Source: Vulcanimicrobiota bacterium (GTDB lineage Bacteria; Vulcanimicrobiota; SpSt-956; JAKJGF01). Taken from it: a stretch of 57,025 nt of DNA. Position numbers and translations under genes: made by a program. The stretch is from positions 1 through 57,025 of the forward strand of contig JBEHWP010000001.1 in the NCBI GenBank assembly GCA_040217665.1, given 5' to 3'. Positions 1 through 57,025 of the stretch are shown one piece after another. Within the stretch, counting starts at the first letter, position 1, and each line of letters starts with the position of its first letter. Under the pieces are notes generated by a model that made no database searches, had not been told where the DNA came from, and saw only the letters and a program-made list of their open reading frames with translations.

Positions 1-255
1 TAAAATTTCCACACATTCCAGCATAGAACGACCCAATCGAGATAATTCACTTACAATAAGATTATCTCCTTTTTGTAATTCCTCTAAAACCTGCGCTATT
101 TTGCGCTGTTTCCAATGAACCTTTCCGGAAACTTTTTCTTCCATCCAGTGTACGGTTCCTAAATTATTATCATTAGCAAGAAAAATAAGATCTGTTTTAT
201 TTTTTTTCAAATCCTGCTCTTGTGTAGATACTCTGAGATAGCCAATTGTTTTCAT
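1..255 (-). CDS. Serine recombinase (resolvase/invertase family), N-terminal catalytic domain; the gene runs off the left edge
   Basis: Not in the ORF track. Reverse-strand ATG at 255-253 is preceded by GGAG. The translation MKTIGYLRVSTQEQDLKKNK...SELSRLGRSMLECVEIL has the GYxRVSTxxQ catalytic-serine motif and the SRLGR motif, and stays open to base 1. Confidence 0.8.
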   Translation of the reverse strand, partial: MKTIGYLRVSTQEQDLKKNKTDLIFLANDNNLGTVHWMEEKVSGKVHWKQRKIAQVLEELQKGDNLIVSELSRLGRSMLECVEIL

Positions 256-419
256 ATTTATAACTCCAATTCTCTTTAAAAGCATTTTTCATAGAAAAAA
301 TATAATAATTATTATATTATTTCCAGTGATTTTTTGAGAATATTTCTTATATTATAAAAGATCTTTTTTAATTAATTATCAAATAGTTTGTGAATTTCTT
401 TCTATTGATTTTACTACTT

Positions 420-1400
420 CTAATTAAGTTCGTTGGTTTTTGTCCGTTTGCTACTACGACCCCCAATTCGAAAATAATTTCGCCAGCCTCTGATAACCGG
501 ATTTAATTTTTCGACTATCTCCTTCAGAGGCATTTGTAATTTACCTCTTAATGTAGCCTGACGTATTACATTTCTTATTCCTTTCATAACTTTCTTTGAA
601 GGCCATAAATAAGGAATAAGTTTTCCAGTAGTTTTCGAATGACTCTTAAAGAAATAGAACTCCAGAAAATCAAAACCTTCTCTTTTAGGGTCAACAATCC
701 TGGTTTTATCCGGATGCAGCGATAATTTAAGAAGTTTCATTATCTGTTCGATGATTTTCTTTGCTTCAATGGCGTTCTGCCTGGTTCTACATATGACGCA
801 AAAATCGTCGGCATATCTGATTAATTTCCCAAATTTACTGTATTTCTCTGTCCAGAACATATCCAATACGTGAAGATATATATTGGCCAATAAAGGGCTT
901 ATCACTGCACCTTGTGGAGAGAGCCAATATCAGTCTTTTTCCTTATTCTATCTTCCATTACACCTGATTTCAGCCATTTTCTTATCAGTTTCAATACTTT
1001 ACGGTCACTTATTTTAGTAGAGAGATAAGAATATCGTGGTTCATATTATCAAAGAAACTTTTTATATCCGCATCTACTACCCACCAACCATAATAAAGTG
1101 ATTGTTTAACTGCAAGAACTGCTTCCTGTGCACTGCGTTTAGGACGGAACCCATAGGAACAATCCTGAAAATTAGCTTCGAATACTGGTTCTATAACTAT
1201 CTTACACGCCTGTTGAACTATTCTATCTTTAACAGTGGTTATTCCGAGCGGTCTTTTTGTACCATCAGATTTTGGAATGTAATACCTGAGAACCGGAAGA
1301 GGTAAATATTCCCCGTTCTTCAGCTCCTTCTCAATTTCTTTCAGATACTTTTCTACACCATAGTCTATAATCTTTTCTGACGTCGAAGGATTATGTCGTT
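420..1400 (-). pseudogene. Decayed group II intron-type reverse transcriptase/maturase (frameshifted, truncated)
   Basis: The minus-strand reading needs three frames. Frame 1: ...SEKIIDYGVEKYLKEIEKELKNGEYLPLPVLRYYIPKSDGTKRPLGITTVKDRIVQQACKIVIEPVFEANFQDCSYGFRPKRSAQEAV...VVDADIKSFFDNMNHDILISLLK(stop). Frame 2: KISDRKVLKLIRKWLKSGVMEDRIRKKTDIGS. Frame 3: LSPQGAVISPLLANIYLHVLD...IRYADDFCVICRT...LNPVIRGWRNYFRIG. This gives RT blocks with the YADD motif plus the maturase X motif. There are disruptions near 1010 and 925, and the N-terminus is absent. Confidence 0.8.
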
Positions 1401-1577
1401 TTTCGGACCGGATTCTTTGTCAAATTTCTAACCGGATTTTACAATAGGTGCTGGAGGTGGAAAATACCTCAACTTTATTGCCTTTGTACTACGAAAAAAA
1501 TGATAGAACCTGACTTGTTCCCGAGATTCAAATCATTTTTCAACACAATCACAGTTTATATTCCGTTTTCATGATAA

Positions 1578-3539
1578 TTGACATGGATTATAATAGGTGA
1601 TAAACTGTATTCAGATTTTTTCAATGAATTTAGCTCCAATGATGAGAGGAAAGTAGTTATTATGTCAGAGTTAATACAAAAAATAAGTTCTTCTCTGGTT
1701 AAGAAGTTTAAAGAAATTGCAAATCCAGATGAAAAAATACATTTTTGTATTGAAGGGATCAAAGGGAATGCCTTAATAGGAACAAATAAGAAGGTTTATT
1801 CCATAACAAGCGGTTCATTTAAGGGTACACTTTGTTATTGCTATAGTTATGATAATATAGCAGATATTAAATTAATCCCCCCTCTACACGGTGATAATAT
1901 TACCTTATCTATAATCCCTCAGAAAAAAGATAATAAAGAATTAAAACAGAGATTATATTTTCAGCCTGAACAAAATAATTTACTTAAACAGGTACTTGCT
2001 AAAATATCTTCTCTCAGTAAAACCTATACATATATAGAACCTATAAAAGAGATATCCCTTCATCAAAGTTCAACTGAATTTATTGTACCTATGAAGAATG
2101 TTCTTGGAAAGTTATATGAGAAACATATAAAATCCTCTGAAAAAGTAGTTATTTGCATTTCTATAGGAGATCATCAGGGCCTTGTATGTACAAATGAACG
2201 TCTTGTCATATTTAAAATTACCGAAGATAAAATATCTAAAATAGGTATATTCCCTCTTGAAGAAATTCTGGATGTAGAATATTCCGTAGGACTTGTAACA
2301 GGATACCTGCAAATTATTACACCGAAAGTTCATGTCATAAAAAAGAAATTACGGGAACAGGAACTTATTAATATTGAAAATATTATCTCTTTTGGCAAAA
2401 AAAATTATGGCGAACTTATGGAGGATGTTTCTAAAAGATTGGAAGCACTTATTAAAAATGCAAGAAGAAAAAAAGACACCTCAAGAGAAATAAAAAATTT
2501 ATCTGCTCAGAGAGAAGAAGAAACAGTTAGAAAAGATAAAAAAAATATTTTTGAAGAAGAAATAGAAGAAATAACACTGGAATATGAAGAGGGCCCATTT
2601 CAGGATATAGAAGAAATTATTTCTAAACCGGCACAGGAAAATATGCCTCCCCTGGATGAACTGGCACAGAAACTTTCAGAAGAGATAATAGAAGAAATCA
2701 AGTCAGATGAACAATCTTTTTATTATTCCAGAGATATAGTAAAACAGATTTCTCAGGAAGTCGTTAAACATTCTTTCCCGGAACTCATATCAAGCACATT
2801 ACCTGATAATATTACTGAACTGGTAATGAAATATCTGGCCCAACGGAATGTAAAAATTATACGTACCGATGATAATTTTTTAGAAGAAACCCAGGGATTG
2901 AATGATTCTGATAATATAGAGATTGCCGAACTGGATTTTGATGAATTTTCCATAGAACCAGAAGAGACACCTGAAGTTTCTACAAAACCTGCTATTCCCG
3001 CCAGAACTGTAGAGAAAACAATAATAACTTCCTACAAAGAAGGGAAAGAAAAGAATTTCGTAAAATCCGCACAATCTATTCAGGTAAGTACAGATAAAGT
3101 AAAATCAGTAACTTCTCTGAAATCTGCCGGAAATAAAGAGGCCAAATCTGAATATAAAGGAAAGGTTTCTGTACAAAAAATTCCGGCTGTAGAAAAAAAA
3201 CTGGCAGATTTCACTGCACTTAAAAATATATCCGCCGCTCTTCTGGTAGATGGGAAATATGGAAATATAGTCTGTAAGTCTGTTGTAGAAGCTGTTAATT
3301 ATGATAAACCCTCCAAAATTGCAAGTGATATTATAAAATTCATTAAGTCTTCCAGAGAGTCTGCAAAAGGAAACTTTATACCTCAGTGGAAAACAGAATA
3401 TGAACAGGGTATAGTTTATATAGAGGAAATTAATTTGAATTATCTTCTTATGATTGTAGGAACAGAAAAAAGTAATTTTGCCACTCTCAAGATGTTTATA
3501 GAAAAGCACAAGGAAGAATTGAAAAAAGAATTAATTTAA
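1578..3539 (+). CDS. Hypothetical multidomain protein: two PH-like (bacterial PH/YokE-type) modules, an acidic low-complexity linker and a C-terminal Roadblock/LC7-like domain
   Basis: 653-aa ORF; the likelier start is ATG 1662 (MSELIQK, preceded by GAGAGGAAAG). Two similar modules: EKIHFCIEGIKGNALIGTNKKVYSI and EKVVICISIGDHQGLVCTNERLVIFKI. The middle is E/K-rich. The last ~110 aa (ISAALLVDGKYGNIVCKS...GIVYIEEINLNYLLMIVGTEKSN) have the alternating pattern of a Roadblock/MglB-type fold. Domain calls rest on pattern only. Confidence 0.5.
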   Translation: MTWIIIGDKLYSDFFNEFSSNDERKVVIMSELIQKISSSLVKKFKEIANPDEKIHFCIEGIKGNALIGTNKKVYSITSGSFKGTLCYCYSYDNIADIKLIPPLHGDNITLSIIPQKKDNKELKQRLYFQPEQNNLLKQVLAKISSLSKTYTYIEPIKEISLHQSSTEFIVPMKNVLGKLYEKHIKSSEKVVICISIGDHQGLVCTNERLVIFKITEDKISKIGIFPLEEILDVEYSVGLVTGYLQIITPKVHVIKKKLREQELINIENIISFGKKNYGELMEDVSKRLEALIKNARRKKDTSREIKNLSAQREEETVRKDKKNIFEEEIEEITLEYEEGPFQDIEEIISKPAQENMPPLDELAQKLSEEIIEEIKSDEQSFYYSRDIVKQISQEVVKHSFPELISSTLPDNITELVMKYLAQRNVKIIRTDDNFLEETQGLNDSDNIEIAELDFDEFSIEPEETPEVSTKPAIPARTVEKTIITSYKEGKEKNFVKSAQSIQVSTDKVKSVTSLKSAGNKEAKSEYKGKVSVQKIPAVEKKLADFTALKNISAALLVDGKYGNIVCKSVVEAVNYDKPSKIASDIIKFIKSSRESAKGNFIPQWKTEYEQGIVYIEEINLNYLLMIVGTEKSNFATLKMFIEKHKEELKKELI

Positions 3540-4385
3540 TATATTATTGTTGGGAGAAAATTCTTTCAGATTTTCAAAGAAGACTGCTTCTATTTTGAAA
3601 TCACTCAATTTATCCTGCATAATTACTTTTTCTATTTTACCTTCATCTTCTATGGAAGGAAACAGCTTTAATACTCTATCTGACCCACGAACCGGTAATA
3701 TTTCAAAGAGATAACCATCGGGCATAGGCGGAAGCTGTTCGTAAAATTCCCTGTTTTTTTCAAGATCTATTTCCTCGTAAATATGTCCGTCAAGGGTTTT
3801 TATAGAAAATTTAAACCGGTTAAAATCTACGGAATTGGTTGAATTATTACCTGCGTCTATTTGAAAACAGGACATAGATAGATTATTGAAATAGTCAAAA
3901 GACGGAGTGGCTATGGAAAAATTGAATATATCATTTTTATAAAATCCATAATGAAAATAAGGAATTAAAGAGCATTTTTTCTGAATCCTGTGAAGAGAAG
4001 CTATATGACTGGCAATGTTTTTATCACCTGTCAGTTCGTAATATTCGGTGTATAACCTTATAGCTACAACAATAGATTTATACTGTTCAAAACTATCTCT
4101 ATCTGTAAAAAAATCCTCCAGTGATTTTACGTGTTTTATATAAGCAAATCCGCCTGATACAGAACTTACAGGGTCATGCGGGAGATTAAGATAAAAATTC
4201 ATATAATTATCAGATTTTATTACCAGTTCTTTTTTATCATTTATATCACCGTATTTAATAAAAGTATCTTCCAGCTTTTTTGCTTCTCTGAGTAACTGAA
4301 GTGCGTATTCACTGTCGTAATACTGTGAAAAAGCTATGCTACTGAGCATGAATAAAAAAAATATTATTGGAGACAGAATTTTCAT
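3531..4385 (-). CDS. Hypothetical exported protein
   Basis: 284-aa ORF with an N-terminal signal-like segment, MKILSPIIFFLFMLSSIAFSQ. No recognisable catalytic motif. Confidence 0.55.
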   Translation of the reverse strand: MKILSPIIFFLFMLSSIAFSQYYDSEYALQLLREAKKLEDTFIKYGDINDKKELVIKSDNYMNFYLNLPHDPVSSVSGGFAYIKHVKSLEDFFTDRDSFEQYKSIVVAIRLYTEYYELTGDKNIASHIASLHRIQKKCSLIPYFHYGFYKNDIFNFSIATPSFDYFNNLSMSCFQIDAGNNSTNSVDFNRFKFSIKTLDGHIYEEIDLEKNREFYEQLPPMPDGYLFEILPVRGSDRVLKLFPSIEDEGKIEKVIMQDKLSDFKIEAVFFENLKEFSPNNNILN

Positions 4386-4428
4386 AATAAGAAACCTCGA
4401 ATATATATTTTAAAAATGGTCAATATTT

Positions 4429-5070
4429 TTAATATTTAGTCAGAGGATCCAGTTTGAGCAATTTTTCATCCATATCAAAGTATGGCACCTTTATAGTCTG
4501 GGTTATAAAGTTGGCTATATAACCGTTTGTTTTCTGCGGGTCAGGTATACCTCTGAGTTTATCTATTTCAAATTTCAATTCCGATGATCGTCTATTGAGC
4601 ATTTTTATTTCTTCAAAACGGTTCAATAAATATTCTCTCAATTTATTATATTCATCTGCAAGCTGTCCAATTTTTTCCGTAGCTTCAGCATATTCAGCAC
4701 CTTTTCCTTCAACCTCTGCCACCTGAGCTGCATCAAGATTCTGTCTTTTCTGTGCTGCCACTGCTTCCTGAAGCTGTTTTCTGAAACTCAGAATTGTTTC
4801 TAATTCCTTATTTTCTTTTTTTATTTCTTCCGTATTATCTTTTAATTTCTGTCCGAGCTGTCTGACCTGTTCCTGGACGGCGGTTCTCAATGAACCGTCT
4901 CTTGCCATGTCTGCCTCAATCCTTAAAAGACCGAGCCTTGCTTCAAGGGCTTTTCTGTCTTCCTGTAGTTTCTGTATATTAGCCCTTACAGACATTTCTT
5001 TTTCTCCGATAGATTTTAATTTTTTCTCTGCAGAAAGTATTTGCTGGGCTATAGTTTGTTCGGAATCCAT
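4429..5070 (-). CDS. Coiled-coil protein of unknown function
   Basis: 213-aa ORF rich in heptad-like E/K/Q/L runs (KALEARLGLLRIEADMARD..., KKENKELETILSFRKQLQEAVAAQKR). Same strand as the flanking genes. Confidence 0.55.
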   Translation of the reverse strand: MDSEQTIAQQILSAEKKLKSIGEKEMSVRANIQKLQEDRKALEARLGLLRIEADMARDGSLRTAVQEQVRQLGQKLKDNTEEIKKENKELETILSFRKQLQEAVAAQKRQNLDAAQVAEVEGKGAEYAEATEKIGQLADEYNKLREYLLNRFEEIKMLNRRSSELKFEIDKLRGIPDPQKTNGYIANFITQTIKVPYFDMDEKLLKLDPLTKY

Positions 5071-5190
5071 AAAAAATCTCCTTTATAATAAAATTTGCAT
5101 AAAATTAATTATAACACGGAGGCTATCTATAATCAACAGGCTTTTGCCTCCGCCAAAAGCCTTCAATTTGTAAAGTGAGATGAGATTTAA

Positions 5191-6027
5191 CTATGACTTT
5201 GATAAGCTGAGCAATTTATCAACGATTCCTTTTGATAATTTATTAATCTGTGTTTCCTGTTTCTTTAATATAATCTTAATAGCTTCATTCGATAATTTTT
5301 TCAATAGTTCATTATCTGTTTCTTTATACAGTTCAGCCAGAGGAAGGATACATTCCTCTTTACCTGTTTTGCTCAGAGCCTGTATGGCACATATTTTAAG
5401 TTCCATATCGTCTTCTTTAAGTATATTTAAAAGATGTTCCGTAGCTTTTTCATCACCGAGAAGGCCCAGGAATTCAATAGCCTGCTCTCTGCATAGAGAA
5501 GTTTTATCATTAAGTATCTCTATTAATGGCTCAACGACACTGTATGGATCAATTTGTATCAATGCTTCTATCATACTTCTCATTAATAATATATCATCTT
5601 CTTTAATGGCATCAATCAGATGTTTCACTGCTTTCCTGTTCCCTATTTTGGCCAGAGCATCTATTGCACCGAGTCTAATAAAATAAAAAAAAGGACTGTC
5701 GTCTTTCAGCATCATGGCTATATCATCTATAGCTTTTATATCTCCCAGTTCTCCGAGAGATATAAGAGCAGACATGATGACTCTTATGTCGGGATCTTTT
5801 AATTTTTCGACGATATATTTTAGAGCTCCGTATTCTTTACGAGCGGCCAGCAGATCGACAGAAAATTTCCTTATTAATGGATCACTATCATTGAGGGATT
5901 TAATCAGCAGAGGCAATACACTTTTATTCTTTGATTGTCTGAGTTGTAAATAAGATTGTTCTCTTGTTTTCTCATCGTAACTGACAAGTAATTTTATTAA
6001 AGAAATAATTTTCTCTTCCTGTTTCAT
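5191..6027 (-). CDS. HEAT-repeat (PBS-lyase HEAT-like) protein
   Basis: Repeated ~31-aa units of the type D..IR..A...LGE.GD.KA...L...LKD (e.g. DPDIRVIMSALISLGELGDIKAIDDI, LCREQAIEFLGLLGDEKATEHLLNIL). Confidence 0.7.
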   Translation of the reverse strand: MKQEEKIISLIKLLVSYDEKTREQSYLQLRQSKNKSVLPLLIKSLNDSDPLIRKFSVDLLAARKEYGALKYIVEKLKDPDIRVIMSALISLGELGDIKAIDDIAMMLKDDSPFFYFIRLGAIDALAKIGNRKAVKHLIDAIKEDDILLMRSMIEALIQIDPYSVVEPLIEILNDKTSLCREQAIEFLGLLGDEKATEHLLNILKEDDMELKICAIQALSKTGKEECILPLAELYKETDNELLKKLSNEAIKIILKKQETQINKLSKGIVDKLLSLSKS

Positions 6028-6078
6028 ATTATTCTGACTTCCGGGAATTATAAATTACCTTTCTTTATTTCTTTACAA

Positions 6079-6136
6079 CTAAAAATTGAATAGATTATTT
6101 TTTACAGTTTTTAAAATCTCTGCAAAAGTATAGTTT
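6079..6136 (+). repeat. Intergenic repeat shared with 30015-30070 (inverted)
   Basis: ctaaaaattgaatagattattttttacagtttttaaaatctctgcaaaagtatagttt versus the reverse complement of 30015-30070, ctaaaaattgaatagattatttttttacagttttaaaaatctgtaaaagtatagtt. The first 25 nt are identical. Confidence 0.8.
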
Positions 6137-6269
6137 CTTTTATAATAATGAGATTATAACACAGTACATACAAGAATACAATGTTATACAGGTAAAGAGA
6201 GAAGCATGTCAATAAATAAGTGATAACTATTTTTTTTGAATCCTTAATCTGTTATAATATTTAAAGGAG

Positions 6270-8138
6270 ATGATTAGAGAAGGAGATGTTTTATTGAAAA
6301 AAAGTATAATTTTAATTGTTTTTCTATTCATGTCAACTACTGTTTCTTTATCGGCTGAAACCATAGATCGGCTTATTCTGAATTTAGGTTCTTCCGATGA
6401 TACCCTGAGCCAGTATGCAGTATGGAGACTGGTTGATATAGGTTCACAGGCAGTAGACCCTCTTATAAAAGCTCTTAACAGTGATAATAAAGACTTACGA
6501 ATAAGGTCTGCTATGGTACTCGGAATGGTCGGAGATAGAAAAGCATTTCAGCCTCTCATAGATCTGTTGAATGAAGGGGATAAAGAGCTTCAGGCTTCAG
6601 CAATTACTGCCCTGTCCGGTTTTAAAGACAGTGCAGATATGCTTTTCCCCTACCTTTCTAACAGTGATGACACGATCAGAATGAATACTATTGTAGGGAT
6701 TTATAATACCGGAAATACAGCCGCAATAGATAAATTAAAGCCGAAACTTATAGATTTTATTCAAAACGACAGCAGTGCAGACGTCCGTTATTATTCCGTT
6801 AAAATACTTGGAAGTTTTAAAGATAGAAACACAATTTCATTTGTAAGAAATGCTCTGAGAGATGAAGCTGGTAGAGTACGTCTGGGGGCGGCAGAATGCC
6901 TTGTCGGACTGGCAGATAATTCCTGTATAAAACCTCTTATAAATGTTCTCGACGACGAACGGCATATGGTAAGACATCAGGCTATACTTATACTTACTTC
7001 TTTTGGTGACAGTGCAATCAGGGATCTGACAGAAGCATTAAAAGACACGTCTTCATCAGATACAAAAAAAGCTCAGATAGCTCTTGTTCTTGGTAAGATA
7101 AAGAGTCCGAAATCATATGAAGCACTTCTTGAATCATTAAATATTGCTAACGGTGACATAAGACACAATGTTTTCTGGGCTTTGAGTCACAGCGGAGATA
7201 GCCAGGTAGAAAATTTACTTATGGAAGCTCTTTTTCATGACGATTCTGCCATAAGGTTAAGTGCCAGTAATGCTCTTTCAAATATTAATCATGCCCTTCC
7301 TATCGATTATATGCTGAAAGCCCTTTACTGCGACAGGATTGATGTAAGGCGCTTTGCTGCCCTGGAATTATGGAAATGTAACGCTCCTTCATCTATAAAA
7401 CCACTGGTAGATGCAATGAAAGATGAAGATTACTTTGTCCAGAGATATGCGGCAGAATCTTTAATAAATATGAACAATTCTCAGGCAGTGCCTTTACTTA
7501 TAGGAAATCTATCGGCACAGGATGAGGTCGTCAGAGGTATATCTGCTTATGTATTATCCAATATAACACTTGATAGATCTACAGTTCCGTTACTTATCAA
7601 GGCCCTGGGCGATAGTGATTCTGTCGTAAGACTCTATGCAGCAGATGCTCTTGGCAAAACAGGAGATTCCTCTGCAGCAGGCCCTTTAATTGATACCCTC
7701 CGTGATCCCGAACCGGTAGTCATATTATATGCAGTAAAAGCTTTAAAAAATTTTCCTTCCCATAATACTGTTACAGCTCTTATTAATATGGCCGGTCATG
7801 AAGTATGGCAGATAAGGAGTGAAACTGCACGATCCCTTGGAGTATTAAGATCTCCTCTGGCAGTTTCATCGTTAACAGGGTTATTGAATGATACAAATCC
7901 GGATGTGAGAAAATATTCAGCAGAAGCTCTTGGAAATATAGGAGACAGAACTGCAGTTCCGGCCGTTACATTAAAACTTAATGATGAATACAGTTCTGTT
8001 AGAGCCAGTGCAGCAGAAGCTCTCGGTAAACTCGGAGATAAAAGTGTATTGTCTTTACTCAAAGACAGATTAAATAATGAAGAAAGTATTTTAACAATAA
8101 AAGCTATTCAGGAAGCTGTAAAAAAACTTGAACAATAG
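6270..8138 (+). CDS. Exported HEAT-repeat protein (about 18 PBS-lyase HEAT-like repeats)
   Basis: 622-aa ORF. The likely start is TTG 6294, 8 nt after AAGGAG, giving the signal peptide KKSIILIVFLFMSTTVSLSA. Many D..VR..AA.ALG.IGD..AV..LI..L repeats. Confidence 0.75.
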   Translation: MIREGDVLLKKSIILIVFLFMSTTVSLSAETIDRLILNLGSSDDTLSQYAVWRLVDIGSQAVDPLIKALNSDNKDLRIRSAMVLGMVGDRKAFQPLIDLLNEGDKELQASAITALSGFKDSADMLFPYLSNSDDTIRMNTIVGIYNTGNTAAIDKLKPKLIDFIQNDSSADVRYYSVKILGSFKDRNTISFVRNALRDEAGRVRLGAAECLVGLADNSCIKPLINVLDDERHMVRHQAILILTSFGDSAIRDLTEALKDTSSSDTKKAQIALVLGKIKSPKSYEALLESLNIANGDIRHNVFWALSHSGDSQVENLLMEALFHDDSAIRLSASNALSNINHALPIDYMLKALYCDRIDVRRFAALELWKCNAPSSIKPLVDAMKDEDYFVQRYAAESLINMNNSQAVPLLIGNLSAQDEVVRGISAYVLSNITLDRSTVPLLIKALGDSDSVVRLYAADALGKTGDSSAAGPLIDTLRDPEPVVILYAVKALKNFPSHNTVTALINMAGHEVWQIRSETARSLGVLRSPLAVSSLTGLLNDTNPDVRKYSAEALGNIGDRTAVPAVTLKLNDEYSSVRASAAEALGKLGDKSVLSLLKDRLNNEESILTIKAIQEAVKKLEQ

Positions 8139-8170
8139 CCACAAGGCGAAAACATTAATTTTTTGGGAAG

Positions 8171-9232
8171 GTGGTTTTTATGAAAACATTGTTCCTTTTC
8201 TTATCAATTTTTTTCATGTTCTTTATGTCAGGCTGTGATTATTTAACATTAAATACAGATGAAGAGATTCTTATGGGAGAACAGGTGGCTTTACAGGTAG
8301 AATCTTATTATGATATTTATAGAGATCCTGCAACAAATGCAAGGATTCAGAAGATAGGACGGGATCTGTCCAGATTTACAACAAGACCGTACCCCTTTAA
8401 ATTTACTGTTCTGGATTCAGACGAAGTAAATGCTTTTGCTCTTCCGGGCGGACATATCTATATATTCCGCGGTCTTCTGGATATGGTTTTGAATGATGAT
8501 CAGATAGCGGCAATTATTGCCCATGAAATTACCCATATAGAGGCCCAGCATTTTGCCCAGGTATATGAGAGAGTGAAAAGAAAAGAAATCTTTTATAATG
8601 TAGCAATTCTGGCTACAGGAGGAGTAGCATACAGACCTATACAGGTATTGTCCTATCTTGATGCCTATGTATTTGAACCTAAATTCAGTCGTGAGAATGA
8701 AACAGAATGTGATATGTCCAGTGTTCAAATGCTTATTAATTCCGGCAGAAACCCCCACGAATTTGCTGAGCTGTTTAAAATATGGGAAAAAGAAAAAATG
8801 GATACGAACTGGCTTCCTGGATGGATGAACAGTCATCCTGATTTTATAACAAGGATAAGAAATATTGAAGAAGAAATTTCACTTCAGACAGGTCGCCTGA
8901 ATCATAGTAACATACATTCTGGAACAGTCACTAAAGGTTCTGTTTCTGAAAGAGAAGAAGAAAAAAGTAATGAACCGGAAGAGGAACTGTCTGATTATCT
9001 ATGTATCGAACATAACCATGACAGTATAAAAATAAAATGGACAGGTAAAGAGGGAAAAATATGTAAAATCGAATGTTACGGTCTGAATAAAAAACAGAGG
9101 ATCATAGCTGATGGGAGAACTGTTTTTGCCCCTTTTACAATAGAACTCAAAAATGGCAATTCAGTAAAATATGTTATAGCTTCAGTAAAATATACTGACG
9201 GAGAATTTCTATGGGATATAATTAAAATTTAA
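8171..9232 (+). CDS. M48-family zinc metallopeptidase lipoprotein with a C-terminal extension
   Basis: The likely start is ATG 8180: MKTLFLFLSIFFMFFMSGC (lipobox-like SGC). Has the HEXXH motif AIIAHEITHIEAQH and VNAFALPGGHIYIF, which is typical of M48/BepA-like peptidases. Confidence 0.8.
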   Translation: MVFMKTLFLFLSIFFMFFMSGCDYLTLNTDEEILMGEQVALQVESYYDIYRDPATNARIQKIGRDLSRFTTRPYPFKFTVLDSDEVNAFALPGGHIYIFRGLLDMVLNDDQIAAIIAHEITHIEAQHFAQVYERVKRKEIFYNVAILATGGVAYRPIQVLSYLDAYVFEPKFSRENETECDMSSVQMLINSGRNPHEFAELFKIWEKEKMDTNWLPGWMNSHPDFITRIRNIEEEISLQTGRLNHSNIHSGTVTKGSVSEREEEKSNEPEEELSDYLCIEHNHDSIKIKWTGKEGKICKIECYGLNKKQRIIADGRTVFAPFTIELKNGNSVKYVIASVKYTDGEFLWDIIKI

Positions 9233-9249
9233 TCATCTGGAGATTGTAA

Positions 9250-9463
9250 AAATCAATTTTTCCTGGCACCTATCATGACCTTACCATAGCGCACCATATA
9301 ATCTTCAGGTATTACCTGTTCTCTGATAACTGGACAAAAAATAACCATTTCCTGTTCCAATATCCAGAACATTCTTACAGACAGGCAACCAATGTTTTAT
9401 CATGAAACTATAATACCGTAAATATATATCTACCTGCAATTTAAGCTGATCATCTATAATCTA
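9250..9463 (-). pseudogene. Possible relic of a class I SAM-dependent methyltransferase
   Basis: The minus-strand frame reads ...IKHWLPVCKNVLDIGTGNGYFLSSYQRTGNT(stop). VLDIGTGNG matches SAM-binding motif I, but there is no start codon and the reading breaks after about 50 codons. Weak. Confidence 0.25.
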
Positions 9464-9577
9464 TTCGAGAGATAACCAGGTTCCGAATTTATTACTCCTT
9501 TTATGCTTCCTATATGGATAGAGCTTACAGACCATACCTGTTCAAAGATTCCTGAGCAGATACGTTACGGATAAAAA

Positions 9578-11209
9578 TCATATTTCTACAAATTGATTGT
9601 ACACACGTTTCATTATAAAAGGCAGTAATACTAGAGAATCAGTTTTTTCTTTATAAACTCTCAGTATTACCTGTTTCTCGAATTTTTTCAGTTCTTCTTT
9701 CTTTTCCTCAAGCTTTATAGCACACCGGCTTTTTTTATCTTTAATAATATTATTGACTGCTTCGGCAGACGTGTTGAGTTCAATAGAAACAGAAATCATT
9801 CCGTCCATATCTTCCCCGGCCTCTTCTGTACCATCGTTTATCATCAGAACAGGTATATTTAACTCTCTTGCCACAGTTCTCAATTTTATTACAGTTTCCA
9901 CCATGTTATCAGGGAAAATTAAAAAAGGATCTTCCACTATCATTACTATATGAGGGGTATTGAATTTATAACTGAGCTGTTTTGCTGTACTCTCTATAAA
10001 ATCTATATCAATCTTACTTCTTACATTCAGCACTTTTATCCATTGTGCATAGGATTGATATATACTTACCGCTCCGTGAAGTTGTTCCATAAAATCATCT
10101 GCTCTGGGTTCACTCTTCCATTTCTTTGATTCCAGTAAAGCTTCGTTCAATTCCCCCGTTCTGGAAAGAGATTTCAGTATAAGCTCTTCCCTGTCAAATC
10201 GTCTGCTTATATAAAAAATCACTATAGGAAGCTGTCTTGTTGAATTATAAGAAGCAATTTGATCTGCAATCTGGAGAGCAAGGATTGTTCTTTCTACGGA
10301 ATTCCCGCCTTTTATCTCAGTCAGTTTACTGTTTTGTAATCCTCCGTCCAGAAAAAGGTCGAGTGATTTAAACCCTGTAGGTACAGGAGAAAAGGTATCT
10401 GATGTCAGCCATATTAGCATATTATCCAGAACACTGTCATTCATTTCCTGATTATCTACTGTATGATGGACACTTTCTTCTACCGGTATTATTTCTTCTT
10501 TCTTTTCTAAAGGAATTTCAGATTTTTCCGGGCTTTTTTTTATTTCCCCTGTAGGTTTATCGGAGAAATAACTTATAATATCAGGTAAAATCATTGGATC
10601 ATTTATTTTTATTAATTCCAGTGTCATATCAATTGGTATAACTTTTTTACTATCATCCAGGAAAAGTGTATGACCATGTTTCATTCCTTTTCCCATAATA
10701 TCGGAATCTCCGAAAAAAGGAAGCCATGCAAATTCTCCGCATGCACCTTCGTCTGCCCTGCTCTTTTCTTCAGTAGGGTATATGTTTACGTATTCTTCAA
10801 GATTCAATTTATGAAGTAAAACATGGAAAGCTTCTCTGATAAGAGAAGCGGAAGCAGGGCTATCAAAAAATATCCACAAACGAAAACCTGTATCGGTACA
10901 CGATCTTTCTATATATGACCTTATACCGCACTCTGCAAGAGTGCGTTTGACTGAAAAGGTATCTTCCAGATTCTGTTTTTCGTTCTCTTTTTTCTCAAAT
11001 TCCATAAGAGCCCAACAACATGTACCATCTGGAAGAAAATTATAAAATCCTATTCTCTGATGACCTTTCAAATGACGAAGTAAATATCGCGGCATTTCCT
11101 GATTGGGATTTAAAATTTTAAAATGCATGGCCCTACCGCGGGCAACTCCGCCAATTCTATCAGTTCGTCCTTTGAATAATGTCAGTATATCATTTATGAG
11201 TTTATCCAT
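9578..11209 (-). CDS. Fusion of an archaeo-eukaryotic-primase (Prim-Pol)-like N-domain with a DnaB-C/RecA/KaiC-like C-domain; both catalytic signatures look degenerate
   Basis: 543-aa ORF with AAGGAG upstream of the ATG. N-terminal: LLRHLKGHQRIGFYNFLPDGTCCWALMEFEKKE...YIERSCTDTGFRLWIFFDSPASA...GEFAWLPFFG, which follows AEP motif order. C-terminal: SLDLFLDGGLQNSKLTEIKGGNSVERTILALQIADQIA...IVMIVEDPF, a RecA-fold layout in which the P-loop reads GGNSVERT instead of GxxxxGK[ST]. Confidence 0.55.
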   Translation of the reverse strand: MDKLINDILTLFKGRTDRIGGVARGRAMHFKILNPNQEMPRYLLRHLKGHQRIGFYNFLPDGTCCWALMEFEKKENEKQNLEDTFSVKRTLAECGIRSYIERSCTDTGFRLWIFFDSPASASLIREAFHVLLHKLNLEEYVNIYPTEEKSRADEGACGEFAWLPFFGDSDIMGKGMKHGHTLFLDDSKKVIPIDMTLELIKINDPMILPDIISYFSDKPTGEIKKSPEKSEIPLEKKEEIIPVEESVHHTVDNQEMNDSVLDNMLIWLTSDTFSPVPTGFKSLDLFLDGGLQNSKLTEIKGGNSVERTILALQIADQIASYNSTRQLPIVIFYISRRFDREELILKSLSRTGELNEALLESKKWKSEPRADDFMEQLHGAVSIYQSYAQWIKVLNVRSKIDIDFIESTAKQLSYKFNTPHIVMIVEDPFLIFPDNMVETVIKLRTVARELNIPVLMINDGTEEAGEDMDGMISVSIELNTSAEAVNNIIKDKKSRCAIKLEEKKEELKKFEKQVILRVYKEKTDSLVLLPFIMKRVYNQFVEI

Positions 11210-11338
11210 TCATTTAACTCCTTTACAAATATTTCGACTTTGTCATAAATATTATGTACACCTATCTGCCTTATTACCCGGTTCCTTTACACAAAAAGAG
11301 ATTGCAGACTCAAAAATTTTCTTTTCCTGAGCTTCTCT

Positions 11339-13615
11339 TTACCATGGTGCTGCAAAAATATCTGCCTCTTCATGCTGTGAAAGAGATATGGAAAGCTCTT
11401 TTAAATCAGAAGCCAGTTCTAAAACATTTGAATATCTGTCCATAGGTTCAGGTTCAAGACATTTCATTACTATTTCATCAAACCTTGCAGAAATCCTTTC
11501 GTCTATTCCTAAATCCTCTATTCTATAAGGGTTTTTCTGAGAAGGTACAAGCAATTCCTGTATATCGGCTTTACCTGTGGCTCTCCTCTGATGCATAAGC
11601 CCTACTATACCCGGATCGTCATGAATAAAAGGAGGCTGCAATGTCAATAATTCATATATAATACAACCTAGTGAATAGATATCAGCTCTGTGATCAATGG
11701 GAGGCAGTTTCCCGTCATAAGGGCTTGGATATTGTTCCGGTGCAGAATAATAGCTGGTGCCGACAAAACTTTTCGTCCTCTGATAATTTCTTCTGGAACT
11801 GGAAGACATAGAAGATACTCTGCATATACCGAAATCTGTCAATTTAACAGCCCAGTCATCAGTAATCAATATATTTTCAGGCTTTAAATCCCTGTGAACT
11901 ATCTGTTTTTCATTATTATGTACCCTCTCCAGAGCCTGACAGACCTGTGTAATAACAGAAAATATATCACCTATATTATTTACTGTCCCTTTCTGTATTT
12001 TATCTCTGAGGCTTTCTCCGTCAATATATTCCATAGCAAAAACAAATTTATCTTCTTCAAAACCACTGCCCAGTATTTCAACTATATTCGGATGAGGATA
12101 AGGTCTTGCAATAGCTTCAAGGGCACTTACTTCCTTATGGAAGAAACCGACTATCTGCTGACTGCGGCAGAGGCTGTCATGCATCTTCTTTATCGCAACC
12201 GGTCTTCCTGTACCTTTTTCTCTTCCTTTATAGACAACAGCCATTCCGCCTTCTCCTATTATATTTTCTTTCGATTCGTCAAGTTCAAAACGGGCCCAGA
12301 ATTCATTATAGGTACTTTTTATTATCTTCTTTATCGAGGCTCCTCCAAGTTTTACAAGGTTTCTCTGCCAGACAGACAAATCAGTATCACCTGTTTTTTT
12401 GAGTTTCTCCACCAGATTTTCTACTGATTGTATAAAATCTTTATTTATGCCTTTCCCGCCAAGATTTATTATTTTGCTAAAGGCATCTTTCGTTTCCTCT
12501 ATAAAACCTCTCTGAAGATATATATTACCGGCAGTAATCAGAGACTGACGACGTATTTCGTTCATGTCACTGTTGATTGTAATTTCGTCCCTTCCATCGA
12601 TACCCCATGATCTGAGAAAAGAAACTTTTTTATTTCTATCTCTTTCGTCTTCCCAGGAACTTATCATACATAAAATTTCCTTGAATTTACCAAGTGCTTT
12701 ATCAATGTCACCTTTTTGATACATAATCTTTCCAAGACAGAACTTTGCATAAATATTATTACATTTTATATCAATGTCCTCCATTATTTTCTGGGAAGCA
12801 TCTATATCTCCAAGTTCATATTTAAAGAAACCATACCTGCTTTTAAGAGCCATATTATCGGCACCTGTTGACAGACTGTGTTCAAGGAGAGAAACAGCTT
12901 TCTTGAAGAGTTTATTTTTTTCATAAAGTTTCAATAATTTTAATATATAAACTGTTTTCTCTGAAGGATCAGGAAAATTTAAATTACAGATTCTTTCAAG
13001 CATTTCAATTTCCACCATAGAGTCATGGTCGGAATTTTCCATGGCTTTCTCATATATTTTTACACTTCTGTCAAACATATTCTCATCTCTATAAAAGTCT
13101 CCTAATTTTCTGTAATAGGCCATATTACCGGAATCAATAGTTATAAGTTTAAGCATTGTACTGACAAAGCTTTTCTTTTTACCGAGCAATAACTGTATCT
13201 GGGCCAGATGATAAAGGCCTGAAGTATCTTCAGGATAATACCGAAGGGCTTTCAGGAAATGTTTCTCTGATTTTTCCAGAAGATTTTGCTCTCTGTATTT
13301 AAGGGCTATCTGTATATGACACTGCTTTAAACTGTAATCAATGGATATTCTTTCACTTTCTGCGAACTGATCTTTAATCTGTGCTATTTCCTCTTCCATT
13401 TCCTCCTGTATGCCAAGCACTTCATTGAATTTCTGTATTCTCTCCAGTTTTTCTGCCTCTTTAAGCTTTTCTTTTAATTTTTTAATTTTCTTATCTTCTA
13501 TAGATATTTTTCCTTTTTTAGCTTTATGAAGCAATATAGCCATAGTTATACCTATACTGCCTATTAATATATAAGAAAACATTATAATTTCACAGCCTTT
13601 CTTTGAAACAAACAA
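11339..13615 (-). CDS. Membrane-anchored TPR-repeat Ser/Thr protein kinase (Hanks type, kinase domain C-terminal)
   Basis: 758 aa. One N-terminal TM segment ([17 protein letters not shown]), a coiled coil and TPR-like repeats. The canonical kinase motifs are present: [32 protein letters not shown]. Confidence 0.85.
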
Positions 13616-13694
13616 CAGATATAATTCAAGAATATGCCATTAAAAATGAAAATTCCTGTACCTTTTATATGAGAATTGTGAAGAGTGAAGGGAT

Positions 13695-13749
13695 GATAAA
13701 TTATTTAGATAAACTGCCTCTACATAATGTTCATCTAAATCTTTATTTT
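13695..13749 (-). promoter_or_regulatory. Copy 1 of a ~55-nt upstream element (TTTAGATGA...GTTTATCTAAATAATTTAT), 79 nt 5' of the TPR-kinase ATG
   Basis: Plus strand: gataaattatttagataaactgcctctacataatgttcatctaaatctttatttt. It contains the inverted half-sites tttagat / atctaaa. About 85 percent identical to 15661-15715. Confidence 0.6.
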
Positions 13750-13857
13750 TGACTGGATTTTCGGGATTAAAGAATTACCGGGATTAAAGATTTCAAGTAA
13801 AGTAATTCTATTTATCATCCTGGTAATCACATAAGTCCTATAAATCCCGGTCAAAAG

Positions 13858-14052
13858 CTACTCTTTCCATGGCAATAGAATTGCTTCTGTAGGGCAAATT
13901 TTTGCACATTCTTCTTTCCTCTGACAGGCATCGGGTCTGACAACCTTTGCTTTTTCATCTTCTCCTATGGCTATTACATCATTGGGACATATAGCGACAC
14001 AGGCTTTACACCCTATACATAACTCACCATCAATCTCAGGAAATTCATTCAT
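13858..14052 (-). CDS. Small single-cluster [4Fe-4S] ferredoxin
   Basis: 64 aa with CIGCKACVAICP plus a distal C...CAKICP. The layout resembles Thermotoga/Pyrococcus-type mono-cluster ferredoxins. Confidence 0.75.
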   Translation of the reverse strand: MNEFPEIDGELCIGCKACVAICPNDVIAIGEDEKAKVVRPDACQRKEECAKICPTEAILLPWKE

Positions 14053-14135
14053 ATATATTCACCGGCCTTTTATTTAAATATATATCATATATCAGAATTA
14101 TAGGTTTTGACATAAATGCTCCGGAACCAGACATA

Positions 14136-15614
14136 TTATTTTGGTTCAAATTCTTCTTCTGTTATTAACCATTCTCCGTTTTCTCTGGTAAACTTTAATA
14201 TTTTATATCCGTTGCTGACAAATGCGCCATTAAAATACTGTTCAAACTTGACTTCCACTTCAGTATCACTTACAGAAGTAACAGTAAGATCACCTACTAT
14301 ATCTACCTGTGGTTTCCCGGCAAAGACTTTATCAGATACTTTCATATCCATCCAGTCTGTCAGATTTTTAGTTTTGGAATTGGTGAATTTCTCAGAATAA
14401 AAGTTTTTAAAGTTATCTAAATCTCCTTCCTTCCAGGCAGAAACCCAGGAGTTAACCTTTCCCTTTATTATTTCATCAGTATGTTCAGCCTGTACCGAAG
14501 GAGTTGCTGAAGGTTTATCCGGCGTTGGAGTTGCAGATGACACTGAAGGAGACGATACTGCCGTCCCACCTGAAGGGGTTTTTGCTTCTGCTACAGGAGC
14601 AGGTGTAGGTGCTATAAGCTGTGCCACCTGACGAAACGGAGTTTCACCTTCCTTAACATATACATTAGAAATCTTCCATTTATCATCTGTTTCATTTTTC
14701 CATGCTTCTATTTTCAGTGTTTCTTCTATAAAATCACAATCAAGGAATATTTCTTTTTTACCGGCTTCAACTTCTCTGGCTTCTACAGTAAAACTCCCCT
14801 GATCATGGCGGGCATTCTTTTTCAAATCATCCATTTTACTCTTCCCTATGCCGATTATTACCAGTAAGATTACTATTATAGTACTCAAAACAGTTATTAT
14901 AATTTTAGGATGATAGAAACTGAAATAAAAACCTTCATCTTCCTGTTCCTGTTTGTTTTCTTCATCCAGTTCTTCTTCTTTCACAGGTACTTTATTTTCT
15001 TTATCCTTTTTTCTTTCCCGGTTTTGCTCTACCATATCAACCAGTTTTTTCATTTTCGGTATATCATCATTGTTGTCACAGTAAATTACATATCCCTTGC
15101 TCGGATATGCTTTTTCTCCATCTTTGTCTGTTCCGAAAATAGCAAAATCCTTTGCAACTGATTCCACTATAAGTAATACATACCAGTCTGCATTAAAAAA
15201 ACTCACATGTGTGTCCTGATCGTCAGGAGAAAGTTCTACGCCCCACCCGGGATGTGAATGATACCAACCTACAATCCTGTCTTCAGGGAATTTCTCTTTT
15301 ACCTCTTCAGTCAACTTATCGAATTCTTCTTCGGAAAAGGTAAATTTTTTCTGCAGGCCCATTCTTGATACAGGAAGGATGGTTTTTATATCAAGATAGA
15401 GGAAATCATCATCTATTCTTTTATCAGAATATATATTCCCGATAAGGAGTCCACCCATTTCGTTAATTGTATCTTTCAATCCATGTTTCATAGCTTTTGC
15501 TATTGTCAGGTAATTTATAAAGATTTTATATTTCTCTTCTATAGCAGAACCTATAATTATACACCTGTTTTTAGGTGGAGTCGGTTTCTCATTTGTTGCA
15601 AGATTATCTTCCAT
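14136..15614 (-). CDS. JAMM/MPN+ metalloprotease domain, single TM helix, Pro/Thr/Ser linker and C-terminal NTF2-like (SnoaL-like) domain
   Basis: 492 aa with GGAGG upstream of the ATG. Complete JAMM signature: NEMGGLLIG (Glu) and GWYHSHPGWGVELSPDD (HxHx7Sx2D). TM segment: IIITVLSTIIVILLVIIGIG. The C-terminal VNSWVSAWKEGDLDNFKNFYSEKF...GYKILKFTRENGEWLITEE is NTF2-like by pattern. Confidence 0.7.
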   Translation of the reverse strand: MEDNLATNEKPTPPKNRCIIIGSAIEEKYKIFINYLTIAKAMKHGLKDTINEMGGLLIGNIYSDKRIDDDFLYLDIKTILPVSRMGLQKKFTFSEEEFDKLTEEVKEKFPEDRIVGWYHSHPGWGVELSPDDQDTHVSFFNADWYVLLIVESVAKDFAIFGTDKDGEKAYPSKGYVIYCDNNDDIPKMKKLVDMVEQNRERKKDKENKVPVKEEELDEENKQEQEDEGFYFSFYHPKIIITVLSTIIVILLVIIGIGKSKMDDLKKNARHDQGSFTVEAREVEAGKKEIFLDCDFIEETLKIEAWKNETDDKWKISNVYVKEGETPFRQVAQLIAPTPAPVAEAKTPSGGTAVSSPSVSSATPTPDKPSATPSVQAEHTDEIIKGKVNSWVSAWKEGDLDNFKNFYSEKFTNSKTKNLTDWMDMKVSDKVFAGKPQVDIVGDLTVTSVSDTEVEVKFEQYFNGAFVSNGYKILKFTRENGEWLITEEEFEPK

Positions 15615-15660
15615 TTAGTTACCTCCGCTGAGTACCGCAACAGATACGTCAGTGCCCGTT

Positions 15661-15715
15661 TATAAATTATTTAGATAAACTGCTTCTAATTAATTTTCAT
15701 CTAAAGCCTTATTTT
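15661..15715 (-). promoter_or_regulatory. Copy 2 of the same upstream element, 46 nt 5' of the JAMM gene ATG
   Basis: Plus strand: tataaattatttagataaactgcttctaattaattttcatctaaagccttatttt. A second shared module, ttaaaaatgaaaa(a/t)tcct(a/g)tacc, lies at 15721-15744 and 13638-13662. Confidence 0.6.
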
Positions 15716-16078
15716 ACGCTGTTAAAAATGAAAAATCCTATACCATTAAATTATTCAATCATTCAATCAGTAAACTCATTACTCACAGCTTATTCTTCGT
15801 TCGGACAATCTTTCATATTGATTGGTACCAAGGTTAAAATTATTCTCTTTAAACGAATCACGTTCCGGTAAAATATCAATATTAAGGAACGTTTAAGATT
15901 TTTTGGAATTTATGTTGAAATTATAAAGTATTTTCTTTAATAGGTCAATCAATTTTATGAACTCATTGACTGTATTTTTACAGTTAACGGGGAGAACTGT
16001 AAAATGCGGTAAATTAAATAGACATAAAAACAGTTTTTCTTTCACCGGGATTATAGATTTTTCGGAAGAGCCTGGCAG

Positions 16079-17035
16079 TTACCAGAATTTCCACCATGCT
16101 TTTTTCTCCTCTTTTCCCTTTTCCCATGTTTCAAGAAGTTGCTCTTTTTCTTCTTTCATCCTGGCCATAAACATGGCTTTCTGTTCTTCTAAAGCCTTTT
16201 CTTTTTCCTCAAGGAACCTGCCATACTGGGTCTGTATGATTTCTTCTTTTTCTCTTATTCTTTCCTGTAATTCTGTTTTGTCTCTGGAAAGGATCTTCAA
16301 ATTAGTGGCATTATCCATTAAAACTTTTTCTATTGAAGTGCCGGGTGAGTTTTTTAAATTATCCTGCAAAGTCCGGTTTTCTTCCTGTAATGTAATATTT
16401 GCTTTTTCCAGATTTTTTATTGCTTCTGAAAGAGGTGGCAGAGATTTTAAATCATCCTGAAGAATCTGATTTTCTTCTTTAAGCTTCAGGTTTTCTTCTC
16501 TGACAATATCAAGATCTTTCGCCGTTTCTAACAGAACAGGTAAAGACTTTAATTCTTTCTGAAATATTTGATTTTCTTCCTGCAGTTTCCGGTTTTCTTC
16601 AAGTAATGTTTCTAATTTTTCTTTTAAAAACTGGTTTTCATGTTCAACTCTTCCGAGCCTGTATAAAGATTGCTGTTCAACAGGCTTTACAAGCTCGGCC
16701 TGTTTGGTTGAAAAAAATTCCTCCATTACTTCTCTGATCTTTTCTGCTGTAAGCTGTTCTTCATCCTTTACAACATTCACTCTGTCAGTATTATCTTCTC
16801 TGATTTCATTATCTTTACTGACTTTATCAGTGCAAATAATATTAAAAATTCTTTCTATATCTGTTTTCTTAACTGTAAGATACTCTTTACCGTTAATCAC
16901 CTTTTTTTTACCTGAAATGGCTCCTCTTTCAATATATTTGTAAATAGTACTCTGACTCTTACCGGTAAGAATAGAAGCTTCCAGTATAGTTATGTTACTG
17001 CTGTTATTCATTATATTACTCCATAAAAATCTCAT
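16079..17035 (-). CDS. Excisionase/MerR-type HTH protein with a long coiled coil containing internal repeats
   Basis: The likely start is ATG 17011. HTH: ITILEASILTGKSQSTIYKYIERGAISGKK. This is followed by the repeated unit KL.EENQI.Q..LKSLP.L.E..K.L (see repeat 16328-16600). Confidence 0.6.
   Translation of the reverse strand: MRFLWSNIMNNSSNITILEASILTGKSQSTIYKYIERGAISGKKKVINGKEYLTVKKTDIERIFNIICTDKVSKDNEIREDNTDRVNVVKDEEQLTAEKIREVMEEFFSTKQAELVKPVEQQSLYRLGRVEHENQFLKEKLETLLEENRKLQEENQIFQKELKSLPVLLETAKDLDIVREENLKLKEENQILQDDLKSLPPLSEAIKNLEKANITLQEENRTLQDNLKNSPGTSIEKVLMDNATNLKILSRDKTELQERIREKEEIIQTQYGRFLEEKEKALEEQKAMFMARMKEEKEQLLETWEKGKEEKKAWWKFW
16328..16600 (-). repeat. In-frame tandem repeat of about 105 nt (2 full copies plus 1 partial) inside the coiled-coil gene
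   Basis: Protein-level copies are RKLQEENQIFQKELKSLPVLLETAKDLD, LKLKEENQILQDDLKSLPPLSEAIKNLE and ITLQEENRTLQDNLKNSPGTSIEKV. The nucleotide similarity is visible, e.g. ctgattttcttctttaagcttcaggttttcttc versus ttgattttcttcctgcagtttccggttttcttc. Confidence 0.7.
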
Positions 17036-17151
17036 ATTCCAGTTTATTAATACATTACTTTTATGAAGTTCTACAGCAATAATAATTTTTCCTGCATTAT
17101 CTGTTATCTTTGTCTCCTATCCAATAAATCTCAAAAAATAAGGCAAAAATT

Positions 17152-18549
17152 TTGCAAGATACAGACTCATATGATATAATATTTGTTCAGTTATATTCTC
17201 CCATTACGCCTGGCGAGAGAATAATCTATCCTGTATTATATAGAATATGTTCATTAATTTTAGGAGGAAAATTTATGAGAGCTATAAGCCGATACAGTGC
17301 CAGAATGACACCGGGCACTCTGTTAATTCTTATGTCATCATATCTGAAAGGAGATCTTCTGGAAGGGCCGGAGATACAGGAATTTGAAAAAGATTTCGCC
17401 ATGTATCAGGAAATTCCTTATGCTATATCAGCATCATATGGCCGTATGGCTTTTTATTATATTTTAAAAGCCATGGACATACCGGAAGGCAGTGAGGTTA
17501 TATTCCCTGCTCTTACCTTCTGGGTAGTGCCTGCTATGGCAAAGGCTGCAGGCCTGAAACCTGTATTTATAGATATAAAACCTGATACCTATAATATGGA
17601 CCCGGCAAAGATCGAAGCTGCTATAACAGATAAAACCAGAATCATAGTCCCGACTCATGTTTATGGCCATCCCTGCGAAATGGATGAAATCATGGAAATA
17701 GCAGACCGTCATGACCTGACTGTAATAGAAGACTGTGCTCATGCAATGGGTTCAACCTATAAAGGCAGAAAGGTAGGTACCTTTGGTAAAGCTTCTTTTA
17801 CAAGTTTTCAATCCTTAAAGAGCATAAATTGTTTTGGCGGGTCTATGGCAATGACTTCTGATCCGAATATTGCAACAAAGGTAAGGGAACAGTCCTATGG
17901 ACAGCCACTTCCACAGAAATTCCCTCTCTTTAAAAAAATCTTTATGGAATATATAGAAACAAAACTTCTCGGGCCAAAGGCTTTCTTCTTTTCAGGCTTT
18001 CCCATACTTTATCTCCATTCCCTTACAGGTGATTATAACAGAGTTACCATAAAAACATGGGAAAAAATCCGCCCTCTCTACCCGACTCCGAAAGGATACT
18101 GTAAAAAATTCACAAATATTCAGGCAAAATTCGGTATAAGAGGTCTTGAGATGCTCGATCATTATAATGATCTTGTCAGATCAAATGCCCATGAATATGA
18201 TAATGCTTTAAAAGATATTCCCTCTATTATGCTTCCCAGGATCATTCCCGGTGCAGTATCAAATTATTATCAGTACTGTATAAGGGTATCTGACGCTTAT
18301 ACCCTGAGCCAGAGAGCCATAAGAAGAGGTATTGATCTCTGTAACCTTCATATAGACGTATGTCCAACTCTTGAACTGTTCTCAGAAGAATATGCCCATT
18401 GTCCGAATGCTGAATCCATGAAGAATACTTTACAGTTACCTGCCTATTCAGACCTTAAAGAAAGAGATCTCAGATGGATTATAAGAGAAGTAAAACAGTT
18501 ATCGAGGGATCTACCTCCTCTGGATAAAAGCAGATACACTACAGAGTAA
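17152..18549 (+). CDS. DegT/DnrJ/EryC1/StrS-family PLP-dependent aminotransferase (sugar aminotransferase-like)
   Basis: The probable true start is ATG 17275, after the strong SD TAGGAGG. Family pattern: EFEKDFAMYQEIPYAISASYGRMAFYYILKA...PALTFWVVP...IVPTHVYGHPCEMDEIMEIA...VIEDCAHAMGS, with the Lys region FTSFQSLKSIN. Confidence 0.75.
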   Translation: MQDTDSYDIIFVQLYSPITPGERIIYPVLYRICSLILGGKFMRAISRYSARMTPGTLLILMSSYLKGDLLEGPEIQEFEKDFAMYQEIPYAISASYGRMAFYYILKAMDIPEGSEVIFPALTFWVVPAMAKAAGLKPVFIDIKPDTYNMDPAKIEAAITDKTRIIVPTHVYGHPCEMDEIMEIADRHDLTVIEDCAHAMGSTYKGRKVGTFGKASFTSFQSLKSINCFGGSMAMTSDPNIATKVREQSYGQPLPQKFPLFKKIFMEYIETKLLGPKAFFFSGFPILYLHSLTGDYNRVTIKTWEKIRPLYPTPKGYCKKFTNIQAKFGIRGLEMLDHYNDLVRSNAHEYDNALKDIPSIMLPRIIPGAVSNYYQYCIRVSDAYTLSQRAIRRGIDLCNLHIDVCPTLELFSEEYAHCPNAESMKNTLQLPAYSDLKERDLRWIIREVKQLSRDLPPLDKSRYTTE

Positions 18550-18562
18550 GGAGGAGCTGGAT

Positions 18563-19636
18563 ATGAGAAAGTTTATAATATGTATATCATTTGTGCTGAT
18601 CGCCATAATGTCCCCCTTCATAGCACTATCCGGTGAAGATTCTCAGAGAGAAAAAGCAAGAGTCCATGCCCAGAAAGCAGGAGAATATATAAAAGAAAAC
18701 AACTGGTCTTCTGCCCTGGATGAAGCAAAAAAAGCTGTAAAATCAGACAATAAATATCCTGAAGGGTACCTTCTTCTCGGTATTATCTATGTAAAACTCG
18801 GTGAACTTGATAATGCCGAAAAACAACTGAAAAGGGCAATTGAGCTTAATCCTGATATAGCAGAAGCCTATACTTATATGGGTAAAGTCTATTATTACAG
18901 AGATAAACTCGATAAAGCTCTTGAATATTATAAAAAAGCTGTAGCAAAAGGAAAGCAGGAAGTGCTTGCTTATCAGGATATGGGACATATTTATTATCAG
19001 AAGTCACGGGAAGTATTAAACTCTTCAGGGAATAAAACAGAAGCAAATGAGAAAATGTCTCTTGCTGTGGACTGCTACAAAAAAGCACTGCAGATAGACC
19101 CGAAAAATTCCGAGTTACACAATTTCCTCGGTGCCGCATACTATTATACAGGTAAAACAGGAAATGCTCTCGGAGAATATGAAAAAGCCATAGAACTCGA
19201 TAAGAAAAACGCTTCTGCTTACAGTAATATAGGTGAATATTATTTCAGAGAAAAGAAAGATTTCTCCAAAGCCACAGATGCCTATAAAACTGCCATAGAT
19301 TTATATACAAAAGAACTGTCAGGCAAATCAGGGTTTAACCAGAAAGAAATAAAAGCAAAACAACTGGAACTTGCTCTCTGTCATTATGGACTCGGTTACA
19401 TATATAACGTTCAGGGAAAAGCCAGTCCTGCTATAGAACAGTTCAATAAAGTGTTAAAACTTGATGCCAGTAATGCAGAAGCCTATGTGGGGCTTGCATC
19501 TTCTTTCGAACTTGCAGGTGATAAACAGAAAGCCATAGAATATTTTAAAAAAGCTCTCAAGATTGCAAAAGAACAGAATAATACTGCTCTTAAGAATGCA
19601 CTGGAAGCAAAGTTAAAAAAAATGGGAGCACAATAG
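18563..19636 (+). CDS. Exported TPR-repeat protein
   Basis: Signal-like N-terminus MRKFIICISFVLIAIMSPFIALSG and multiple 34-aa TPR units (A..Y..lG..Y...g....A...Y.kAlelDP). Starts 13 nt after the aminotransferase stop. Confidence 0.75.
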   Translation: MRKFIICISFVLIAIMSPFIALSGEDSQREKARVHAQKAGEYIKENNWSSALDEAKKAVKSDNKYPEGYLLLGIIYVKLGELDNAEKQLKRAIELNPDIAEAYTYMGKVYYYRDKLDKALEYYKKAVAKGKQEVLAYQDMGHIYYQKSREVLNSSGNKTEANEKMSLAVDCYKKALQIDPKNSELHNFLGAAYYYTGKTGNALGEYEKAIELDKKNASAYSNIGEYYFREKKDFSKATDAYKTAIDLYTKELSGKSGFNQKEIKAKQLELALCHYGLGYIYNVQGKASPAIEQFNKVLKLDASNAEAYVGLASSFELAGDKQKAIEYFKKALKIAKEQNNTALKNALEAKLKKMGAQ

Positions 19637-19643
19637 AAACGGA

Positions 19644-19692
19644 GAAGTGAGTGGTGATTAGAACCGGATAATTTCTACTCACTATTCACTTC
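19644..19692 (+). terminator. 20-bp imperfect hairpin downstream of the TPR gene 18563-19636
   Basis: gaagtgagtggtgattagaa, loop ccggataat, ttctactcactattcacttc. On plus-strand RNA this gives 17 Watson-Crick pairs, 2 G-U wobbles and 1 mismatch. On the minus strand the wobbles become C-A mismatches. There is no clear U-tract. Confidence 0.5.
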
Positions 19693-19707
19693 TAACTATT
19701 CACTAAA

Positions 19708-20112
19708 ATGTTAATTAAAAGAGATAAATATTACTGGTATAACAGAGGAGAAAAATTGCTTGATTCTCTTAATGCCTGTAATATGTCATATGATGAAATA
19801 TATGCAGAAGCTATTAGATGTTATATGAAAGCCATATCTCTTGATCCTCTGTTTGTTGATGCATGGAATGCCAGAGGTTATGTTTTATATATTCTCGGCA
19901 TGTATAAAAAAGCCATTATATGTTTTAATAAAGCCATAGAAATCTCTCCTGAGAATTTAGACGGATGGTCCAACAGAGGACTTACTTTATATAAAACAGG
20001 GAATTATAAAGAAGCAATAAAATGTTATGATAAAGTGATAGATATGGAACCTGACTTTCCCAATGCCAGACATAACAGAGAAAAAATTTTCGAAATATTA
20101 AATAAAAAATGA
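19708..20112 (+). CDS. Small TPR-repeat protein
   Basis: 134 aa with about 3 TPR units (AWNARGYVLYILGMYKKAIICFNKAIEISPEN, GWSNRGLTLYKTGNYKEAIKCYDKVIDMEPD). Its TGA overlaps the next ATG (ATGA at 20109-20112). Confidence 0.75.
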   Translation: MLIKRDKYYWYNRGEKLLDSLNACNMSYDEIYAEAIRCYMKAISLDPLFVDAWNARGYVLYILGMYKKAIICFNKAIEISPENLDGWSNRGLTLYKTGNYKEAIKCYDKVIDMEPDFPNARHNREKIFEILNKK

Positions 20113-21098
20113 TTTCAGAGAATCCTCTTTTACAAACTGTTTTAAACTATTTCCTTTATGGATGTTATTGTATATTTCTTTATTTTCTCGGCATCTGGGT
20201 ATTTCAGGATGCAGACAGAAGAGGTCTTAACGGTTATTACTGGTGTCTTTTATGTATATTTTTTCCCATAGGTGCTATACCTGTTTATCTGCTCTTAAGA
20301 CCGAAATCTATTCTTAAAATATGTCATGACTGTGATACAGGGGACCATGACAGCCTTCTATGTTATTACTGCCCTCATAATACGTCACCTGTACGTCCGC
20401 CATTTAAAACCTATATGTTTTATCTCTTGAAAGGTTTACTTTACAGTGCCTTTATGACAGTTAAATTTTTCTTTTTTGTTTTTCTGAATGATTTCTATGA
20501 AAAATGTTTTATTCTGAGAAGTAAAGAACTGAGGAAAATGAATTCATTGCTTAAAAAATATTATTTTCTTAAAAGTCCTGTAAATATGGCCCGGGTTACA
20601 GAAAAAGAAATGGAACGGCCATGTTATTCTCTCACCTATGGAGAAACTCCCTATTCTACAGCCATTTCTATTTTTAACACAGTACAGGTTAAAAATAATG
20701 ACGTATTCTTTGATCTTGGCTCAGGAACAGGAAATGTCACATTATTTGTAAATATTTACTTTCATATAGAAAGCACCGGCATTGACCTTGTGTCTTACTT
20801 CATACAAAAAAGCAATCTTATAGTAAAGGAAATGAAACTTGAGAATATCAGGTTTATAGAGGGGGATTTTTTAGAGGCAGACCTCTCGGAAGGTACTATA
20901 TTTTATATGAATTGTCTTACCTTCAACCAGGAACTGAGGAAAAAACTCGCTGAAAAAATAATAAATTCAATAACAGAAGGCTCCAGAATTATATCTATAG
21001 GTTATCCCCTGGGAAATTTTCATTTACTGGACAAAAGAACATATTTCTTTTCCTGGGGCTGGGAAGATGTTTATATCCAGGAAAAAAGGTTGGCATAA
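20109..21098 (+). CDS. Membrane protein: PLDc_N-like 2-TM module, zinc ribbon and C-terminal DOT1-like SAM-dependent methyltransferase
   Basis: N-terminal: WVFQDADRRGLNGYYWCLLCIFFPIGAIPVYLLLRP, then CHDCDTGDHDSLLCYYCPH. C-terminal: YGETPYSTAISIFNTVQVKNNDVFFDLGSGTGNVTLFV...FIEGDFLEADLSEGTIFYMNCLTFNQELRKKLAEKI...GSRIIS. This aligns by eye with the DOT1 core YGETSFDL...DDLFVDLGSGVGQVVLQV...ERGDFLS...[22 protein letters not shown]...GGRIVS. Confidence 0.65.
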   Translation: MISENPLLQTVLNYFLYGCYCIFLYFLGIWVFQDADRRGLNGYYWCLLCIFFPIGAIPVYLLLRPKSILKICHDCDTGDHDSLLCYYCPHNTSPVRPPFKTYMFYLLKGLLYSAFMTVKFFFFVFLNDFYEKCFILRSKELRKMNSLLKKYYFLKSPVNMARVTEKEMERPCYSLTYGETPYSTAISIFNTVQVKNNDVFFDLGSGTGNVTLFVNIYFHIESTGIDLVSYFIQKSNLIVKEMKLENIRFIEGDFLEADLSEGTIFYMNCLTFNQELRKKLAEKIINSITEGSRIISIGYPLGNFHLLDKRTYFFSWGWEDVYIQEKRLA

Positions 21099-21204
21099 AA
21101 CAGGATCATAGATTTTCCGGAAGAGTCCGGCCGGGGACAGGTTTCAATCTGGAGCGGTGCTTAGGATCAGTCAGGAAATAACTACATCATAGTTAAAGTT
21201 TATA

Positions 21205-21252
21205 TCGTAATGCGTAATGCGTGACGCGAGGATACAATCGTTCTAATAATTT
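21205..21252. repeat. GTAAYG/ACGCGTGAC element, homolog of 35382-35430
   Basis: tcgtaatgcgtaatgcgtgacgcgaggatacaatcgttctaataatttg versus tcgtaacgggtaacgcgtgacacgaggaaagagacaattaataaagttc. Confidence 0.6.
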
Positions 21253-21282
21253 GCCGGAGTTATTTTTCCTACAGTACTTAGT

Positions 21283-21924
21283 TCATCCCCGGCCATCTAT
21301 CAATTTCTGTTCTATTACATATCTGATTATTTCAGCATTATTTTCCATTTTCATTTTTTTCAAAATACGATATTTATAAGTACTGACTGTTTTCACACTC
21401 AGAGAAAGTTCAACTGCAATATCTCTGGCTGTTTTTCCTGATGCCATCATACACATAACTCTAAATTCCCTGTCAGAAAGCACTTCATGAGGTAATTCAT
21501 TTCTGTCTTTTTCCAGATTGACAGCAAGAAGTTGAGCCACAACAGGGGTAATATATTTTTTACCCTGTCTTACTGTCCTTATAGCCATAATAAGTTCATC
21601 AGGCATTTGTTCTTTTGTAAGATATCCCGAAGCACCTCCCCTGAGAGCTCTTATAGCATACTGTTCTTCCGGGTAAATACTTAATATGAGAACATTTATC
21701 TCAGGATGTTCTGATTTTAATTCTCTTAAAACTTCAAGACCATTCATATCAGGAAGGGATATATCAAGTAAAACTACATCATATTTATTTTTTTTTACCT
21801 TTTTTAAAACCTCGTGACCTGTTTCTGCCTCATCTGCCATAATAATATCCTTTGTTTCTTCCACAATATGTCTCAGACCTTTTCTGACAACAGGATGATC
21901 GTCTACAATAAGTATTTTTATCAT
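21283..21924 (-). CDS. NarL/FixJ-family response regulator (REC + LuxR-type HTH)
   Basis: MIKILIVDDHPVVRKGL...DVVLLDISLPDMNGLEVL (phospho-acceptor Asp) and a C-terminal LSDREFRVMCMMASGKTARDIAVELSLSVKTVSTYKYRILKKM. Confidence 0.9.
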   Translation of the reverse strand: MIKILIVDDHPVVRKGLRHIVEETKDIIMADEAETGHEVLKKVKKNKYDVVLLDISLPDMNGLEVLRELKSEHPEINVLILSIYPEEQYAIRALRGGASGYLTKEQMPDELIMAIRTVRQGKKYITPVVAQLLAVNLEKDRNELPHEVLSDREFRVMCMMASGKTARDIAVELSLSVKTVSTYKYRILKKMKMENNAEIIRYVIEQKLIDGRG

Positions 21925-21933
21925 ATTATTTCC

Positions 21934-23094
21934 TCATTCATCTACAGGTAAAATAATTTTAACAGATGTTCCTTTACCGGATTTACCTTTAATCTGAATA
22001 ATTCCTCCCCAGTAATGGACTCTTTCTTTTATACCGAGCAACCCGAAGGATTTTCTGTCAAGATTTTCCTCTATACCTATACCGTTATCCTTTACACAAA
22101 CAAATAATTTATTATCTCTCTGTTTCAATTTTATGTCAACCTTCGTAGCTCTGGCATGACGGATTATATTTGTCAGAAGTTCCTGAATTATACGATATAT
22201 AACAACTGACTTCTCTTTATCCATTGTAATATCTTCAGGTATTATAGTAATTTTAAATTTAACACCTGTCCTTTTCTCTATTTCTTTTACATGCCAGAGA
22301 ATTGCTGCATAAAGACCAAAATCGTCCAGCATGACAGGCCTGAGTTCCGACGCAATTCTTCTCACATTTTGTATTGTCATATCTATCAGTTCAGTCATGG
22401 AATTTATTTTTTCTACCAGTTCATGTTCATTTATTCTTTTACCGAGCCATTTTATATCTATTTTCAGAGCAGTAAGAAGTTGTCCCAGTTCATCATGGAA
22501 TTCTCTTGCTATATTTTTCCTTTCTTCTTCCCTTATAACCTGTAACAGTTCAAAAAGTTCCTGTAATTTTTCATGGGATTTTTTTATCTCTTCATCGGCT
22601 CTTTTACGTTCAATTATTTTTCCCAGAGTCTGAGAAATACCTTTTATTAAATCCCTTTCCGATTTAAGGAAAGGCCCTTCGTCACAGAGAGGTTTTTCTT
22701 CCAGATAATAAATCTCTACTGTCCCTTTTTTTCTGCCGTAAATATTAATATTACTTATCTGTTTATAAGGGGTGTCACGAAAATTATCTGTCTTAAATTC
22801 CATGCCTTCCAGAATAATTCTGCTACATGTGATTTCAGGATACTGCCAGGAAGAAGGTATAAGATTAACAATCTCTTGAATTACTTTCTCAAGATTATTT
22901 CCATGTTCTACAATATTAAAGATATTATAAATACACTCTAATTCTTTAGACCGTTCTCTCAGTTCATGTTTTAACAGGATTATTTTCTTTTCAAGTTTTT
23001 CTTTATGAGCAATAGCTTTTTCAAGAGAGGCGATTTTTTTCTGTTCCTCCAGAAGTTGTTTTTTCAGTGACATAATTTCCAGATTTTTTTCCAT
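21934..23094 (-). CDS. Cytoplasmic sensor histidine kinase, HisKA_3 (NarX/DegS-like) type
   Basis: No TM segment. N-terminal coiled coil and a sensor region. H-box: IAREFHDELGQLLTALK. HATPase_c blocks: ELLTNIIRHARA, DNGIGI, GLLGIKERV, GKGTSVKIILP. Confidence 0.85.
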   Translation of the reverse strand: MEKNLEIMSLKKQLLEEQKKIASLEKAIAHKEKLEKKIILLKHELRERSKELECIYNIFNIVEHGNNLEKVIQEIVNLIPSSWQYPEITCSRIILEGMEFKTDNFRDTPYKQISNINIYGRKKGTVEIYYLEEKPLCDEGPFLKSERDLIKGISQTLGKIIERKRADEEIKKSHEKLQELFELLQVIREEERKNIAREFHDELGQLLTALKIDIKWLGKRINEHELVEKINSMTELIDMTIQNVRRIASELRPVMLDDFGLYAAILWHVKEIEKRTGVKFKITIIPEDITMDKEKSVVIYRIIQELLTNIIRHARATKVDIKLKQRDNKLFVCVKDNGIGIEENLDRKSFGLLGIKERVHYWGGIIQIKGKSGKGTSVKIILPVDE

Positions 23095-23336
23095 AATATT
23101 TTTTTATTTCATTAAAATGTAATAATGGCCAGCATATAGAATAATTATATTTTTTTCAACAAACTTATTATGCAATATTTATATTGTCAAGTCAAATTTT
23201 TTCTCTTTACATCTGATTTAATTTAATGAACTACCCAATACAGAGAAAATATCTCGAGGTGGAGTATGTATCCGGTATGGATGGGGTAACTTTAAATGTC
23301 CAAATTGTAATAATAAATGTCGATGGAGTTCCATTA

Positions 23337-23373
23337 CCGGGGTAGGTTTCACAAAACGTCAGAGCTACCCCGG
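23337..23373 (-). terminator. 9-bp perfect GC-rich hairpin 27 nt downstream of the CoA-transferase stop
   Basis: ccggggtag, a 19-nt loop, ctaccccgg. It separates the amidase/CoA-transferase genes from the histidine-kinase gene. No U-tract. Confidence 0.5.
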
Positions 23374-23399
23374 ATTAATGGAGTTGTTCCCGGTGAAAA

Positions 23400-24587
23400 T
23401 CAAAGAACTCCTTCTTCTAAGAGTTTTTCAATCTCATGTTTATCATACCCCAGCATTTCTGAAAGGATCTCTTCATTATGCTGTCCCAGAACAGGGGGAG
23501 GTAATTTTATCGAACCCGGAGTATCTGATAATTTTACGGGAATACCTGTCAGTTTTATACTGCCACATGTTGGATGGTCAACATCTACTACCATATTACG
23601 GGCCAATACCTGGGGATGTGTCAATACTTTATCAAGAGTAAGAACAGGGCCAGAAGGAATACCATGATCATTAAAAAGACAGAGCCATTCATCTGCTTTT
23701 TTTCGGGAAATTATTTCTTGAATAATAGCAAATAATTCATTTCTGTTTTTTACTCTGTCAGGATTCGTTGCAAATTTCGGGTTATTTTTATCAAGTCCTA
23801 CAATGTCACAGAAAATATGCCAGAATTTATCATTACCTACGGCAATATTTATATATTCGTCAGAAGCCTTAAACGTTTCATAGGGGCTTATAGTCGGATG
23901 CTGGTTACCTTTACGTAACGGAGGAACACCTGTTGCAAAATATATACCTGCCTGATATGTGAGAAGTGATACAAGACCATCAAGGAGTGATATATCAATC
24001 TTTTGCCCTTTTCCGGTTTTCTCTCTTGAAATAAGGGCAAGTAATATACCCTGAAAGGCATAAATAGCAGCCATAAGATCCGCTATTGAAGTACCCACTT
24101 TATACGGAGAACCTTCAGGGTCTCCTGTTAAACTCATAAATCCTGAAATTCCCTGAATAACCACATCATATCCCGGACGGGATCTGTAAGGTCCTGTCTG
24201 GCCGTAACCTGAAACGGAAGCATATATTATACGGGGATTAATCTTTTCTACTTCCTCATAAGACAGGCCGATTTTTTCCATATAACCGGGGCGGAAATTT
24301 TCAACCAGTACATCAGCTTTTTTGATGAGTTCTATTATAATCTTTTTTCCCTTTTCTATTTTCAGGTTTACTGTAATGCTCTTTTTATTACGATTGAAAC
24401 TGAAAAAATAAGCACTTTCACCGTTTATAAAAGGAGGGCCAAATGCCCTGGAGTCGTCACCTTTACCGGGCTGTTCCACTTTTATAACATCTGCTCCCAT
24501 ATCACCTAAAAGCATAGTGCAATAGGGACCTGCTATGAGACGGGAAAAATCAAGAACTTTTATAGATTCAAGAGGCATATGTGTCAT
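23400..24587 (-). CDS. Family III CoA-transferase (CaiB/BaiF family)
   Basis: N-terminal IKVLDFSRLIAGPYCTMLLGDMGADVIKVEQPGKGDDSR is the family III hallmark, and the length is typical. Confidence 0.8.
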   Translation of the reverse strand: MTHMPLESIKVLDFSRLIAGPYCTMLLGDMGADVIKVEQPGKGDDSRAFGPPFINGESAYFFSFNRNKKSITVNLKIEKGKKIIIELIKKADVLVENFRPGYMEKIGLSYEEVEKINPRIIYASVSGYGQTGPYRSRPGYDVVIQGISGFMSLTGDPEGSPYKVGTSIADLMAAIYAFQGILLALISREKTGKGQKIDISLLDGLVSLLTYQAGIYFATGVPPLRKGNQHPTISPYETFKASDEYINIAVGNDKFWHIFCDIVGLDKNNPKFATNPDRVKNRNELFAIIQEIISRKKADEWLCLFNDHGIPSGPVLTLDKVLTHPQVLARNMVVDVDHPTCGSIKLTGIPVKLSDTPGSIKLPPPVLGQHNEEILSEMLGYDKHEIEKLLEEGVL

Positions 24588-24611
24588 ATATATTATAAGA
24601 TATTATGTATC

Positions 24612-26048
24612 TTATCTCCTTTCTGTTGTATCCGCCACAGGCGGTCGTCTTTTATAAAATTTTGTTTCACCTTCAAAAGCAGCGGCAATCTGCAACAACC
24701 CCGTTTCGTCCTTATGACGTCCTACAATTTGAAGGCCTACAGGCAACCCTTCATCTGTAAAGCCACATGGTACTGCTATGGCAGGGTTGCCCGTCAGTGA
24801 TATGTAATAACAGGTTTTCTGCCAGTCTATATAGGTTTCCATAGTTACGTCCTGAATTTTCTTTACATATTCCTGATTTATATCAAAGGGGATTACCTGG
24901 CTTACAGGCAGAATAAAAAAGTCATATTTTTCCATAAACACTCTTATTCTGTGATAAAGCTCAGTTCTTATACGCTCTGCACTGGCAAGCTGGGGGCCTG
25001 TAATTCTTTCACCTTCTTCTATATTTTTCTGTAATGTATATTTAAATTTATTTTTTTTCGCATTCCTCCCCAGAGTAAGTTCATAATCCCAGGCTCTCCA
25101 CGCTTTATAAGCTTTATCTGCACCGGTAAAGTCAGGTTCATTGTCTTCCACATTGCATCCGAGGGACTGAAAAACTTTTTTCTGACTGTCTACAATTTTC
25201 TTTACTTCCGGTTCAAAAGGCAGACCTCCTATGTCTATTGCCCATGCTATATTTACTCCTTTAAAATTACGTTTCAGAGAACGGGTAAACATATTTCCCT
25301 CTTCCTGTATTGATATGGGAGATCTGCTGTCAGGGCCTGCCATGACAGAAAGAAGAAGAGCTACATCTTCTACAGTTCTTGCCATAGGCCCTGCTACTGA
25401 AAAACTGTTCCATCCATCCGATGCAGGCCATACGGGAATACGTCCCGGAGAAGTACGAATACCAACTACATTACAAAAACTGGCAGGATTTCTGAGAGAA
25501 CCTGCAGCATCAGTGCCTGTTGCAAGAGGCACCATGCCACATGCCAGTGCTACAGCAGAACCTCCGCTGCTTCCGCCACAGGTTTTTGTCATATCGTACG
25601 GATTGAGGGTTTTACCAAAAATACTGTTAAAGGTCTGACTTCCTGCTCCAAATTCAGAGGTATTTGTTTTCCCTATAGTAATTGCTCCTGCTTTTTTTAT
25701 TCTTTCTACCGCTATACAGTCAATATCGGGGATATTGTCTGTATATGCAAGAGAGCCATAGGTTGTTCTGATTGCTGACGTTTCAAGCAGATCTTTATGT
25801 GCTACAGGAATACCATAAAGAGGTCCCGTTATTTTACCTCTATCAACATCTTTTGCCTGCTTTAATGCTTCTTCGCCGGCAAGTGTCACAATAGCATTTA
25901 ATTTCGGATTTAATTGCTCAATCTGAATAAGATGTGCTTCCATAACCTCCAGAGCAGAAAGCTCTTTATTTCTGATATGACTGATTATTTCTGTGGCAGT
26001 CATAAAACAGATATCGGAGGATTTGATATATTTTTCGGAAATTACCAT
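24612..26048 (-). CDS. Amidase-signature family amidase
   Basis: AS-family motifs: GIPVAHKDLLETSAIRTTYGS (Lys) and the Gly/Ser-rich CGGSSGGSAVALACGMVPLATGTDAAGSLRNPASFC. Confidence 0.85.
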   Translation of the reverse strand: MVISEKYIKSSDICFMTATEIISHIRNKELSALEVMEAHLIQIEQLNPKLNAIVTLAGEEALKQAKDVDRGKITGPLYGIPVAHKDLLETSAIRTTYGSLAYTDNIPDIDCIAVERIKKAGAITIGKTNTSEFGAGSQTFNSIFGKTLNPYDMTKTCGGSSGGSAVALACGMVPLATGTDAAGSLRNPASFCNVVGIRTSPGRIPVWPASDGWNSFSVAGPMARTVEDVALLLSVMAGPDSRSPISIQEEGNMFTRSLKRNFKGVNIAWAIDIGGLPFEPEVKKIVDSQKKVFQSLGCNVEDNEPDFTGADKAYKAWRAWDYELTLGRNAKKNKFKYTLQKNIEEGERITGPQLASAERIRTELYHRIRVFMEKYDFFILPVSQVIPFDINQEYVKKIQDVTMETYIDWQKTCYYISLTGNPAIAVPCGFTDEGLPVGLQIVGRHKDETGLLQIAAAFEGETKFYKRRPPVADTTERR

Positions 26049-26072
26049 AAAAAAATACCTCCTGAATTTAGT

Positions 26073-26717
26073 TCAAACAAGTTTATGTTGAATTACATAC
26101 CTTATAATATCGGAATTATTTTTCATTTTCATTTTCTTTAACATTCTCATTTTATAAGTACTGATGGTTTTAAGACTCAGAGACAGTTCATCTGCAATAT
26201 GCTTTATAGATTTTCCCGACCCTATCATACACATGATAAAAAATTCACGGCCCGAAAGACTTTCATGAGGTAATTTACTTTTGTCCTGCTCCAGGTTAAG
26301 AGCCAATAATTCAGCTACAGAAGGGGTAATATATTTTTTACCTTCTCTTACAAGGCGAATGGCTTCTGTTAGTTTATCGGGAAGACTTTCCTTTGTAATA
26401 TATCCTGATGCTCCTGCCTGAAAAGATTTTATGGCATATTGTTCTTCAGGATACATACTTAATATGAGAACAGGTATATTTATTTTTTTAGCCTTTAATT
26501 CTTTTAAAACCTCAAGACCGCTCATATCAGGAAGAGACAGATCAAGCAAAATCAGATCATATTTCTGACTTCTGACCTTTTTTAACACGTCCAGTCCCCT
26601 GTCTACCTCGTCTGCTACAATAATATCTTCTGTCTCTCCAAATATCTGCTTTAAGCCTCTCCTTACAATCGGATGATCGTCAACAACAAGTATTCTGGTC
26701 ATAAAATTTATATACAC
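26073..26717 (-). CDS. NarL/FixJ-family response regulator, paralog of 21283-21924
   Basis: MTRILVVDDHPIVRRGL...DLILLDLSLPDMSGLEVL...LSGREFFIMCMIGSGKSIKHIADELSLSLKTISTYKMRMLKKM. Colinear with the other regulator; roughly 60 percent identical by eye. Confidence 0.9.
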   Translation of the reverse strand: MYINFMTRILVVDDHPIVRRGLKQIFGETEDIIVADEVDRGLDVLKKVRSQKYDLILLDLSLPDMSGLEVLKELKAKKINIPVLILSMYPEEQYAIKSFQAGASGYITKESLPDKLTEAIRLVREGKKYITPSVAELLALNLEQDKSKLPHESLSGREFFIMCMIGSGKSIKHIADELSLSLKTISTYKMRMLKKMKMKNNSDIIRYVIQHKLV

Positions 26718-27108
26718 CTTTACATTATTTTTGCCGGCATAGAGAATTTATAAGGCCACGTTTTTCTGCATGGCTATTTTTTTAAAATACTCCTCTGAAT
26801 ATTTCCTGCTGTTCACCCTTATGATATAAAACAATCTGTTCTCTACTTTAAGTGAAAGACCTCAGAATTCTCCTACTATATCGCGAAGTAGAACGTAGCG
26901 ATTAATGGGAGATGACTCTATATAAAATACCCTCTTAAGTCAGAGAAAGATTCATTTGTATGACACTATAATATAAAAGAGGCGTAAAAAATATCAGATA
27001 ATAACTATTTTTTTTGTAGGAGTTTTGCTATGTTCATGACAGAATATTCAATTTAATTGAAATATATTATTGATCTGAGCATAAACATGCAATAAAAGCT
27101 TTCCTTCC

Positions 27109-27172
27109 CTAACGTAACGCGTCACGAGAGCATATATGTATTATTTACGCTCACATCAGTAAAAGGAAATCA
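27109..27172 (+). repeat. GC-rich-word element plus leader, homologous to 35295-35356
   Basis: ctaacgtaacgcgtcacgagagcatatatgtattatttacgctcacatcagtaaaaggaaat versus cccgttacctttcacgagagcagttacgtattatttataatcatcacagtaaggaat. They share tcacgagagca, gtattattta, cagtaa and ggaa. Each lies 110-125 nt upstream of a plus-strand gene. Confidence 0.65.
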
Positions 27173-27282
27173 TATTAAAATACCGAATAATATTAAATTC
27201 TTATATAAATATCTATAAAAACATAATATTAAGAAGGGAGAAAATTCGTTGATAAAAATATATAAATTGTTTTTATCCAGAT

Positions 27283-28401
27283 TTGTATGATAGAATCAAC
27301 GAAATAATAAATATGTTCTTAAAAGCGGTTTTCCCGGGAAAATATATTCAGGGTGAAGGGGTTTTGAGTCAGTTACCGGAGTGGATTAAATTACTGGGTA
27401 AAAAAGGATTGGTTATTGCTTCCCCTACGGTAAAAAATAAAATTCTTCCGCCATATATCAGTGCTTTAAACAAAAATTCGATCTCTATAGAACTCTTCCA
27501 GAGAGAGTGCTGTGAAGGTGAATTAAATCGTATCTCCAGTATTATTACCGGTAAAGGTATAGACGTTATTGCAGGTATGGGCGGCGGTAAGGCTATAGAT
27601 ACAGCGAAAATTGCTGCAGATCGTCATAATATCCCTGTAATTATTGTTCCAACTATTGCCTCAACTGACGCGCCATGCAGTGGCTGTGCTGTCCTCTACT
27701 CAGAAAAAGGACATTTTCAATCAGTTTATTATCAAAAAATGAATCCCCAGGTAGTACTGGTTGATATGACAGTTATTGCCAGTGCTCCATCACGATTTCT
27801 GGTAGCAGGTATGGGTGATGCTCTGGCTACATGGTTTGAAGCAAGATCTTGTGAAAGAACAGGCTCTCAGAATGCATGTGGCGGGTACAGTACAATGACA
27901 GGAATCAACCTTGCCAGACTCTGTTATGATACAGTGATGAAGTATGGTGTTAACGCTAAAATTGCCTGTGAGAAAAATATTATCACACCGGCTCTGAACC
28001 ACATTGTAGAAGCGAATATACTTTTGAGCGGTATTGGTTTTGAAAGTTCCGGCCTGGCAGCAGCCCATTCCATTCATAACGGCCTTACGGCATTAGATGA
28101 AACTCATTCTTTTTATCATGGCGAAAAAGTAGCTTTCGGCGTTTTAGCCGGACTTCACCTTACAGATGCATGTCCTCAGGAAATGGAAGATGTTTATACT
28201 TTTTGTGAAAAAATAGGTCTCCCTACTACATTTGCCGATATAGGTCTGAAAAATATTGACAGGAATAAACTTATGAAGGTTGCAGTGAAAGCCTGTGAAC
28301 CGATAGAAGCCATTCATAATGAAGCAGGAATTATTACTCCGGAAAAGATATTCAATGCCATGATCGCCGCAGATGCTGCAGGCGAATTAAGAAAAAAATA
28401 A
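27283..28401 (+). CDS. gldA: Glycerol dehydrogenase (iron-containing ADH family)
   Basis: FPGKYIQGEGVL...GGGKAIDTAKIAADRHNIPVIIVPTIASTDAPCSGCAVLYSEKGHF...HSIHNGLT closely parallels the E. coli GldA blocks. The track start is TTG 27283; ATG 27313 (MFLKAVFPGKYIQG) fits GldA N-termini better. Confidence 0.8.
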   Translation: MYDRINEIINMFLKAVFPGKYIQGEGVLSQLPEWIKLLGKKGLVIASPTVKNKILPPYISALNKNSISIELFQRECCEGELNRISSIITGKGIDVIAGMGGGKAIDTAKIAADRHNIPVIIVPTIASTDAPCSGCAVLYSEKGHFQSVYYQKMNPQVVLVDMTVIASAPSRFLVAGMGDALATWFEARSCERTGSQNACGGYSTMTGINLARLCYDTVMKYGVNAKIACEKNIITPALNHIVEANILLSGIGFESSGLAAAHSIHNGLTALDETHSFYHGEKVAFGVLAGLHLTDACPQEMEDVYTFCEKIGLPTTFADIGLKNIDRNKLMKVAVKACEPIEAIHNEAGIITPEKIFNAMIAADAAGELRKK

Positions 28402-28639
28402 TAAATTTCTATATTTTGCAGATTTTATACTCAAATCTCTTAATAAGTGTATCAGTAAATATTTATAAGATTCTTATAATTACTTAATTTTACAGTAAAT
28501 ATTTTGATGTCATTATTTATGCATGAGAGTATAAAATTTGAAGTACATAATTCGTAACAACATGTAACAATATAAGAAAAAATGTAATACCTTCCGATAT
28601 TTTTAATTTTTAAAAAATTTTCTTATGGAAAAATTCATA

Positions 28640-28678
28640 ACAAAAAGAAACGAGTCGTAACAACCCGTTTCTTTTTGT
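28640..28678. terminator. Bidirectional intrinsic terminator between the convergent gldA and ftsZ
   Basis: Perfect 13-bp stem acaaaaagaaacg / cgtttctttttgt with a 13-nt loop. The A/T runs lie within the arms, so each strand ends in a U-tract. Confidence 0.75.
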
Positions 28679-28700
28679 TTAAATATAAAATCTGAAAAAA

Positions 28701-29870
28701 TTAATTCTTTTTAAATTTTTGTAGAAAAGACGGTATGGAAACATTTTTATCCCCATCCTGACTCTGCGTACCTTCCATAAATGAAGGCAGGGTTATAGTA
28801 GATGTTCTATAAGGAGAAACTTCCTGAATTTTCTTTATTATCTTTTCTTTTATAGGCAATATATTTCCGTCTACATTCTTTGTAAATCCTGTTGCCACTA
28901 CAATAATTTTAACCTTTTCTCCCATAGTTTCATCACAGGCCGTTCCAAAAATAACGATGGCTTCTGGATCTGCAGCATCTGCTATCAGGTCTGCAGCGGC
29001 ATTAATCTCCGCAAGAGTCAGATCTTCTCCACCCGTTATATTAAACAACACAGACCTGGCACCATTTATGTTTGTTTCAAGAAGGGGACTCGATATGGCA
29101 GCTTTTGCAGCATCGACGGATCTGTTATCTCCCTGCCCTGTTCCTATGCCCATCCATGCAGTACCTGCATTGCTCATTATGGTTTTAACATCTGCAAAAT
29201 CCAGATTAATTTCTCCCGGCATAACAATCAAATCAGAAATACCCTGCACTGCCTGCCTTAAAATATCATCTGCTTCCCTTAAAGCCTCACGAAAGGTCGT
29301 TTTTCTTTCTACCACCTGGAGGAGTCTGTCATTGGGGATGGTAATAAGGGTATCTACTCTCTGTTCAAATCTTCCTATCCCTTCTTCAGCAAGCTTCATT
29401 TTATGCCTGAGCTCGAAGGCAAAAGGTTTTGTGACAACACCTACCGTAAGAGCACCGGTGCTTCTGGCTATTTCAGCAACGACAGGAGCACCGCCTGTTC
29501 CGGTTCCCCCTCCCATGCCTGCTGTAATAAAAACCATATCTGCACCGTATATAGCATTGGCAATATCTTCTCTGTTTTCTTCGGCAGCCTTCTGACCTAT
29601 CTCAGGCCTGGCACCTGCGCCGAGACCCCTTGTAAGTTTAATTCCTATCTGTATCTTAAGATCGGCCTTGCACATATCCAGAGCCTGTGCATCAGTATTT
29701 ATGGCTATGAATTCAACACCCTGTACACCCATTTCTATCATTCTGCCAACTGCATTACAGCCGCCTCCCCCTACGCCTATTACCTTAATAACAGCCTGTT
29801 TCTTTATATCTTCATTATCAATATTCATATTCTGCTCCTTTCCGCAAATAGACGGAGTTGTATCTATCAC
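28701..29870 (-). CDS. ftsZ: Cell division GTPase FtsZ
   Basis: [12 protein letters not shown], the tubulin signature [23 protein letters not shown], and the C-terminal conserved peptide [10 protein letters not shown]. The probable start is ATG 29828 (MNIDNED), 6 nt after AAGGAG. Confidence 0.95.
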
Positions 29871-30014
29871 ATCATTAAATTTTCAGGAAATTATAAAATA
29901 ATTAAAATTATATCATAAAATCTTCCATTCGTTACATATTTAGATAACTTTATCTTTTCACCATATAAATCCATTTATATCAGGGATCTTTGCCTTGATA
30001 TAATTATTCTTTAT

Positions 30015-30070
30015 AACTATACTTTTACAGATTTTTAAAACTGTAAAAAAATAATCTATTCAATTTTTAG
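30015..30070 (-). repeat. Inverted copy of the 6079-6136 repeat, upstream of ftsZ
   Basis: See 6079-6136. Both copies point toward a downstream gene start 135-185 nt away (6270 on the plus strand; ftsZ on the minus strand). Confidence 0.8.
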
Positions 30071-30138
30071 GTTTTAGGTGTTGGATTAGGAAGATTAAAA
30101 CCCAAAACCAGAACCCCAAACCTATTTAACTATAAAGT

Positions 30139-30178
30139 CAGTAAAAACAAGGAAATTATGAAAAAATGCAAAAGTATA
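30139..30178 (+). repeat. 40-nt direct repeat, copy A (upstream of the zinc-finger/GT4 pair)
   Basis: cagtaaaaacaaggaaattatgaaaaaatgcaaaagtata; 39/40 identical to 31851-31890. Confidence 0.85.
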
Positions 30179-30331
30179 GTTTATAAAAAAATTCAAAAAA
30201 AGATAATATTATAAATCGATGCAGGCCATTTTATAAGACTTGCTGTAGTAACTATAAAATACTATATATAAAGGAAATTTCTATTTTTCATAGAATTCTG
30301 TGTATATAAAACTTTATTTTCAGGTGATATT

Positions 30332-30640
30332 ATGCAGGAACAGAGTAGATGTAATTTTATACCGGGAAAAATTCTTACACGTCAGTGTCCGAATAAAGCA
30401 ACATGCCGTTGTGTAAAATGTAACAGAGATATGTGTAATGAACATGCCATGCCTACCAGTGCAGGTGTTATGTGTGTTGAATGTACTGCAGGTAAACCTG
30501 TAACACCGTTCCATGAAGAAGATCTTTATACAGATGAAGAAATGGCATTATTTGATAGAAATCATGCTTTATGGGCAGCCGATGCAGGAAGGTTATACGA
30601 TTCTCTCGGCCTTAAAGACGATCAGTTTGATGCAAGTTAA
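30332..30640 (+). CDS. Small Cys-rich zinc-finger protein (B-box-like)
   Basis: 102 aa: CPNKATCRCVKCNRDMCNEHAMPTSAGVMCVEC (8 Cys/His ligand candidates) with an acidic C-terminal tail. The next gene starts 18 nt downstream. Confidence 0.5.
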   Translation: MQEQSRCNFIPGKILTRQCPNKATCRCVKCNRDMCNEHAMPTSAGVMCVECTAGKPVTPFHEEDLYTDEEMALFDRNHALWAADAGRLYDSLGLKDDQFDAS

Positions 30641-30658
30641 TAGAAAGGGTTATTTGAA

Positions 30659-31798
30659 ATGAAAATAGTCCTTCTTTCCCACTCCTATCCTCCGTCTATA
30701 GGAGGAGTGGCAACTTCTGTAAAAAGACTGGCAGTAATGTTAAAAGAAAAGGGATTTTCTGTTTTTATTTCCACTTTATCAGGCAAACTGTTACCGGGGC
30801 AGGAACAGGAACATATTGAAGACGGAATTCTGTCATATCATCTCGGAAAATTTCCCGGTACATCTGATACGAGAGCCTCATGGTTTGAGCAATTATGCAG
30901 AATTATAGATAAACATAAGATTGATATTGTCCATTCTTATTATGCTTCAAGAGCCGGCTTCACAGGAACTATGGCGGCAAAGCTCAAAGGAATAAATTCA
31001 ATTGTAAGTATAAGAGGTAATGATCTCGAAAAAGACATGTTCTGCGGAAGCAATTTTCCCCTTATAGAATGGACCCTGAAAAACTGCTCATATGTGACAT
31101 GCGTATCAAAAAACCTGAAATCTCTTGCATCTATCATAATTCCTGAAAAAAAAATAGAAGTTATTTATAATTCAGTCAATACTTCTATCTTTAAGAAAGA
31201 GCTTCGTAACAGGGAAATCCTTTCCGATTTATCCATTCAGGAAGGAGAACCTGTCACAGGTTTTATAGGAGAAGGAAAGGCAAAAAAAGGAATTTATAGC
31301 CTTCTTAAAGCTTTCTCACTTGTTCTGGAACGGAGAAAAAGCCACCTCTTTTTAATAGGCACTATGAGACGGGAAATGGCTGATATGATAAAATATTTCA
31401 GAGAAGAAAACCAGTTATTCAATCATTATTTACACATAGTGCCTCCCGTTCTGCCAGAGTATATTCCTAAATTCTACAACCTTCTTGATATATTTATTAT
31501 GCCTTCTCTGAGAGATGGCATGCCAAACGGAATACTTGAAGCCATGGCATGTGAACTTCCTGTTGTTACGACCTCGGCAGGAGCCATACCGGAACTGGTA
31601 AAAAATGAAAAAACCGGTATAATAGTAGAACCGGGGAATATAGATAATCTGACATCATCTATGATAAAACTGATTGACAGTAAAGAATTAAGAGAAAAAA
31701 TGGGTAAAAAAGGAAGAGAAAGAGTAATAAAATATTTCTCCCAATCGAAAGAAGTAGAAGGAAATATTAAAATTTATAATAAACTGGTAAAAAGTTAA
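30659..31798 (+). CDS. GT4-family (GT-B, group 1) glycosyltransferase
   Basis: MKIVLLSHSYPPSIGGVATSV at the N-terminus and the C-terminal PSLRDGMPNGILEAMACELPVVTTSAGAIPELV (EX7E-type region). Confidence 0.8.
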   Translation: MKIVLLSHSYPPSIGGVATSVKRLAVMLKEKGFSVFISTLSGKLLPGQEQEHIEDGILSYHLGKFPGTSDTRASWFEQLCRIIDKHKIDIVHSYYASRAGFTGTMAAKLKGINSIVSIRGNDLEKDMFCGSNFPLIEWTLKNCSYVTCVSKNLKSLASIIIPEKKIEVIYNSVNTSIFKKELRNREILSDLSIQEGEPVTGFIGEGKAKKGIYSLLKAFSLVLERRKSHLFLIGTMRREMADMIKYFREENQLFNHYLHIVPPVLPEYIPKFYNLLDIFIMPSLRDGMPNGILEAMACELPVVTTSAGAIPELVKNEKTGIIVEPGNIDNLTSSMIKLIDSKELREKMGKKGRERVIKYFSQSKEVEGNIKIYNKLVKS

Positions 31799-31850
31799 TA
31801 GTAACAGTACGCTTATTAAATACTTATGCTCAGGTCAGTAGCTATGAAGC

Positions 31851-31890
31851 CAGTAAAAACAAGGAAATTATGAAAAAGTGCAAAAGTATA
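31851..31890 (+). repeat. 40-nt direct repeat, copy B (downstream of GT4, 38 nt upstream of 31928)
   Basis: cagtaaaaacaaggaaattatgaaaaagtgcaaaagtata. Confidence 0.85.
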
Positions 31891-31927
31891 TAGAAAAAGT
31901 AAGTATAATAAAAAAGGGGGGTATCTT

Positions 31928-32776
31928 ATGAAATTACCGGAAAACTTTAAAATTACAGGATCGGTTGATGAAATTTACTGGCACTTGAAAGATACTACGG
32001 ACATTTTTGTGACAGAAGGTAAAAAACCCTGGGTATTCGGATGCCTGGGAGCAATATTATTTATCTCACTCTTTACATTGATACCGATAATATTTATATC
32101 TTCGCCATCAGAAGATGCCTCATACAGAGGCTGGGTATATTTTCTGGTGTCTATCCTTGCTGTATTTATGATTATTATAGCAGCAGCGAAACATAAAGCA
32201 GGATTTGCCAAGAAAAAAGAAGCACTTGATATGATGGTGGGAATAATAGAAGCAGTAAGAGATGATTTAAGGAATAAAGGACTTATGACTCTGACCTGTG
32301 AATTTGCACCGGGGAAAAAACCGGTCGAATCTGACCAGAAGGCCAGTGAGCCGAGATTTTCCAGTGTAAGGAGAATAAAATATAAATATAAAACAGCAGA
32401 TTTTAGATTTACCATGCTTGACGGTAATATCCTGAAAGTCCGCATCTATACAAAAGAAAGAGAAAAAATAAAAGTAGATCACAGAACAAAAAGATATTTC
32501 AGAAAAAAATTTCTTCTAAAAATCAGGCTGGATATAAATCATAAATGTTATGATATGGCCCGTTTTAACGATGGTGTCTACAATAATTATCAGCTTACCC
32601 CTAATATAGTAATTTCAAAGGTAAGTAAAGGTGAAAACCATATTTCGATAAAAGCCCTTCTGTCAAAGTTAGATCAATATTCAGGCAGACAGGTAGCAGG
32701 AATGATAAAGGGCATTTACGCAGGAATAAAACTTAAGAAATTTTCACAGGTTGCAACCCAGGCCGGTCATTATTAG
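31928..32776 (+). CDS. Hypothetical membrane protein (2 TM segments)
   Basis: 282 aa. TM segments are WVFGCLGAILFISLFTLIPIIFI and WVYFLVSILAVFMIIIAAA. The K/R-rich soluble remainder has no recognisable motif. Confidence 0.5.
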   Translation: MKLPENFKITGSVDEIYWHLKDTTDIFVTEGKKPWVFGCLGAILFISLFTLIPIIFISSPSEDASYRGWVYFLVSILAVFMIIIAAAKHKAGFAKKKEALDMMVGIIEAVRDDLRNKGLMTLTCEFAPGKKPVESDQKASEPRFSSVRRIKYKYKTADFRFTMLDGNILKVRIYTKEREKIKVDHRTKRYFRKKFLLKIRLDINHKCYDMARFNDGVYNNYQLTPNIVISKVSKGENHISIKALLSKLDQYSGRQVAGMIKGIYAGIKLKKFSQVATQAGHY

Positions 32777-32853
32777 TCTGGATAGAGACACTTTACGCGT
32801 CACGAATAATAATTTTAAAGCATAGGAATTGTCATTTTTAATTCTGTAAATCA

Positions 32854-32898
32854 GGCATTAGATAAAATTTTATCTACAGGCATTTATCTAAATAATTT
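32854..32898 (+). promoter_or_regulatory. Copy 3 of the element in gene-matched orientation, ending exactly at the radical SAM ATG; includes a perfect 18-bp palindrome
   Basis: The sequence is ggcattagataaaattttatctacaggcatttatctaaataattt followed by ATG. TAGATAAAATTTTATCTA (32859-32876) is a perfect palindrome. The 3' part, tttatctaaataatttat, is identical to copies 1 and 2. Confidence 0.55.
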
Positions 32899-34002
32899 AT
32901 GTATCAAATAAACAGTATAAAAAATAATACAGAAGAATTTATTTCATCCCTGCACCATGGTAATCCCTATAAACCATTGAGTGTAAAAATAAAACTTACA
33001 TGGAACTGTAATCTCTCCTGTGTTATGTGTAATTCTACAAGACAGATGAGAGGAACAGAACTGGGATATAAAAGAGTCGTCGGACTGGTGCAGGAACTTG
33101 CAGAAATGGGTTGCAAAAAAATACATTTTTCAGGAGGAGAACCTCTTCTGTGGGAAGGTTTATTTAATATTGCCGGGTATGCAAGAAACAGAAAACATAT
33201 AAAAGTAAATATTACAACAAACGGAACTCTCCTGAACAGGGAAATGGCAAAAAAATCAATTTACAGTCGATTTAAAACCATATCAATTTCACTTGACTCT
33301 CCTGATGAGTCAATTCATGACAGGATCAGAGGTGCAGGAAACTGGAGAAAAACCATAGAAGGGATAAAAAATCTTGTAAAAGAAAAAGAACTGGCTGAAA
33401 GTGGAACTAAAATAAGACTCAATGTTGTTGTAAGTAAATTAAACTATAAAAGCCTTCACAAACTGCCTGAAATGGCATCTTATCTGGCAATAGATTATCT
33501 ACTACTCATACCCGTAGATGATCATCTCGGTATGAATTTTAAATTAAATTATGACGAACTCCTTGAATATAATACAGAAATAGGGCCTGCCCTTGATGAA
33601 AAAGGAACTAAATATAACCTGTGGGAATGGCCTGACCAGGCTTTCCCTTTCGGAAAAACTTTTTCATCTCTTGAATTTTCTTCAAAAGGGTTGTATGCTA
33701 TGGGTATATATGAAAAAATTCCCTGTTTTGCTCCCTGGCTTCATTCTTTTATATCTCCCAGAGGGAGGGTATTTATCTGCTGTATGACAAAAGATATAGG
33801 AGTACTCGGGAAAATTAAAAAGAAAAATTTCAAGGAAATATGGGAAGGTGACCTTTATAGACAGGCCAGGCATATAATGCTCAAAACACGCTTCCCTGAA
33901 TGTTTCAGATGTGATAGCTTTTTAAAGGAAAACATACAGATATGCAGATATTTATCTCATAATGATAACAGTAATGATACAGGGTTTCTTGCGATGAAAT
34001 AA
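32899..34002 (+). CDS. Radical SAM enzyme with a Cys-containing SPASM/twitch-like C-terminal extension
   Basis: CNLSCVMCN (CxxxCxxC), GGEPLL, and a C-terminal CFAPWLHSFISPRGRVFICC...FPECFRCDSF. Confidence 0.7.
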   Translation: MYQINSIKNNTEEFISSLHHGNPYKPLSVKIKLTWNCNLSCVMCNSTRQMRGTELGYKRVVGLVQELAEMGCKKIHFSGGEPLLWEGLFNIAGYARNRKHIKVNITTNGTLLNREMAKKSIYSRFKTISISLDSPDESIHDRIRGAGNWRKTIEGIKNLVKEKELAESGTKIRLNVVVSKLNYKSLHKLPEMASYLAIDYLLLIPVDDHLGMNFKLNYDELLEYNTEIGPALDEKGTKYNLWEWPDQAFPFGKTFSSLEFSSKGLYAMGIYEKIPCFAPWLHSFISPRGRVFICCMTKDIGVLGKIKKKNFKEIWEGDLYRQARHIMLKTRFPECFRCDSFLKENIQICRYLSHNDNSNDTGFLAMK

Positions 34003-34020
34003 AACAGGGAAAAAAAGATT

Positions 34021-35262
34021 ATGTCAAATCGCGTGAAAGGATTGAATATTTTGAATATAGATCCTGAAAAAGTAAAAGAAGGTTATAAAAAAATAATAGG
34101 AGAAATAAACCTGCCTCATCTGGATTTAAAGAAAGTAGCACCAAAAATCCTTGATGTCATAGTCGATGTGTTCGGAGCAGACAGAGCAGATCTTGCTATA
34201 ATCAGAGAAGATTTTGATATAAATCATATGGCTCTTACGGAAGAAAATGCTGTAAAATTAAGAATAACAAAAGGTTATAGGGATGAAGACTGGCTTATGC
34301 TTGTAGAATCAGGAGTACTTATGGAGAGCATCCGTCATGCCATAGTTACAAAAAAGAGTCAAATTTATTCAGATACATCTGAAGAAGTGCCTGACAGGAT
34401 GGAAATATCTGAAAAACTCGAACACGGATGCTGGATGAATTATGTTCTTGTTATACATGATAGAGCAGTGGCAAATGTTCATCTTGCAAGTAAAGAAAGA
34501 TTCTACTACCAGACAGGTGAATTAAAAGAACTGGAACATATGAGTCAGTTGCTTGCAACTGCCATCAATGTGGCAGGTCTGTGGGAAAAAGAAAGAATGC
34601 TCCTTATGGAATTTATCCATTCTCTTAATGTTGCTCTTGAGGTAAGAGATAAATATACGGCAGGCCATGTAGAGAGAGTAAAACTTTATTCAGGACTTAT
34701 AGCACAGGAACTCAAACTACCTGATGAGGAGATAGAATTAATAAAAACTGCTGCCATATTACATGATATAGGTAAAATCGGAGTAAGTGACAGTATTCTG
34801 AAAAAGCCGGGGGCTCTGAGTGAAGATGAAAGAAAGGAAATACAGCAGCATGTAGTTATGACAAACGACATACTTAAAAATCTTTCTCATCTTGATGCAG
34901 CCAGAAAGCTGGCATGTTTTCATCATGAAACCTATAACGGCACAGGTTATGTAATGGGAGTCAGTGGAGAAGACATACCACTCGGTTCAAGAATCATTTC
35001 CATTGCCGATACCTTTGACGCAATGACTTCAAACAGAGCATACAGAAGAGCCTTCTTTGTAGAAGAAGCCCTTAATATTCTGGAAGACCCGAATATAAAG
35101 CAGTGGGATAAGAAGATTGTAAAAATCTTTACAACCCTTTTGAGGACAACCAGATTTAAATCAGTAGCAGAAAAGGAAGGCCTTATTTTTTATAAAGACG
35201 GTAAATATGATAGAGAAAATAGTTCTCTTAAATTCAAACAATTTACAGGTTTTTTTTACTGA
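34021..35262 (+). CDS. HD-GYP-type phosphohydrolase with an N-terminal GAF-like sensor region (probable c-di-GMP phosphodiesterase)
   Basis: TAGHVERV...ILHDIGKIGVSDSILKKPGALS...HHETYNGTGYVMGVSGEDIPLGSRIISIADTFDAMTSNRAYR. GYP is replaced by GYV. Starts 18 nt after the radical SAM stop. Confidence 0.8.
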   Translation: MSNRVKGLNILNIDPEKVKEGYKKIIGEINLPHLDLKKVAPKILDVIVDVFGADRADLAIIREDFDINHMALTEENAVKLRITKGYRDEDWLMLVESGVLMESIRHAIVTKKSQIYSDTSEEVPDRMEISEKLEHGCWMNYVLVIHDRAVANVHLASKERFYYQTGELKELEHMSQLLATAINVAGLWEKERMLLMEFIHSLNVALEVRDKYTAGHVERVKLYSGLIAQELKLPDEEIELIKTAAILHDIGKIGVSDSILKKPGALSEDERKEIQQHVVMTNDILKNLSHLDAARKLACFHHETYNGTGYVMGVSGEDIPLGSRIISIADTFDAMTSNRAYRRAFFVEEALNILEDPNIKQWDKKIVKIFTTLLRTTRFKSVAEKEGLIFYKDGKYDRENSSLKFKQFTGFFY

Positions 35263-35294
35263 CCTGACCATAAATATGAAATAAAGGCTTTCGT

Positions 35295-35356
35295 CCCGTT
35301 ACCTTTCACGAGAGCAGTTACGTATTATTTATAATCATCACAGTAAGGAATGACAG
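35295..35356 (+). repeat. Homolog of 27109-27172, upstream of the zinc-ribbon/PD40 gene
   Basis: See 27109-27172. Confidence 0.65.
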
Positions 35357-35381
35357 TTAATAACTGTCCCACATATATTAA

Positions 35382-35430
35382 TCGTAACGGGTAACGCGTG
35401 ACACGAGGAAAGAGACAATTAATAAAGTTC
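35382..35430. repeat. GTAAYG/ACGCGTGAC element, homolog of 21205-21252
   Basis: See 21205-21252. Its gtaacggg can pair with cccgttac at 35295-35302. Confidence 0.6.
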
Positions 35431-35458
35431 TATTCCAATATAATATGAATATTTTTAT

Positions 35459-36916
35459 ATGAAGGAGGATTTTATTATGAAAAAATCCGGTCTGTTTTTA
35501 TTATTTTTTATAGTTACAATCAGCATTGTAACCCTTTCTATCGTTCTTGCCCAGCAAAAAACCTGTCCTAACTGCAAAGCAGAATGCAAAGTAGAATATA
35601 AACTCTGTCCCTTCTGCGGCTATAAATTCGAAGAACCACCTGCTACAGGTAATCAGTCAGGTGGGCCGTTGATTATAACAAAAATAGAACCCCTGCAGGG
35701 CCCTCCCGGCTCACAGATAAAAATCAGTGCCCAGAATGTTCAGGCAGGGAATCTGGGTATATACAGAGTGGATTTCAATGGCGTTACAGCTCTTATTGAA
35801 TCTGTTCAGGCCGATGGTATATATGTTATAGTTCCACAGAATGTTACCAGCGGCCCAATAAATGTCTATGTAAATAATGAACAGATCAATTATATGGGGT
35901 ATTCCTATTTCACAGCCGGTGCTGCCCCTGCCATGACAACTCCTCAGACCACAGTAGATACAGGTATGACAACAACCAGTATAACTTCATTACAGCAACA
36001 GACTCCTGTGACCCAGGCAAATATACCGACACCCGTAGTTCCTCCTGTTCCTACTGCTCCCCTGAGTGTAACAAATATACCTGCCGGTACGTTAAGTATG
36101 GGAAAAATCGTTTATACATCGTGGGATAAAAACAAAAACTATGAAGATATATGGGTAATAAAATCAGGAGGCAAATCTCCTGTAAATATAACACATGATA
36201 CCAATTATAATACAAACCCCTGCTGGTCACCTGACGGAAAATTAATAGCCTTTACTTCAACAAGGGAAGGAAACAGGGAAATATATGTAATGAGCCAGGA
36301 TGGTACACAGTTAAAAAATCTTACAGGCAATTCTTTCTGGAATGATAATCCCGACTGGTCACCTAAAAATAATAAGATAGCCTTTGAAAGCTGGAGAGAT
36401 GGGAATCTTGAGATATACTCCATGAATACGGACGGAAGAGGTCAGGTAAATCTGACGAAAACCGCAAAAGATGATGTAGAGCCTTCATGGTCACCGGACG
36501 GAACAAAGATAGCCTTTACAAGTAACAGAGAACAGAATTTTGAAATATTTATTATGAACTCCGATGGAAGTGGCCAGCACAATCTGACCAGAGCAGGTAC
36601 TACAGATGAAAAAGAGCCTGCCTGGTCACCTGACGGAACAAAAATAGCCTATACCTGTCATAAAGACAGTCAAGATGACATATATATCATGACTGTGAAA
36701 GGTACCAATCATGTGAATATAACAAATAATCCTCTATCGGACGACCGTTCCCCATGCTGGTCCCCTGATAGTAAAAAAATTGCCTTTATGTCAAACAGGA
36801 GTACTACAGCAGAATCTAACTACTGGGAAATATGTATTATAAATGTTGACGGAAGTAAAGTAATTAACGTGACAAATAATTCTTACTGGGACGGATTCCC
36901 CAGATGGGTAAAATAG
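35459..36916 (+). CDS. Membrane-anchored zinc-ribbon / IPT-TIG / PD40 (TolB-like) beta-propeller protein
   Basis: The probable start is ATG 35477, after AGGAGG. TM: LFLLFFIVTISIVTLSIVL. Zinc ribbon: CPNCKAECKVEYKLCPFCG. IPT-like: ITKIEPLQGPPGSQIKISAQN. P/T-rich linker, then repeated WSPDGxxIAFxS...EIYxMxxDG PD40 units. Confidence 0.75.
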   Translation: MKEDFIMKKSGLFLLFFIVTISIVTLSIVLAQQKTCPNCKAECKVEYKLCPFCGYKFEEPPATGNQSGGPLIITKIEPLQGPPGSQIKISAQNVQAGNLGIYRVDFNGVTALIESVQADGIYVIVPQNVTSGPINVYVNNEQINYMGYSYFTAGAAPAMTTPQTTVDTGMTTTSITSLQQQTPVTQANIPTPVVPPVPTAPLSVTNIPAGTLSMGKIVYTSWDKNKNYEDIWVIKSGGKSPVNITHDTNYNTNPCWSPDGKLIAFTSTREGNREIYVMSQDGTQLKNLTGNSFWNDNPDWSPKNNKIAFESWRDGNLEIYSMNTDGRGQVNLTKTAKDDVEPSWSPDGTKIAFTSNREQNFEIFIMNSDGSGQHNLTRAGTTDEKEPAWSPDGTKIAYTCHKDSQDDIYIMTVKGTNHVNITNNPLSDDRSPCWSPDSKKIAFMSNRSTTAESNYWEICIINVDGSKVINVTNNSYWDGFPRWVK

Positions 36917-36966
36917 ACAGGGATTTTCGGGATTGGCAGGAAAACAGGTGATTTTACATATAAATG

Positions 36967-37200
36967 CTATTTATTGGTACGGGTTCCGTCCAGGTAAGAC
37001 ATGATCAGCTTTATTTCTTCCTGCATCTGTTCCACTCTGTTTCTTGCAAGTTCGCGGAAATGTCCTTCACTCTCTGCAGTAGTCAGCGTCTCCTGGAATA
37101 TATCACTTATGGATTTATTCGGAGCTATTTGAATTAATTTTTTCAGTTTTGCATCATTTAATTGCTTCAGGTTCATAAGCAAAACTCCCTCAATCAACAA
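36967..37200 (-). CDS. Small hypothetical protein
   Basis: The likely start is ATG 37176 (MNLKQLND), after GAGGGAG. Helical and charged, with no motif. Confidence 0.4.
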   Translation of the reverse strand: MLIEGVLLMNLKQLNDAKLKKLIQIAPNKSISDIFQETLTTAESEGHFRELARNRVEQMQEEIKLIMSYLDGTRTNK

Positions 37201-37376
37201 ACAAAATTTTTTTTATAAAGTTCAGACAGAATTCTCCGTGCCCTACAGTAAGTTTACATAAAAGATATAGGTTTGTCAAATTTATCTGAAAATTTTTTGA
37301 ATTCTATAATAAATTTTGTGTATAATCTGTTAAATTCCTGTTTCATGTCTTCACAGAAAACCTTATAGATTCATAT

Positions 37377-40166
37377 TTATCTCTTTTTTTTACTCCCTTT
37401 TCTCTTATGAGAAGATTTCTTCCTGCTATTCAGTTTTCTCTTCAATGCAGAAGTATATTCGTGTAAACTTCTCATATAATTTTCATTATAGGGAGCAAGT
37501 TCCATAGCCCTCTTTACAGCTTCTACAGCCCAGTCAAACTTGCCAAGGCTATAATAGGCAAGGGATAAATTATAATGAGCATTTGCAAAATCAGGGTTTT
37601 CCTCCAGAGCTATTTTATATTCCTTTATGGCAAGATTGAATTTTCCCCTGTTATAATATACACATCCCAGATTATTATGGGCCAGAGAAAAAGCAGGGTC
37701 AAGCTCTATAGCCCTCTTATGATATTCCATAGCCTCATCAAGATTTCCCATACAATAATAAACTTCTCCCAGCGTATTATAAACTTTTGGATTGGCCGGG
37801 AATAATTGAAGGGATTTATTGTAAGCCTCAATAGCTTCATTAAAGAGTCTTAATTTTTGATAGGCATTTCCCAGATTGGAATAAGCAAGATCATATAAAG
37901 GATTAAGTTCTATGGCTTTTTTATAGTATTCAATAGATTTTTCCGATGCTCCATGATTACAGTAATAACATCCGAGATTGTTATATGCTACAGGATAATA
38001 TGGCGCAAGTTCAATAGCTTTTTCATAATGGTCCCTTGCTTCATCCACAAATTCACAGCTATATAAAAATTCACCGTAACTGTTATGAAGAAAAGCCTGA
38101 TCAGGGTTTTTTTCAAAAGCCATTCTATAAATCTTCCTGGCTTCTGCCGTTTTGCCAAGCTTATAATATGAAAGAGCCAGATTTTCCCATGCAATCATAT
38201 AGGTCGTTGATAATTCTACTGTTTTCTGGTAATATTCTATAGCTTTAGGATAGTCCTGAAGATTATAATAAGTAGTTCCAAGGTTGTTATAAGCCAGATA
38301 ATAGGATGGCTCAAGCTGAATGGCTTTTTTATAATATTTAATTGCCCCTTCTATATCTGATTGTTCATAATAAATTTCACCGAGATTTCTGTAAATAAAT
38401 GCATCGGTAATACCAAGGTCAATGAGTATGTTATATTCTTCTATAGACTTATCAAGCTCTCTTAACCTGTAATAAATGGAAGCAAGATTCAGGTGAGCGA
38501 GAGCAAATTTCTCATTTAATTCTATGGCTTTTTTATACTGTATACCTGCTTCATGGAGTTTATCCTGCCTGAAATAAACACAGCCAAGATTATTATAGGC
38601 CATAGAAAAATTTTCATCCAGTTCTATAGCTTTTTTGAACTCTTCTTCTGCTTCAGGCAATTTTTCAAACTGCAGATAAAGCTGTCCCAGTTTGTTATGA
38701 ATGGAAGGAACAGAAGGGGAAATCTCCAGAGCTTTTGTATAGTTTTCCAGTGCAAGCTCGAAATTCCCCATTTCATAATAAATTTTACCGAGTCCTCCAT
38801 ATGCCACTGTATCACAGGGGTCATATTCAATTAATTTTTTATATTCTTCAATAGCAAGTTCTGTCTGTCCGTGGTTACGATAAGCCAGGGCTATATTTCT
38901 CCTTATAACTGCACAGTCAGGTTCTATGTCCAGGGCTTTCTCAAAATATTCTATAGCTGATTGAATATCATTCTGTTCATAAAGTATAAGAGCAAGATCA
39001 TTATAGGCCATTGATGATTCTGGCTCCAGATCAATTAATTTCTTATATTCTTCAATGGCAAGATCTATTTTTTTCTGCTCATAATAAAGATTGGCCAGAT
39101 TCCTGTGAGTCTCTACGAGATCGGGATCTATATGGAGAGCCCTCCTGTATTCCATAAGAGCTTCATCAATGTTACCCTGACGATAATAAACGAGACCCAG
39201 ATTATTTCTTATCATACCATCTTCATTTAATTCCATAGCCATATTATACTGTGCTATGGCTTCATCATATTTTTCCATTAAATAATAAGTATAGCCCAGA
39301 TCATTATGTATTGAAGGATCCTCCGAAGACAGGTCTATAGCTTTTTTATAATGTTCTACAGCTTCTTCATACTGGCCGAAAGCACGGTAAGTACAGGCAA
39401 GATTATAATAAGTAATGGCATAATCAGGCCTTATTTCTATGGATTTTTTATAATTTTCCAGTGATAAATCTCTATTGCCCAGTTCCAGATAGGTAAGACC
39501 GAGATTATTATAAGCAGATGCCAGTGCAGGATCCCATTCTATAGCTTTCTTATACGCTTCTATAGCTTCATCATATTTTGCATCATTATAAAGTATCAGT
39601 CCCTTTGAATTGTATTCTATAGCTTTAGAAGCTTTTTCTTCTATATGTTTGAGCCTTGCATCAACAATCTTATTGTAAAGCTCTGTTCTCACAGTATAAA
39701 GAGATTCATAGGGTACTTCATAAAGTTCTGTAACAGAACCTCTGATAGAGTTCCTCACAGGTTCTTCCTGACAATCAGGCTCTCCGTAACAAAGAAAAGG
39801 AGACACATTTATGTGTGGCGGAAGAGGTAAATTATGAAAATAGGCATATTTCGTGCTTTCAAAAAAACACCTGTTACAGCGATATATATATACTTTACAA
39901 GGAATATTCGGAGCAACAGAGGGTTGAACAGGTTCTGCTCTGTCCTCCTGTTCCGACATATCACCGGTCTTAACGGTTTCTGCCACTGCTCCTCGAAAAA
40001 CCTTTCCATGAGGTTCTTCTGTTTTAAAATATCCATCTAACCTGCGTAAAAATTGTTCCTTTAGTTTTTTAAACTCCGGAAGACTTTCTTTACGGGCAAG
40101 TAAAAGTTCTTTTTTTATAGACTTATTTCCACAGGCAGGGCATCTGCCAAATAACGTTCCTAACAT
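37377..40166 (-). CDS. Large TPR-repeat protein with N-terminal zinc-ribbon-like Cys pairs
   Basis: 929 aa. N-terminal CPACGNK ... YRCNRCFFES, then more than 20 consecutive 34-aa TPR units (AYNNLG..Y...g.y.eAie.YkKAieL.P). Basic C-terminal tail. Confidence 0.8.
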   Translation of the reverse strand: MLGTLFGRCPACGNKSIKKELLLARKESLPEFKKLKEQFLRRLDGYFKTEEPHGKVFRGAVAETVKTGDMSEQEDRAEPVQPSVAPNIPCKVYIYRCNRCFFESTKYAYFHNLPLPPHINVSPFLCYGEPDCQEEPVRNSIRGSVTELYEVPYESLYTVRTELYNKIVDARLKHIEEKASKAIEYNSKGLILYNDAKYDEAIEAYKKAIEWDPALASAYNNLGLTYLELGNRDLSLENYKKSIEIRPDYAITYYNLACTYRAFGQYEEAVEHYKKAIDLSSEDPSIHNDLGYTYYLMEKYDEAIAQYNMAMELNEDGMIRNNLGLVYYRQGNIDEALMEYRRALHIDPDLVETHRNLANLYYEQKKIDLAIEEYKKLIDLEPESSMAYNDLALILYEQNDIQSAIEYFEKALDIEPDCAVIRRNIALAYRNHGQTELAIEEYKKLIEYDPCDTVAYGGLGKIYYEMGNFELALENYTKALEISPSVPSIHNKLGQLYLQFEKLPEAEEEFKKAIELDENFSMAYNNLGCVYFRQDKLHEAGIQYKKAIELNEKFALAHLNLASIYYRLRELDKSIEEYNILIDLGITDAFIYRNLGEIYYEQSDIEGAIKYYKKAIQLEPSYYLAYNNLGTTYYNLQDYPKAIEYYQKTVELSTTYMIAWENLALSYYKLGKTAEARKIYRMAFEKNPDQAFLHNSYGEFLYSCEFVDEARDHYEKAIELAPYYPVAYNNLGCYYCNHGASEKSIEYYKKAIELNPLYDLAYSNLGNAYQKLRLFNEAIEAYNKSLQLFPANPKVYNTLGEVYYCMGNLDEAMEYHKRAIELDPAFSLAHNNLGCVYYNRGKFNLAIKEYKIALEENPDFANAHYNLSLAYYSLGKFDWAVEAVKRAMELAPYNENYMRSLHEYTSALKRKLNSRKKSSHKRKGSKKKR

Positions 40167-40232
40167 ATAATTTCCCCTAAAAATAATTTAAATAAAAATA
40201 TGAGTCCAGTGTCTTTAGAAGGGGAAAACATA

Positions 40233-40490
40233 TCAGCAGGTAAGATATCCTTTAATAGCGTGTCTATATATAAGGCATTCCTTATCATCTGAAATTGAAA
40301 GTTTTATATTCCATCTGTCAAACCACTGAATACGGCCTTTTACCTTCTCTCCGTCTCTGAAGATAATCTCTATATCTTTATTGTTTTCTACAAGGTCATT
40401 GAAAAACTTCGTAGTCAGATGTTCTGTTTCAATCTGAGGATCTTTATCCTGTTTGACGTCAGTTTTTTCTGTTTCACAGGTTTCAGTCAT
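40233..40490 (-). CDS. hfq: Hfq-like (Sm-fold) RNA chaperone with an acidic N-terminal extension
   Basis: FFNDLVENNKDIEIIFRDGEKVKGRIQWFDRWNIKLSISDDKECLIYRHAIKGY aligns by eye with E. coli Hfq [50 protein letters not shown], including the FD and Y(K/R)HAI motifs. AAAGGA lies upstream of the ATG. Confidence 0.55.
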   Translation of the reverse strand: MTETCETEKTDVKQDKDPQIETEHLTTKFFNDLVENNKDIEIIFRDGEKVKGRIQWFDRWNIKLSISDDKECLIYRHAIKGYLTC

Positions 40491-40581
40491 TATACTATCC
40501 TTTCTAAACTGAAATAATACCGATAGAACTGAAAAATTCTACAAGAAATAGAAAATTCCTTTTATAATAATCTATTGTTTA

Positions 40582-41355
40582 TCAGGGACATGTTCTGGAA
40601 AAAGAGACTTCATTTCTGTCCAGGAAAAGGGACACACAGGTTCCCGGTATTACAAGAGACAGAGGCATTTCCTTTGTAGAAGGAAAATCAAGGCTGCCTG
40701 TAGCATAAATGAGACCTGTAAGATTACCGGCCGTATCAAACATACCGGAACCAGAACTACCAGGTTTTATATCCATTCTGAATCCCATAACCTGTCTGCC
40801 CTTGTCATTTAATACCTTATAAATCAATCTCCCTGAAGAGATATTATTCCATGGATCTTCCGGATTTACAGATGCATAATAAAATTCCTGACCACTGTAG
40901 GTACCGCTGTTATCGACTGTTGTAACTGTATTAAAATTGCATGTTTCATATGGCTGTATTAAAGCTAAATCACGCCATTTATCCACATCTATTACCCTGG
41001 CGGGAAAAGATTTCTTTTTCCCCTTACATAACAATACAACTGTTATAGAATCTGCAACCTTTCCTTCCGATATGCCACAGGCTCTGGCTGTTTCACTGCT
41101 TACGGAAATACAATGGTAACATGTAAGAATATGTCCCTGAGGCGAGACAAGGACTCCGAGAGAATTACTCTGTTCCACAGGCACAGATGTTCTGTTTTTT
41201 ACAACAGTCCAGAACATGTCAAGTCTGACAATAGAATTATTGATTCTCTCCGTACTGTTATCGGCATAGGTGGCAGAGATAAATAGAGAAAAAATTAACA
41301 ATATGAATATAATACTCATACAAGAAACAACTGAATATAATGGTTTATTCATCAA
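40582..41355 (-). CDS. Exported trypsin-like (S1/chymotrypsin-fold) serine protease
   Basis: Signal/TM: VVSCMSIIFILLIFSLFISATYA. Catalytic triad candidates: GHILTCYHCI (His), WRDLALIQ (Asp), KPGSSGSGMFD (Ser). Confidence 0.7.
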   Translation of the reverse strand: MMNKPLYSVVSCMSIIFILLIFSLFISATYADNSTERINNSIVRLDMFWTVVKNRTSVPVEQSNSLGVLVSPQGHILTCYHCISVSSETARACGISEGKVADSITVVLLCKGKKKSFPARVIDVDKWRDLALIQPYETCNFNTVTTVDNSGTYSGQEFYYASVNPEDPWNNISSGRLIYKVLNDKGRQVMGFRMDIKPGSSGSGMFDTAGNLTGLIYATGSLDFPSTKEMPLSLVIPGTCVSLFLDRNEVSFSRTCP

Positions 41356-41372
41356 TAATTACAACTTTCATT

Positions 41373-42215
41373 TTATCTATATTCTGGCACGATATAATCT
41401 TCATGATAACATTCAGAAAAATCGAGACCTGTTTCCGGGAAATTCTCCAGAAAACACAGAGCATAAAACCTGAAAAACGTATGAATGGGAATAAAGGGAA
41501 CAAGAAATAAATAAGAAATTACCATAATTATGCAGAATATCAAGAGACTTCCGATAATGCCTGCTATAATGCCGAGAGTAACATTTTTCATAAAGAGAAA
41601 CACAACACCTGCTCCGATACCTATTGCTATGATTACAAGAGGTATATACACAACAGCCAGAACTATAACAGCGGGAATCAGCAGAACAATACTGAGAAAA
41701 GCACCGGCTGCGACAAAAGCAGCTTTCAGGGCATAATAGATGAGAAACTGAAAGGGATAATTCAGTATTAATCTTGCAAGAAAAGCAATAGAACCTGATA
41801 TTCCCATATCTCTGGCATAGGAAATCGGACAGGCAAAATCATATGTGAGAGAATATATAATACTGGATATTATAGCAAGTATGAGAAAGGCTATAAAAGA
41901 AAGTATAAAATTCGGAATAATGGTCCAGATTGCAAGAGTGGCCTGTGGATTATTTATTATATGCCATAGATGCAAAAAAAGCGGGATAAATATAATAATC
42001 GTAACTATAAAAAACACTGCTCCAACAAGGATATTGAAAAGGAAAAGAGAAAGACCTTTATTCTTATTACTGTTAAAGCTTCTTATAATAGATACATGTC
42101 TCTGTATTAATGATTCCATAAATACGAAAAACATATTGGCCCTTATATAAGAAATCACTAAAGATATAGCAGTAACCATTATAACAGACAGAGCGATTAA
42201 AAGATAAATCAACAC
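41373..42215 (-). CDS. Polytopic membrane protein (about 7 TM segments), probably the C-terminal part of a longer gene
   Basis: 280-aa hydrophobic ORF that begins at a GTG with no obvious SD. The frame stays open for 25 more codons upstream, up to a single TGA, and is the same frame as ORF 42291-42482. Confidence 0.6.
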   Translation of the reverse strand: MLIYLLIALSVIMVTAISLVISYIRANMFFVFMESLIQRHVSIIRSFNSNKNKGLSLFLFNILVGAVFFIVTIIIFIPLFLHLWHIINNPQATLAIWTIIPNFILSFIAFLILAIISSIIYSLTYDFACPISYARDMGISGSIAFLARLILNYPFQFLIYYALKAAFVAAGAFLSIVLLIPAVIVLAVVYIPLVIIAIGIGAGVVFLFMKNVTLGIIAGIIGSLLIFCIIMVISYLFLVPFIPIHTFFRFYALCFLENFPETGLDFSECYHEDYIVPEYR

Positions 42216-42256
42216 ACTGTGGTCTCTGTAAAATGCTTGTAGATTTTCCAGATTCT

Positions 42257-42275
42257 GTCTCAGACCCTCTGAGAC
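42257..42275 (-). other. Perfect 8-bp stem / 3-nt loop hairpin 15 nt downstream of the in-frame UGA
   Basis: Minus-strand RNA: UGA GGGUCGUCUGAUAAU GUCUCAGA GGG UCUGAGAC. The arms at 42268-42275 and 42257-42264 are exact complements. Confidence 0.6.
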
Positions 42276-42290
42276 ATTATCAGACGACCC

Positions 42291-42482
42291 TCACCCGCCG
42301 CCACTGCCGCTGGTACTACCTCCGTTATAACCACTGCCGCAGCTGGCTCCTGCCTGCTGTAATACTCCGCCAAGAAAACCTGCCAGACTCAATTCAAATA
42401 ATTTCCTCCAGCTGAAGGGATGGAGAAAAAAAAGTTTTGTTCTCCTGAAAGCTTCATACATAGCTTTCTCTGCATAAAGCAT
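42291..42482 (-). CDS. N-terminal segment (amphipathic/TM helix plus Gly/Ser-rich linker) of the downstream membrane protein, cut off by one in-frame TGA
   Basis: MLYAEKAMYEAFRRTKLFFLHPFSWRKLFELSLAGFLGGVLQQAGASCGSGYNGGSTSGSGGG(TGA)GSSDNVSEGLRQNLENLQAFYRDHSV-LIYLL... The frame is shared: 42482 minus 42215 = 267 = 89 codons. Confidence 0.45.
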   Translation of the reverse strand: MLYAEKAMYEAFRRTKLFFLHPFSWRKLFELSLAGFLGGVLQQAGASCGSGYNGGSTSGSGGG

Positions 42483-42507
42483 TTATATAAGCACCTCCTT
42501 GAAAAAT

Positions 42508-42528
42508 CGTAATGCGTAACGCATAACG
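42508..42528 (-). other. 9-bp hairpin (one A-A mismatch) built from GTAAYG words, between the PD40 gene and the interrupted membrane-protein gene
   Basis: In cgtaatgcgtaacgcataacg, positions 1-9 pair with 21-13, with loop taa. Confidence 0.5.
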
Positions 42529-42551
42529 TGTGAACACTGATTATTAACATT

Positions 42552-43568
42552 TTACCACCAGAAGGGATAAAAATCATCGGCTTTACTTCTGGTAAGATTT
42601 TTAATGTGTGAGCCGTCAAAATTCATTATATAAATATCCCATGAACCGGTTCTGTCAGAAGCAAAAACTATTTTATTTCCGTCAGGAGACCATACGGGAG
42701 TAGTATCCTCTCCCGGTTCATCTGTAAGATTCACCCTGTACCATCTATCCCATTTTCTATCCCATGTAATTCTATAAATTTCTTTATTTCCATGTTCACG
42801 GGAAACATAAAGTATGGAATAGCCGTCAGGAGACCATTTCGGCGCAGCCTCTTTATCACATTTTTTATCCAGAACACAGGGAGAATATCCTTTTGAAGAA
42901 ATTATCTGTAAATCTGCAAACTCCTGATGATGGGTAAGAAAAACAATATCCCTGCCATCGGGAGCAAAGGACGGAAAATAATCATCATCTTCACTGCTGG
43001 TCAGGCGGTTGAGAGATTTCCCTTCAGGTGTCATGGTATAAATCTCATTATTTCCTTTTATCCATGATTCAAAAACAATTAATTTTCCGTCTTTCGACCA
43101 GTCAGGATGACCGTCATAAACATTGTTTTTCGTCAGTCTCACCTTTTTTGAATTACTTATGGTCATGACATAAATCTCAGGATTACCGTCTCCGTCTGTT
43201 TCGTAAATAATTTTTTTACCGTCACCAGACCAGCAGAAGGAAGGCGCATAATCATAGGCCTGATTGGTTGTAAGTCTTTCCGGCTCTGTCCCGTTTTTCT
43301 TCATGATATAAATATCTGGATTACCGCCTCTTGTAGAAATAAACCCTATATATTTACCGTCAGGAGAGCCGACAGGCATGGAATCACCTTCACTGTTATC
43401 GGTAAGTCTCTTTCTGGAAGAACCGTCCTGTTTAATGGAATAAATATCATAATTTCCGTTTAAATCTGTAACATAAAGAATGAGATTAGGTACTTTTGAA
43501 GCTCCCATAGAAATGGTACATATGATAGAAAAGATAATAAGAAAACAGATAAAATTTTTCATAATCAA
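42552..43568 (-). CDS. Exported PD40/TolB-like beta-propeller protein
   Basis: Signal peptide MKNFICFLIIFSIICTISMGA. Repeated units of the form SPDGKYIGFIS...PDIYIMKKNGT..RLT. Confidence 0.75.
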   Translation of the reverse strand: MIMKNFICFLIIFSIICTISMGASKVPNLILYVTDLNGNYDIYSIKQDGSSRKRLTDNSEGDSMPVGSPDGKYIGFISTRGGNPDIYIMKKNGTEPERLTTNQAYDYAPSFCWSGDGKKIIYETDGDGNPEIYVMTISNSKKVRLTKNNVYDGHPDWSKDGKLIVFESWIKGNNEIYTMTPEGKSLNRLTSSEDDDYFPSFAPDGRDIVFLTHHQEFADLQIISSKGYSPCVLDKKCDKEAAPKWSPDGYSILYVSREHGNKEIYRITWDRKWDRWYRVNLTDEPGEDTTPVWSPDGNKIVFASDRTGSWDIYIMNFDGSHIKNLTRSKADDFYPFWW

Positions 43569-43608
43569 AATCCCCTCTGTAACAAATTAAAGGAAATATA
43601 GAAAAAAT

Positions 43609-43956
43609 CTATTTCTTTTTCCTGGTTTCCTGTTTCTTTAAAACCTTTCTTTCACGGGCAAGATTAACAAAATTATAGGAACATCTGTAACAAAAAATAT
43701 CTCTTGCAGCAGTTCTTTCGAAACAATCAGGGCACTGATTTTGGGGCACAGGCGGGCGATAAAGGAAATATAATATCCATCCAGCCACAGGCAAAAGTAT
43801 TGCTACATAAGCCCACAGCAGAGCCCACATATTTCTGTTTCTGGCATCTTTATATATAGCCATGGCTACCAGGAGGATAAGAAAAACACCTGTGATTTCT
43901 ATTACAGTAATCAGTTTTTCCATAGAAATCATACTCCTCAAAACCACTCCGCCCAA
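43609..43956 (-). CDS. Small membrane protein: PLDc_N-like 2-TM module plus zinc ribbon
   Basis: The likely start is ATG 43923 (MEKLITV). AIYKDARNRNMWALLWAYVAILLPVAGWILYFLYRP, then CPDCFERTAARDIFCYRCSY. This is the same module order as the N-terminus of 20109-21098. Confidence 0.6.
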   Translation of the reverse strand: MGGVVLRSMISMEKLITVIEITGVFLILLVAMAIYKDARNRNMWALLWAYVAILLPVAGWILYFLYRPPVPQNQCPDCFERTAARDIFCYRCSYNFVNLARERKVLKKQETRKKK

Positions 43957-44416
43957 GCTGGTGGAGCTCAGCCGATGGTATCCAACATGACCTTAATCCA
44001 CCGGAAGTCAGGAAGAAAATTGCCTATACCCTGAATATAAACTATAAACATATTTTACCATAACATGGGGCTATTTAAAATAACTTTATATAAAACCTTT
44101 ATAATCTTTATTCACACTTTCCACGTCATGTCACATCACATGACTCACAAATCAAAAAAAAATATATAAAGGTTATAAAACATCGACAACATGTTTTTGT
44201 AATCTTTTCACAAAGAACTTGTAAGAAAATTCCTACATATATGATAAAAAATGCTATTGTAAAAAATTTACATCCTCGAAAGGACAGGCTGTAAAATTGT
44301 AAGATCTGTTTCTGAAAAACTCATAAAAAAGAATGAAAACGTTTTATGCCGGCAGAAGTAATGGTTTAATATTTGTTAAATAAAGGCCTATCAGGTTAAG
44401 GCTTTTATTTTTTACA

Positions 44417-44449
44417 AATAAAGAGACAGAAAATATCTGTCTCTTTATT
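44417..44449 (-). terminator. Intrinsic terminator-like hairpin downstream of the HAD phosphatase gene
   Basis: Perfect 13-bp stem aataaagagacag / ctgtctctttatt with a 7-nt loop and T-rich 3' arm ends, 63 nt beyond the stop codon at 44512. Confidence 0.65.
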
Positions 44450-44511
44450 CAAAAGCAATGTAAATCACCCAACAATGAATTGGTGGGCATCCTGCTTCTC
44501 AGACTAAACAA

Positions 44512-45129
44512 TTAACCGTGAAATCTTTTATTATGATCTGCGATAATAAAATCTGCAGCTTCCTTAAAATCTTTTACCATAACATCAGGTTTTATATCTA
44601 CCTTTTTATCCCTGCAACCTGAACCAGTTTCAAGTCCTATACTTACTACCTGCGGGTCTGCCTTCTCCCCTGCCGATATGTCTGTAGTCATATCGCCTAC
44701 CATATAGGATTTGGTAAGATCTATACCATGTTCTTCTGCAGCTTTCAGCAACATACCGGGATTAGGTTTTCTCATAGGATCTGTCTTATCATTGGTAGAA
44801 GCAAAATATATGGCATCAATATCTCCGCCGGCGCTTCTTATATCCTCCAGCATTTTATCGTCAATCTGTTTCAATTGCTCAACAGTCATAAAACCTGCCC
44901 CTATACCACCCTGGTTTGTCACAAGAATTTTAAGGAGATCCGTCTGTTTTGTAAGCTCTGCAAGTCCGTCTTTTGCCTGATCAAATAACACCAGATCTTC
45001 CGGTTTATTTACAGGAAGATAAGTACCGTCGGGTTTATTGCTCACATTTAGAGTGCCATCTCTATCCATAAATACTGCAGCTTTATTATGAAAACTCTTT
45101 CCTGATAAAGGAACTAACATTTTCTTCAC
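44512..45129 (-). CDS. HAD-IIIA family phosphatase (GmhB / histidinol-phosphatase-like)
   Basis: The likely start is ATG 45120, after AGAGG. Motif I: VFMDRDGTLN. Then ILVTNQGGIG, RKPNPGMLLKAAEEHGIDL and YMVGDMTTDISAGEKA. The GmhB zinc-binding Cys cluster is not seen, so I make only a family-level call. Confidence 0.7.
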   Translation of the reverse strand: MKKMLVPLSGKSFHNKAAVFMDRDGTLNVSNKPDGTYLPVNKPEDLVLFDQAKDGLAELTKQTDLLKILVTNQGGIGAGFMTVEQLKQIDDKMLEDIRSAGGDIDAIYFASTNDKTDPMRKPNPGMLLKAAEEHGIDLTKSYMVGDMTTDISAGEKADPQVVSIGLETGSGCRDKKVDIKPDVMVKDFKEAADFIIADHNKRFHG

Positions 45130-45138
45130 CTCTTTAAT

Positions 45139-45161
45139 ACCGTAACGAATGCGTTACCGGT
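45139..45161 (-). other. Short GC-rich hairpin (GTAACG-AAUG-CGTTAC core) between cinA and the phosphatase gene, just 5' of its RBS
   Basis: The sequence accgtaacgaatgcgttaccggt has a 6-bp core stem plus 3 outer pairs across a bulge. It is a member of the GTAACG-word element family. Confidence 0.5.
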
Positions 45162-45358
45162 AATTGTTTTATAATAAAATAATAAGTATAAATTACATCA
45201 AAGTCAATATAAAACATGTTAACTTTTTGTTAATGATTGCGCTTAAAAATGACAGGTGATGTTATATACAATGAAAAAAGAAATTTATCACAGAATATTC
45301 AGAGTGAAAAATGAAACTACGTGTCATAAAAAAACACTATTTTTGTTAATTTCATTGA

Positions 45359-46648
45359 TTACCGGAGAGCCATATGGGCATATGGAAGGGAATCTTCCCG
45401 TGACACATCATTTTTCTTCAGTTTTGTTAGTTTCATCCTTAACATATTAAGGGCAGAAAGGGCTGCTCTTTCTTTAATTTCCTCTCTGGATCCGGTAAAT
45501 TGAAACTTCTGTACCTCTGTCCCTGACGGGCCGGTGAGAGCAATATAAACAAGACCTACCGGTTTTTCATAGGTACCTCCTGCCGGACCTGCTATACCTG
45601 TAACAGAAATTGCATAATCGGAACGTGAAAGAGATTTTACTCCCGCTGCCATAGCTTCTGCTACTTTTTTGCTTACAGCACCATGTTTTTTTATTAATTC
45701 TTCCGGCACTTTTAATAGATCTATTTTTGCATTATTACTGTATGAAACAACGGATTCAAGGAAATATTCGGAAATACCGGGCACATTTGTAAGCTTATGA
45801 GATATAAGACCTCCCGTGCATGATTCGGCAACAGAAAGAGTTAATCTCTTTTTAGACAGTTCCTGTGCCACAGCATGTTCAAGTAAATCGTGGCCTTCAC
45901 CGAATATAACATCACCGAGACGGGAACGAATATCTTTTTCTGTTTCTGAAATAAGCTTTTTAGTTTCTTTTTCTGTCTTACCTTTTGCATGAATTCGCAC
46001 GGCAATAACACCGTTTTTCACCCTTGTTCCTACGGAAGGATTACTGTTTCTATCCATAAGATTACCGAGTTTTTCCCCCAGAAGGGATTCGGGAATACCA
46101 AAACAATTCAATAGTTTCGTGTGTATAACATCTTCATTTTTTTCTTTAAGTAAAGGATAAATCGATTGAAACATCGATTTCATCTCGGAAGGAACACCGG
46201 GAAGAGAAATTATTTTTATACCTTTATATATCAGTAAAAATCCCGGAGCAGTACCATGTTCATTTTTTATTACAGTTGCACCTTCAGGAATCATGGCCTG
46301 TATTCTGTTAACAGGCGGTACGTTCAAATTTCTCAGCTTAAAAATCTGTTCTATTCTCCTGAGGCTTTCTTTATGAAGTCGTAGAGGACAGTCGGAAAAT
46401 TCAGATATTACTTCCCTTGTAAGATCATCTTTCGTAGGGCCAAGGCCACCTGTGGTAAAAATTAATTCAGATCTTCCGACTGCAATGGTTAAAGCTTCCT
46501 GAATCTGAGAAGCATAATCTCCGACACAGGTATGATATTTTACATCAATACCGGCAGCGGAAAGCATATCGGAAAGATAAGAGGCATTCGTATCGGTAAT
46601 TTCACCGAGAAGCAATTCCTGGCCTATTGAAATTATTTCTGCAACCAT
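45359..46648 (-). CDS. cinA: CinA-family protein (MoCF-biosynthesis-like domain plus nicotinamide-nucleotide amidohydrolase PncC domain)
   Basis: MVAEIISIGQELLLGEITDTNASYLS..., TTGGLGPTKDDLT, and a C-terminal LSVAESCTGGLISHKLTNVPGIS...GIAGPAGG. Confidence 0.9.
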   Translation of the reverse strand: MVAEIISIGQELLLGEITDTNASYLSDMLSAAGIDVKYHTCVGDYASQIQEALTIAVGRSELIFTTGGLGPTKDDLTREVISEFSDCPLRLHKESLRRIEQIFKLRNLNVPPVNRIQAMIPEGATVIKNEHGTAPGFLLIYKGIKIISLPGVPSEMKSMFQSIYPLLKEKNEDVIHTKLLNCFGIPESLLGEKLGNLMDRNSNPSVGTRVKNGVIAVRIHAKGKTEKETKKLISETEKDIRSRLGDVIFGEGHDLLEHAVAQELSKKRLTLSVAESCTGGLISHKLTNVPGISEYFLESVVSYSNNAKIDLLKVPEELIKKHGAVSKKVAEAMAAGVKSLSRSDYAISVTGIAGPAGGTYEKPVGLVYIALTGPSGTEVQKFQFTGSREEIKERAALSALNMLRMKLTKLKKNDVSREDSLPYAHMALR

Positions 46649-46687
46649 AAATCATAAGCTAACAGCTAACACGCTGTTTTTTCCTTA

Positions 46688-47899
46688 TCAAATATTTTGA
46701 CCGAATTTTTTTATATAATCCTCTACTGAAAGGTCGTGTCCCACATCACGTTTTTCCTTTTCAGAGAGAAACCATTTATGTTCCAGTATCTGACAGTAAA
46801 GTTCTGCCGGAGTACAGTCTTTTTTCAGATCTTTCAATTTCTCCAGTACAGGAGTAAAAAATTCATTCAACCAGTGAAAGGCTGCCACACTCAGGGGGGT
46901 GCTCCTGTTATTCTGTTTTGACAGGTTTACCTTCAGCCCCTGTATTTCATTTATTATAAGCCTTGCCTGCATTTCTTCCGAAACAATTCCTGTAAGACTG
47001 TGAAGTAAATCGGCATGAAAACTTCTATCTGATACAAAGGCTCTTAATTTCAGACGTTCTCCCGTTTCAGTTGTTTTGATTTCCAGTTCATCCACTGAAA
47101 ATCCCATAGCATTAAGGGTTCTCACATGTTCCTGAATACGATATTTTTCATCAGGTCTTATAACCTGTTCTTTATTTATTACATTCCAGAGTTCTTCATA
47201 ACGTTTATGAATATATTCTCCTGTTTCATATATGGGATAATCAGAGGGAAGTTTTGTTATAGCAGCAAGATCTGCAAGGGCACCACTTATATTTTCTTCC
47301 ATAATCTCCAGTTCATGTGTACGGAGATTATCAGAAATAGTGGGATGAACTTCAGATGTTTCGGCATCTACAAGATAGGCCTGCAGCGCTCCTGCATCAC
47401 GGCGAAAAAGGGCATTTGACAGAGAACAATCTCCCCAGTAAACACCTGAAAGGTGTAGCTGCACTAGAAGTCCTGTTATTGCATCGAGAAGAGATTGTCT
47501 GTATCGCTCAAGGCTTGAATGCATAAATATGGAATAATAGGGCAGGGAATATTCCAGATATTTCGTGATTAAAACACTCATATTTCCGTCTGTTGTAACA
47601 GTTTTAACATGTCCCACAGGAGATACTACGGGAAGTTTTATCTCTTCCATCTGTCTCAGGAGATTATATTCTTTTTCCGCCAGTTCTGCCGGTAATTCCT
47701 TAAGAGCATAAAGAATGCCCTTATAATTGACAAAAACCACCGTATGGCGCGAAAGTCCACAGGGAAGTTTTTCAAGGCGGGAACAGTGCTTTTCCCATTC
47801 TACAAGGGGTAAATTCCAGGGTAAATCCAGGAAATCAGGATGACCCTGACGGATAAATATATCTGTTTCTTTGAGATTTGATTTTTCATCTATTTGCAT
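46688..47899 (-). CDS. Atypical kinase-fold protein (RIO/Kdo-WaaP-like core) with a helical C-terminal domain; I recall similar proteins annotated as DUF4032
   Basis: YALKELPAELAEKEYNLLRQM (Lys/Glu pair candidates) and LHLSGVYWGDCSLSNALFRRDAGALQAYLVDAETSE (catalytic-loop D..N and metal-binding D candidates). The family name is from memory and unverified. Confidence 0.4.
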   Translation of the reverse strand: MQIDEKSNLKETDIFIRQGHPDFLDLPWNLPLVEWEKHCSRLEKLPCGLSRHTVVFVNYKGILYALKELPAELAEKEYNLLRQMEEIKLPVVSPVGHVKTVTTDGNMSVLITKYLEYSLPYYSIFMHSSLERYRQSLLDAITGLLVQLHLSGVYWGDCSLSNALFRRDAGALQAYLVDAETSEVHPTISDNLRTHELEIMEENISGALADLAAITKLPSDYPIYETGEYIHKRYEELWNVINKEQVIRPDEKYRIQEHVRTLNAMGFSVDELEIKTTETGERLKLRAFVSDRSFHADLLHSLTGIVSEEMQARLIINEIQGLKVNLSKQNNRSTPLSVAAFHWLNEFFTPVLEKLKDLKKDCTPAELYCQILEHKWFLSEKEKRDVGHDLSVEDYIKKFGQNI

Positions 47900-48064
47900 T
47901 ACATAAGAATAATCAATTACGAGAGGAATGTCAAGATTTATGAAGAAAGTAATATTATTATAATTTTATTAAAGAGTCTTTCATAAAAAGAAATGAAAAC
48001 ATAGTATTCATCACATACTTATAAATGGTGAGATATTTCAGTTAAATCTATAAATAGTGAAAGG

Positions 48065-48586
48065 ATGTTTATCATGTCAGTCAATATGAAATTATTAACA
48101 GATATTCCTCTCTTAAGGGATTTAACAAAAGAAGAAAGAAAGCAAATTGCGGAAATTACAGAAGAAATTACTCTCTCAAAAAATTCTTTTCTCTTCAGAC
48201 AGGGAGATGAAGCGGACTCTTTTTATATCATATTGGAAGGAGAAGTAGAAGTAATCAAGGTATTTTCCGAAAAAGAACAGAAGCTGGTAAATATGAGTAA
48301 AGGAGCCATCATAGGAGAAATGGCTTTTCTGACAGAAACAAGACGTACCGGGACTATAAGAGCTACAGAACAGACAAAATTGATAAAAATATCCAAAGAT
48401 AAATTTAAAAAACTTATGCAGGAAGAAAACATCGCCGTATATAAACTTGTTTACAGGATTTCTCAGATACTCAGCTTCAGACTTGCCCGTATTTCAGAAC
48501 AATTTGTTGATCAGTTTAAAACAGATAAAACAGCCAAACAGGAAAATATTATTGAATATTGCAGAAAATTGTTCGATTATCTGTGA
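48065..48586 (+). CDS. Cyclic-nucleotide-binding (cNMP/CAP effector) domain protein without an HTH
   Basis: FRQGDEADSFYIILEGEVEV...GAIIGEMAFLTETRRTGTIRA is the phosphate-binding-cassette pattern. At 173 aa there is no room for a DNA-binding domain. Confidence 0.75.
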   Translation: MFIMSVNMKLLTDIPLLRDLTKEERKQIAEITEEITLSKNSFLFRQGDEADSFYIILEGEVEVIKVFSEKEQKLVNMSKGAIIGEMAFLTETRRTGTIRATEQTKLIKISKDKFKKLMQEENIAVYKLVYRISQILSFRLARISEQFVDQFKTDKTAKQENIIEYCRKLFDYL

Positions 48587-48647
48587 CTGTTACCACTGCT
48601 TGACAGATTGCAGAAGTGGTTTCCTGAAGCCACCATGATCGATAAAA

Positions 48648-49964
48648 TTATTTCCAGAAAGAACAGGTCTTCAGCAATTTATAGATAATTTCTTCTGGAA
48701 CTCCTTCTATGACAATAACTTTTTTCCCGTTTATTCCTGAATAGACATATTTATCTTCAGTGGACCAGAGGCAATAGTTTTTTCCTTTATCTTCCACATG
48801 TTCTCTTGAATATTTATTTGATACTACTTTATTGTAAGCATCAAAAAATTCCTTTCCGTCTTTATCTGTATCCCAGACTGTCATCATAATAACCATAACG
48901 GAAGAGCCGTTCTGAAAACATTGTATCTGATCGCCTCCCCAGCCGGAAGAAGCTATAGTAGCAGTACTCCTGTCTGAAAGTTCTCTCACGAGAATATAGT
49001 AAACATATTCTCCCAGCACATCTGTATTAATCTTTTTCCATCCCGATCCGAGAGCATTTTCTATATTATTTAATTCTATTTTCACAGGACAATCCTTACC
49101 GGCAGACATATATTTTTCCGGATGCATTATCTGCTCCGATGATTGAGGCATGGCAGCATATATACTGGCAACCTGTTTCCATCCGTATTTTTTCACGAAA
49201 GACATAATAAAATCTGTTCCGTATAAATAGGGAAATGTCATGGTATCACTTATAACAGCAGGGGCAGTAGCAAGAAGTTTCGCTTCGGTAGAACTGCTGT
49301 ATGGCATCATATCCTGAAACTGAACCATAGAAAAATTGGGCAACTCATAAATATTAAATCCATAGTCTTTTATCATATATTCGAGCATAACCATTGTAGC
49401 TTCCCCTTCTACAACAGATGTTTTAGCCATATTCATATCAGATCTGTTATAATCAGGTTTGAGTACCTTCGTAAGGTCAAAATATTGATCCTGAAGGGCA
49501 TGTGTCAATTCATGAGACAGTATGGAAGGTTGCATATCCATAGACATCCAGTCTGCTATATATATAATTTTATTTTCAGGGACATAAAAACCGGCAATCT
49601 GTTCTACATAAAGATCTACAAGAAATTTTCTGTAATCGAAATTTTCGGGAAGAAGGCCCAGTTTTATGAGCATTTTTCCCTCACCGTCCAGTTTTGCCAT
49701 ATTCTCAGGATTCTGCAGTTCTTTAAGCATAATAGAACGGACTTCATTTTGATTTGTTACTTTTTTTGTAATCTGATGCTTAAAATTAAGGCCCCTTATT
49801 TTACTCACAGTCACCATAAGGTCATCTGCAAGTTTTTTTAATTCCTGTGCCGGAGGTTTCTGGTTGGTAAGCTGAGCAACAGCAGAAGTCTCTTTTGCGA
49901 AACAGATAAAACTATTTATAGATAATATAAATATGAGAGATAATATAACTATTTTTTTCAACAT
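48648..49964 (-). CDS. Exported protein with an HEXXH zinc-metallopeptidase motif
   Basis: Signal peptide MLKKIVILSLIFILSINSFICFA. The motif is ILSHELTHALQDQ, with downstream Glu candidates (VVEGEATMVMLEYM). Strong SD GGAGGA. Confidence 0.55.
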   Translation of the reverse strand: MLKKIVILSLIFILSINSFICFAKETSAVAQLTNQKPPAQELKKLADDLMVTVSKIRGLNFKHQITKKVTNQNEVRSIMLKELQNPENMAKLDGEGKMLIKLGLLPENFDYRKFLVDLYVEQIAGFYVPENKIIYIADWMSMDMQPSILSHELTHALQDQYFDLTKVLKPDYNRSDMNMAKTSVVEGEATMVMLEYMIKDYGFNIYELPNFSMVQFQDMMPYSSSTEAKLLATAPAVISDTMTFPYLYGTDFIMSFVKKYGWKQVASIYAAMPQSSEQIMHPEKYMSAGKDCPVKIELNNIENALGSGWKKINTDVLGEYVYYILVRELSDRSTATIASSGWGGDQIQCFQNGSSVMVIMMTVWDTDKDGKEFFDAYNKVVSNKYSREHVEDKGKNYCLWSTEDKYVYSGINGKKVIVIEGVPEEIIYKLLKTCSFWK

Positions 49965-49977
49965 AATCCTCCTTTAT

Positions 49978-50050
49978 CAGTGACCAGTTATCAGTTAACA
50001 GAAATTTACAGCTATCAGTTATCAATTCAGTAACTGGTAACTGGTCACTG
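49978..50050 (-). terminator. Long inverted repeat (20-bp arms, one mismatch) between the XRE-family gene and the HEXXH gene
   Basis: The arms are cagtgaccagttatcagtta and taactggtaactggtcactg. It begins 5 nt after the stop at 50056 and ends just before the RBS of 49964. The single mismatch is a U-G wobble on the plus strand and C-A on the minus strand. Confidence 0.55.
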
Positions 50051-50055
50051 TTTCA

Positions 50056-51021
50056 CTACCAGTCACTGCTGAGTTCCAGTAATTTCTTTTCTCTATCCCT
50101 TATTTTTGCAAATACTCCTTTTATTTCCTCAGGGCCGCCAGATATGGTTTTAAGCAGTAATTCTACCAGCTGAGAATTGGTTATTGACTTGAGGGCTTTT
50201 TTACTTAAATATTTCCTCTCTTCTCGGAAATCATCTATTATAGTCTGATTGTAGAGATAAATATACATCTTCCTTATCCTGTCTTCCTGCATTTCATCTG
50301 ACAGGCGAAGTTCAAGACATACTACTTTATTGTCAATAATTTCAAAATTGAAATAAAGATATTCATCAATAAAAATAAGATCATAATTGTTATATTTAAG
50401 AGCTTTCTCTACATTCAGTAAAAGCTCTTCCTGACATGGAAGGGGTAATTTATCAGATGAAAGATAACCTTCAAGACTCCTAAGAGATACAATCTCTTCA
50501 AGGGTTATTTTTCCCTCTTTCAGAAGCTGTTCCCTTCTGTTTTGCATCCTTATATAATTATCAATACCTGGATAATAGGGTTTATAAAAATTCTCATAAG
50601 AAAAGAGATTGTTCTTTTCACCGTAATGAATACTGGAAAAAAAAGGCCTCACAGTTTCTATCCTCACACAGTTACATTCCAGATTATATCTGTAATTCAT
50701 GTTATCTGCACCGTCTCTGTAAGAAAGAAGGGTTTTCCTGTGTTCACTGAGACCTACAAGCCACTGAATACTTATGTCATAGGTATTTGCAATTTCTATG
50801 AGTTTATCTATACCGGGCCTTCTTATACCTCTCATATAACTTGCAAGGGTACTTTCAGGTATACCTGTCTTTTTAGACATATCTTCAATATTTTCAAAAT
50901 TCTCTGCCTGCAGGGCAAGAATTCTGTTCTTTATACTTTTTGCTATCTGTTCTGTCTTTGTTTCTGAAAGTTCATCAAATATATTTGTATCTTTAGAAGC
51001 AGACAGAATCCTCTCTTCCAT
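50056..51021 (-). CDS. XRE-family HTH transcriptional regulator with a large uncharacterised C-terminal domain
   Basis: IKNRILALQAENFENIEDMSKKTGIPESTLASYMRGIRRPGIDKLIEIANTYDISIQWLVGL is an HTH_3/Cro-C1 pattern. The remaining ~230 aa are unassigned. Confidence 0.7.
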   Translation of the reverse strand: MEERILSASKDTNIFDELSETKTEQIAKSIKNRILALQAENFENIEDMSKKTGIPESTLASYMRGIRRPGIDKLIEIANTYDISIQWLVGLSEHRKTLLSYRDGADNMNYRYNLECNCVRIETVRPFFSSIHYGEKNNLFSYENFYKPYYPGIDNYIRMQNRREQLLKEGKITLEEIVSLRSLEGYLSSDKLPLPCQEELLLNVEKALKYNNYDLIFIDEYLYFNFEIIDNKVVCLELRLSDEMQEDRIRKMYIYLYNQTIIDDFREERKYLSKKALKSITNSQLVELLLKTISGGPEEIKGVFAKIRDREKKLLELSSDW

Positions 51022-51165
51022 AGAAAATCAACTCCAATTTATTAAAGATGTACAATAATCAATACATTTTAACATTACATCAAAGCTGTGTCAATATTTA
51101 TAAAGGTAAGTTCAAAAGAGAATTTAGTGCTGACAATATATAAAAGTATAAAAAAAATACAAAAT

Positions 51166-54100
51166 TTACCCTCTCGGAGTCTGCATGAGTTCCTGAAGGA
51201 GTTCTTCCATGGACTGGTGTCTTCTGTCAGGATCTTTTTCCAGAGCCTTCAGTATAATAGACACAAGCTGTCTGGGTATATTATCCTTCTGAAGAAGAAG
51301 AGGAGATGGTACAGAATGTTGATGGGCTGATAAAAGAGCCTGATCGGGGCCTATGAAAGGAGGGATTCCGCAGATCATATGATACATAAGAACTCCCAGG
51401 CTGTATATATCACTTCTGTGATCCACTTTTACGGAAGAATCAAATTCATGCCTGCACTGTTCGGGAGAAGCATATAAATAATGTTTTTCCGTACTTCCCA
51501 CTATAGTCTGTCTTGATTTAAGATCAAATCTTTTTGCTCCTCCAAGGTCGCAAAATTTGACTATATTTCCTGCAAACATAACATTATCAGGGGCAAGGTC
51601 ATGGTATATTATATTTTTGCTGTGCATATAATGAAGGGCTTCCACTATTTGAGTAACAATATGGAAAAATTCATTCAATTCCAGACCGTCTTTACTTTTC
51701 TCCAGAACAAGAGAGAGGGTTCTATCCAGAAGTTCTATAGCGAAAAATTTCTCTCTGAAACTTCCGGGAATAACCTTTGCTATACCGGGATGAATAAGCT
51801 CCGATAATATTTCATACTCTTTTTTGAAATTATTAATAGCTTCCCTGTCACTGTCAAGATCCTTATGAAGACATTTAAGTGCCACATAATTTCTCGTAAC
51901 AAGGTCAAAAGCTTTATATACAGTGGCGTTGGCTCCCGAACCTATTGGCTCCAGAAGAGCAAATCTTCCCAGTCTTTCATGTCTCAGGTTTTCAAGAAGA
52001 GAACCTGAATTTTTAAAAGCAGGATCTGTAAGATAGATTTTTTCAAGAATAGTTTCTGCTTCTGTAAACTGTTCCTTGAATAAAAGTTCTTCTGCAAGTC
52101 TCATATTTGCATCAAGAAGTGTATCTCTATCAAGGTTTATATCGATTTTATTCAATATTTCATAGGCTTCAGACAGGTTATTCAGTTCCAGGAAAGCAAT
52201 AGCAATCCATCCCTTTAATTTTCCTTTATTATAGGGATGTTCAAGAAGAAAAAGGCTTTTAAGAAACTCTATTTCTTCGAGAAATAAATGATTGGCTTTA
52301 AAATAATTATGTATATGGTCGATCATTCTGTTATCTTCATCATTATGAAGAAACTGGCTTGTTCTGTTATAAAAACTGTGTAGAATAATATCTATATGTT
52401 TTTTATCAAAGGTACCTTCTTCCGCATAGATTCGTGCCAGTTTCAGAGAAACATCGAGAAAATCCTTATCACGCCGGTAAATCTGCATTAAATTTTCTTT
52501 TACACTGTTTATATCCTCTTTAGCTTCATGCTCCACTGCAAGCTGATAGAGATTATCCAGATCATCGGGAGCAAAAATTTTTCTGTCTTCTGCTGCCTTC
52601 TTTTTATCGCCGATTTTAAGATAGACCTGATATCGTATTTCATAGATCTTTTTATCTCTGCATCCAAGTTTTATCGCTTCAGAGAGAATATCTGTAAGTT
52701 CTGCCCAGTCTCTTCTCTGGGAACGCTCGTTTAACATAAAGTATTTTGCTTCTGCAAGCATAAGATGAACTTTTCCGTCGGCATGAAATTCTTTTTTTAT
52801 TGCTTCCCCGAGACAGGAAATACCTTCTTTAATCCTGTTGGTTTTTAAATAAAAATTCCCGAGTGTCGCAAGATTTTTTCCCGTTCTCTCAAGGGATGTT
52901 ATCTTTTCCTGAATCCTTATCATATTAGGGGGATCACTTTTTTTCTTATAGAGATCAAGCAATGTTTTAAGATATTCAATATTTTTCCTGTCTCCTTCAT
53001 GGGCTTTCTCGTAATAAAGGATAGCTTCTTCTTCGTTTTTATAAACATCAAGATAGAGATTGCCGAGTTTTTCCAGAACGGCCATGTCATCTCTTTTTAT
53101 ATTCAATATCTTTTTGAATGTTTCTATGGATTTTTCTATATTACCCATTTCAATATAACATTCTCCGAGACGAAACAGAGCATCTCTGTGAGAGGGACAG
53201 GCCGATGCAACTTCTTCATATTCCTCACAGGCATGGACATATTCCTTCTGAGCAAAAAACTCTTCTGCTATATAAAACCTGACTTTATAGTCTTTCGGAA
53301 CTATTTTCGTATAATGGCCCCATACAGAGAGGACTATAATATTTTTTGTAAGATTACCGTCTGCCATTTTTTTAAGATAATAATCAGTCATTACCTTGAT
53401 GGCTTCATCCCAGCAAAGACCTTTCGTAAATATCTGTTCCAGAACATTTATCGTATCTGCATGAATTTCATTACATGCAAGATAAGCCCTGCCAAGAGCA
53501 ACAAGGTTTTCTATATTATCAGGCTCTTCTCTATAAATCGATTTATAGGCTCTCAGAGATTTTTCACCTGTAGCTCCCAGGTGTTCACTTGCTTCTCCGA
53601 AAGCGAGCAATACATGTCTGTCTCTCGGAAACCTGTCAAAAGACTCCTGTATTAACATCATAGTTTCATCATTATAGATTTTATGGCGATGAAAATATGT
53701 TACAACAGAAATAAGGATAAAATCTCTGTTCAAATCAAAGATATCCCAGAATCTGGAAGACATATATTTTTTTTGAAGCAGATTTTTAAAGAGTTCCGGG
53801 TTTTCTTCTACCATATTCTTACTTCTAAAAATTATAGAAGAATTTAAAAACATTATTCTTTCATCATCAGGGTACAGGGCAAGCAGATTTTTATACAGAT
53901 CTGTTCTTGCCTCTTCAGGCTTACCTGTTTCAGCATCATTCCATGCAATAAGCCTGACTGCAGAACTTTTCGCTTTTTCATCGATACAGTTAATTTCTGT
54001 CGCTTTTAAATATATTTCTGTAGCCTTTTCACTCATAGTATTTCTCTTCAGATGGTATTTTGCAAGCAGCTGTACAAGAAGAGGATCATAATTGATATTC

Positions 54101-55947
54101 TTAAAATACTGTTCTTCCAGAAGTTTTATTATAGAGTCAGGTATGTCGGACTGAAGAAGGAGGAACGTAAGAAGCCTCTTTAAAATTCTCTTTTTTCCTT
54201 CCAGTAAAGGTATGGCTTTTAAGAGCACTTCTATAGCCAGAAGGTTTTCAGAAGGTGAATTCAAGTAGAATCTCGCCAGGTCTCCCAGTATAAGACTGTG
54301 TTCCGGTTCTATTTTATATGCTTTTTCCAGATAAGACAGAGCTTCTTTATTATAACCTTCTATGTGATACAATTTACCTATAGTATAACATACTATAGAA
54401 TAATGTTCTATATCACCTGATAACCGTGAAATAAACTTCTGGGCCATATTTTTTTCTTTAAAGACAGACCAGGTTTTGATATATGCTTTAGAAAGTTCAC
54501 GGAAACAAAGGGCTTCAATATGTTCATCATCATGGCGAAGGACATTATTAAAATGATTTACAGCGTGTTTATAATTTTTCTGATTATATTCAGTCACTCC
54601 CATAAACATTTCACAGAGAATAGAATTATCTTTCATAGTTTTTATCATGGCAATAAGTTTTTTGTGCTGTTTTGTTTTAAGAAAAAGAAATAGTAAAATT
54701 ATTTTTACCGTATTGTTTTCCGGATTAAGGGAAAGGGATTTCTGCAGTTCCAGTTCCGCTCTATCAGGGTTTTCCTGTAAAAACAGAAGCAATCCCTTCA
54801 GAAAAAACTTCTCAGGATTATCAAGGGAAAAGAGCGGTTCTGTTTTCATCATACCTTCAAGAAGATCAAGATTTTTATTTTTAATACAGGTAAAACCCAG
54901 GCTCAAATAAGAATCTACTGATTGTGGCAGTAAACTTATACACCTGTTAAAAGATAAAAAAGCTTTATCAAACAGACCATCTTCTGTTTCCATTACACCG
55001 TGCCAGAAATAAAAGGCAGGAAATTTTTCTATAGCTCCGGAAAGATGTTTTTTTATTAACTCCAGGCCTTTACTGTAATCTCCTATGGCTATCATAAGAT
55101 TGCCATGAAGCAGATCATATGCTGTTTCTGTTTCACTGAAGGGAAAAAATATATGTTGATTTGTTTCTGCCAGATTTTTTATGAAATCTATCTGTTTATC
55201 GGTTAATTTATTATGAATCTCTCTGATTTCCCTGTCTATTATATGAACTTTTTTTTCTATTTCCTTTCTCTTTTCCTTCAGTTCCCTGCTTTTCTTAAGA
55301 TTTCTTTTCTTTTTTGCTGTCATTTCCATTCTATGTAATATTTTTAAAATGGTTTTTATAACTTCAAAAACACTTCTTGCCAGTAACGAAGAAACAGGAA
55401 ATAAAAGGAAAGGAATAACACATGAAACAAACTGGGTCCTCCAGTAATTATCATGAGGCAACATATAAAATGAAAGTATCAGGCATATCAGAAAAGTAAT
55501 AAAAGAAAGAATGACATAGGTACTGCGTGACTTACGTCCTGACATATATATACCTGTAATCAAACTCGCAGAAGAGTTTACCAGGAAAAACAGGAGACTC
55601 AGAGGACTGATAGAGCCTGTTAAAAGAATAAAAGACAGGAGAAAAATAAATATTGAACATATTATAAATACAGGTCTTGTAGATGTATTTTTCAGGAATT
55701 CCTGTGAAAGAGGGCCTGTTTTAAATTCTTTTACAACAGAGATTTTCTTCTGTTTTTCTTTCAGTTCTTCCAGTTTCAGTTTATTCTCTTCTGTAATCTG
55801 TCTCTTTTCTGCAACCTTCGATATGATTGCTTTCGATTTCTCATCAAAGGGATAGCCTCTGAAGTGACGTTTAAGAGAATCGATGGTTCTTCCGGGAGAA
55901 AAAACTGACACTTCTTCTATTAAATAATCAAAATAGTTTTCATGCAT
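51166..55947 (-). CDS. Giant (1593 aa) polytopic-membrane TPR protein with a C-terminal Hanks-type kinase domain that carries an atypical catalytic loop
   Basis: About 4 TM segments at aa 90-200, a coiled coil, and about 1000 aa of TPR-like repeats. Kinase motifs: IGSGANATVY, VALKC, E in EYEIL, YHDLAPDNVM in place of [11 protein letters not shown] in place of DFG, and ASPE. Confidence 0.8.
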   Translation of the reverse strand: MHENYFDYLIEEVSVFSPGRTIDSLKRHFRGYPFDEKSKAIISKVAEKRQITEENKLKLEELKEKQKKISVVKEFKTGPLSQEFLKNTSTRPVFIICSIFIFLLSFILLTGSISPLSLLFFLVNSSASLITGIYMSGRKSRSTYVILSFITFLICLILSFYMLPHDNYWRTQFVSCVIPFLLFPVSSLLARSVFEVIKTILKILHRMEMTAKKKRNLKKSRELKEKRKEIEKKVHIIDREIREIHNKLTDKQIDFIKNLAETNQHIFFPFSETETAYDLLHGNLMIAIGDYSKGLELIKKHLSGAIEKFPAFYFWHGVMETEDGLFDKAFLSFNRCISLLPQSVDSYLSLGFTCIKNKNLDLLEGMMKTEPLFSLDNPEKFFLKGLLLFLQENPDRAELELQKSLSLNPENNTVKIILLFLFLKTKQHKKLIAMIKTMKDNSILCEMFMGVTEYNQKNYKHAVNHFNNVLRHDDEHIEALCFRELSKAYIKTWSVFKEKNMAQKFISRLSGDIEHYSIVCYTIGKLYHIEGYNKEALSYLEKAYKIEPEHSLILGDLARFYLNSPSENLLAIEVLLKAIPLLEGKKRILKRLLTFLLLQSDIPDSIIKLLEEQYFKNINYDPLLVQLLAKYHLKRNTMSEKATEIYLKATEINCIDEKAKSSAVRLIAWNDAETGKPEEARTDLYKNLLALYPDDERIMFLNSSIIFRSKNMVEENPELFKNLLQKKYMSSRFWDIFDLNRDFILISVVTYFHRHKIYNDETMMLIQESFDRFPRDRHVLLAFGEASEHLGATGEKSLRAYKSIYREEPDNIENLVALGRAYLACNEIHADTINVLEQIFTKGLCWDEAIKVMTDYYLKKMADGNLTKNIIVLSVWGHYTKIVPKDYKVRFYIAEEFFAQKEYVHACEEYEEVASACPSHRDALFRLGECYIEMGNIEKSIETFKKILNIKRDDMAVLEKLGNLYLDVYKNEEEAILYYEKAHEGDRKNIEYLKTLLDLYKKKSDPPNMIRIQEKITSLERTGKNLATLGNFYLKTNRIKEGISCLGEAIKKEFHADGKVHLMLAEAKYFMLNERSQRRDWAELTDILSEAIKLGCRDKKIYEIRYQVYLKIGDKKKAAEDRKIFAPDDLDNLYQLAVEHEAKEDINSVKENLMQIYRRDKDFLDVSLKLARIYAEEGTFDKKHIDIILHSFYNRTSQFLHNDEDNRMIDHIHNYFKANHLFLEEIEFLKSLFLLEHPYNKGKLKGWIAIAFLELNNLSEAYEILNKIDINLDRDTLLDANMRLAEELLFKEQFTEAETILEKIYLTDPAFKNSGSLLENLRHERLGRFALLEPIGSGANATVYKAFDLVTRNYVALKCLHKDLDSDREAINNFKKEYEILSELIHPGIAKVIPGSFREKFFAIELLDRTLSLVLEKSKDGLELNEFFHIVTQIVEALHYMHSKNIIYHDLAPDNVMFAGNIVKFCDLGGAKRFDLKSRQTIVGSTEKHYLYASPEQCRHEFDSSVKVDHRSDIYSLGVLMYHMICGIPPFIGPDQALLSAHQHSVPSPLLLQKDNIPRQLVSIILKALEKDPDRRHQSMEELLQELMQTPRG

Positions 55948-56158
55948 TATTACTATAAACTCTCATCAAAAAGAGAAAAATCATTAACAACAGGTCAGTA
56001 ATCCTGTTTAGATTATGCTTTATTTTCTCTCTAAATTTCTTTTATCCCTTCAAATTATCCTGCTTATATACAGGTTAAAGATTTAATATTACATGGAAGG
56101 ATATTTTTTAATTAAATAGAATATATTAGTAAAATCAGCACATGAAAGAGGTAACTGT

Positions 56159-56860
56159 ATGAAAGAAACAAAAAGTGATTTCTCTCAGGATAACAGGTAC
56201 GATTATAGTGATGAAGAATTTTTAAAAATGGGAGAGAAAATAGAAAAACCTGCCAAGAAACTCAAAATTATAACTGTATCGGTTATAGGAATTATGCTAT
56301 TATTCGGCTGCTGTCTCGGCGACAGAATTTTAAAAGAAAGTATGAGTACAGGCAGTATTATCCAGGGTACCGGTGAAATGGTTGACGGTATAAATAAAAT
56401 GGTAAAAGCGAATCAGGGTGCTGAAATAAGTTTCAAAAACGCAATAAAATCTTTCGATGAAGCAATAAAACAGAATAAAAATTGCAGTGATGCTTATTTT
56501 TTTATGGGTGTTACCTTTTATCACTGGTATATATATGAGAATAGAATTGGAACGAGTGAAAGGAATTTCATAGAAGATCTCGGTAAAAAAACAGAAAGTA
56601 ATTTAATTAAAGCCACGCAGATAAAAAGAAAATTCCCGGAAGCTTATATATACCTCGGCTCCTATTATTGTTTAAAAGGAATGAATAGTAAAGCCAGAGC
56701 ATCACTTGACATGGCTAAAAAAATTGCAGAGAAAATCTGGAAAGATAAGGAAAAGAAAAAAAATAAATGGTTTCCCTATATAGAAAGGGCTCAGGGATTA
56801 ATAAAAGATAATAAGATCTGTGATATTCCCCCCCCTTTGCCGGATGGAATAGGACTGTAA
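56159..56860 (+). CDS. Membrane-anchored TPR-like protein
   Basis: TM/lipobox-like segment IITVSVIGIMLLFGCC, followed by TPR-like helices (AYFFMGVTFYHWY, AYIYLGSYYCLKGMNSKARASLDMAKKI). Confidence 0.55.
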   Translation: MKETKSDFSQDNRYDYSDEEFLKMGEKIEKPAKKLKIITVSVIGIMLLFGCCLGDRILKESMSTGSIIQGTGEMVDGINKMVKANQGAEISFKNAIKSFDEAIKQNKNCSDAYFFMGVTFYHWYIYENRIGTSERNFIEDLGKKTESNLIKATQIKRKFPEAYIYLGSYYCLKGMNSKARASLDMAKKIAEKIWKDKEKKKNKWFPYIERAQGLIKDNKICDIPPPLPDGIGL

Positions 56861-57025
56861 TTTTTTCACAGTAATCATATACTAAGTACCGCTCCAGGTA
56901 AATTGGTACCCAAAAAATATGGAACACGCTCCTGTCCCTGTCCGGGCTCTGGAGGAAAAGATATGCCGTATTAAAAGAGAGTTATAAATTATATAGACGC
57001 AAAATATTAACAGTCTGCAAAACCA

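Follow-up and report, generated by a model that had tools for sequence, protein, structure and literature searches.

Gene content of the region

The window analysed here, the whole 57,025-nucleotide stretch at the start of a Vulcanimicrobiota bacterium contig (JBEHWP010000001.1, assembly GCA_040217665.1), carries five consecutive minus-strand genes with domains of the kind found in prokaryotic conflict and signalling systems. Do these genes form one system, and if not, which of them belong together? The initial annotation had treated them as a single island of unfamiliar composition. All five open reading frames are present and were judged real, and the domains assigned to them (HTH, JAMM, ferredoxin, TM-TPR kinase, and AEP with a P-loop-like domain) agree with Pfam profile searches. 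The features of the region, with the evidence for each in brackets, are as follows.

9256..9478, minus strand: relic of a class I SAM methyltransferase (tblastn, two fragments, 67% and 64% identity)
9578..11209, minus strand: AEP (Prim-Pol) + DnaB_C protein, core gene 2 (Pfam, fold match, motif table)
11210..11338, minus strand: kinase-AEP intergenic spacer, 129 nt (sequence, blastn)
11339..13582, minus strand: TM-TPR Hanks-type Ser/Thr kinase, core gene 1, probable extent (Pfam, homolog starts)
13633..13793, minus strand: repeat modules ahead of the kinase gene (17-mer x2, 54-nt D3, 33-nt D8)
13858..14052, minus strand: 4Fe-4S ferredoxin, 64 aa, in group A loci only (Pfam)
14136..15614, minus strand: JAMM/MPN+ peptidase with a TM helix and an extracytoplasmic NTF2-like (Cds6_C) domain (Pfam)
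15662..15747, minus strand: D8 + D3 modules in reversed order ahead of the JAB gene
16079..17035, minus strand: excisionase/MerR-type HTH with a repetitive coiled coil (Pfam, PHROGs)
32819-32900, plus strand: third D8+D3 copy, upstream of a radical-SAM/SPASM gene

The JAMM protein matches JAB (9e-11, 42 bits) and Cds6_C (1.2e-10) in Pfam and has an intact E ... HxHx7Sx2D motif (HSHPGWGVELSPDD in the translated sequence). The HTH protein gave a weak HTH_17 match (0.005, compared with 1.7e-5 for its ortholog in locus L005) and an excisionase PHROG match (5e-4); its gene contains internal 92-nt repeats and is fast-evolving, at 66-83% identity versus about 90% in the neighbouring genes. The methyltransferase relic that had been noticed to the left of the five genes was confirmed, its fragments matching an intact 264-aa SAM methyltransferase that lies 3' of the AEP gene in L010 (11710-12504) and L008.

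PADLOC run on the five genes returned no system, and scans of all proteins with PADLOC, NCBIfam and PHROGs gave generic domain matches only, which bears out the earlier view that no named system fits. Scanning the window for Rfam families and tRNAs gave no matches, and a promoter/terminator scan (41 found, 32 expected) was uninformative in this AT-rich DNA.

A conserved pair among unrelated neighbours

Wherever a locus extends far enough on both sides, the kinase gene is followed by the AEP-DnaB gene on its own strand, at a distance of 60-290 nt. The two are adjacent in all three lineage groups compared (A, B and C), which amount to few independent observations of the pairing, all of them from MAGs or metagenomes of Eremiobacterota/Vulcanimicrobiota. 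The flanking genes differ completely between groups, while synteny around the pair is stable within them. The pair lies in ordinary chromosomal surroundings, where neither an integrase nor CRISPR or defence genes were found, nor an att site or other genes of mobile elements.

The order of all five genes is kept in L005-L010, at 87-97% amino acid identity. At such identity, synteny of the whole region is to be expected in any case, and co-localisation did not extend beyond these close relatives: in the lineages at 64% and 45% identity the JAB, ferredoxin and HTH genes are missing beside the kinase-AEP pair. The initial annotation had named this outcome, a lack of co-localisation in related genomes, as one that would refute its island. 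The JAB ortholog of group B (P0172, 64%) sits at a different locus, beside a DOT1-like methyltransferase and PmbA/TldD, which leaves the proposed control of the module by the JAMM protein unsupported. In the most likely reading, the region holds a single conserved module of two genes surrounded by neighbours unrelated to it; the ferredoxin, the JAMM protein, the HTH protein and the methyltransferase relic are lineage-specific.

The kinase and JAMM genes share an upstream element, which had been taken as a sign of their co-regulation. The repeats are real, with 89% identity between the 54-nt copies (13696-13749 and 15662-15715) and 82% between the 33-nt copies (13633-13665 and 15715-15747). Co-regulation specific to the island is weakened because copies also precede unrelated genes, among them the radical-SAM/SPASM gene; in L008 the repeat lies upstream of the ferredoxin gene, with a further copy at another locus.

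The 129-nt spacer within the pair carries an AAGGAG ribosome-binding site before the ATG of the AEP gene. By blastn and sliding identity it is also the left edge of a recombined segment, and it has an indel of about 82 nt relative to L010. The AEP gene and its methyltransferase neighbour have been swapped by recombination for a diverged allele.

A membrane-anchored kinase with intact motifs

The kinase open reading frame reaches 13615 from a TTG start. As homologous kinases begin at Met12, the gene is probably 11339-13582, encoding 747 aa, rather than 11339-13615. The protein consists of a single N-terminal TM helix, TPR repeats and a Pkinase domain (Pfam 2.9e-51, 174.8 bits). The Hanks motifs (G-loop, VAIK Lys, alphaC Glu, HRD, DFG and APE) are all present and invariant across seven family members, which also show SAPE, a Ser-rich activation loop and a C-terminal DxFxxPW. 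By these motifs the kinase is catalytically intact and is predicted to be active. Its TPR module was recovered in five clusters among 5.8e9 proteins.

A primase-helicase with both active sites replaced

The second protein of the pair, of a family about 530-555 aa long, has an AEP domain at about residues 1-200 and, joined to it by a disordered linker, a RecA-like domain of the DnaB family at about residues 270-543. Pfam matched AEP-TOTE (PF22548, 2.5e-18, 67 bits vs a cutoff of 27) and DnaB_C (9e-9), with no PriCT or Zn domain remaining. The closest solved structure to the AEP domain is CAPP (phmmer 2e-6; Foldseek 3e-10, TMt about 0.7), and the RecA-like part is matched by DnaB and RadA folds, with RAD51 paralogs among the top fold matches. 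The AlphaFold model has a moderate pLDDT of 61 and was used for these fold-level matches only, not for residue geometry.

The annotated degeneracy of this protein held for both domains. In the AEP domain the motif II His, which all of about 33 aligned relatives retain, is replaced by Arg110. In place of the motif III Glu, kept in most of those relatives, members of the family have N, T or K. The Lys of the SK motif and the Asn of the GN motif are also lost, while the acidic pair of motif I is kept (E70-x-E/D72, E-F-E/D). New invariant residues have appeared at R110, T146 and E147. With the retained motif I pair, R110 and E147 might still support an unorthodox catalytic or nucleotide-binding activity. 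In the RecA domain the Walker A sequence is GGNSVERT, compared with GGAGSGKT, and the catalytic Glu has given way to Arg-Arg (SRRF vs AMEMS). The residues that mark AEP-DnaB primase-helicases of the replicative kind (Walker A GxxxxGK[ST], catalytic Glu, and the full AEP triad with the motif II His) are not found here. Because both catalytic centres carry replaced residues, the protein is predicted to be a pseudo-primase-helicase with two degenerate active sites. One family member, P0007, has GENPIDNI at Walker A; its linker also contains an insert of about 150 aa that looks DnaB-N-like by eye and that Pfam did not recognise.

Origin, rarity and selection

The nearest relatives are AEP+DnaB_C proteins of about 700 aa with an intact Walker A and, by eye, a Cys-rich linker. 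Equally among the nearest is a DnaG-DnaB protein that has the C-terminal NQFVEL (motif NQFVE[IL]) in common with the protein described here. The relative P0031 carries a PriCT or Zn domain. These likenesses indicate that the AEP-DnaB protein descends from primase-helicases of mobile elements. The initial annotation had considered domesticated remains of a mobile-element replication module, and the derivation stands. The gene is not a decaying remnant: its dN/dS is 0.086-0.115, which indicates strong purifying selection, more than 130 columns are invariant at 45% identity, and no lineage down to that identity has a broken open reading frame.

Identities between groups A and B are alike, at 60-68%, for the DOT1-like methyltransferase, JAB, kinase and AEP-DnaB genes, which argues for vertical descent of the pair. 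In group C the AEP gene has 45% identity and the kinase 64%, the AEP gene being the faster of the two. A profile HMMER search found three full-length representative clusters of the AEP-DnaB protein among 1.84 billion proteins. Both families are thus extremely rare, and the pair is confined to one uncultured bacterial lineage. Literature searches for a system of a kinase with a primase-helicase yielded nothing relevant, and the pair is undescribed so far.

Comparison with known systems

AEP-DnaB primase-helicases of plasmids, phages and integrated elements (P0020, P0031, P0058) have the same domain order, belong to the same PF22548 clade and share the DnaB_C fold. Identity to them is 32% in the AEP domain and 24-28% in the RecA domain, and they possess the PriCT/Zn linker, Walker A GK[ST], catalytic Glu, motif II His and motif III Glu that are lost here. 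The gene studied here is instead chromosomal, vertically inherited and always partnered by a kinase, and replication or mobility genes are not its partners. Retention of a RecA/DnaB fold as a structural or regulatory module recalls ATPase-degenerate scaffolds such as the RAD51 paralogs and inactive KaiC-like proteins; these show no sequence-level orthology to the present protein, whose RecA domain shares one chain with an inactive AEP domain and which has a kinase as its partner.

In CAPP (PDB 7NQD/7NQF/7P9J; PMC8211822) the DxD, His and Glu are in place; it works as a DNA primase-polymerase, its genes lie in cas operons, and its type A1 joins TPR repeats to the AEP domain. In our pair the TPR repeats are on the separate kinase protein and the catalytic residues are substituted. 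Membership was rejected, as NCBIfam PrimPol_Msp scores 38.6 where 200 is needed and there is no cas or CRISPR association, with no CRISPR arrays found and no Cas domains among the neighbours. The TOTE conflict system comprises TPR-OB, TBP and Effector components, according to the passage of PMC12458937 that cites Aravind, Iyer and Burroughs 2022. Likeness to it lies in a Pfam model named after the TOTE effector and in a TPR protein as obligatory partner, whereas here the TPR repeats are part of a kinase, and inactivity is predicted for the AEP domain. No OB/cold-shock domain was matched by Pfam in the five proteins or in conserved neighbours of the pair, the TBP family is absent from the Pfam matches of the window proteins and from the Pfam lists of the neighbours, and PF22548 also matches generic AEP+DnaB/AAA_25/DUF5906 primase-helicases. 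Lacking OB and TBP, and with a generic Pfam model, the pair was not accepted as a TOTE system as that passage outlines it.

An active Hanks-type kinase domain with strong matches to PADLOC kinase models is shared with Stk2, PD-T4-6, MAD6 of MADS and PglW of BREX, but these matches cover the generic kinase domain only. MAD6 and PglW were rejected on NCBIfam scores of 109.9 (cutoff 460) and 53.1 (cutoff 990), respectively. The partner genes of these kinase-based defences are all missing, and the pair is not conserved together with a methyltransferase, PglX/Z or other MADS genes. To our knowledge a pseudo-primase-helicase partner does not occur in Stk2, PD-T4-6, MADS or BREX. Systems of the CBASS-Cap3 or Ubl-conjugation type were rejected for the JAB gene, since the neighbours contain no CD-NTase or E1/E2/Ubl domains.

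Proposed function and alternatives

We consider it somewhat probable (about 0.55) that the pair is a vertically inherited signalling module of a kinase and a pseudoenzyme. The functional tie between the two proteins suggested by the initial annotation is supported by their constant adjacency. The kinase would be tethered by its N-terminal helix at the inner face of the membrane, with a long TPR array in the cytoplasm. A mobile-element primase-helicase would have been exapted, its two catalytic centres exchanged for new invariant residues, and the resulting protein would keep its fold and probably also the ability to form oligomers and to bind nucleic acids or nucleotides. Serving the kinase as a dedicated partner, it could dock on the TPR array as sensor or adaptor, as substrate, or as both, and a DNA- or replication-related cue would then lead to Ser/Thr phosphorylation at the membrane. 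That the proteins interact, what they bind and what is phosphorylated are all inferred only from the adjacency of the two genes.

The same two genes might constitute an anti-phage or anti-plasmid system, in which the dead primase-helicase is a decoy or sensor of invader replication proteins or DNA and the kinase is the effector, as with Stk2, a kinase that shuts the cell down via phosphorylation. Defence systems repeatedly contain Ser/Thr kinases as well as AEP domains, the two proteins are matched in PADLOC by kinase models (mad6, PD-T4-6) and by models of CRISPR-associated PrimPol, and the AEP clade contains TOTE effectors of toxin-antitoxin islands. The faster evolution of the AEP gene in group C points the same way, as do the recombinational allele swap of that gene with the methyltransferase and the variable flank, traits that are frequent at defence loci. 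We nevertheless regard this as unlikely, because no group has defence or mobile genes alongside the pair, synteny within groups is stable and divergence fits vertical descent, the distribution is one small lineage rather than patchy over phyla, the MAD6 and PglW scores fall far under their cutoffs, and dN/dS indicates plain purifying selection. More speculative again is a specific immune or surveillance role, whereby the doubly inactivated primase-helicase would mimic the replication machinery of an invader or sense aberrant DNA and so activate the membrane-tethered TPR kinase; we know of no kinase-coupled decoy of replication proteins among prokaryotic defence systems.

It is doubtful, and a shade more so, that the AEP-DnaB protein has remained catalytic, working under control of the kinase in repair or in the restart of replication as a non-canonical primase/polymerase or nucleotidyltransferase that relies on E70, E/D72, E147 and R110. 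The two acidic residues of motif I are still there, with ExE a normal variant in active-looking relatives, the invariance of R110, T146 and E147 suggests a remodelled rather than an abandoned pocket, and an Arg could conceivably bind triphosphate as His does. Yet the third metal ligand position varies among N, T and K, the SK Lys and GN Asn are gone, the PriCT/Zn domain for binding the initiating nucleotide is absent although relatives possess one (P0031; Cys-rich linkers), and the helicase ATPase domain is, by sequence, clearly dead. That all five genes (HTH, JAMM, ferredoxin, kinase and AEP-DnaB) act together as a single co-regulated system for conflict or signalling is very improbable: their common strand, close spacing, conserved order in L005-L010 and the upstream modules shared by the kinase and JAB genes are set against conservation limited to genomes of 87-97% identity, the absence of JAB, ferredoxin and HTH genes beside the pair in groups B and C, the group B JAB ortholog adjoining a DOT1-like methyltransferase and PmbA/TldD, and repeats ahead of the radical-SAM gene and elsewhere in L008. 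Least credible of all is a functionless, decaying remnant of the replication module of an integrated element. Descent from primase-helicases of mobile elements, the adjoining methyltransferase relic and the excisionase-like HTH protein upstream would suit it, but the open reading frame is intact in all lineages to 45% identity, dN/dS is about 0.09, many residues are invariant, there is no integrase, att site or other mobile-element gene, and the partnership with a conserved kinase is strict.

Implications

For annotation, the locus indicates that neighbourhoods of same-strand clusters of "conflict-type" domains should be compared beyond close relatives before a system is called, and that the Pfam name "AEP-TOTE" alone does not signify a TOTE system. 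If the pairing is functional, it would represent a clear exaptation, of a mobile-element replication enzyme which has lost both catalytic centres and which strong selection maintains as the constant companion of a eukaryote-like kinase. Eremiobacterota/Vulcanimicrobiota are an uncultured phylum with few characterised proteins. The signalling module proposed here would, if correct, add a class of pseudoenzyme partner to bacterial Ser/Thr kinase signalling and give a testable handle on signalling in this phylum.

Five ORFs and a conserved gene pair

Five consecutive minus-strand ORFs occupy positions 9578-17035 of the window. Profile searches on their products (P1-P5) confirmed the domains that had been inferred by eye in the initial annotation.

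Open reading frames of the region and their domains
9578-11209, minus strand, P1: Pfam AEP-TOTE (2.5e-18, aa 43-191) and DnaB_C/RecA-type domain (9e-9, aa 276-457)
11339-13615, minus strand, P2: N-terminal hydrophobic helix, TPR repeats and Hanks kinase domain (2.9e-51)
13858-14052, minus strand, P3: small 4Fe-4S ferredoxin
14136-15614, minus strand, P4: JAB/MPN domain with intact HxHx7Sx2D, transmembrane helix and C-terminal NTF2-like Cds6_C
16079-17035, minus strand, P5: weak excisionase/MerR-type HTH and repetitive coiled coil

The P5 HTH scores more strongly in the ortholog from the related locus L005, and an excisionase PHROG was matched. P5 evolves faster than any other gene of the region (66-83% amino acid identity vs ~90% for its neighbours) and contains internal direct repeats of ~92-102 nt (16362-16609) encoding repeated ENQILQxxLKSLP-type heptad segments. 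PADLOC, NCBIfam and PHROGs returned generic domain matches only, in agreement with the earlier view that no named system fits the five genes.

Homologues of P1 are very rare, with seven clusters in an index of 5.8 billion proteins and only three representative clusters of full-length homologues by profile HMMER among 1.84 billion representatives. The window is itself a complete contig (57,025 nt) from a MAG with the label Candidatus Eremiobacterota. The relatives are labelled Vulcanimicrobiota/Eremiobacteraeota, and the P1 neighbourhoods sort into three groups. Group A (the window and L005-L010, 87-97% amino acid identity) has the order HTH-JAB-ferredoxin-kinase-AEP, within whole-region synteny that reaches into flanking housekeeping genes. 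Group B (L001-L003, L011 and L019; P1 64% and kinase 68% identical) has only the kinase followed by the AEP gene; next to the pair lie a NuoE/F-type Fe-S oxidoreductase cluster in divergent and a glycosyltransferase gene in convergent orientation. Group C (L004, L012 and L016-L018; P1 44-46% and kinase 64% identical) also has only the kinase then the AEP gene, with a beta-propeller-like protein and DUF2085 upstream and radical-SAM, BMC, NifS and NifU genes downstream. The group B ortholog of the P4 JAB protein is 64% identical and lies at a different locus, after a DOT1-like methyltransferase and facing PmbA/TldD; the vicinity lacks ferredoxin, HTH, kinase and AEP genes. The proposal that the five genes form one conflict or signalling system therefore fails by the refuting condition set in the initial annotation, as they are not co-localised in related genomes outside group A.

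What remains of the island is a strict two-gene pair of kinase and AEP-DnaB protein, whose families are matched in their rarity. The non-kinase N-terminal half of P2 occurs in only five database clusters, all of about 745 aa, and an AEP-DnaB_C gene directly follows the kinase in all three of these clusters that were looked up.

The DOT1-like methyltransferase gene of the window (20109-21098, plus strand) and the JAB gene stand 4.5 kb from each other and diverge in orientation; in group B (L020, 6850-9512) their counterparts are adjacent on the same strand, the methyltransferase gene directly before the JAB-TM-NTF2 gene. This suggests that an inversion or rearrangement in group A brought the JAB gene beside the kinase pair. 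Fe-S-related genes adjoin the pair in all three groups (ferredoxin, window 13858-14052; NuoE/F-type Fe-S oxidoreductases, L001 5154-7405; radical SAM and NifS/NifU, L004 11853-15925), which is probably a coincidence in Fe-S-rich anaerobes.

A degenerate but constrained primase-helicase

The closest solved structure to the N-terminal domain of P1 is the Prim-Pol domain of CAPP, the CRISPR-associated primase-polymerase (phmmer 2e-6; Foldseek 3e-10, TMt about 0.7); for the C-terminal domain the matches are DnaB, RadA and RAD51 paralogs. A review of Prim-Pols (PMC10345425) assigns the binding of the two catalytic metals to an acidic triad from motifs I and III, and the elongation nucleotide site to motif II. 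When the P1 family was aligned with CAPP and some 33 broader AEP relatives, the motifs common to the relatives were [DE]x[DE] (I), SK..G.YH with an invariant His (II) and E[IV]FPK (III). The P1 family keeps motif I as a normal variant (E70-F-E/D72). Its motif II has Arg110 at the His position and no SK lysine, and in motif III the Glu is replaced by N, T or K and FPK is changed to YPT-E. The RecA domain was compared with that of an intact DnaG-DnaB relative, P0025 (28% identity, C-terminal NQFVE[IL] common to both). Walker A reads GGNSVERT in P1 and GENPIDNI in its homologue P0007 vs GGAGSGKT in P0025, and the catalytic-Glu segment SRRFD vs AMEMS; the Walker B Asp is retained.

The nearest outgroup proteins (about 700 aa) combine an AEP domain, a Cys-rich linker and DnaB_C with an intact Walker A, and the P1 family therefore descends from mobile-element primase-helicases, with loss of the linker domain and of both active sites. 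The linker was seen by eye and is not recognised by Pfam, which detects PriCT_1 only in the related P0031. In these nearest outgroup proteins (P0023, P0024 and P0029; ~680-700 aa, from outside the window) the DnaB Walker A is intact but the AEP motifs are degenerate, with DxD replaced by IFD or NFQ and the His by Q or N. Their sequences suggest stepwise inactivation, AEP first and then helicase, in the clade from which the P1 family arose. Though doubly degenerate, P1 is strongly constrained and is not decaying, since dN/dS is 0.086-0.115 against four close relatives and >130 columns of the family, those of the replacement residues R110, T146 and E147 among them, are invariant at 45% identity.

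The Pfam name prompted a comparison with TOTE (TPR-OB, TBP and Effector; PMC12458937), which was rejected as no OB or TBP component is found at the pair. Ordinary primase-helicases (AEP+DnaB, AEP+AAA_25 and AEP+DUF5906) are hit by the PF22548 model too. A genuine AEP-TOTE+SNF2 protein lies in a toxin-antitoxin island and has no such partners there. Membership of CAPP, MADS, BREX or PD-T4-6 systems failed by PADLOC, NCBIfam and CRISPR-array scan, and searches of the literature turned up no account of a paired kinase and primase-helicase-like protein.

An intact kinase

All Hanks motifs, including the alphaC Glu and SAPE, are invariant across the P2 family, as is an unusually Ser-rich activation loop, and a C-terminal DxFxxPW motif is conserved. 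The gene is probably 11339-13582, because homologues begin at Met12 of the ORF. A basic stretch follows the single N-terminal helix, which by the positive-inside rule suggests that the TPR array and kinase face the cytoplasm. Large Hanks kinases that carry HEAT, PQQ/beta-propeller or TPR arrays are numerous in the related genomes (L001 20747-21647; L004 18248-21298; L020 17320-17512), which indicates that the lineage has expanded its repertoire of eukaryote-like kinases.

Inheritance and upstream repeats

Divergence between groups A and B is similar for the DOT1-like methyltransferase (60% identity), JAB (64%), P1 (64%) and kinase (68%), and synteny is stable inside each group, as expected if the pair was inherited vertically from a common ancestor. 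The window flanks are ordinary chromosomal genes (HEAT/TPR proteins, M48 peptidase, DegT aminotransferase, two-component systems, CoA-transferase and amidase), and window scans found no integrase, tRNA, CRISPR array or defence gene near the pair. A truncated group II intron reverse transcriptase/maturase ORF (420-905, minus strand; C-terminal part of RVT_1 and GIIM) lies near the left contig end.

The closest genome, L010, is 96.7-97.7% identical in nucleotides across the region except at window 9330-11303 (L010 9909-11876), which is 87.8% identical and comprises exactly the kinase-P1 spacer, P1 and a methyltransferase remnant. Because this tract is sharply bounded and dS is 0.44 for P1 vs 0.05-0.11 for every neighbour, recombination has replaced the P1 allele, and did so independently of the kinase.

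Repeat modules D3 (54 nt) and D8 (33 nt) ahead of the kinase and JAB genes are real, as first reported, and far above chance; the island-specific co-regulation read from them did not stand. Module order differs between the two upstream regions, a third D8+D3 copy (32819-32900, plus strand) abuts a radical-SAM/SPASM gene (32899-34002), and L008 has one copy upstream of the ferredoxin gene (6904-6986) and another at 16145-16227. The repeat is thus a dispersed intergenic or regulatory element of the genome and not evidence for co-regulation of the island. D3 holds an imperfect inverted repeat of ~11 nt (TTTAGATGAAC ... GTTTATCTAAA), and the D3 copy at L008 16184 carries a compensatory G:C to A:T change. 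The modules could serve a regulon, as an operator or as a hairpin in the 5'-UTR, or could be an intergenic repeat that is merely dispersed.

Proposed role of the pair

We propose that P1 is a pseudoenzyme dedicated to the TPR kinase, for which it would be an adaptor, a sensor or a substrate, and through which a nucleic-acid or replication-related cue may be coupled to phosphorylation. The main rival is a role in defence, with P1 as decoy or sensor and the kinase as effector; only the domain types of the pair, the faster evolution of P1 and the replacement of its allele favour this, but the distribution of the pair is stable, non-island and lineage-restricted, and we regard defence as unlikely. 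Less probable still is an AEP domain that has been remodelled and yet remains catalytic. What the analysis has uncovered is a two-gene module that is rare and undescribed; it would belong to bacterial Hanks-kinase signalling, with P1 as an exapted pseudoenzyme at the side of the kinase.

Follow-up and report, generated by a model that had tools for sequence, protein, structure and literature searches.

What does a primase-helicase fusion do in a bacterial chromosome when the catalytic motifs of both its domains look altered? Prim-Pol-helicase fusions are the replication engines of phages and plasmids. In the window (the whole stretch of DNA analysed, 57,025 nt of a Vulcanimicrobiota contig), one gene encodes such a fusion. 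The first-pass annotation described it as an archaeo-eukaryotic primase (AEP) domain joined to a RecA-like domain, with both active sites inactivated. The peptides it quoted are all present, including RHLKGHQRIGFYNFLPDGTCCW (45–66), TDTGFR110LWIFFD, VNIYPTEE (141–148), GEFAWLPFFG, LDLFLDGGLQ and IVMIVED427. The features of the locus are collected in Table 1.

Table 1. Features of the fusion gene, its domains and motifs, and the kinase gene upstream
Feature	Position (nt)	Strand	Basis or remark
AEP/Prim-Pol + linker + DnaB-like RecA-domain gene (P0001)	9578..11209	(-)	543 aa, ORF
AEP/Prim-Pol domain, aa 1–218	10556..11209	(-)	Pfam, PDB match, Foldseek; pLDDT mostly >90
Linker, aa 219–253, E/K/P/S-rich, disordered, fast-evolving	10451..10555	(-)	pLDDT <50
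DnaB-like RecA-fold domain with N-terminal linker helix, aa 254–543	9581..10450	(-)	Pfam, Foldseek
Block before motif I, aa 45–66, RHLKGHQRIGFYNFLPDGTCCW, most conserved	11012..11077	(-)	Nearly invariant in ortholog alignment
Motif I, E70-F-E72	10994..11002	(-)	Aligned to catalytic D177-x-D179 of MpCAPP
Motif II region, T105-D106-T-G108-F-R110	10880..10897	(-)	Canonical S-G-x-G-x-H replaced by T-D-x-G-x-R
Motif III region, V141-N142-I-Y-P145-T-E147-E148	10766..10789	(-)	Multiple alignments
Degenerate Walker A, G301-G-N-S-V-E306-R307-T308	10286..10309	(-)	RecA G71-K72-T73 opposite E-R-T
S335-R336-R337, invariant	10199..10207	(-)	DnaB-like relatives: S/A-L/M-E-M/Q
Walker B strand, IVMIV-E426-D427-P428	9926..9949	(-)	Asp kept, E-D-P invariant
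K520-E-K522, Arg-finger position	9644..9652	(-)	Relatives: K-x-R; K522 invariant
Kinase-AEP gene spacer, 129 nt	11210..11338	(-)	AAGGAG ribosome-binding site ~9 nt before ATG
TM-TPR-Ser/Thr kinase gene, upstream partner	11339..13615	(-)	Pkinase E=2.9e-51 and TPR families (Pfam)
Operator-like element, ~54 nt, upstream of kinase gene	13695..13749	(-)	Inverted repeat

The two domain assignments of the first-pass annotation were borne out. The N-terminal domain matched Pfam AEP-TOTE (PF22548) with 67 bits (E=2.5e-18) and the C-terminal domain matched DnaB_C with 35.5 bits (E=9e-9); the gathering cut-off is 27 bits for both families. The nearest PDB sequence was the CAPP Prim-Pol domain (7nqf/7nqd, phmmer E=8e-6), and the alignment to 7nqf placed E-F-E opposite the catalytic D-I-D and GFRLW opposite GYHIW. 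The AlphaFold2 model had a mean pLDDT of 89.6. In Foldseek, its AEP domain matched the CAPP Prim-Pol structures 7nqd/7p9j (TM on target 0.75–0.80, probability 1.00), and its RecA domain matched the ATPase domains of DnaB (4esv/2r6d) and G40P (3bh0) with a TM of up to 0.74. Both assignments are far above chance. A helix (254–269) precedes the RecA domain in the model, and the linker before it showed 24–29% identity among distant orthologs with a raised dN/dS. The order of the two domains matched tailed-phage primase-helicases along the full length in a structural alignment (uncultured Caudovirales proteins, BFVD). NCBIfam and PADLOC gave only sub-threshold PrimPol/DnaB matches to the protein and no system-level match. 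No PriCT or Zn-finger helper domain, as normally carried by primase-proficient Prim-Pols (PMC10345425), was found with Pfam.

The RecA-like domain gave the clearest result. Its P-loop had been read as lacking the second Gly and the Lys of the Walker A motif, and this reading is correct: the family has [E/D]-R-[TV] where all outside relatives have GK[ST]. Moreover, the catalytic Glu (SLEM, motif H1a) is replaced by Arg and the Arg finger by Lys, and ~20 aa of the H4 DNA-binding loop (FRGSY/FKESG), a central-channel loop, are deleted. The Asp of the Walker B strand is preserved, with D427 aligned to the Asp of DPxQ / DYLQ in relatives. GK[ST] and the catalytic Glu are kept in all of the more than 20 outside relatives compared, and the Arg finger and H4 loop likewise persist outside the family. 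The loss of the ATPase motifs is specific to the family of the 543-aa protein. The canonical residues are not hidden elsewhere, as there is no GK[ST] in the whole protein and the sole other D-x-D, the D-I-D of 'KIDIDF' near aa 400, lies in a RecA-domain helix and is not conserved in orthologs. Judged by its motifs, the RecA domain is clearly ATPase-dead, and the role of a P-loop ATPase or helicase motor would be impossible for it.

The AEP domain required a revision of the earlier argument. Upstream of motif I, the RHLKGHQRIGFYNFLPDGTCCW block is the counterpart of the HL.G...hGhY block of CAPP/TOTE AEPs in the alignment with relatives. It may correspond to the template-DNA-binding region of CAPP/PrimPol (role as described in PMC10345425). 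Motif I had been taken as inactivated, with E-F-E in place of D-x-D. E70 is invariant and position 72 is E or D; both positions are thus acidic and conserved. In CAPP, D177A/D179A abolishes activity (PMC8211822). E-F-E together with canonical GYH and vEvFPK was found in ~25 relatives, which are ordinary mobile-element primase-helicases with PriCT_2, DUF927 or DUF5906. Hence, E-x-E is normal for one clade of otherwise intact mobile-element primases and is no evidence of inactivation.

At motif II, the His to Arg substitution itself is real: D106, G108 and R110 are invariant across family orthologs, while 132 of 148 relatives carry His at this position. As a sign of inactivation it carries less weight than had been assumed. 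Two otherwise canonical AEPs (P0074, P0135) also have Arg, PolpTN2 is active with Gln and the conservation of this His is relaxed in PrimPol-PV1 (both PMC5862659). By itself, His to Arg would be weak evidence.

Motif III had been placed at the two Glu after the Pro. In CAPP-like AEPs, the acid sits at P-3 (E of vEiFPKQ; E260 in MpCAPP, counted from the alignment, with its role taken from PMC10345425). This corresponds to position 142, which is N in the query and T or K in orthologs, and no conserved acid was found at P-3, P-4 or P-5 in the alignments of the family orthologs. The register was set by a 148-sequence query-anchored alignment, by a separate, independent alignment with MAFFT L-INS-i and by pairing the query in BLASTP with a paralog from its own genome; the phmmer pair with 7nqf is two residues off register at motif III, with Pro not opposite Pro. 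That paralog, which is CAPP-like, has kept D-I-D, H and E-I-F-P-K-Q-D. The first-pass annotation had overlooked the loss of the motif III acid, as well as the invariant TPR-Ser/Thr kinase upstream. Y-P-T-E is invariant after the motif III position in the family. Since E147 and E/D148 are strictly conserved beside E70 and E/D72, a metal site could persist.

The changes specific to the family are His to Arg, SGxG to TDxG and the loss of the motif III acid (N/T/K), with the missing acid as the strongest argument that the alignments offer for inactivation. The DNA-synthesis site of the AEP domain is probably lost. The loss of polymerase activity is likely rather than certain because otherwise canonical AEPs carry Arg (P0074, P0135) and PolpTN2 works with Gln. 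The claim that both catalytic centres are altered therefore stands for a clearly dead RecA site and an altered AEP site, the latter not by the E-x-E argument.

The substitutions in both domains are kept in orthologs down to 45% identity. The dN/dS was 0.05–0.10 in both domains at a dS of 0.34–0.5, and similar for the kinase gene. The reading frame was intact in every genome, without internal stops. Conservation in orthologs had been named beforehand as the mark of a selected pseudo-enzyme, and it was found here under strong purifying selection. Because the changes hold to 45% identity and the dN/dS is 0.05–0.10, the 543-aa protein is best read as a selected pseudo-enzyme rather than a decay product, with conservation statistics limited by the number of non-redundant orthologs (only ~7). 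The pair of kinase and AEP-RecA genes was present in five of five genomes of the class. The family is confined to a small group of uncultured digester bacteria; the runs holding the gene were all DNA runs, which gave the habitat, and none was an RNA run. Such a distribution speaks for a core signalling module specific to this lineage and against a mobile defence island.

The TM-TPR-kinase gene lies directly upstream in every lineage, which is new here and is the main clue to function. In the window, in three congeners, in another genus and on the contig of the 45%-identity ortholog (L001), it is adjacent to the AEP-RecA gene and shares its strand. The incomplete upstream ORF on a further contig (L018) may be the same TPR-kinase. 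The partner consists of an N-terminal TM helix, a coiled coil, TPR repeats and a Hanks-type Ser/Thr kinase with complete catalytic motifs (VAIK473, HRDLKPEN574, DFG594 and SAPE624). Its true start is probably M12 at 13582, and it is predicted to be membrane-tethered and otherwise wholly cytoplasmic. No terminator-like hairpin was called in the spacer between the two genes. The operator-like element upstream of the kinase gene (TTTAGATAAAC-N13-GTTCATCTAAA) recurs upstream of a JAMM gene (15662–15715) with 89% identity.

Neighbours other than the kinase vary between lineages. A five-gene island (kinase, ferredoxin, JAMM and HTH among its genes) was considered and rejected: JAMM is syntenic within the genus only (L014–L016) and is missing around the family-level and 45%-identity orthologs. 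Radical SAM and BMC genes flank the module in L001 and L018; this link was dropped because tblastn with the L001 proteins found no homolog of either in the window. The kinase is the sole conserved partner gene. CSD/OB and TBP were absent among the neighbours at 4.4–15.6 kb (Pfam) and in the gene tables of the ortholog loci, and TPR occurred only fused to the kinase. Neither SNF2, nuclease, integrase, defence or mobile-element genes nor Cas families were found among the window neighbours or at ortholog loci. The kinase TPR matched the TPR of the same-genome CAPP-like protein with E=6e-4 over 37 aa, and this similarity is generic.

We consider it somewhat probable that the protein is a domesticated phage-type primase-helicase that now serves as a non-catalytic adaptor, sensor or substrate of the upstream kinase. 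It appears unlikely that the AEP domain has remained catalytic by means of non-canonical residues, with the RecA domain as its regulatory or oligomerisation module under kinase control. Metals would then sit on E70, E/D72 and E147/E148 and the triphosphate would be held by R110; products could be short primers, oligonucleotides or those of nucleotide transfer (e.g. a signalling product or protein nucleotidylation). The four acidic positions, invariant or conservatively substituted, are in line with such an enzyme, as are E-x-E in apparently active primase-helicases, the tolerance of other AEPs for Arg or Gln at the His position (PMC5862659 for Gln) and the strong constraint on the domain (dN/dS 0.05–0.08). 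However, N/T/K at the motif III acid position would point a Lys toward the metal A site in half of the orthologs, the Gly of the SGxG triphosphate loop is replaced by an invariant Asp, and the PriCT or Zn-finger helper normal for primase-proficient Prim-Pols (PMC10345425) is missing. Moreover, a sister ('cousin') family in the same phylum has independently lost other catalytic residues, which suggests that catalysis is dispensable in the whole clade. A two-gene anti-phage conflict system related to TOTE appears less likely still. Here, the pseudo-primase-helicase would be a decoy or sensor of phage replication factors or DNA, and the TPR-kinase the effector, which would phosphorylate targets of the host or the phage in the manner of abortive infection. 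The top Pfam family is indeed that of a TOTE conflict-system AEP, the architecture is phage-type, a TPR partner is known from TOTE and CAPP, and the kinase domain matches PADLOC defence-kinase models (mad6, PD-T4-6), though only as a generic Pkinase would. Patchy occurrence is typical of defence systems, whereas this pair occurs in all five class genomes with stable synteny within the genus and vertical conservation to 45% identity. Purifying selection is strong with no diversifying signal, the pair matches no PADLOC system model, and OB/CSD, TBP, SNF2, nuclease, integrase and other defence genes are absent nearby.

Two further explanations are effectively refuted. An alternative replicative primase-helicase of the lineage would fit the architecture, yet it is very improbable with the Walker A Lys, catalytic Glu, Arg finger and DNA loop all missing and a normal, separate DnaB (454 aa, E about 1e-112) in each of the genomes. 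That the gene once served prophage or plasmid replication and is now decaying without a function is hardly credible at all. Both domains are without their catalytic motifs and the ancestry is of the phage/mobile-element type; against decay, no stop interrupts the frame in any genome, the dN/dS is 0.05–0.10, the replacement residues are themselves invariant and no mobile-element genes surround the locus.

A non-enzymatic kinase partner is the most likely role because the ATPase site and probably the DNA-synthesis site are lost and the gene always lies behind a membrane-tethered kinase. According to this preferred explanation, the gene of a phage or mobile-element primase-helicase would have become a permanent chromosomal gene. 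The AEP domain would have kept its fold, the N-terminal block (template-DNA-binding in relatives) and the two motif I carboxylates, with the motif II His now Arg, an Asp within the triphosphate-binding loop and the motif III metal ligand gone. As the catalytic residues are lost while fold and carboxylates are kept, the domain most probably binds nucleic acid or nucleotide without polymerising. Comparative genomics suggests that the AEP-RecA protein works with the directly upstream TPR-Ser/Thr kinase. The TPR array of the kinase may dock it, as TPR does in the CAPP/TOTE AEP systems, and the pseudo-enzyme could be a ligand-sensing adaptor that switches the kinase, or the kinase's dedicated phospho-substrate or scaffold. 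It is gene order that suggests a physical contact between the two proteins and a direction of signalling. The role of sensor or scaffold, already proposed in the first-pass annotation, is likewise one that we infer.

A distinctly improbable, more specific version is a phospho-switch in place of the ATP switch. The kinase would phosphorylate a Ser/Thr in or near the dead pocket (candidate sites are the invariant S335 and T308), and arginines would clamp the phosphate (R307, R336 and R337, the invariant arginines that replace the Walker A Lys and the catalytic Glu). The membrane-tethered Hanks kinase, not ATP, would then drive ring assembly or nucleic-acid binding of the fossil primase-helicase. 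If true, this would be an undescribed route that wires a replication-protein fossil into bacterial Ser/Thr signalling.

The result is a clear, selection-backed case of a fusion fixed in the host chromosome, stripped of its motor and most likely of its polymerase chemistry too, and coupled to a Ser/Thr kinase of the eukaryotic type. A functional pairing would represent a new pseudo-enzyme family, a new input/output module for bacterial Hanks-kinase signalling and a third, independent TPR-AEP partnership after CAPP and TOTE. The impact is kept low by the tiny size of the family, its restriction to uncultured digester bacteria and a function that is only predicted. A general caution is that AEPs should not be called 'inactive' from E-x-E or His loss alone.

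In Rad51-paralog-type scaffolds (e.g. the yeast Shu complex), as would be the case in the query, the RecA fold has outlived the Walker motifs and serves as a module for structure or interaction. These scaffolds share no specific homology with the query and provide only a lead on how it may act. Among solved structures, the one nearest to the N-terminal domain is CAPP of Marinitoga (7nqd/7nqe/7nqf/7p9j). Both have the N-terminal LF.GR.D and HL.G..hGhY blocks, the hWIFF strand, the G..h.LP hairpin and an association with TPR. Yeast two-hybrid assays showed an interaction of the MpCAPP TPR domain with the part of the protein that comprises TPR and AEP (deltaCTD; PMC8211822). CAPP is an active primase-polymerase with D177-x-D179, H226 and E260 (the last two counted from the alignment), positions at which the query carries E-x-E, R and N. 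In CAPP, TPR is fused in cis, a PriCT-like CTD is present and cas genes lie alongside; the query has a DnaB-like domain instead, its TPR belongs to the kinase, a separate protein, and cas genes are absent nearby.

The TOTE AEPs (PF22548; SNF2-fused, e.g. P0010), the top-scoring Pfam family, resemble the query in having a TPR protein partner in trans (PMC12458937, whose definition of TOTE systems was used). The match spans only profile positions 66–209 of 230, so the N-terminal Cys-rich part of TOTE is missing in the query. TOTE AEPs carry DFD, GxH, DRhFPNQD and a fused SNF2/ResIII helicase (P0010, P0013, P0016), where the query has DnaB_C. TOTE systems also have OB (CSD) and TBP components; none were found at the query loci.

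The nearest full-length relative is the cousin family mentioned above (~685 aa, AEP + Cys4 + DnaB_C; L009–L013, P0021, P0024, P0031, P0042), which matches both domains with 22–24% identity. Cousins and query are both chromosomal, their AEP sites are degenerate, and in both the P-T-E-D signature follows motif III. Unlike the query, the cousins have an intact Walker A, the remaining ATPase motifs and a Cys4 module. They have lost other AEP residues (the first motif I acid; His to A/K/E) and adjoin tuf-nusG-rplKA, with no kinase neighbour.

The domain order of the query is that of the phage and mobile-element Prim-Pol-DnaB/RepA primase-helicases (PrimPol-PV1/PrimQH-type); such PrimPol-DnaB/RepA fusions occur on mobile elements (PMC5862659). 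The nearest relatives of the C-terminal domain are phage-type Toprim- or AEP-DnaB-like proteins (P0035, P0099, P0160). The phage and mobile-element proteins keep GK[ST], the catalytic Glu, K-x-R, the H4 loop and usually a Zn or PriCT module. In the query, by contrast, all of these features are lost, and the gene is chromosomal, core-like and linked to a kinase.

The proteins P0001 (543 aa) and its orthologs combine an archaeo-eukaryotic primase (AEP) domain with a DnaB-like RecA domain. In Pfam, AEP-TOTE (PF22548) matched aa 43–191 of P0001 (67 bits, cut-off 27, E=2.5e-18) and DnaB_C (PF03796) matched aa 276–457 (35.5 bits, cut-off 27, E=9e-9); the PrimPol/CAPP and DnaB matches in NCBIfam and PADLOC were all sub-threshold. 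The AlphaFold2 model (input alignment of 90 sequences, mean pLDDT 89.6) showed two folded domains (aa 1–218 and 254–543) joined by a disordered linker (219–253). In Foldseek, the N-domain resembled CAPP's Prim-Pol domain (7nqd/7p9j; TM on target 0.75–0.80), and the C-domain with the preceding linker helix resembled the ATPase domain of DnaB and G40P (4esv, 2r6d, 3bh0; TM ≤0.74). The domain assignment of the first-pass annotation was thus confirmed, and every peptide it quoted was found in P0001 at its position. The best viral-model matches were full-length: tailed-phage proteins of 600–690 aa annotated as PrimPol/DnaB-like primase-helicases. The architecture is therefore that of phage and mobile-element primase-helicases, as described for mobile-element PrimPols (PMC5862659).

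The RecA domain was compared with every DnaB-like relative recovered in an exhaustive search. All outside relatives carried G-K-[TS] and the catalytic-Glu motif [SA]-x-E-[MQ]. The family reads [E/D]-R-[T/V] at Walker A, where E306-R307-T308 of P0001 falls on G71-K72-T73 of E. coli RecA, and an invariant S335-R336-R337 at the catalytic-Glu motif. The arginine-finger motif K-x-R is K520-E-K522 in P0001, the H3 'S-[QDS]' position reads N-D, and ~20 residues corresponding to the FRGSY/FKESG loop of the nearest relatives (motif H4) are absent. In DnaB-type helicases, this motif makes contact with ssDNA inside the central channel. The only ATPase determinant kept is the Walker B Asp (D427, in an invariant E-D-P). 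With a side chain in place of the last Gly and Arg in place of Lys, a P-loop cannot bind and hydrolyse nucleotide in the normal way, so the alignments essentially show that ATPase and helicase function were lost. The inactivated P-loop had been proposed before; the additional losses agree with it. One ortholog, P0008 (704 aa, on a 2.9-kb contig), has a ~160-aa insertion, predicted to be helical, between AEP and RecA; its P-loop is G-E-N-P-I-D-N-I, with the Arg gone too, and S-R-R and E-D-P are kept.

For the AEP domain, the first-pass annotation had taken E-F-E in place of D-x-D as a sign of inactivation. In the PDB alignment, E70-F-E72 was placed on D-I-D of MpCAPP, the CRISPR-associated Prim-Pol of Marinitoga, and GFR110LWIFFD on GYHIWIFFD. 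D177 and D179 of MpCAPP are experimentally validated metal ligands (PMC8211822). Among 148 AEP relatives, 29 had Glu at position 70 and 26 had it at position 72, and ~25 proteins outside the family combined E-F-E with canonical G-Y-H and v-E-v-F-P-K. As these are ordinary mobile-element primase-helicases (with PriCT_2, DUF927 or DUF5906), E-x-E is, by sequence comparison, characteristic of a clade rather than inactivating. The motif II His, kept in 132 of the 148 relatives, is Arg (R110) in the family. This change stood as family-specific, but not as proof of inactivation on its own: P0074 (with PriCT_1) and P0135 also have Arg here (GWRVWLFF) and are otherwise canonical (D-L-D, vEvFPKQD), and PolpTN2 is active with Gln at this position (PMC5862659). 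The exchange is therefore suggestive only; in P0074 and P0135, Arg is of independent origin, and an active enzyme may tolerate it.

Two other positions are stronger evidence for an altered AEP site than E-x-E or His-to-Arg. The triphosphate loop S-G-x-G reads T-D106-x-G in the family, with D106 invariant. The motif III acid is the E of v-E-i-F-P-K-Q in CAPP-like AEPs and the D of D-R-h-F-P-N-Q-D in TOTE AEPs. In MpCAPP it is E260 (counted from the PDB alignment, offset 109), whose contacts are metal A and the initiating nucleotide's 2'-OH (PMC10345425). In the family this position is N, T or K, and none of three alignments (query-anchored, independent MAFFT L-INS-i and the BLASTP pair with the same-genome paralog) showed a conserved acid at P-3, P-4 or P-5. 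The CAPP-like proteins of the same genome (AEP-TOTE E about 1e-47 to 1e-49) have fully canonical motifs; the C404 paralog keeps D-I-D, G-R-H and E-I-F-P-K-Q-D. A compositional habit of the organism therefore does not account for the changes in P0001. Directly upstream of the C404 copy is a small nucleotidyltransferase-like ORF.

The P0001 gene follows a TPR-Ser/Thr kinase gene (see table). The kinase combines an N-terminal TM helix with a coiled coil, TPR repeats and a kinase domain of the Hanks type in which no catalytic motif is missing. Its listed TTG start (13615) is probably too far upstream, M12 (nt 13582) being the probable start; the orthologs start at the Met opening the TM helix. In the 129-nt spacer to P0001, the Shine-Dalgarno sequence is good and no terminator was called. 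A TPR-kinase was directly upstream of the ortholog in three congeneric genomes, a second genus (64% identity) and the metagenomic contig L001 (45%); L018, the other 45%-identity contig, is outside this count, its upstream ORF being cut by the contig end. Kinase identity was 64–67% where partner identity was 45–64%. The remaining flanking genes varied by lineage (JAMM/ferredoxin/M48, hydrogenase-type or radical SAM/BMC/NifU), and no integrase, phage or defence genes flanked the pair. The window holds no homolog of the radical SAM or BMC protein of the 45% lineage. The JAB/MPN+ gene is syntenic with the pair only inside the genus; its product is fused to a Cds6_C/NTF2-like domain via a TM helix and a P/T/S/A-rich linker. 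A ~54-nt element lies upstream of both the kinase and the JAMM/JAB gene and holds the inverted repeat TTTAGATAAAC-N13-GTTCATCTAAA. It resembles the operator of a dimeric regulator, suggesting that the two genes are co-regulated in this genus.

Coordinates of the features discussed
Feature	Sequence	Position	Strand	Remark
P0001 gene, 543 aa	window	9578–11209	-	ORF
TPR-kinase gene, 758 aa	window	11339–13615	-	directly precedes P0001 gene, same strand
JAB/MPN+ protease	window	14136–15614	-	
~54-nt element	window	13695–13749; 15662–15715		89% identity between copies
~54-nt element, partial third copy	window	32883–32900		
CAPP-like TPR + AEP + CTD paralog	L024 (contig C404 of the window's genome, G000)	886–2838		
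CAPP-like TPR-AEP-CTD protein	contig C136 of G000	9264–9905		
Cousin gene	L019 (G013)	9474–11534		
Cousin gene	L020 (G034)	9982–12027		
Cousin gene	L021 (G022)	9522–11624		
1176-aa protein, C-terminal Shedu SduA_C nuclease domain	L019 (G013)	12716–16246	-	two genes downstream of cousin
Convergent radical SAM (Fer4_12), BMC-domain, aminotransferase, NifU genes	L001	11853–15925		downstream of module
As preceding row	L018	2985–4970		downstream of module

The full-length family had only ~7 non-redundant members among 5.8 billion clustered proteins (1.84 billion representatives), and the runs holding the sequence came from anaerobic digesters, sludge and biogas reactors. The kinase-AEP pair was present in 5/5 species genomes, which is the whole GTDB class. 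The first-pass annotation had named conservation among orthologs as the point separating a selected pseudo-enzyme from decay. The substitutions were conserved across members of 93–44% identity, with E70, D106, G108, R110, Y-P-T-E, S-R-R, E-D-P and K522 invariant. Between congeners (Nei-Gojobori, dS unsaturated at 0.34–0.5), dN/dS was 0.05–0.08 for the AEP domain, 0.07–0.10 for the RecA domain, 0.11–0.23 for the linker and 0.07–0.15 for the kinase. No frame disruption of the P0001 gene was found in any genome carrying orthologs. These values, the intact frames and the invariant unusual residues argue against a decaying relic, which is extremely improbable; judged from its sequences, the family is solidly placed under selection. 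An alternative replicative helicase is hardly more probable: the ATPase determinants are gone, and each of the five class genomes also has a normal 454-aa DnaB.

The AEP domain probably no longer polymerises. E70, E/D72, E147 and E/D148 may form a residual metal site, and an AEP domain with residual non-canonical chemistry is unlikely, if the least improbable of the alternatives. Slightly less likely is a TOTE-like defence module; in TOTE systems the TPR protein is encoded in trans (PMC12458937), and the neighbourhood of the pair is free of defence genes. Our preferred reading, a pseudo-enzyme working with the kinase, builds on the established fold, lost ATPase determinants, altered AEP site, purifying selection and kinase adjacency. 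The kinase is active-looking, membrane-tethered and fully cytoplasmic, and the adjacency of its gene to that of P0001 is obligate. Its TPR array would dock the AEP-RecA protein, given the TOTE precedent and that of MpCAPP, whose TPR interacts with the TPR-AEP portion (deltaCTD) in yeast two-hybrid (PMC8211822). Either the pseudo-enzyme would control the kinase as an adaptor that binds nucleic acid or a nucleotide, or it would serve the kinase as dedicated substrate or scaffold. Candidate phospho- or phosphate-binding sites are its disordered S/T/P-rich linker and the dead pocket with its arginine lining. The most conserved block of P0001, aa 37–66 (QE.PRYL.RH.KGHQR.G.YN.L.DGTC.W), would fall within the template-DNA-binding region of CAPP and PrimPol (PMC10345425), which suggests that nucleic-acid binding was retained.

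The nearest full-length relatives of P0001 were cousins of ~685 aa (AEP, Cys4 and DnaB_C) from other families of the phylum. Their Walker A (GKT) and other ATPase motifs are intact, and their AEP losses differ from those of P0001: the first acid of motif I is missing (F-[DE]-E) and His is A/K/E, except in P0021, which keeps DFD and His. The cousin gene adjoins tuf-nusG-rplK-rplA divergently in two genera, its genomes also have a normal DnaB (~450 aa), and it is apparently a primase-helicase-like gene, uncharacterised and fixed in the chromosome. In the simplest scenario, an ancestor of the phylum would have acquired a mobile-element primase-helicase as a fixed chromosomal gene. AEP catalysis would then have become dispensable and eroded differently per branch; in the window's class, the motor would have been dismantled too and the gene tied to the TPR-kinase.

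The searchable literature yielded no account of an AEP-DnaB_C protein that is doubly degenerate and kinase-linked. The case for a selected pseudo-enzyme with a new kinase partnership is solid and its function putative; the very small family holds its significance down. TOTE identity of the pair was rejected, as OB, TBP and SNF2, features of TOTE systems, are missing at the locus. CAPP identity of P0001 was rejected as well, as cas genes and PriCT are missing. At the fold level, P0001 is both AEP and DnaB_C; it lacks AEP motifs II and III and the Walker A, catalytic Glu, Arg finger and H4 loop of SF4 helicases. Hence, P0001 should be labelled AEP-derived and DnaB-derived, and neither primase nor helicase.
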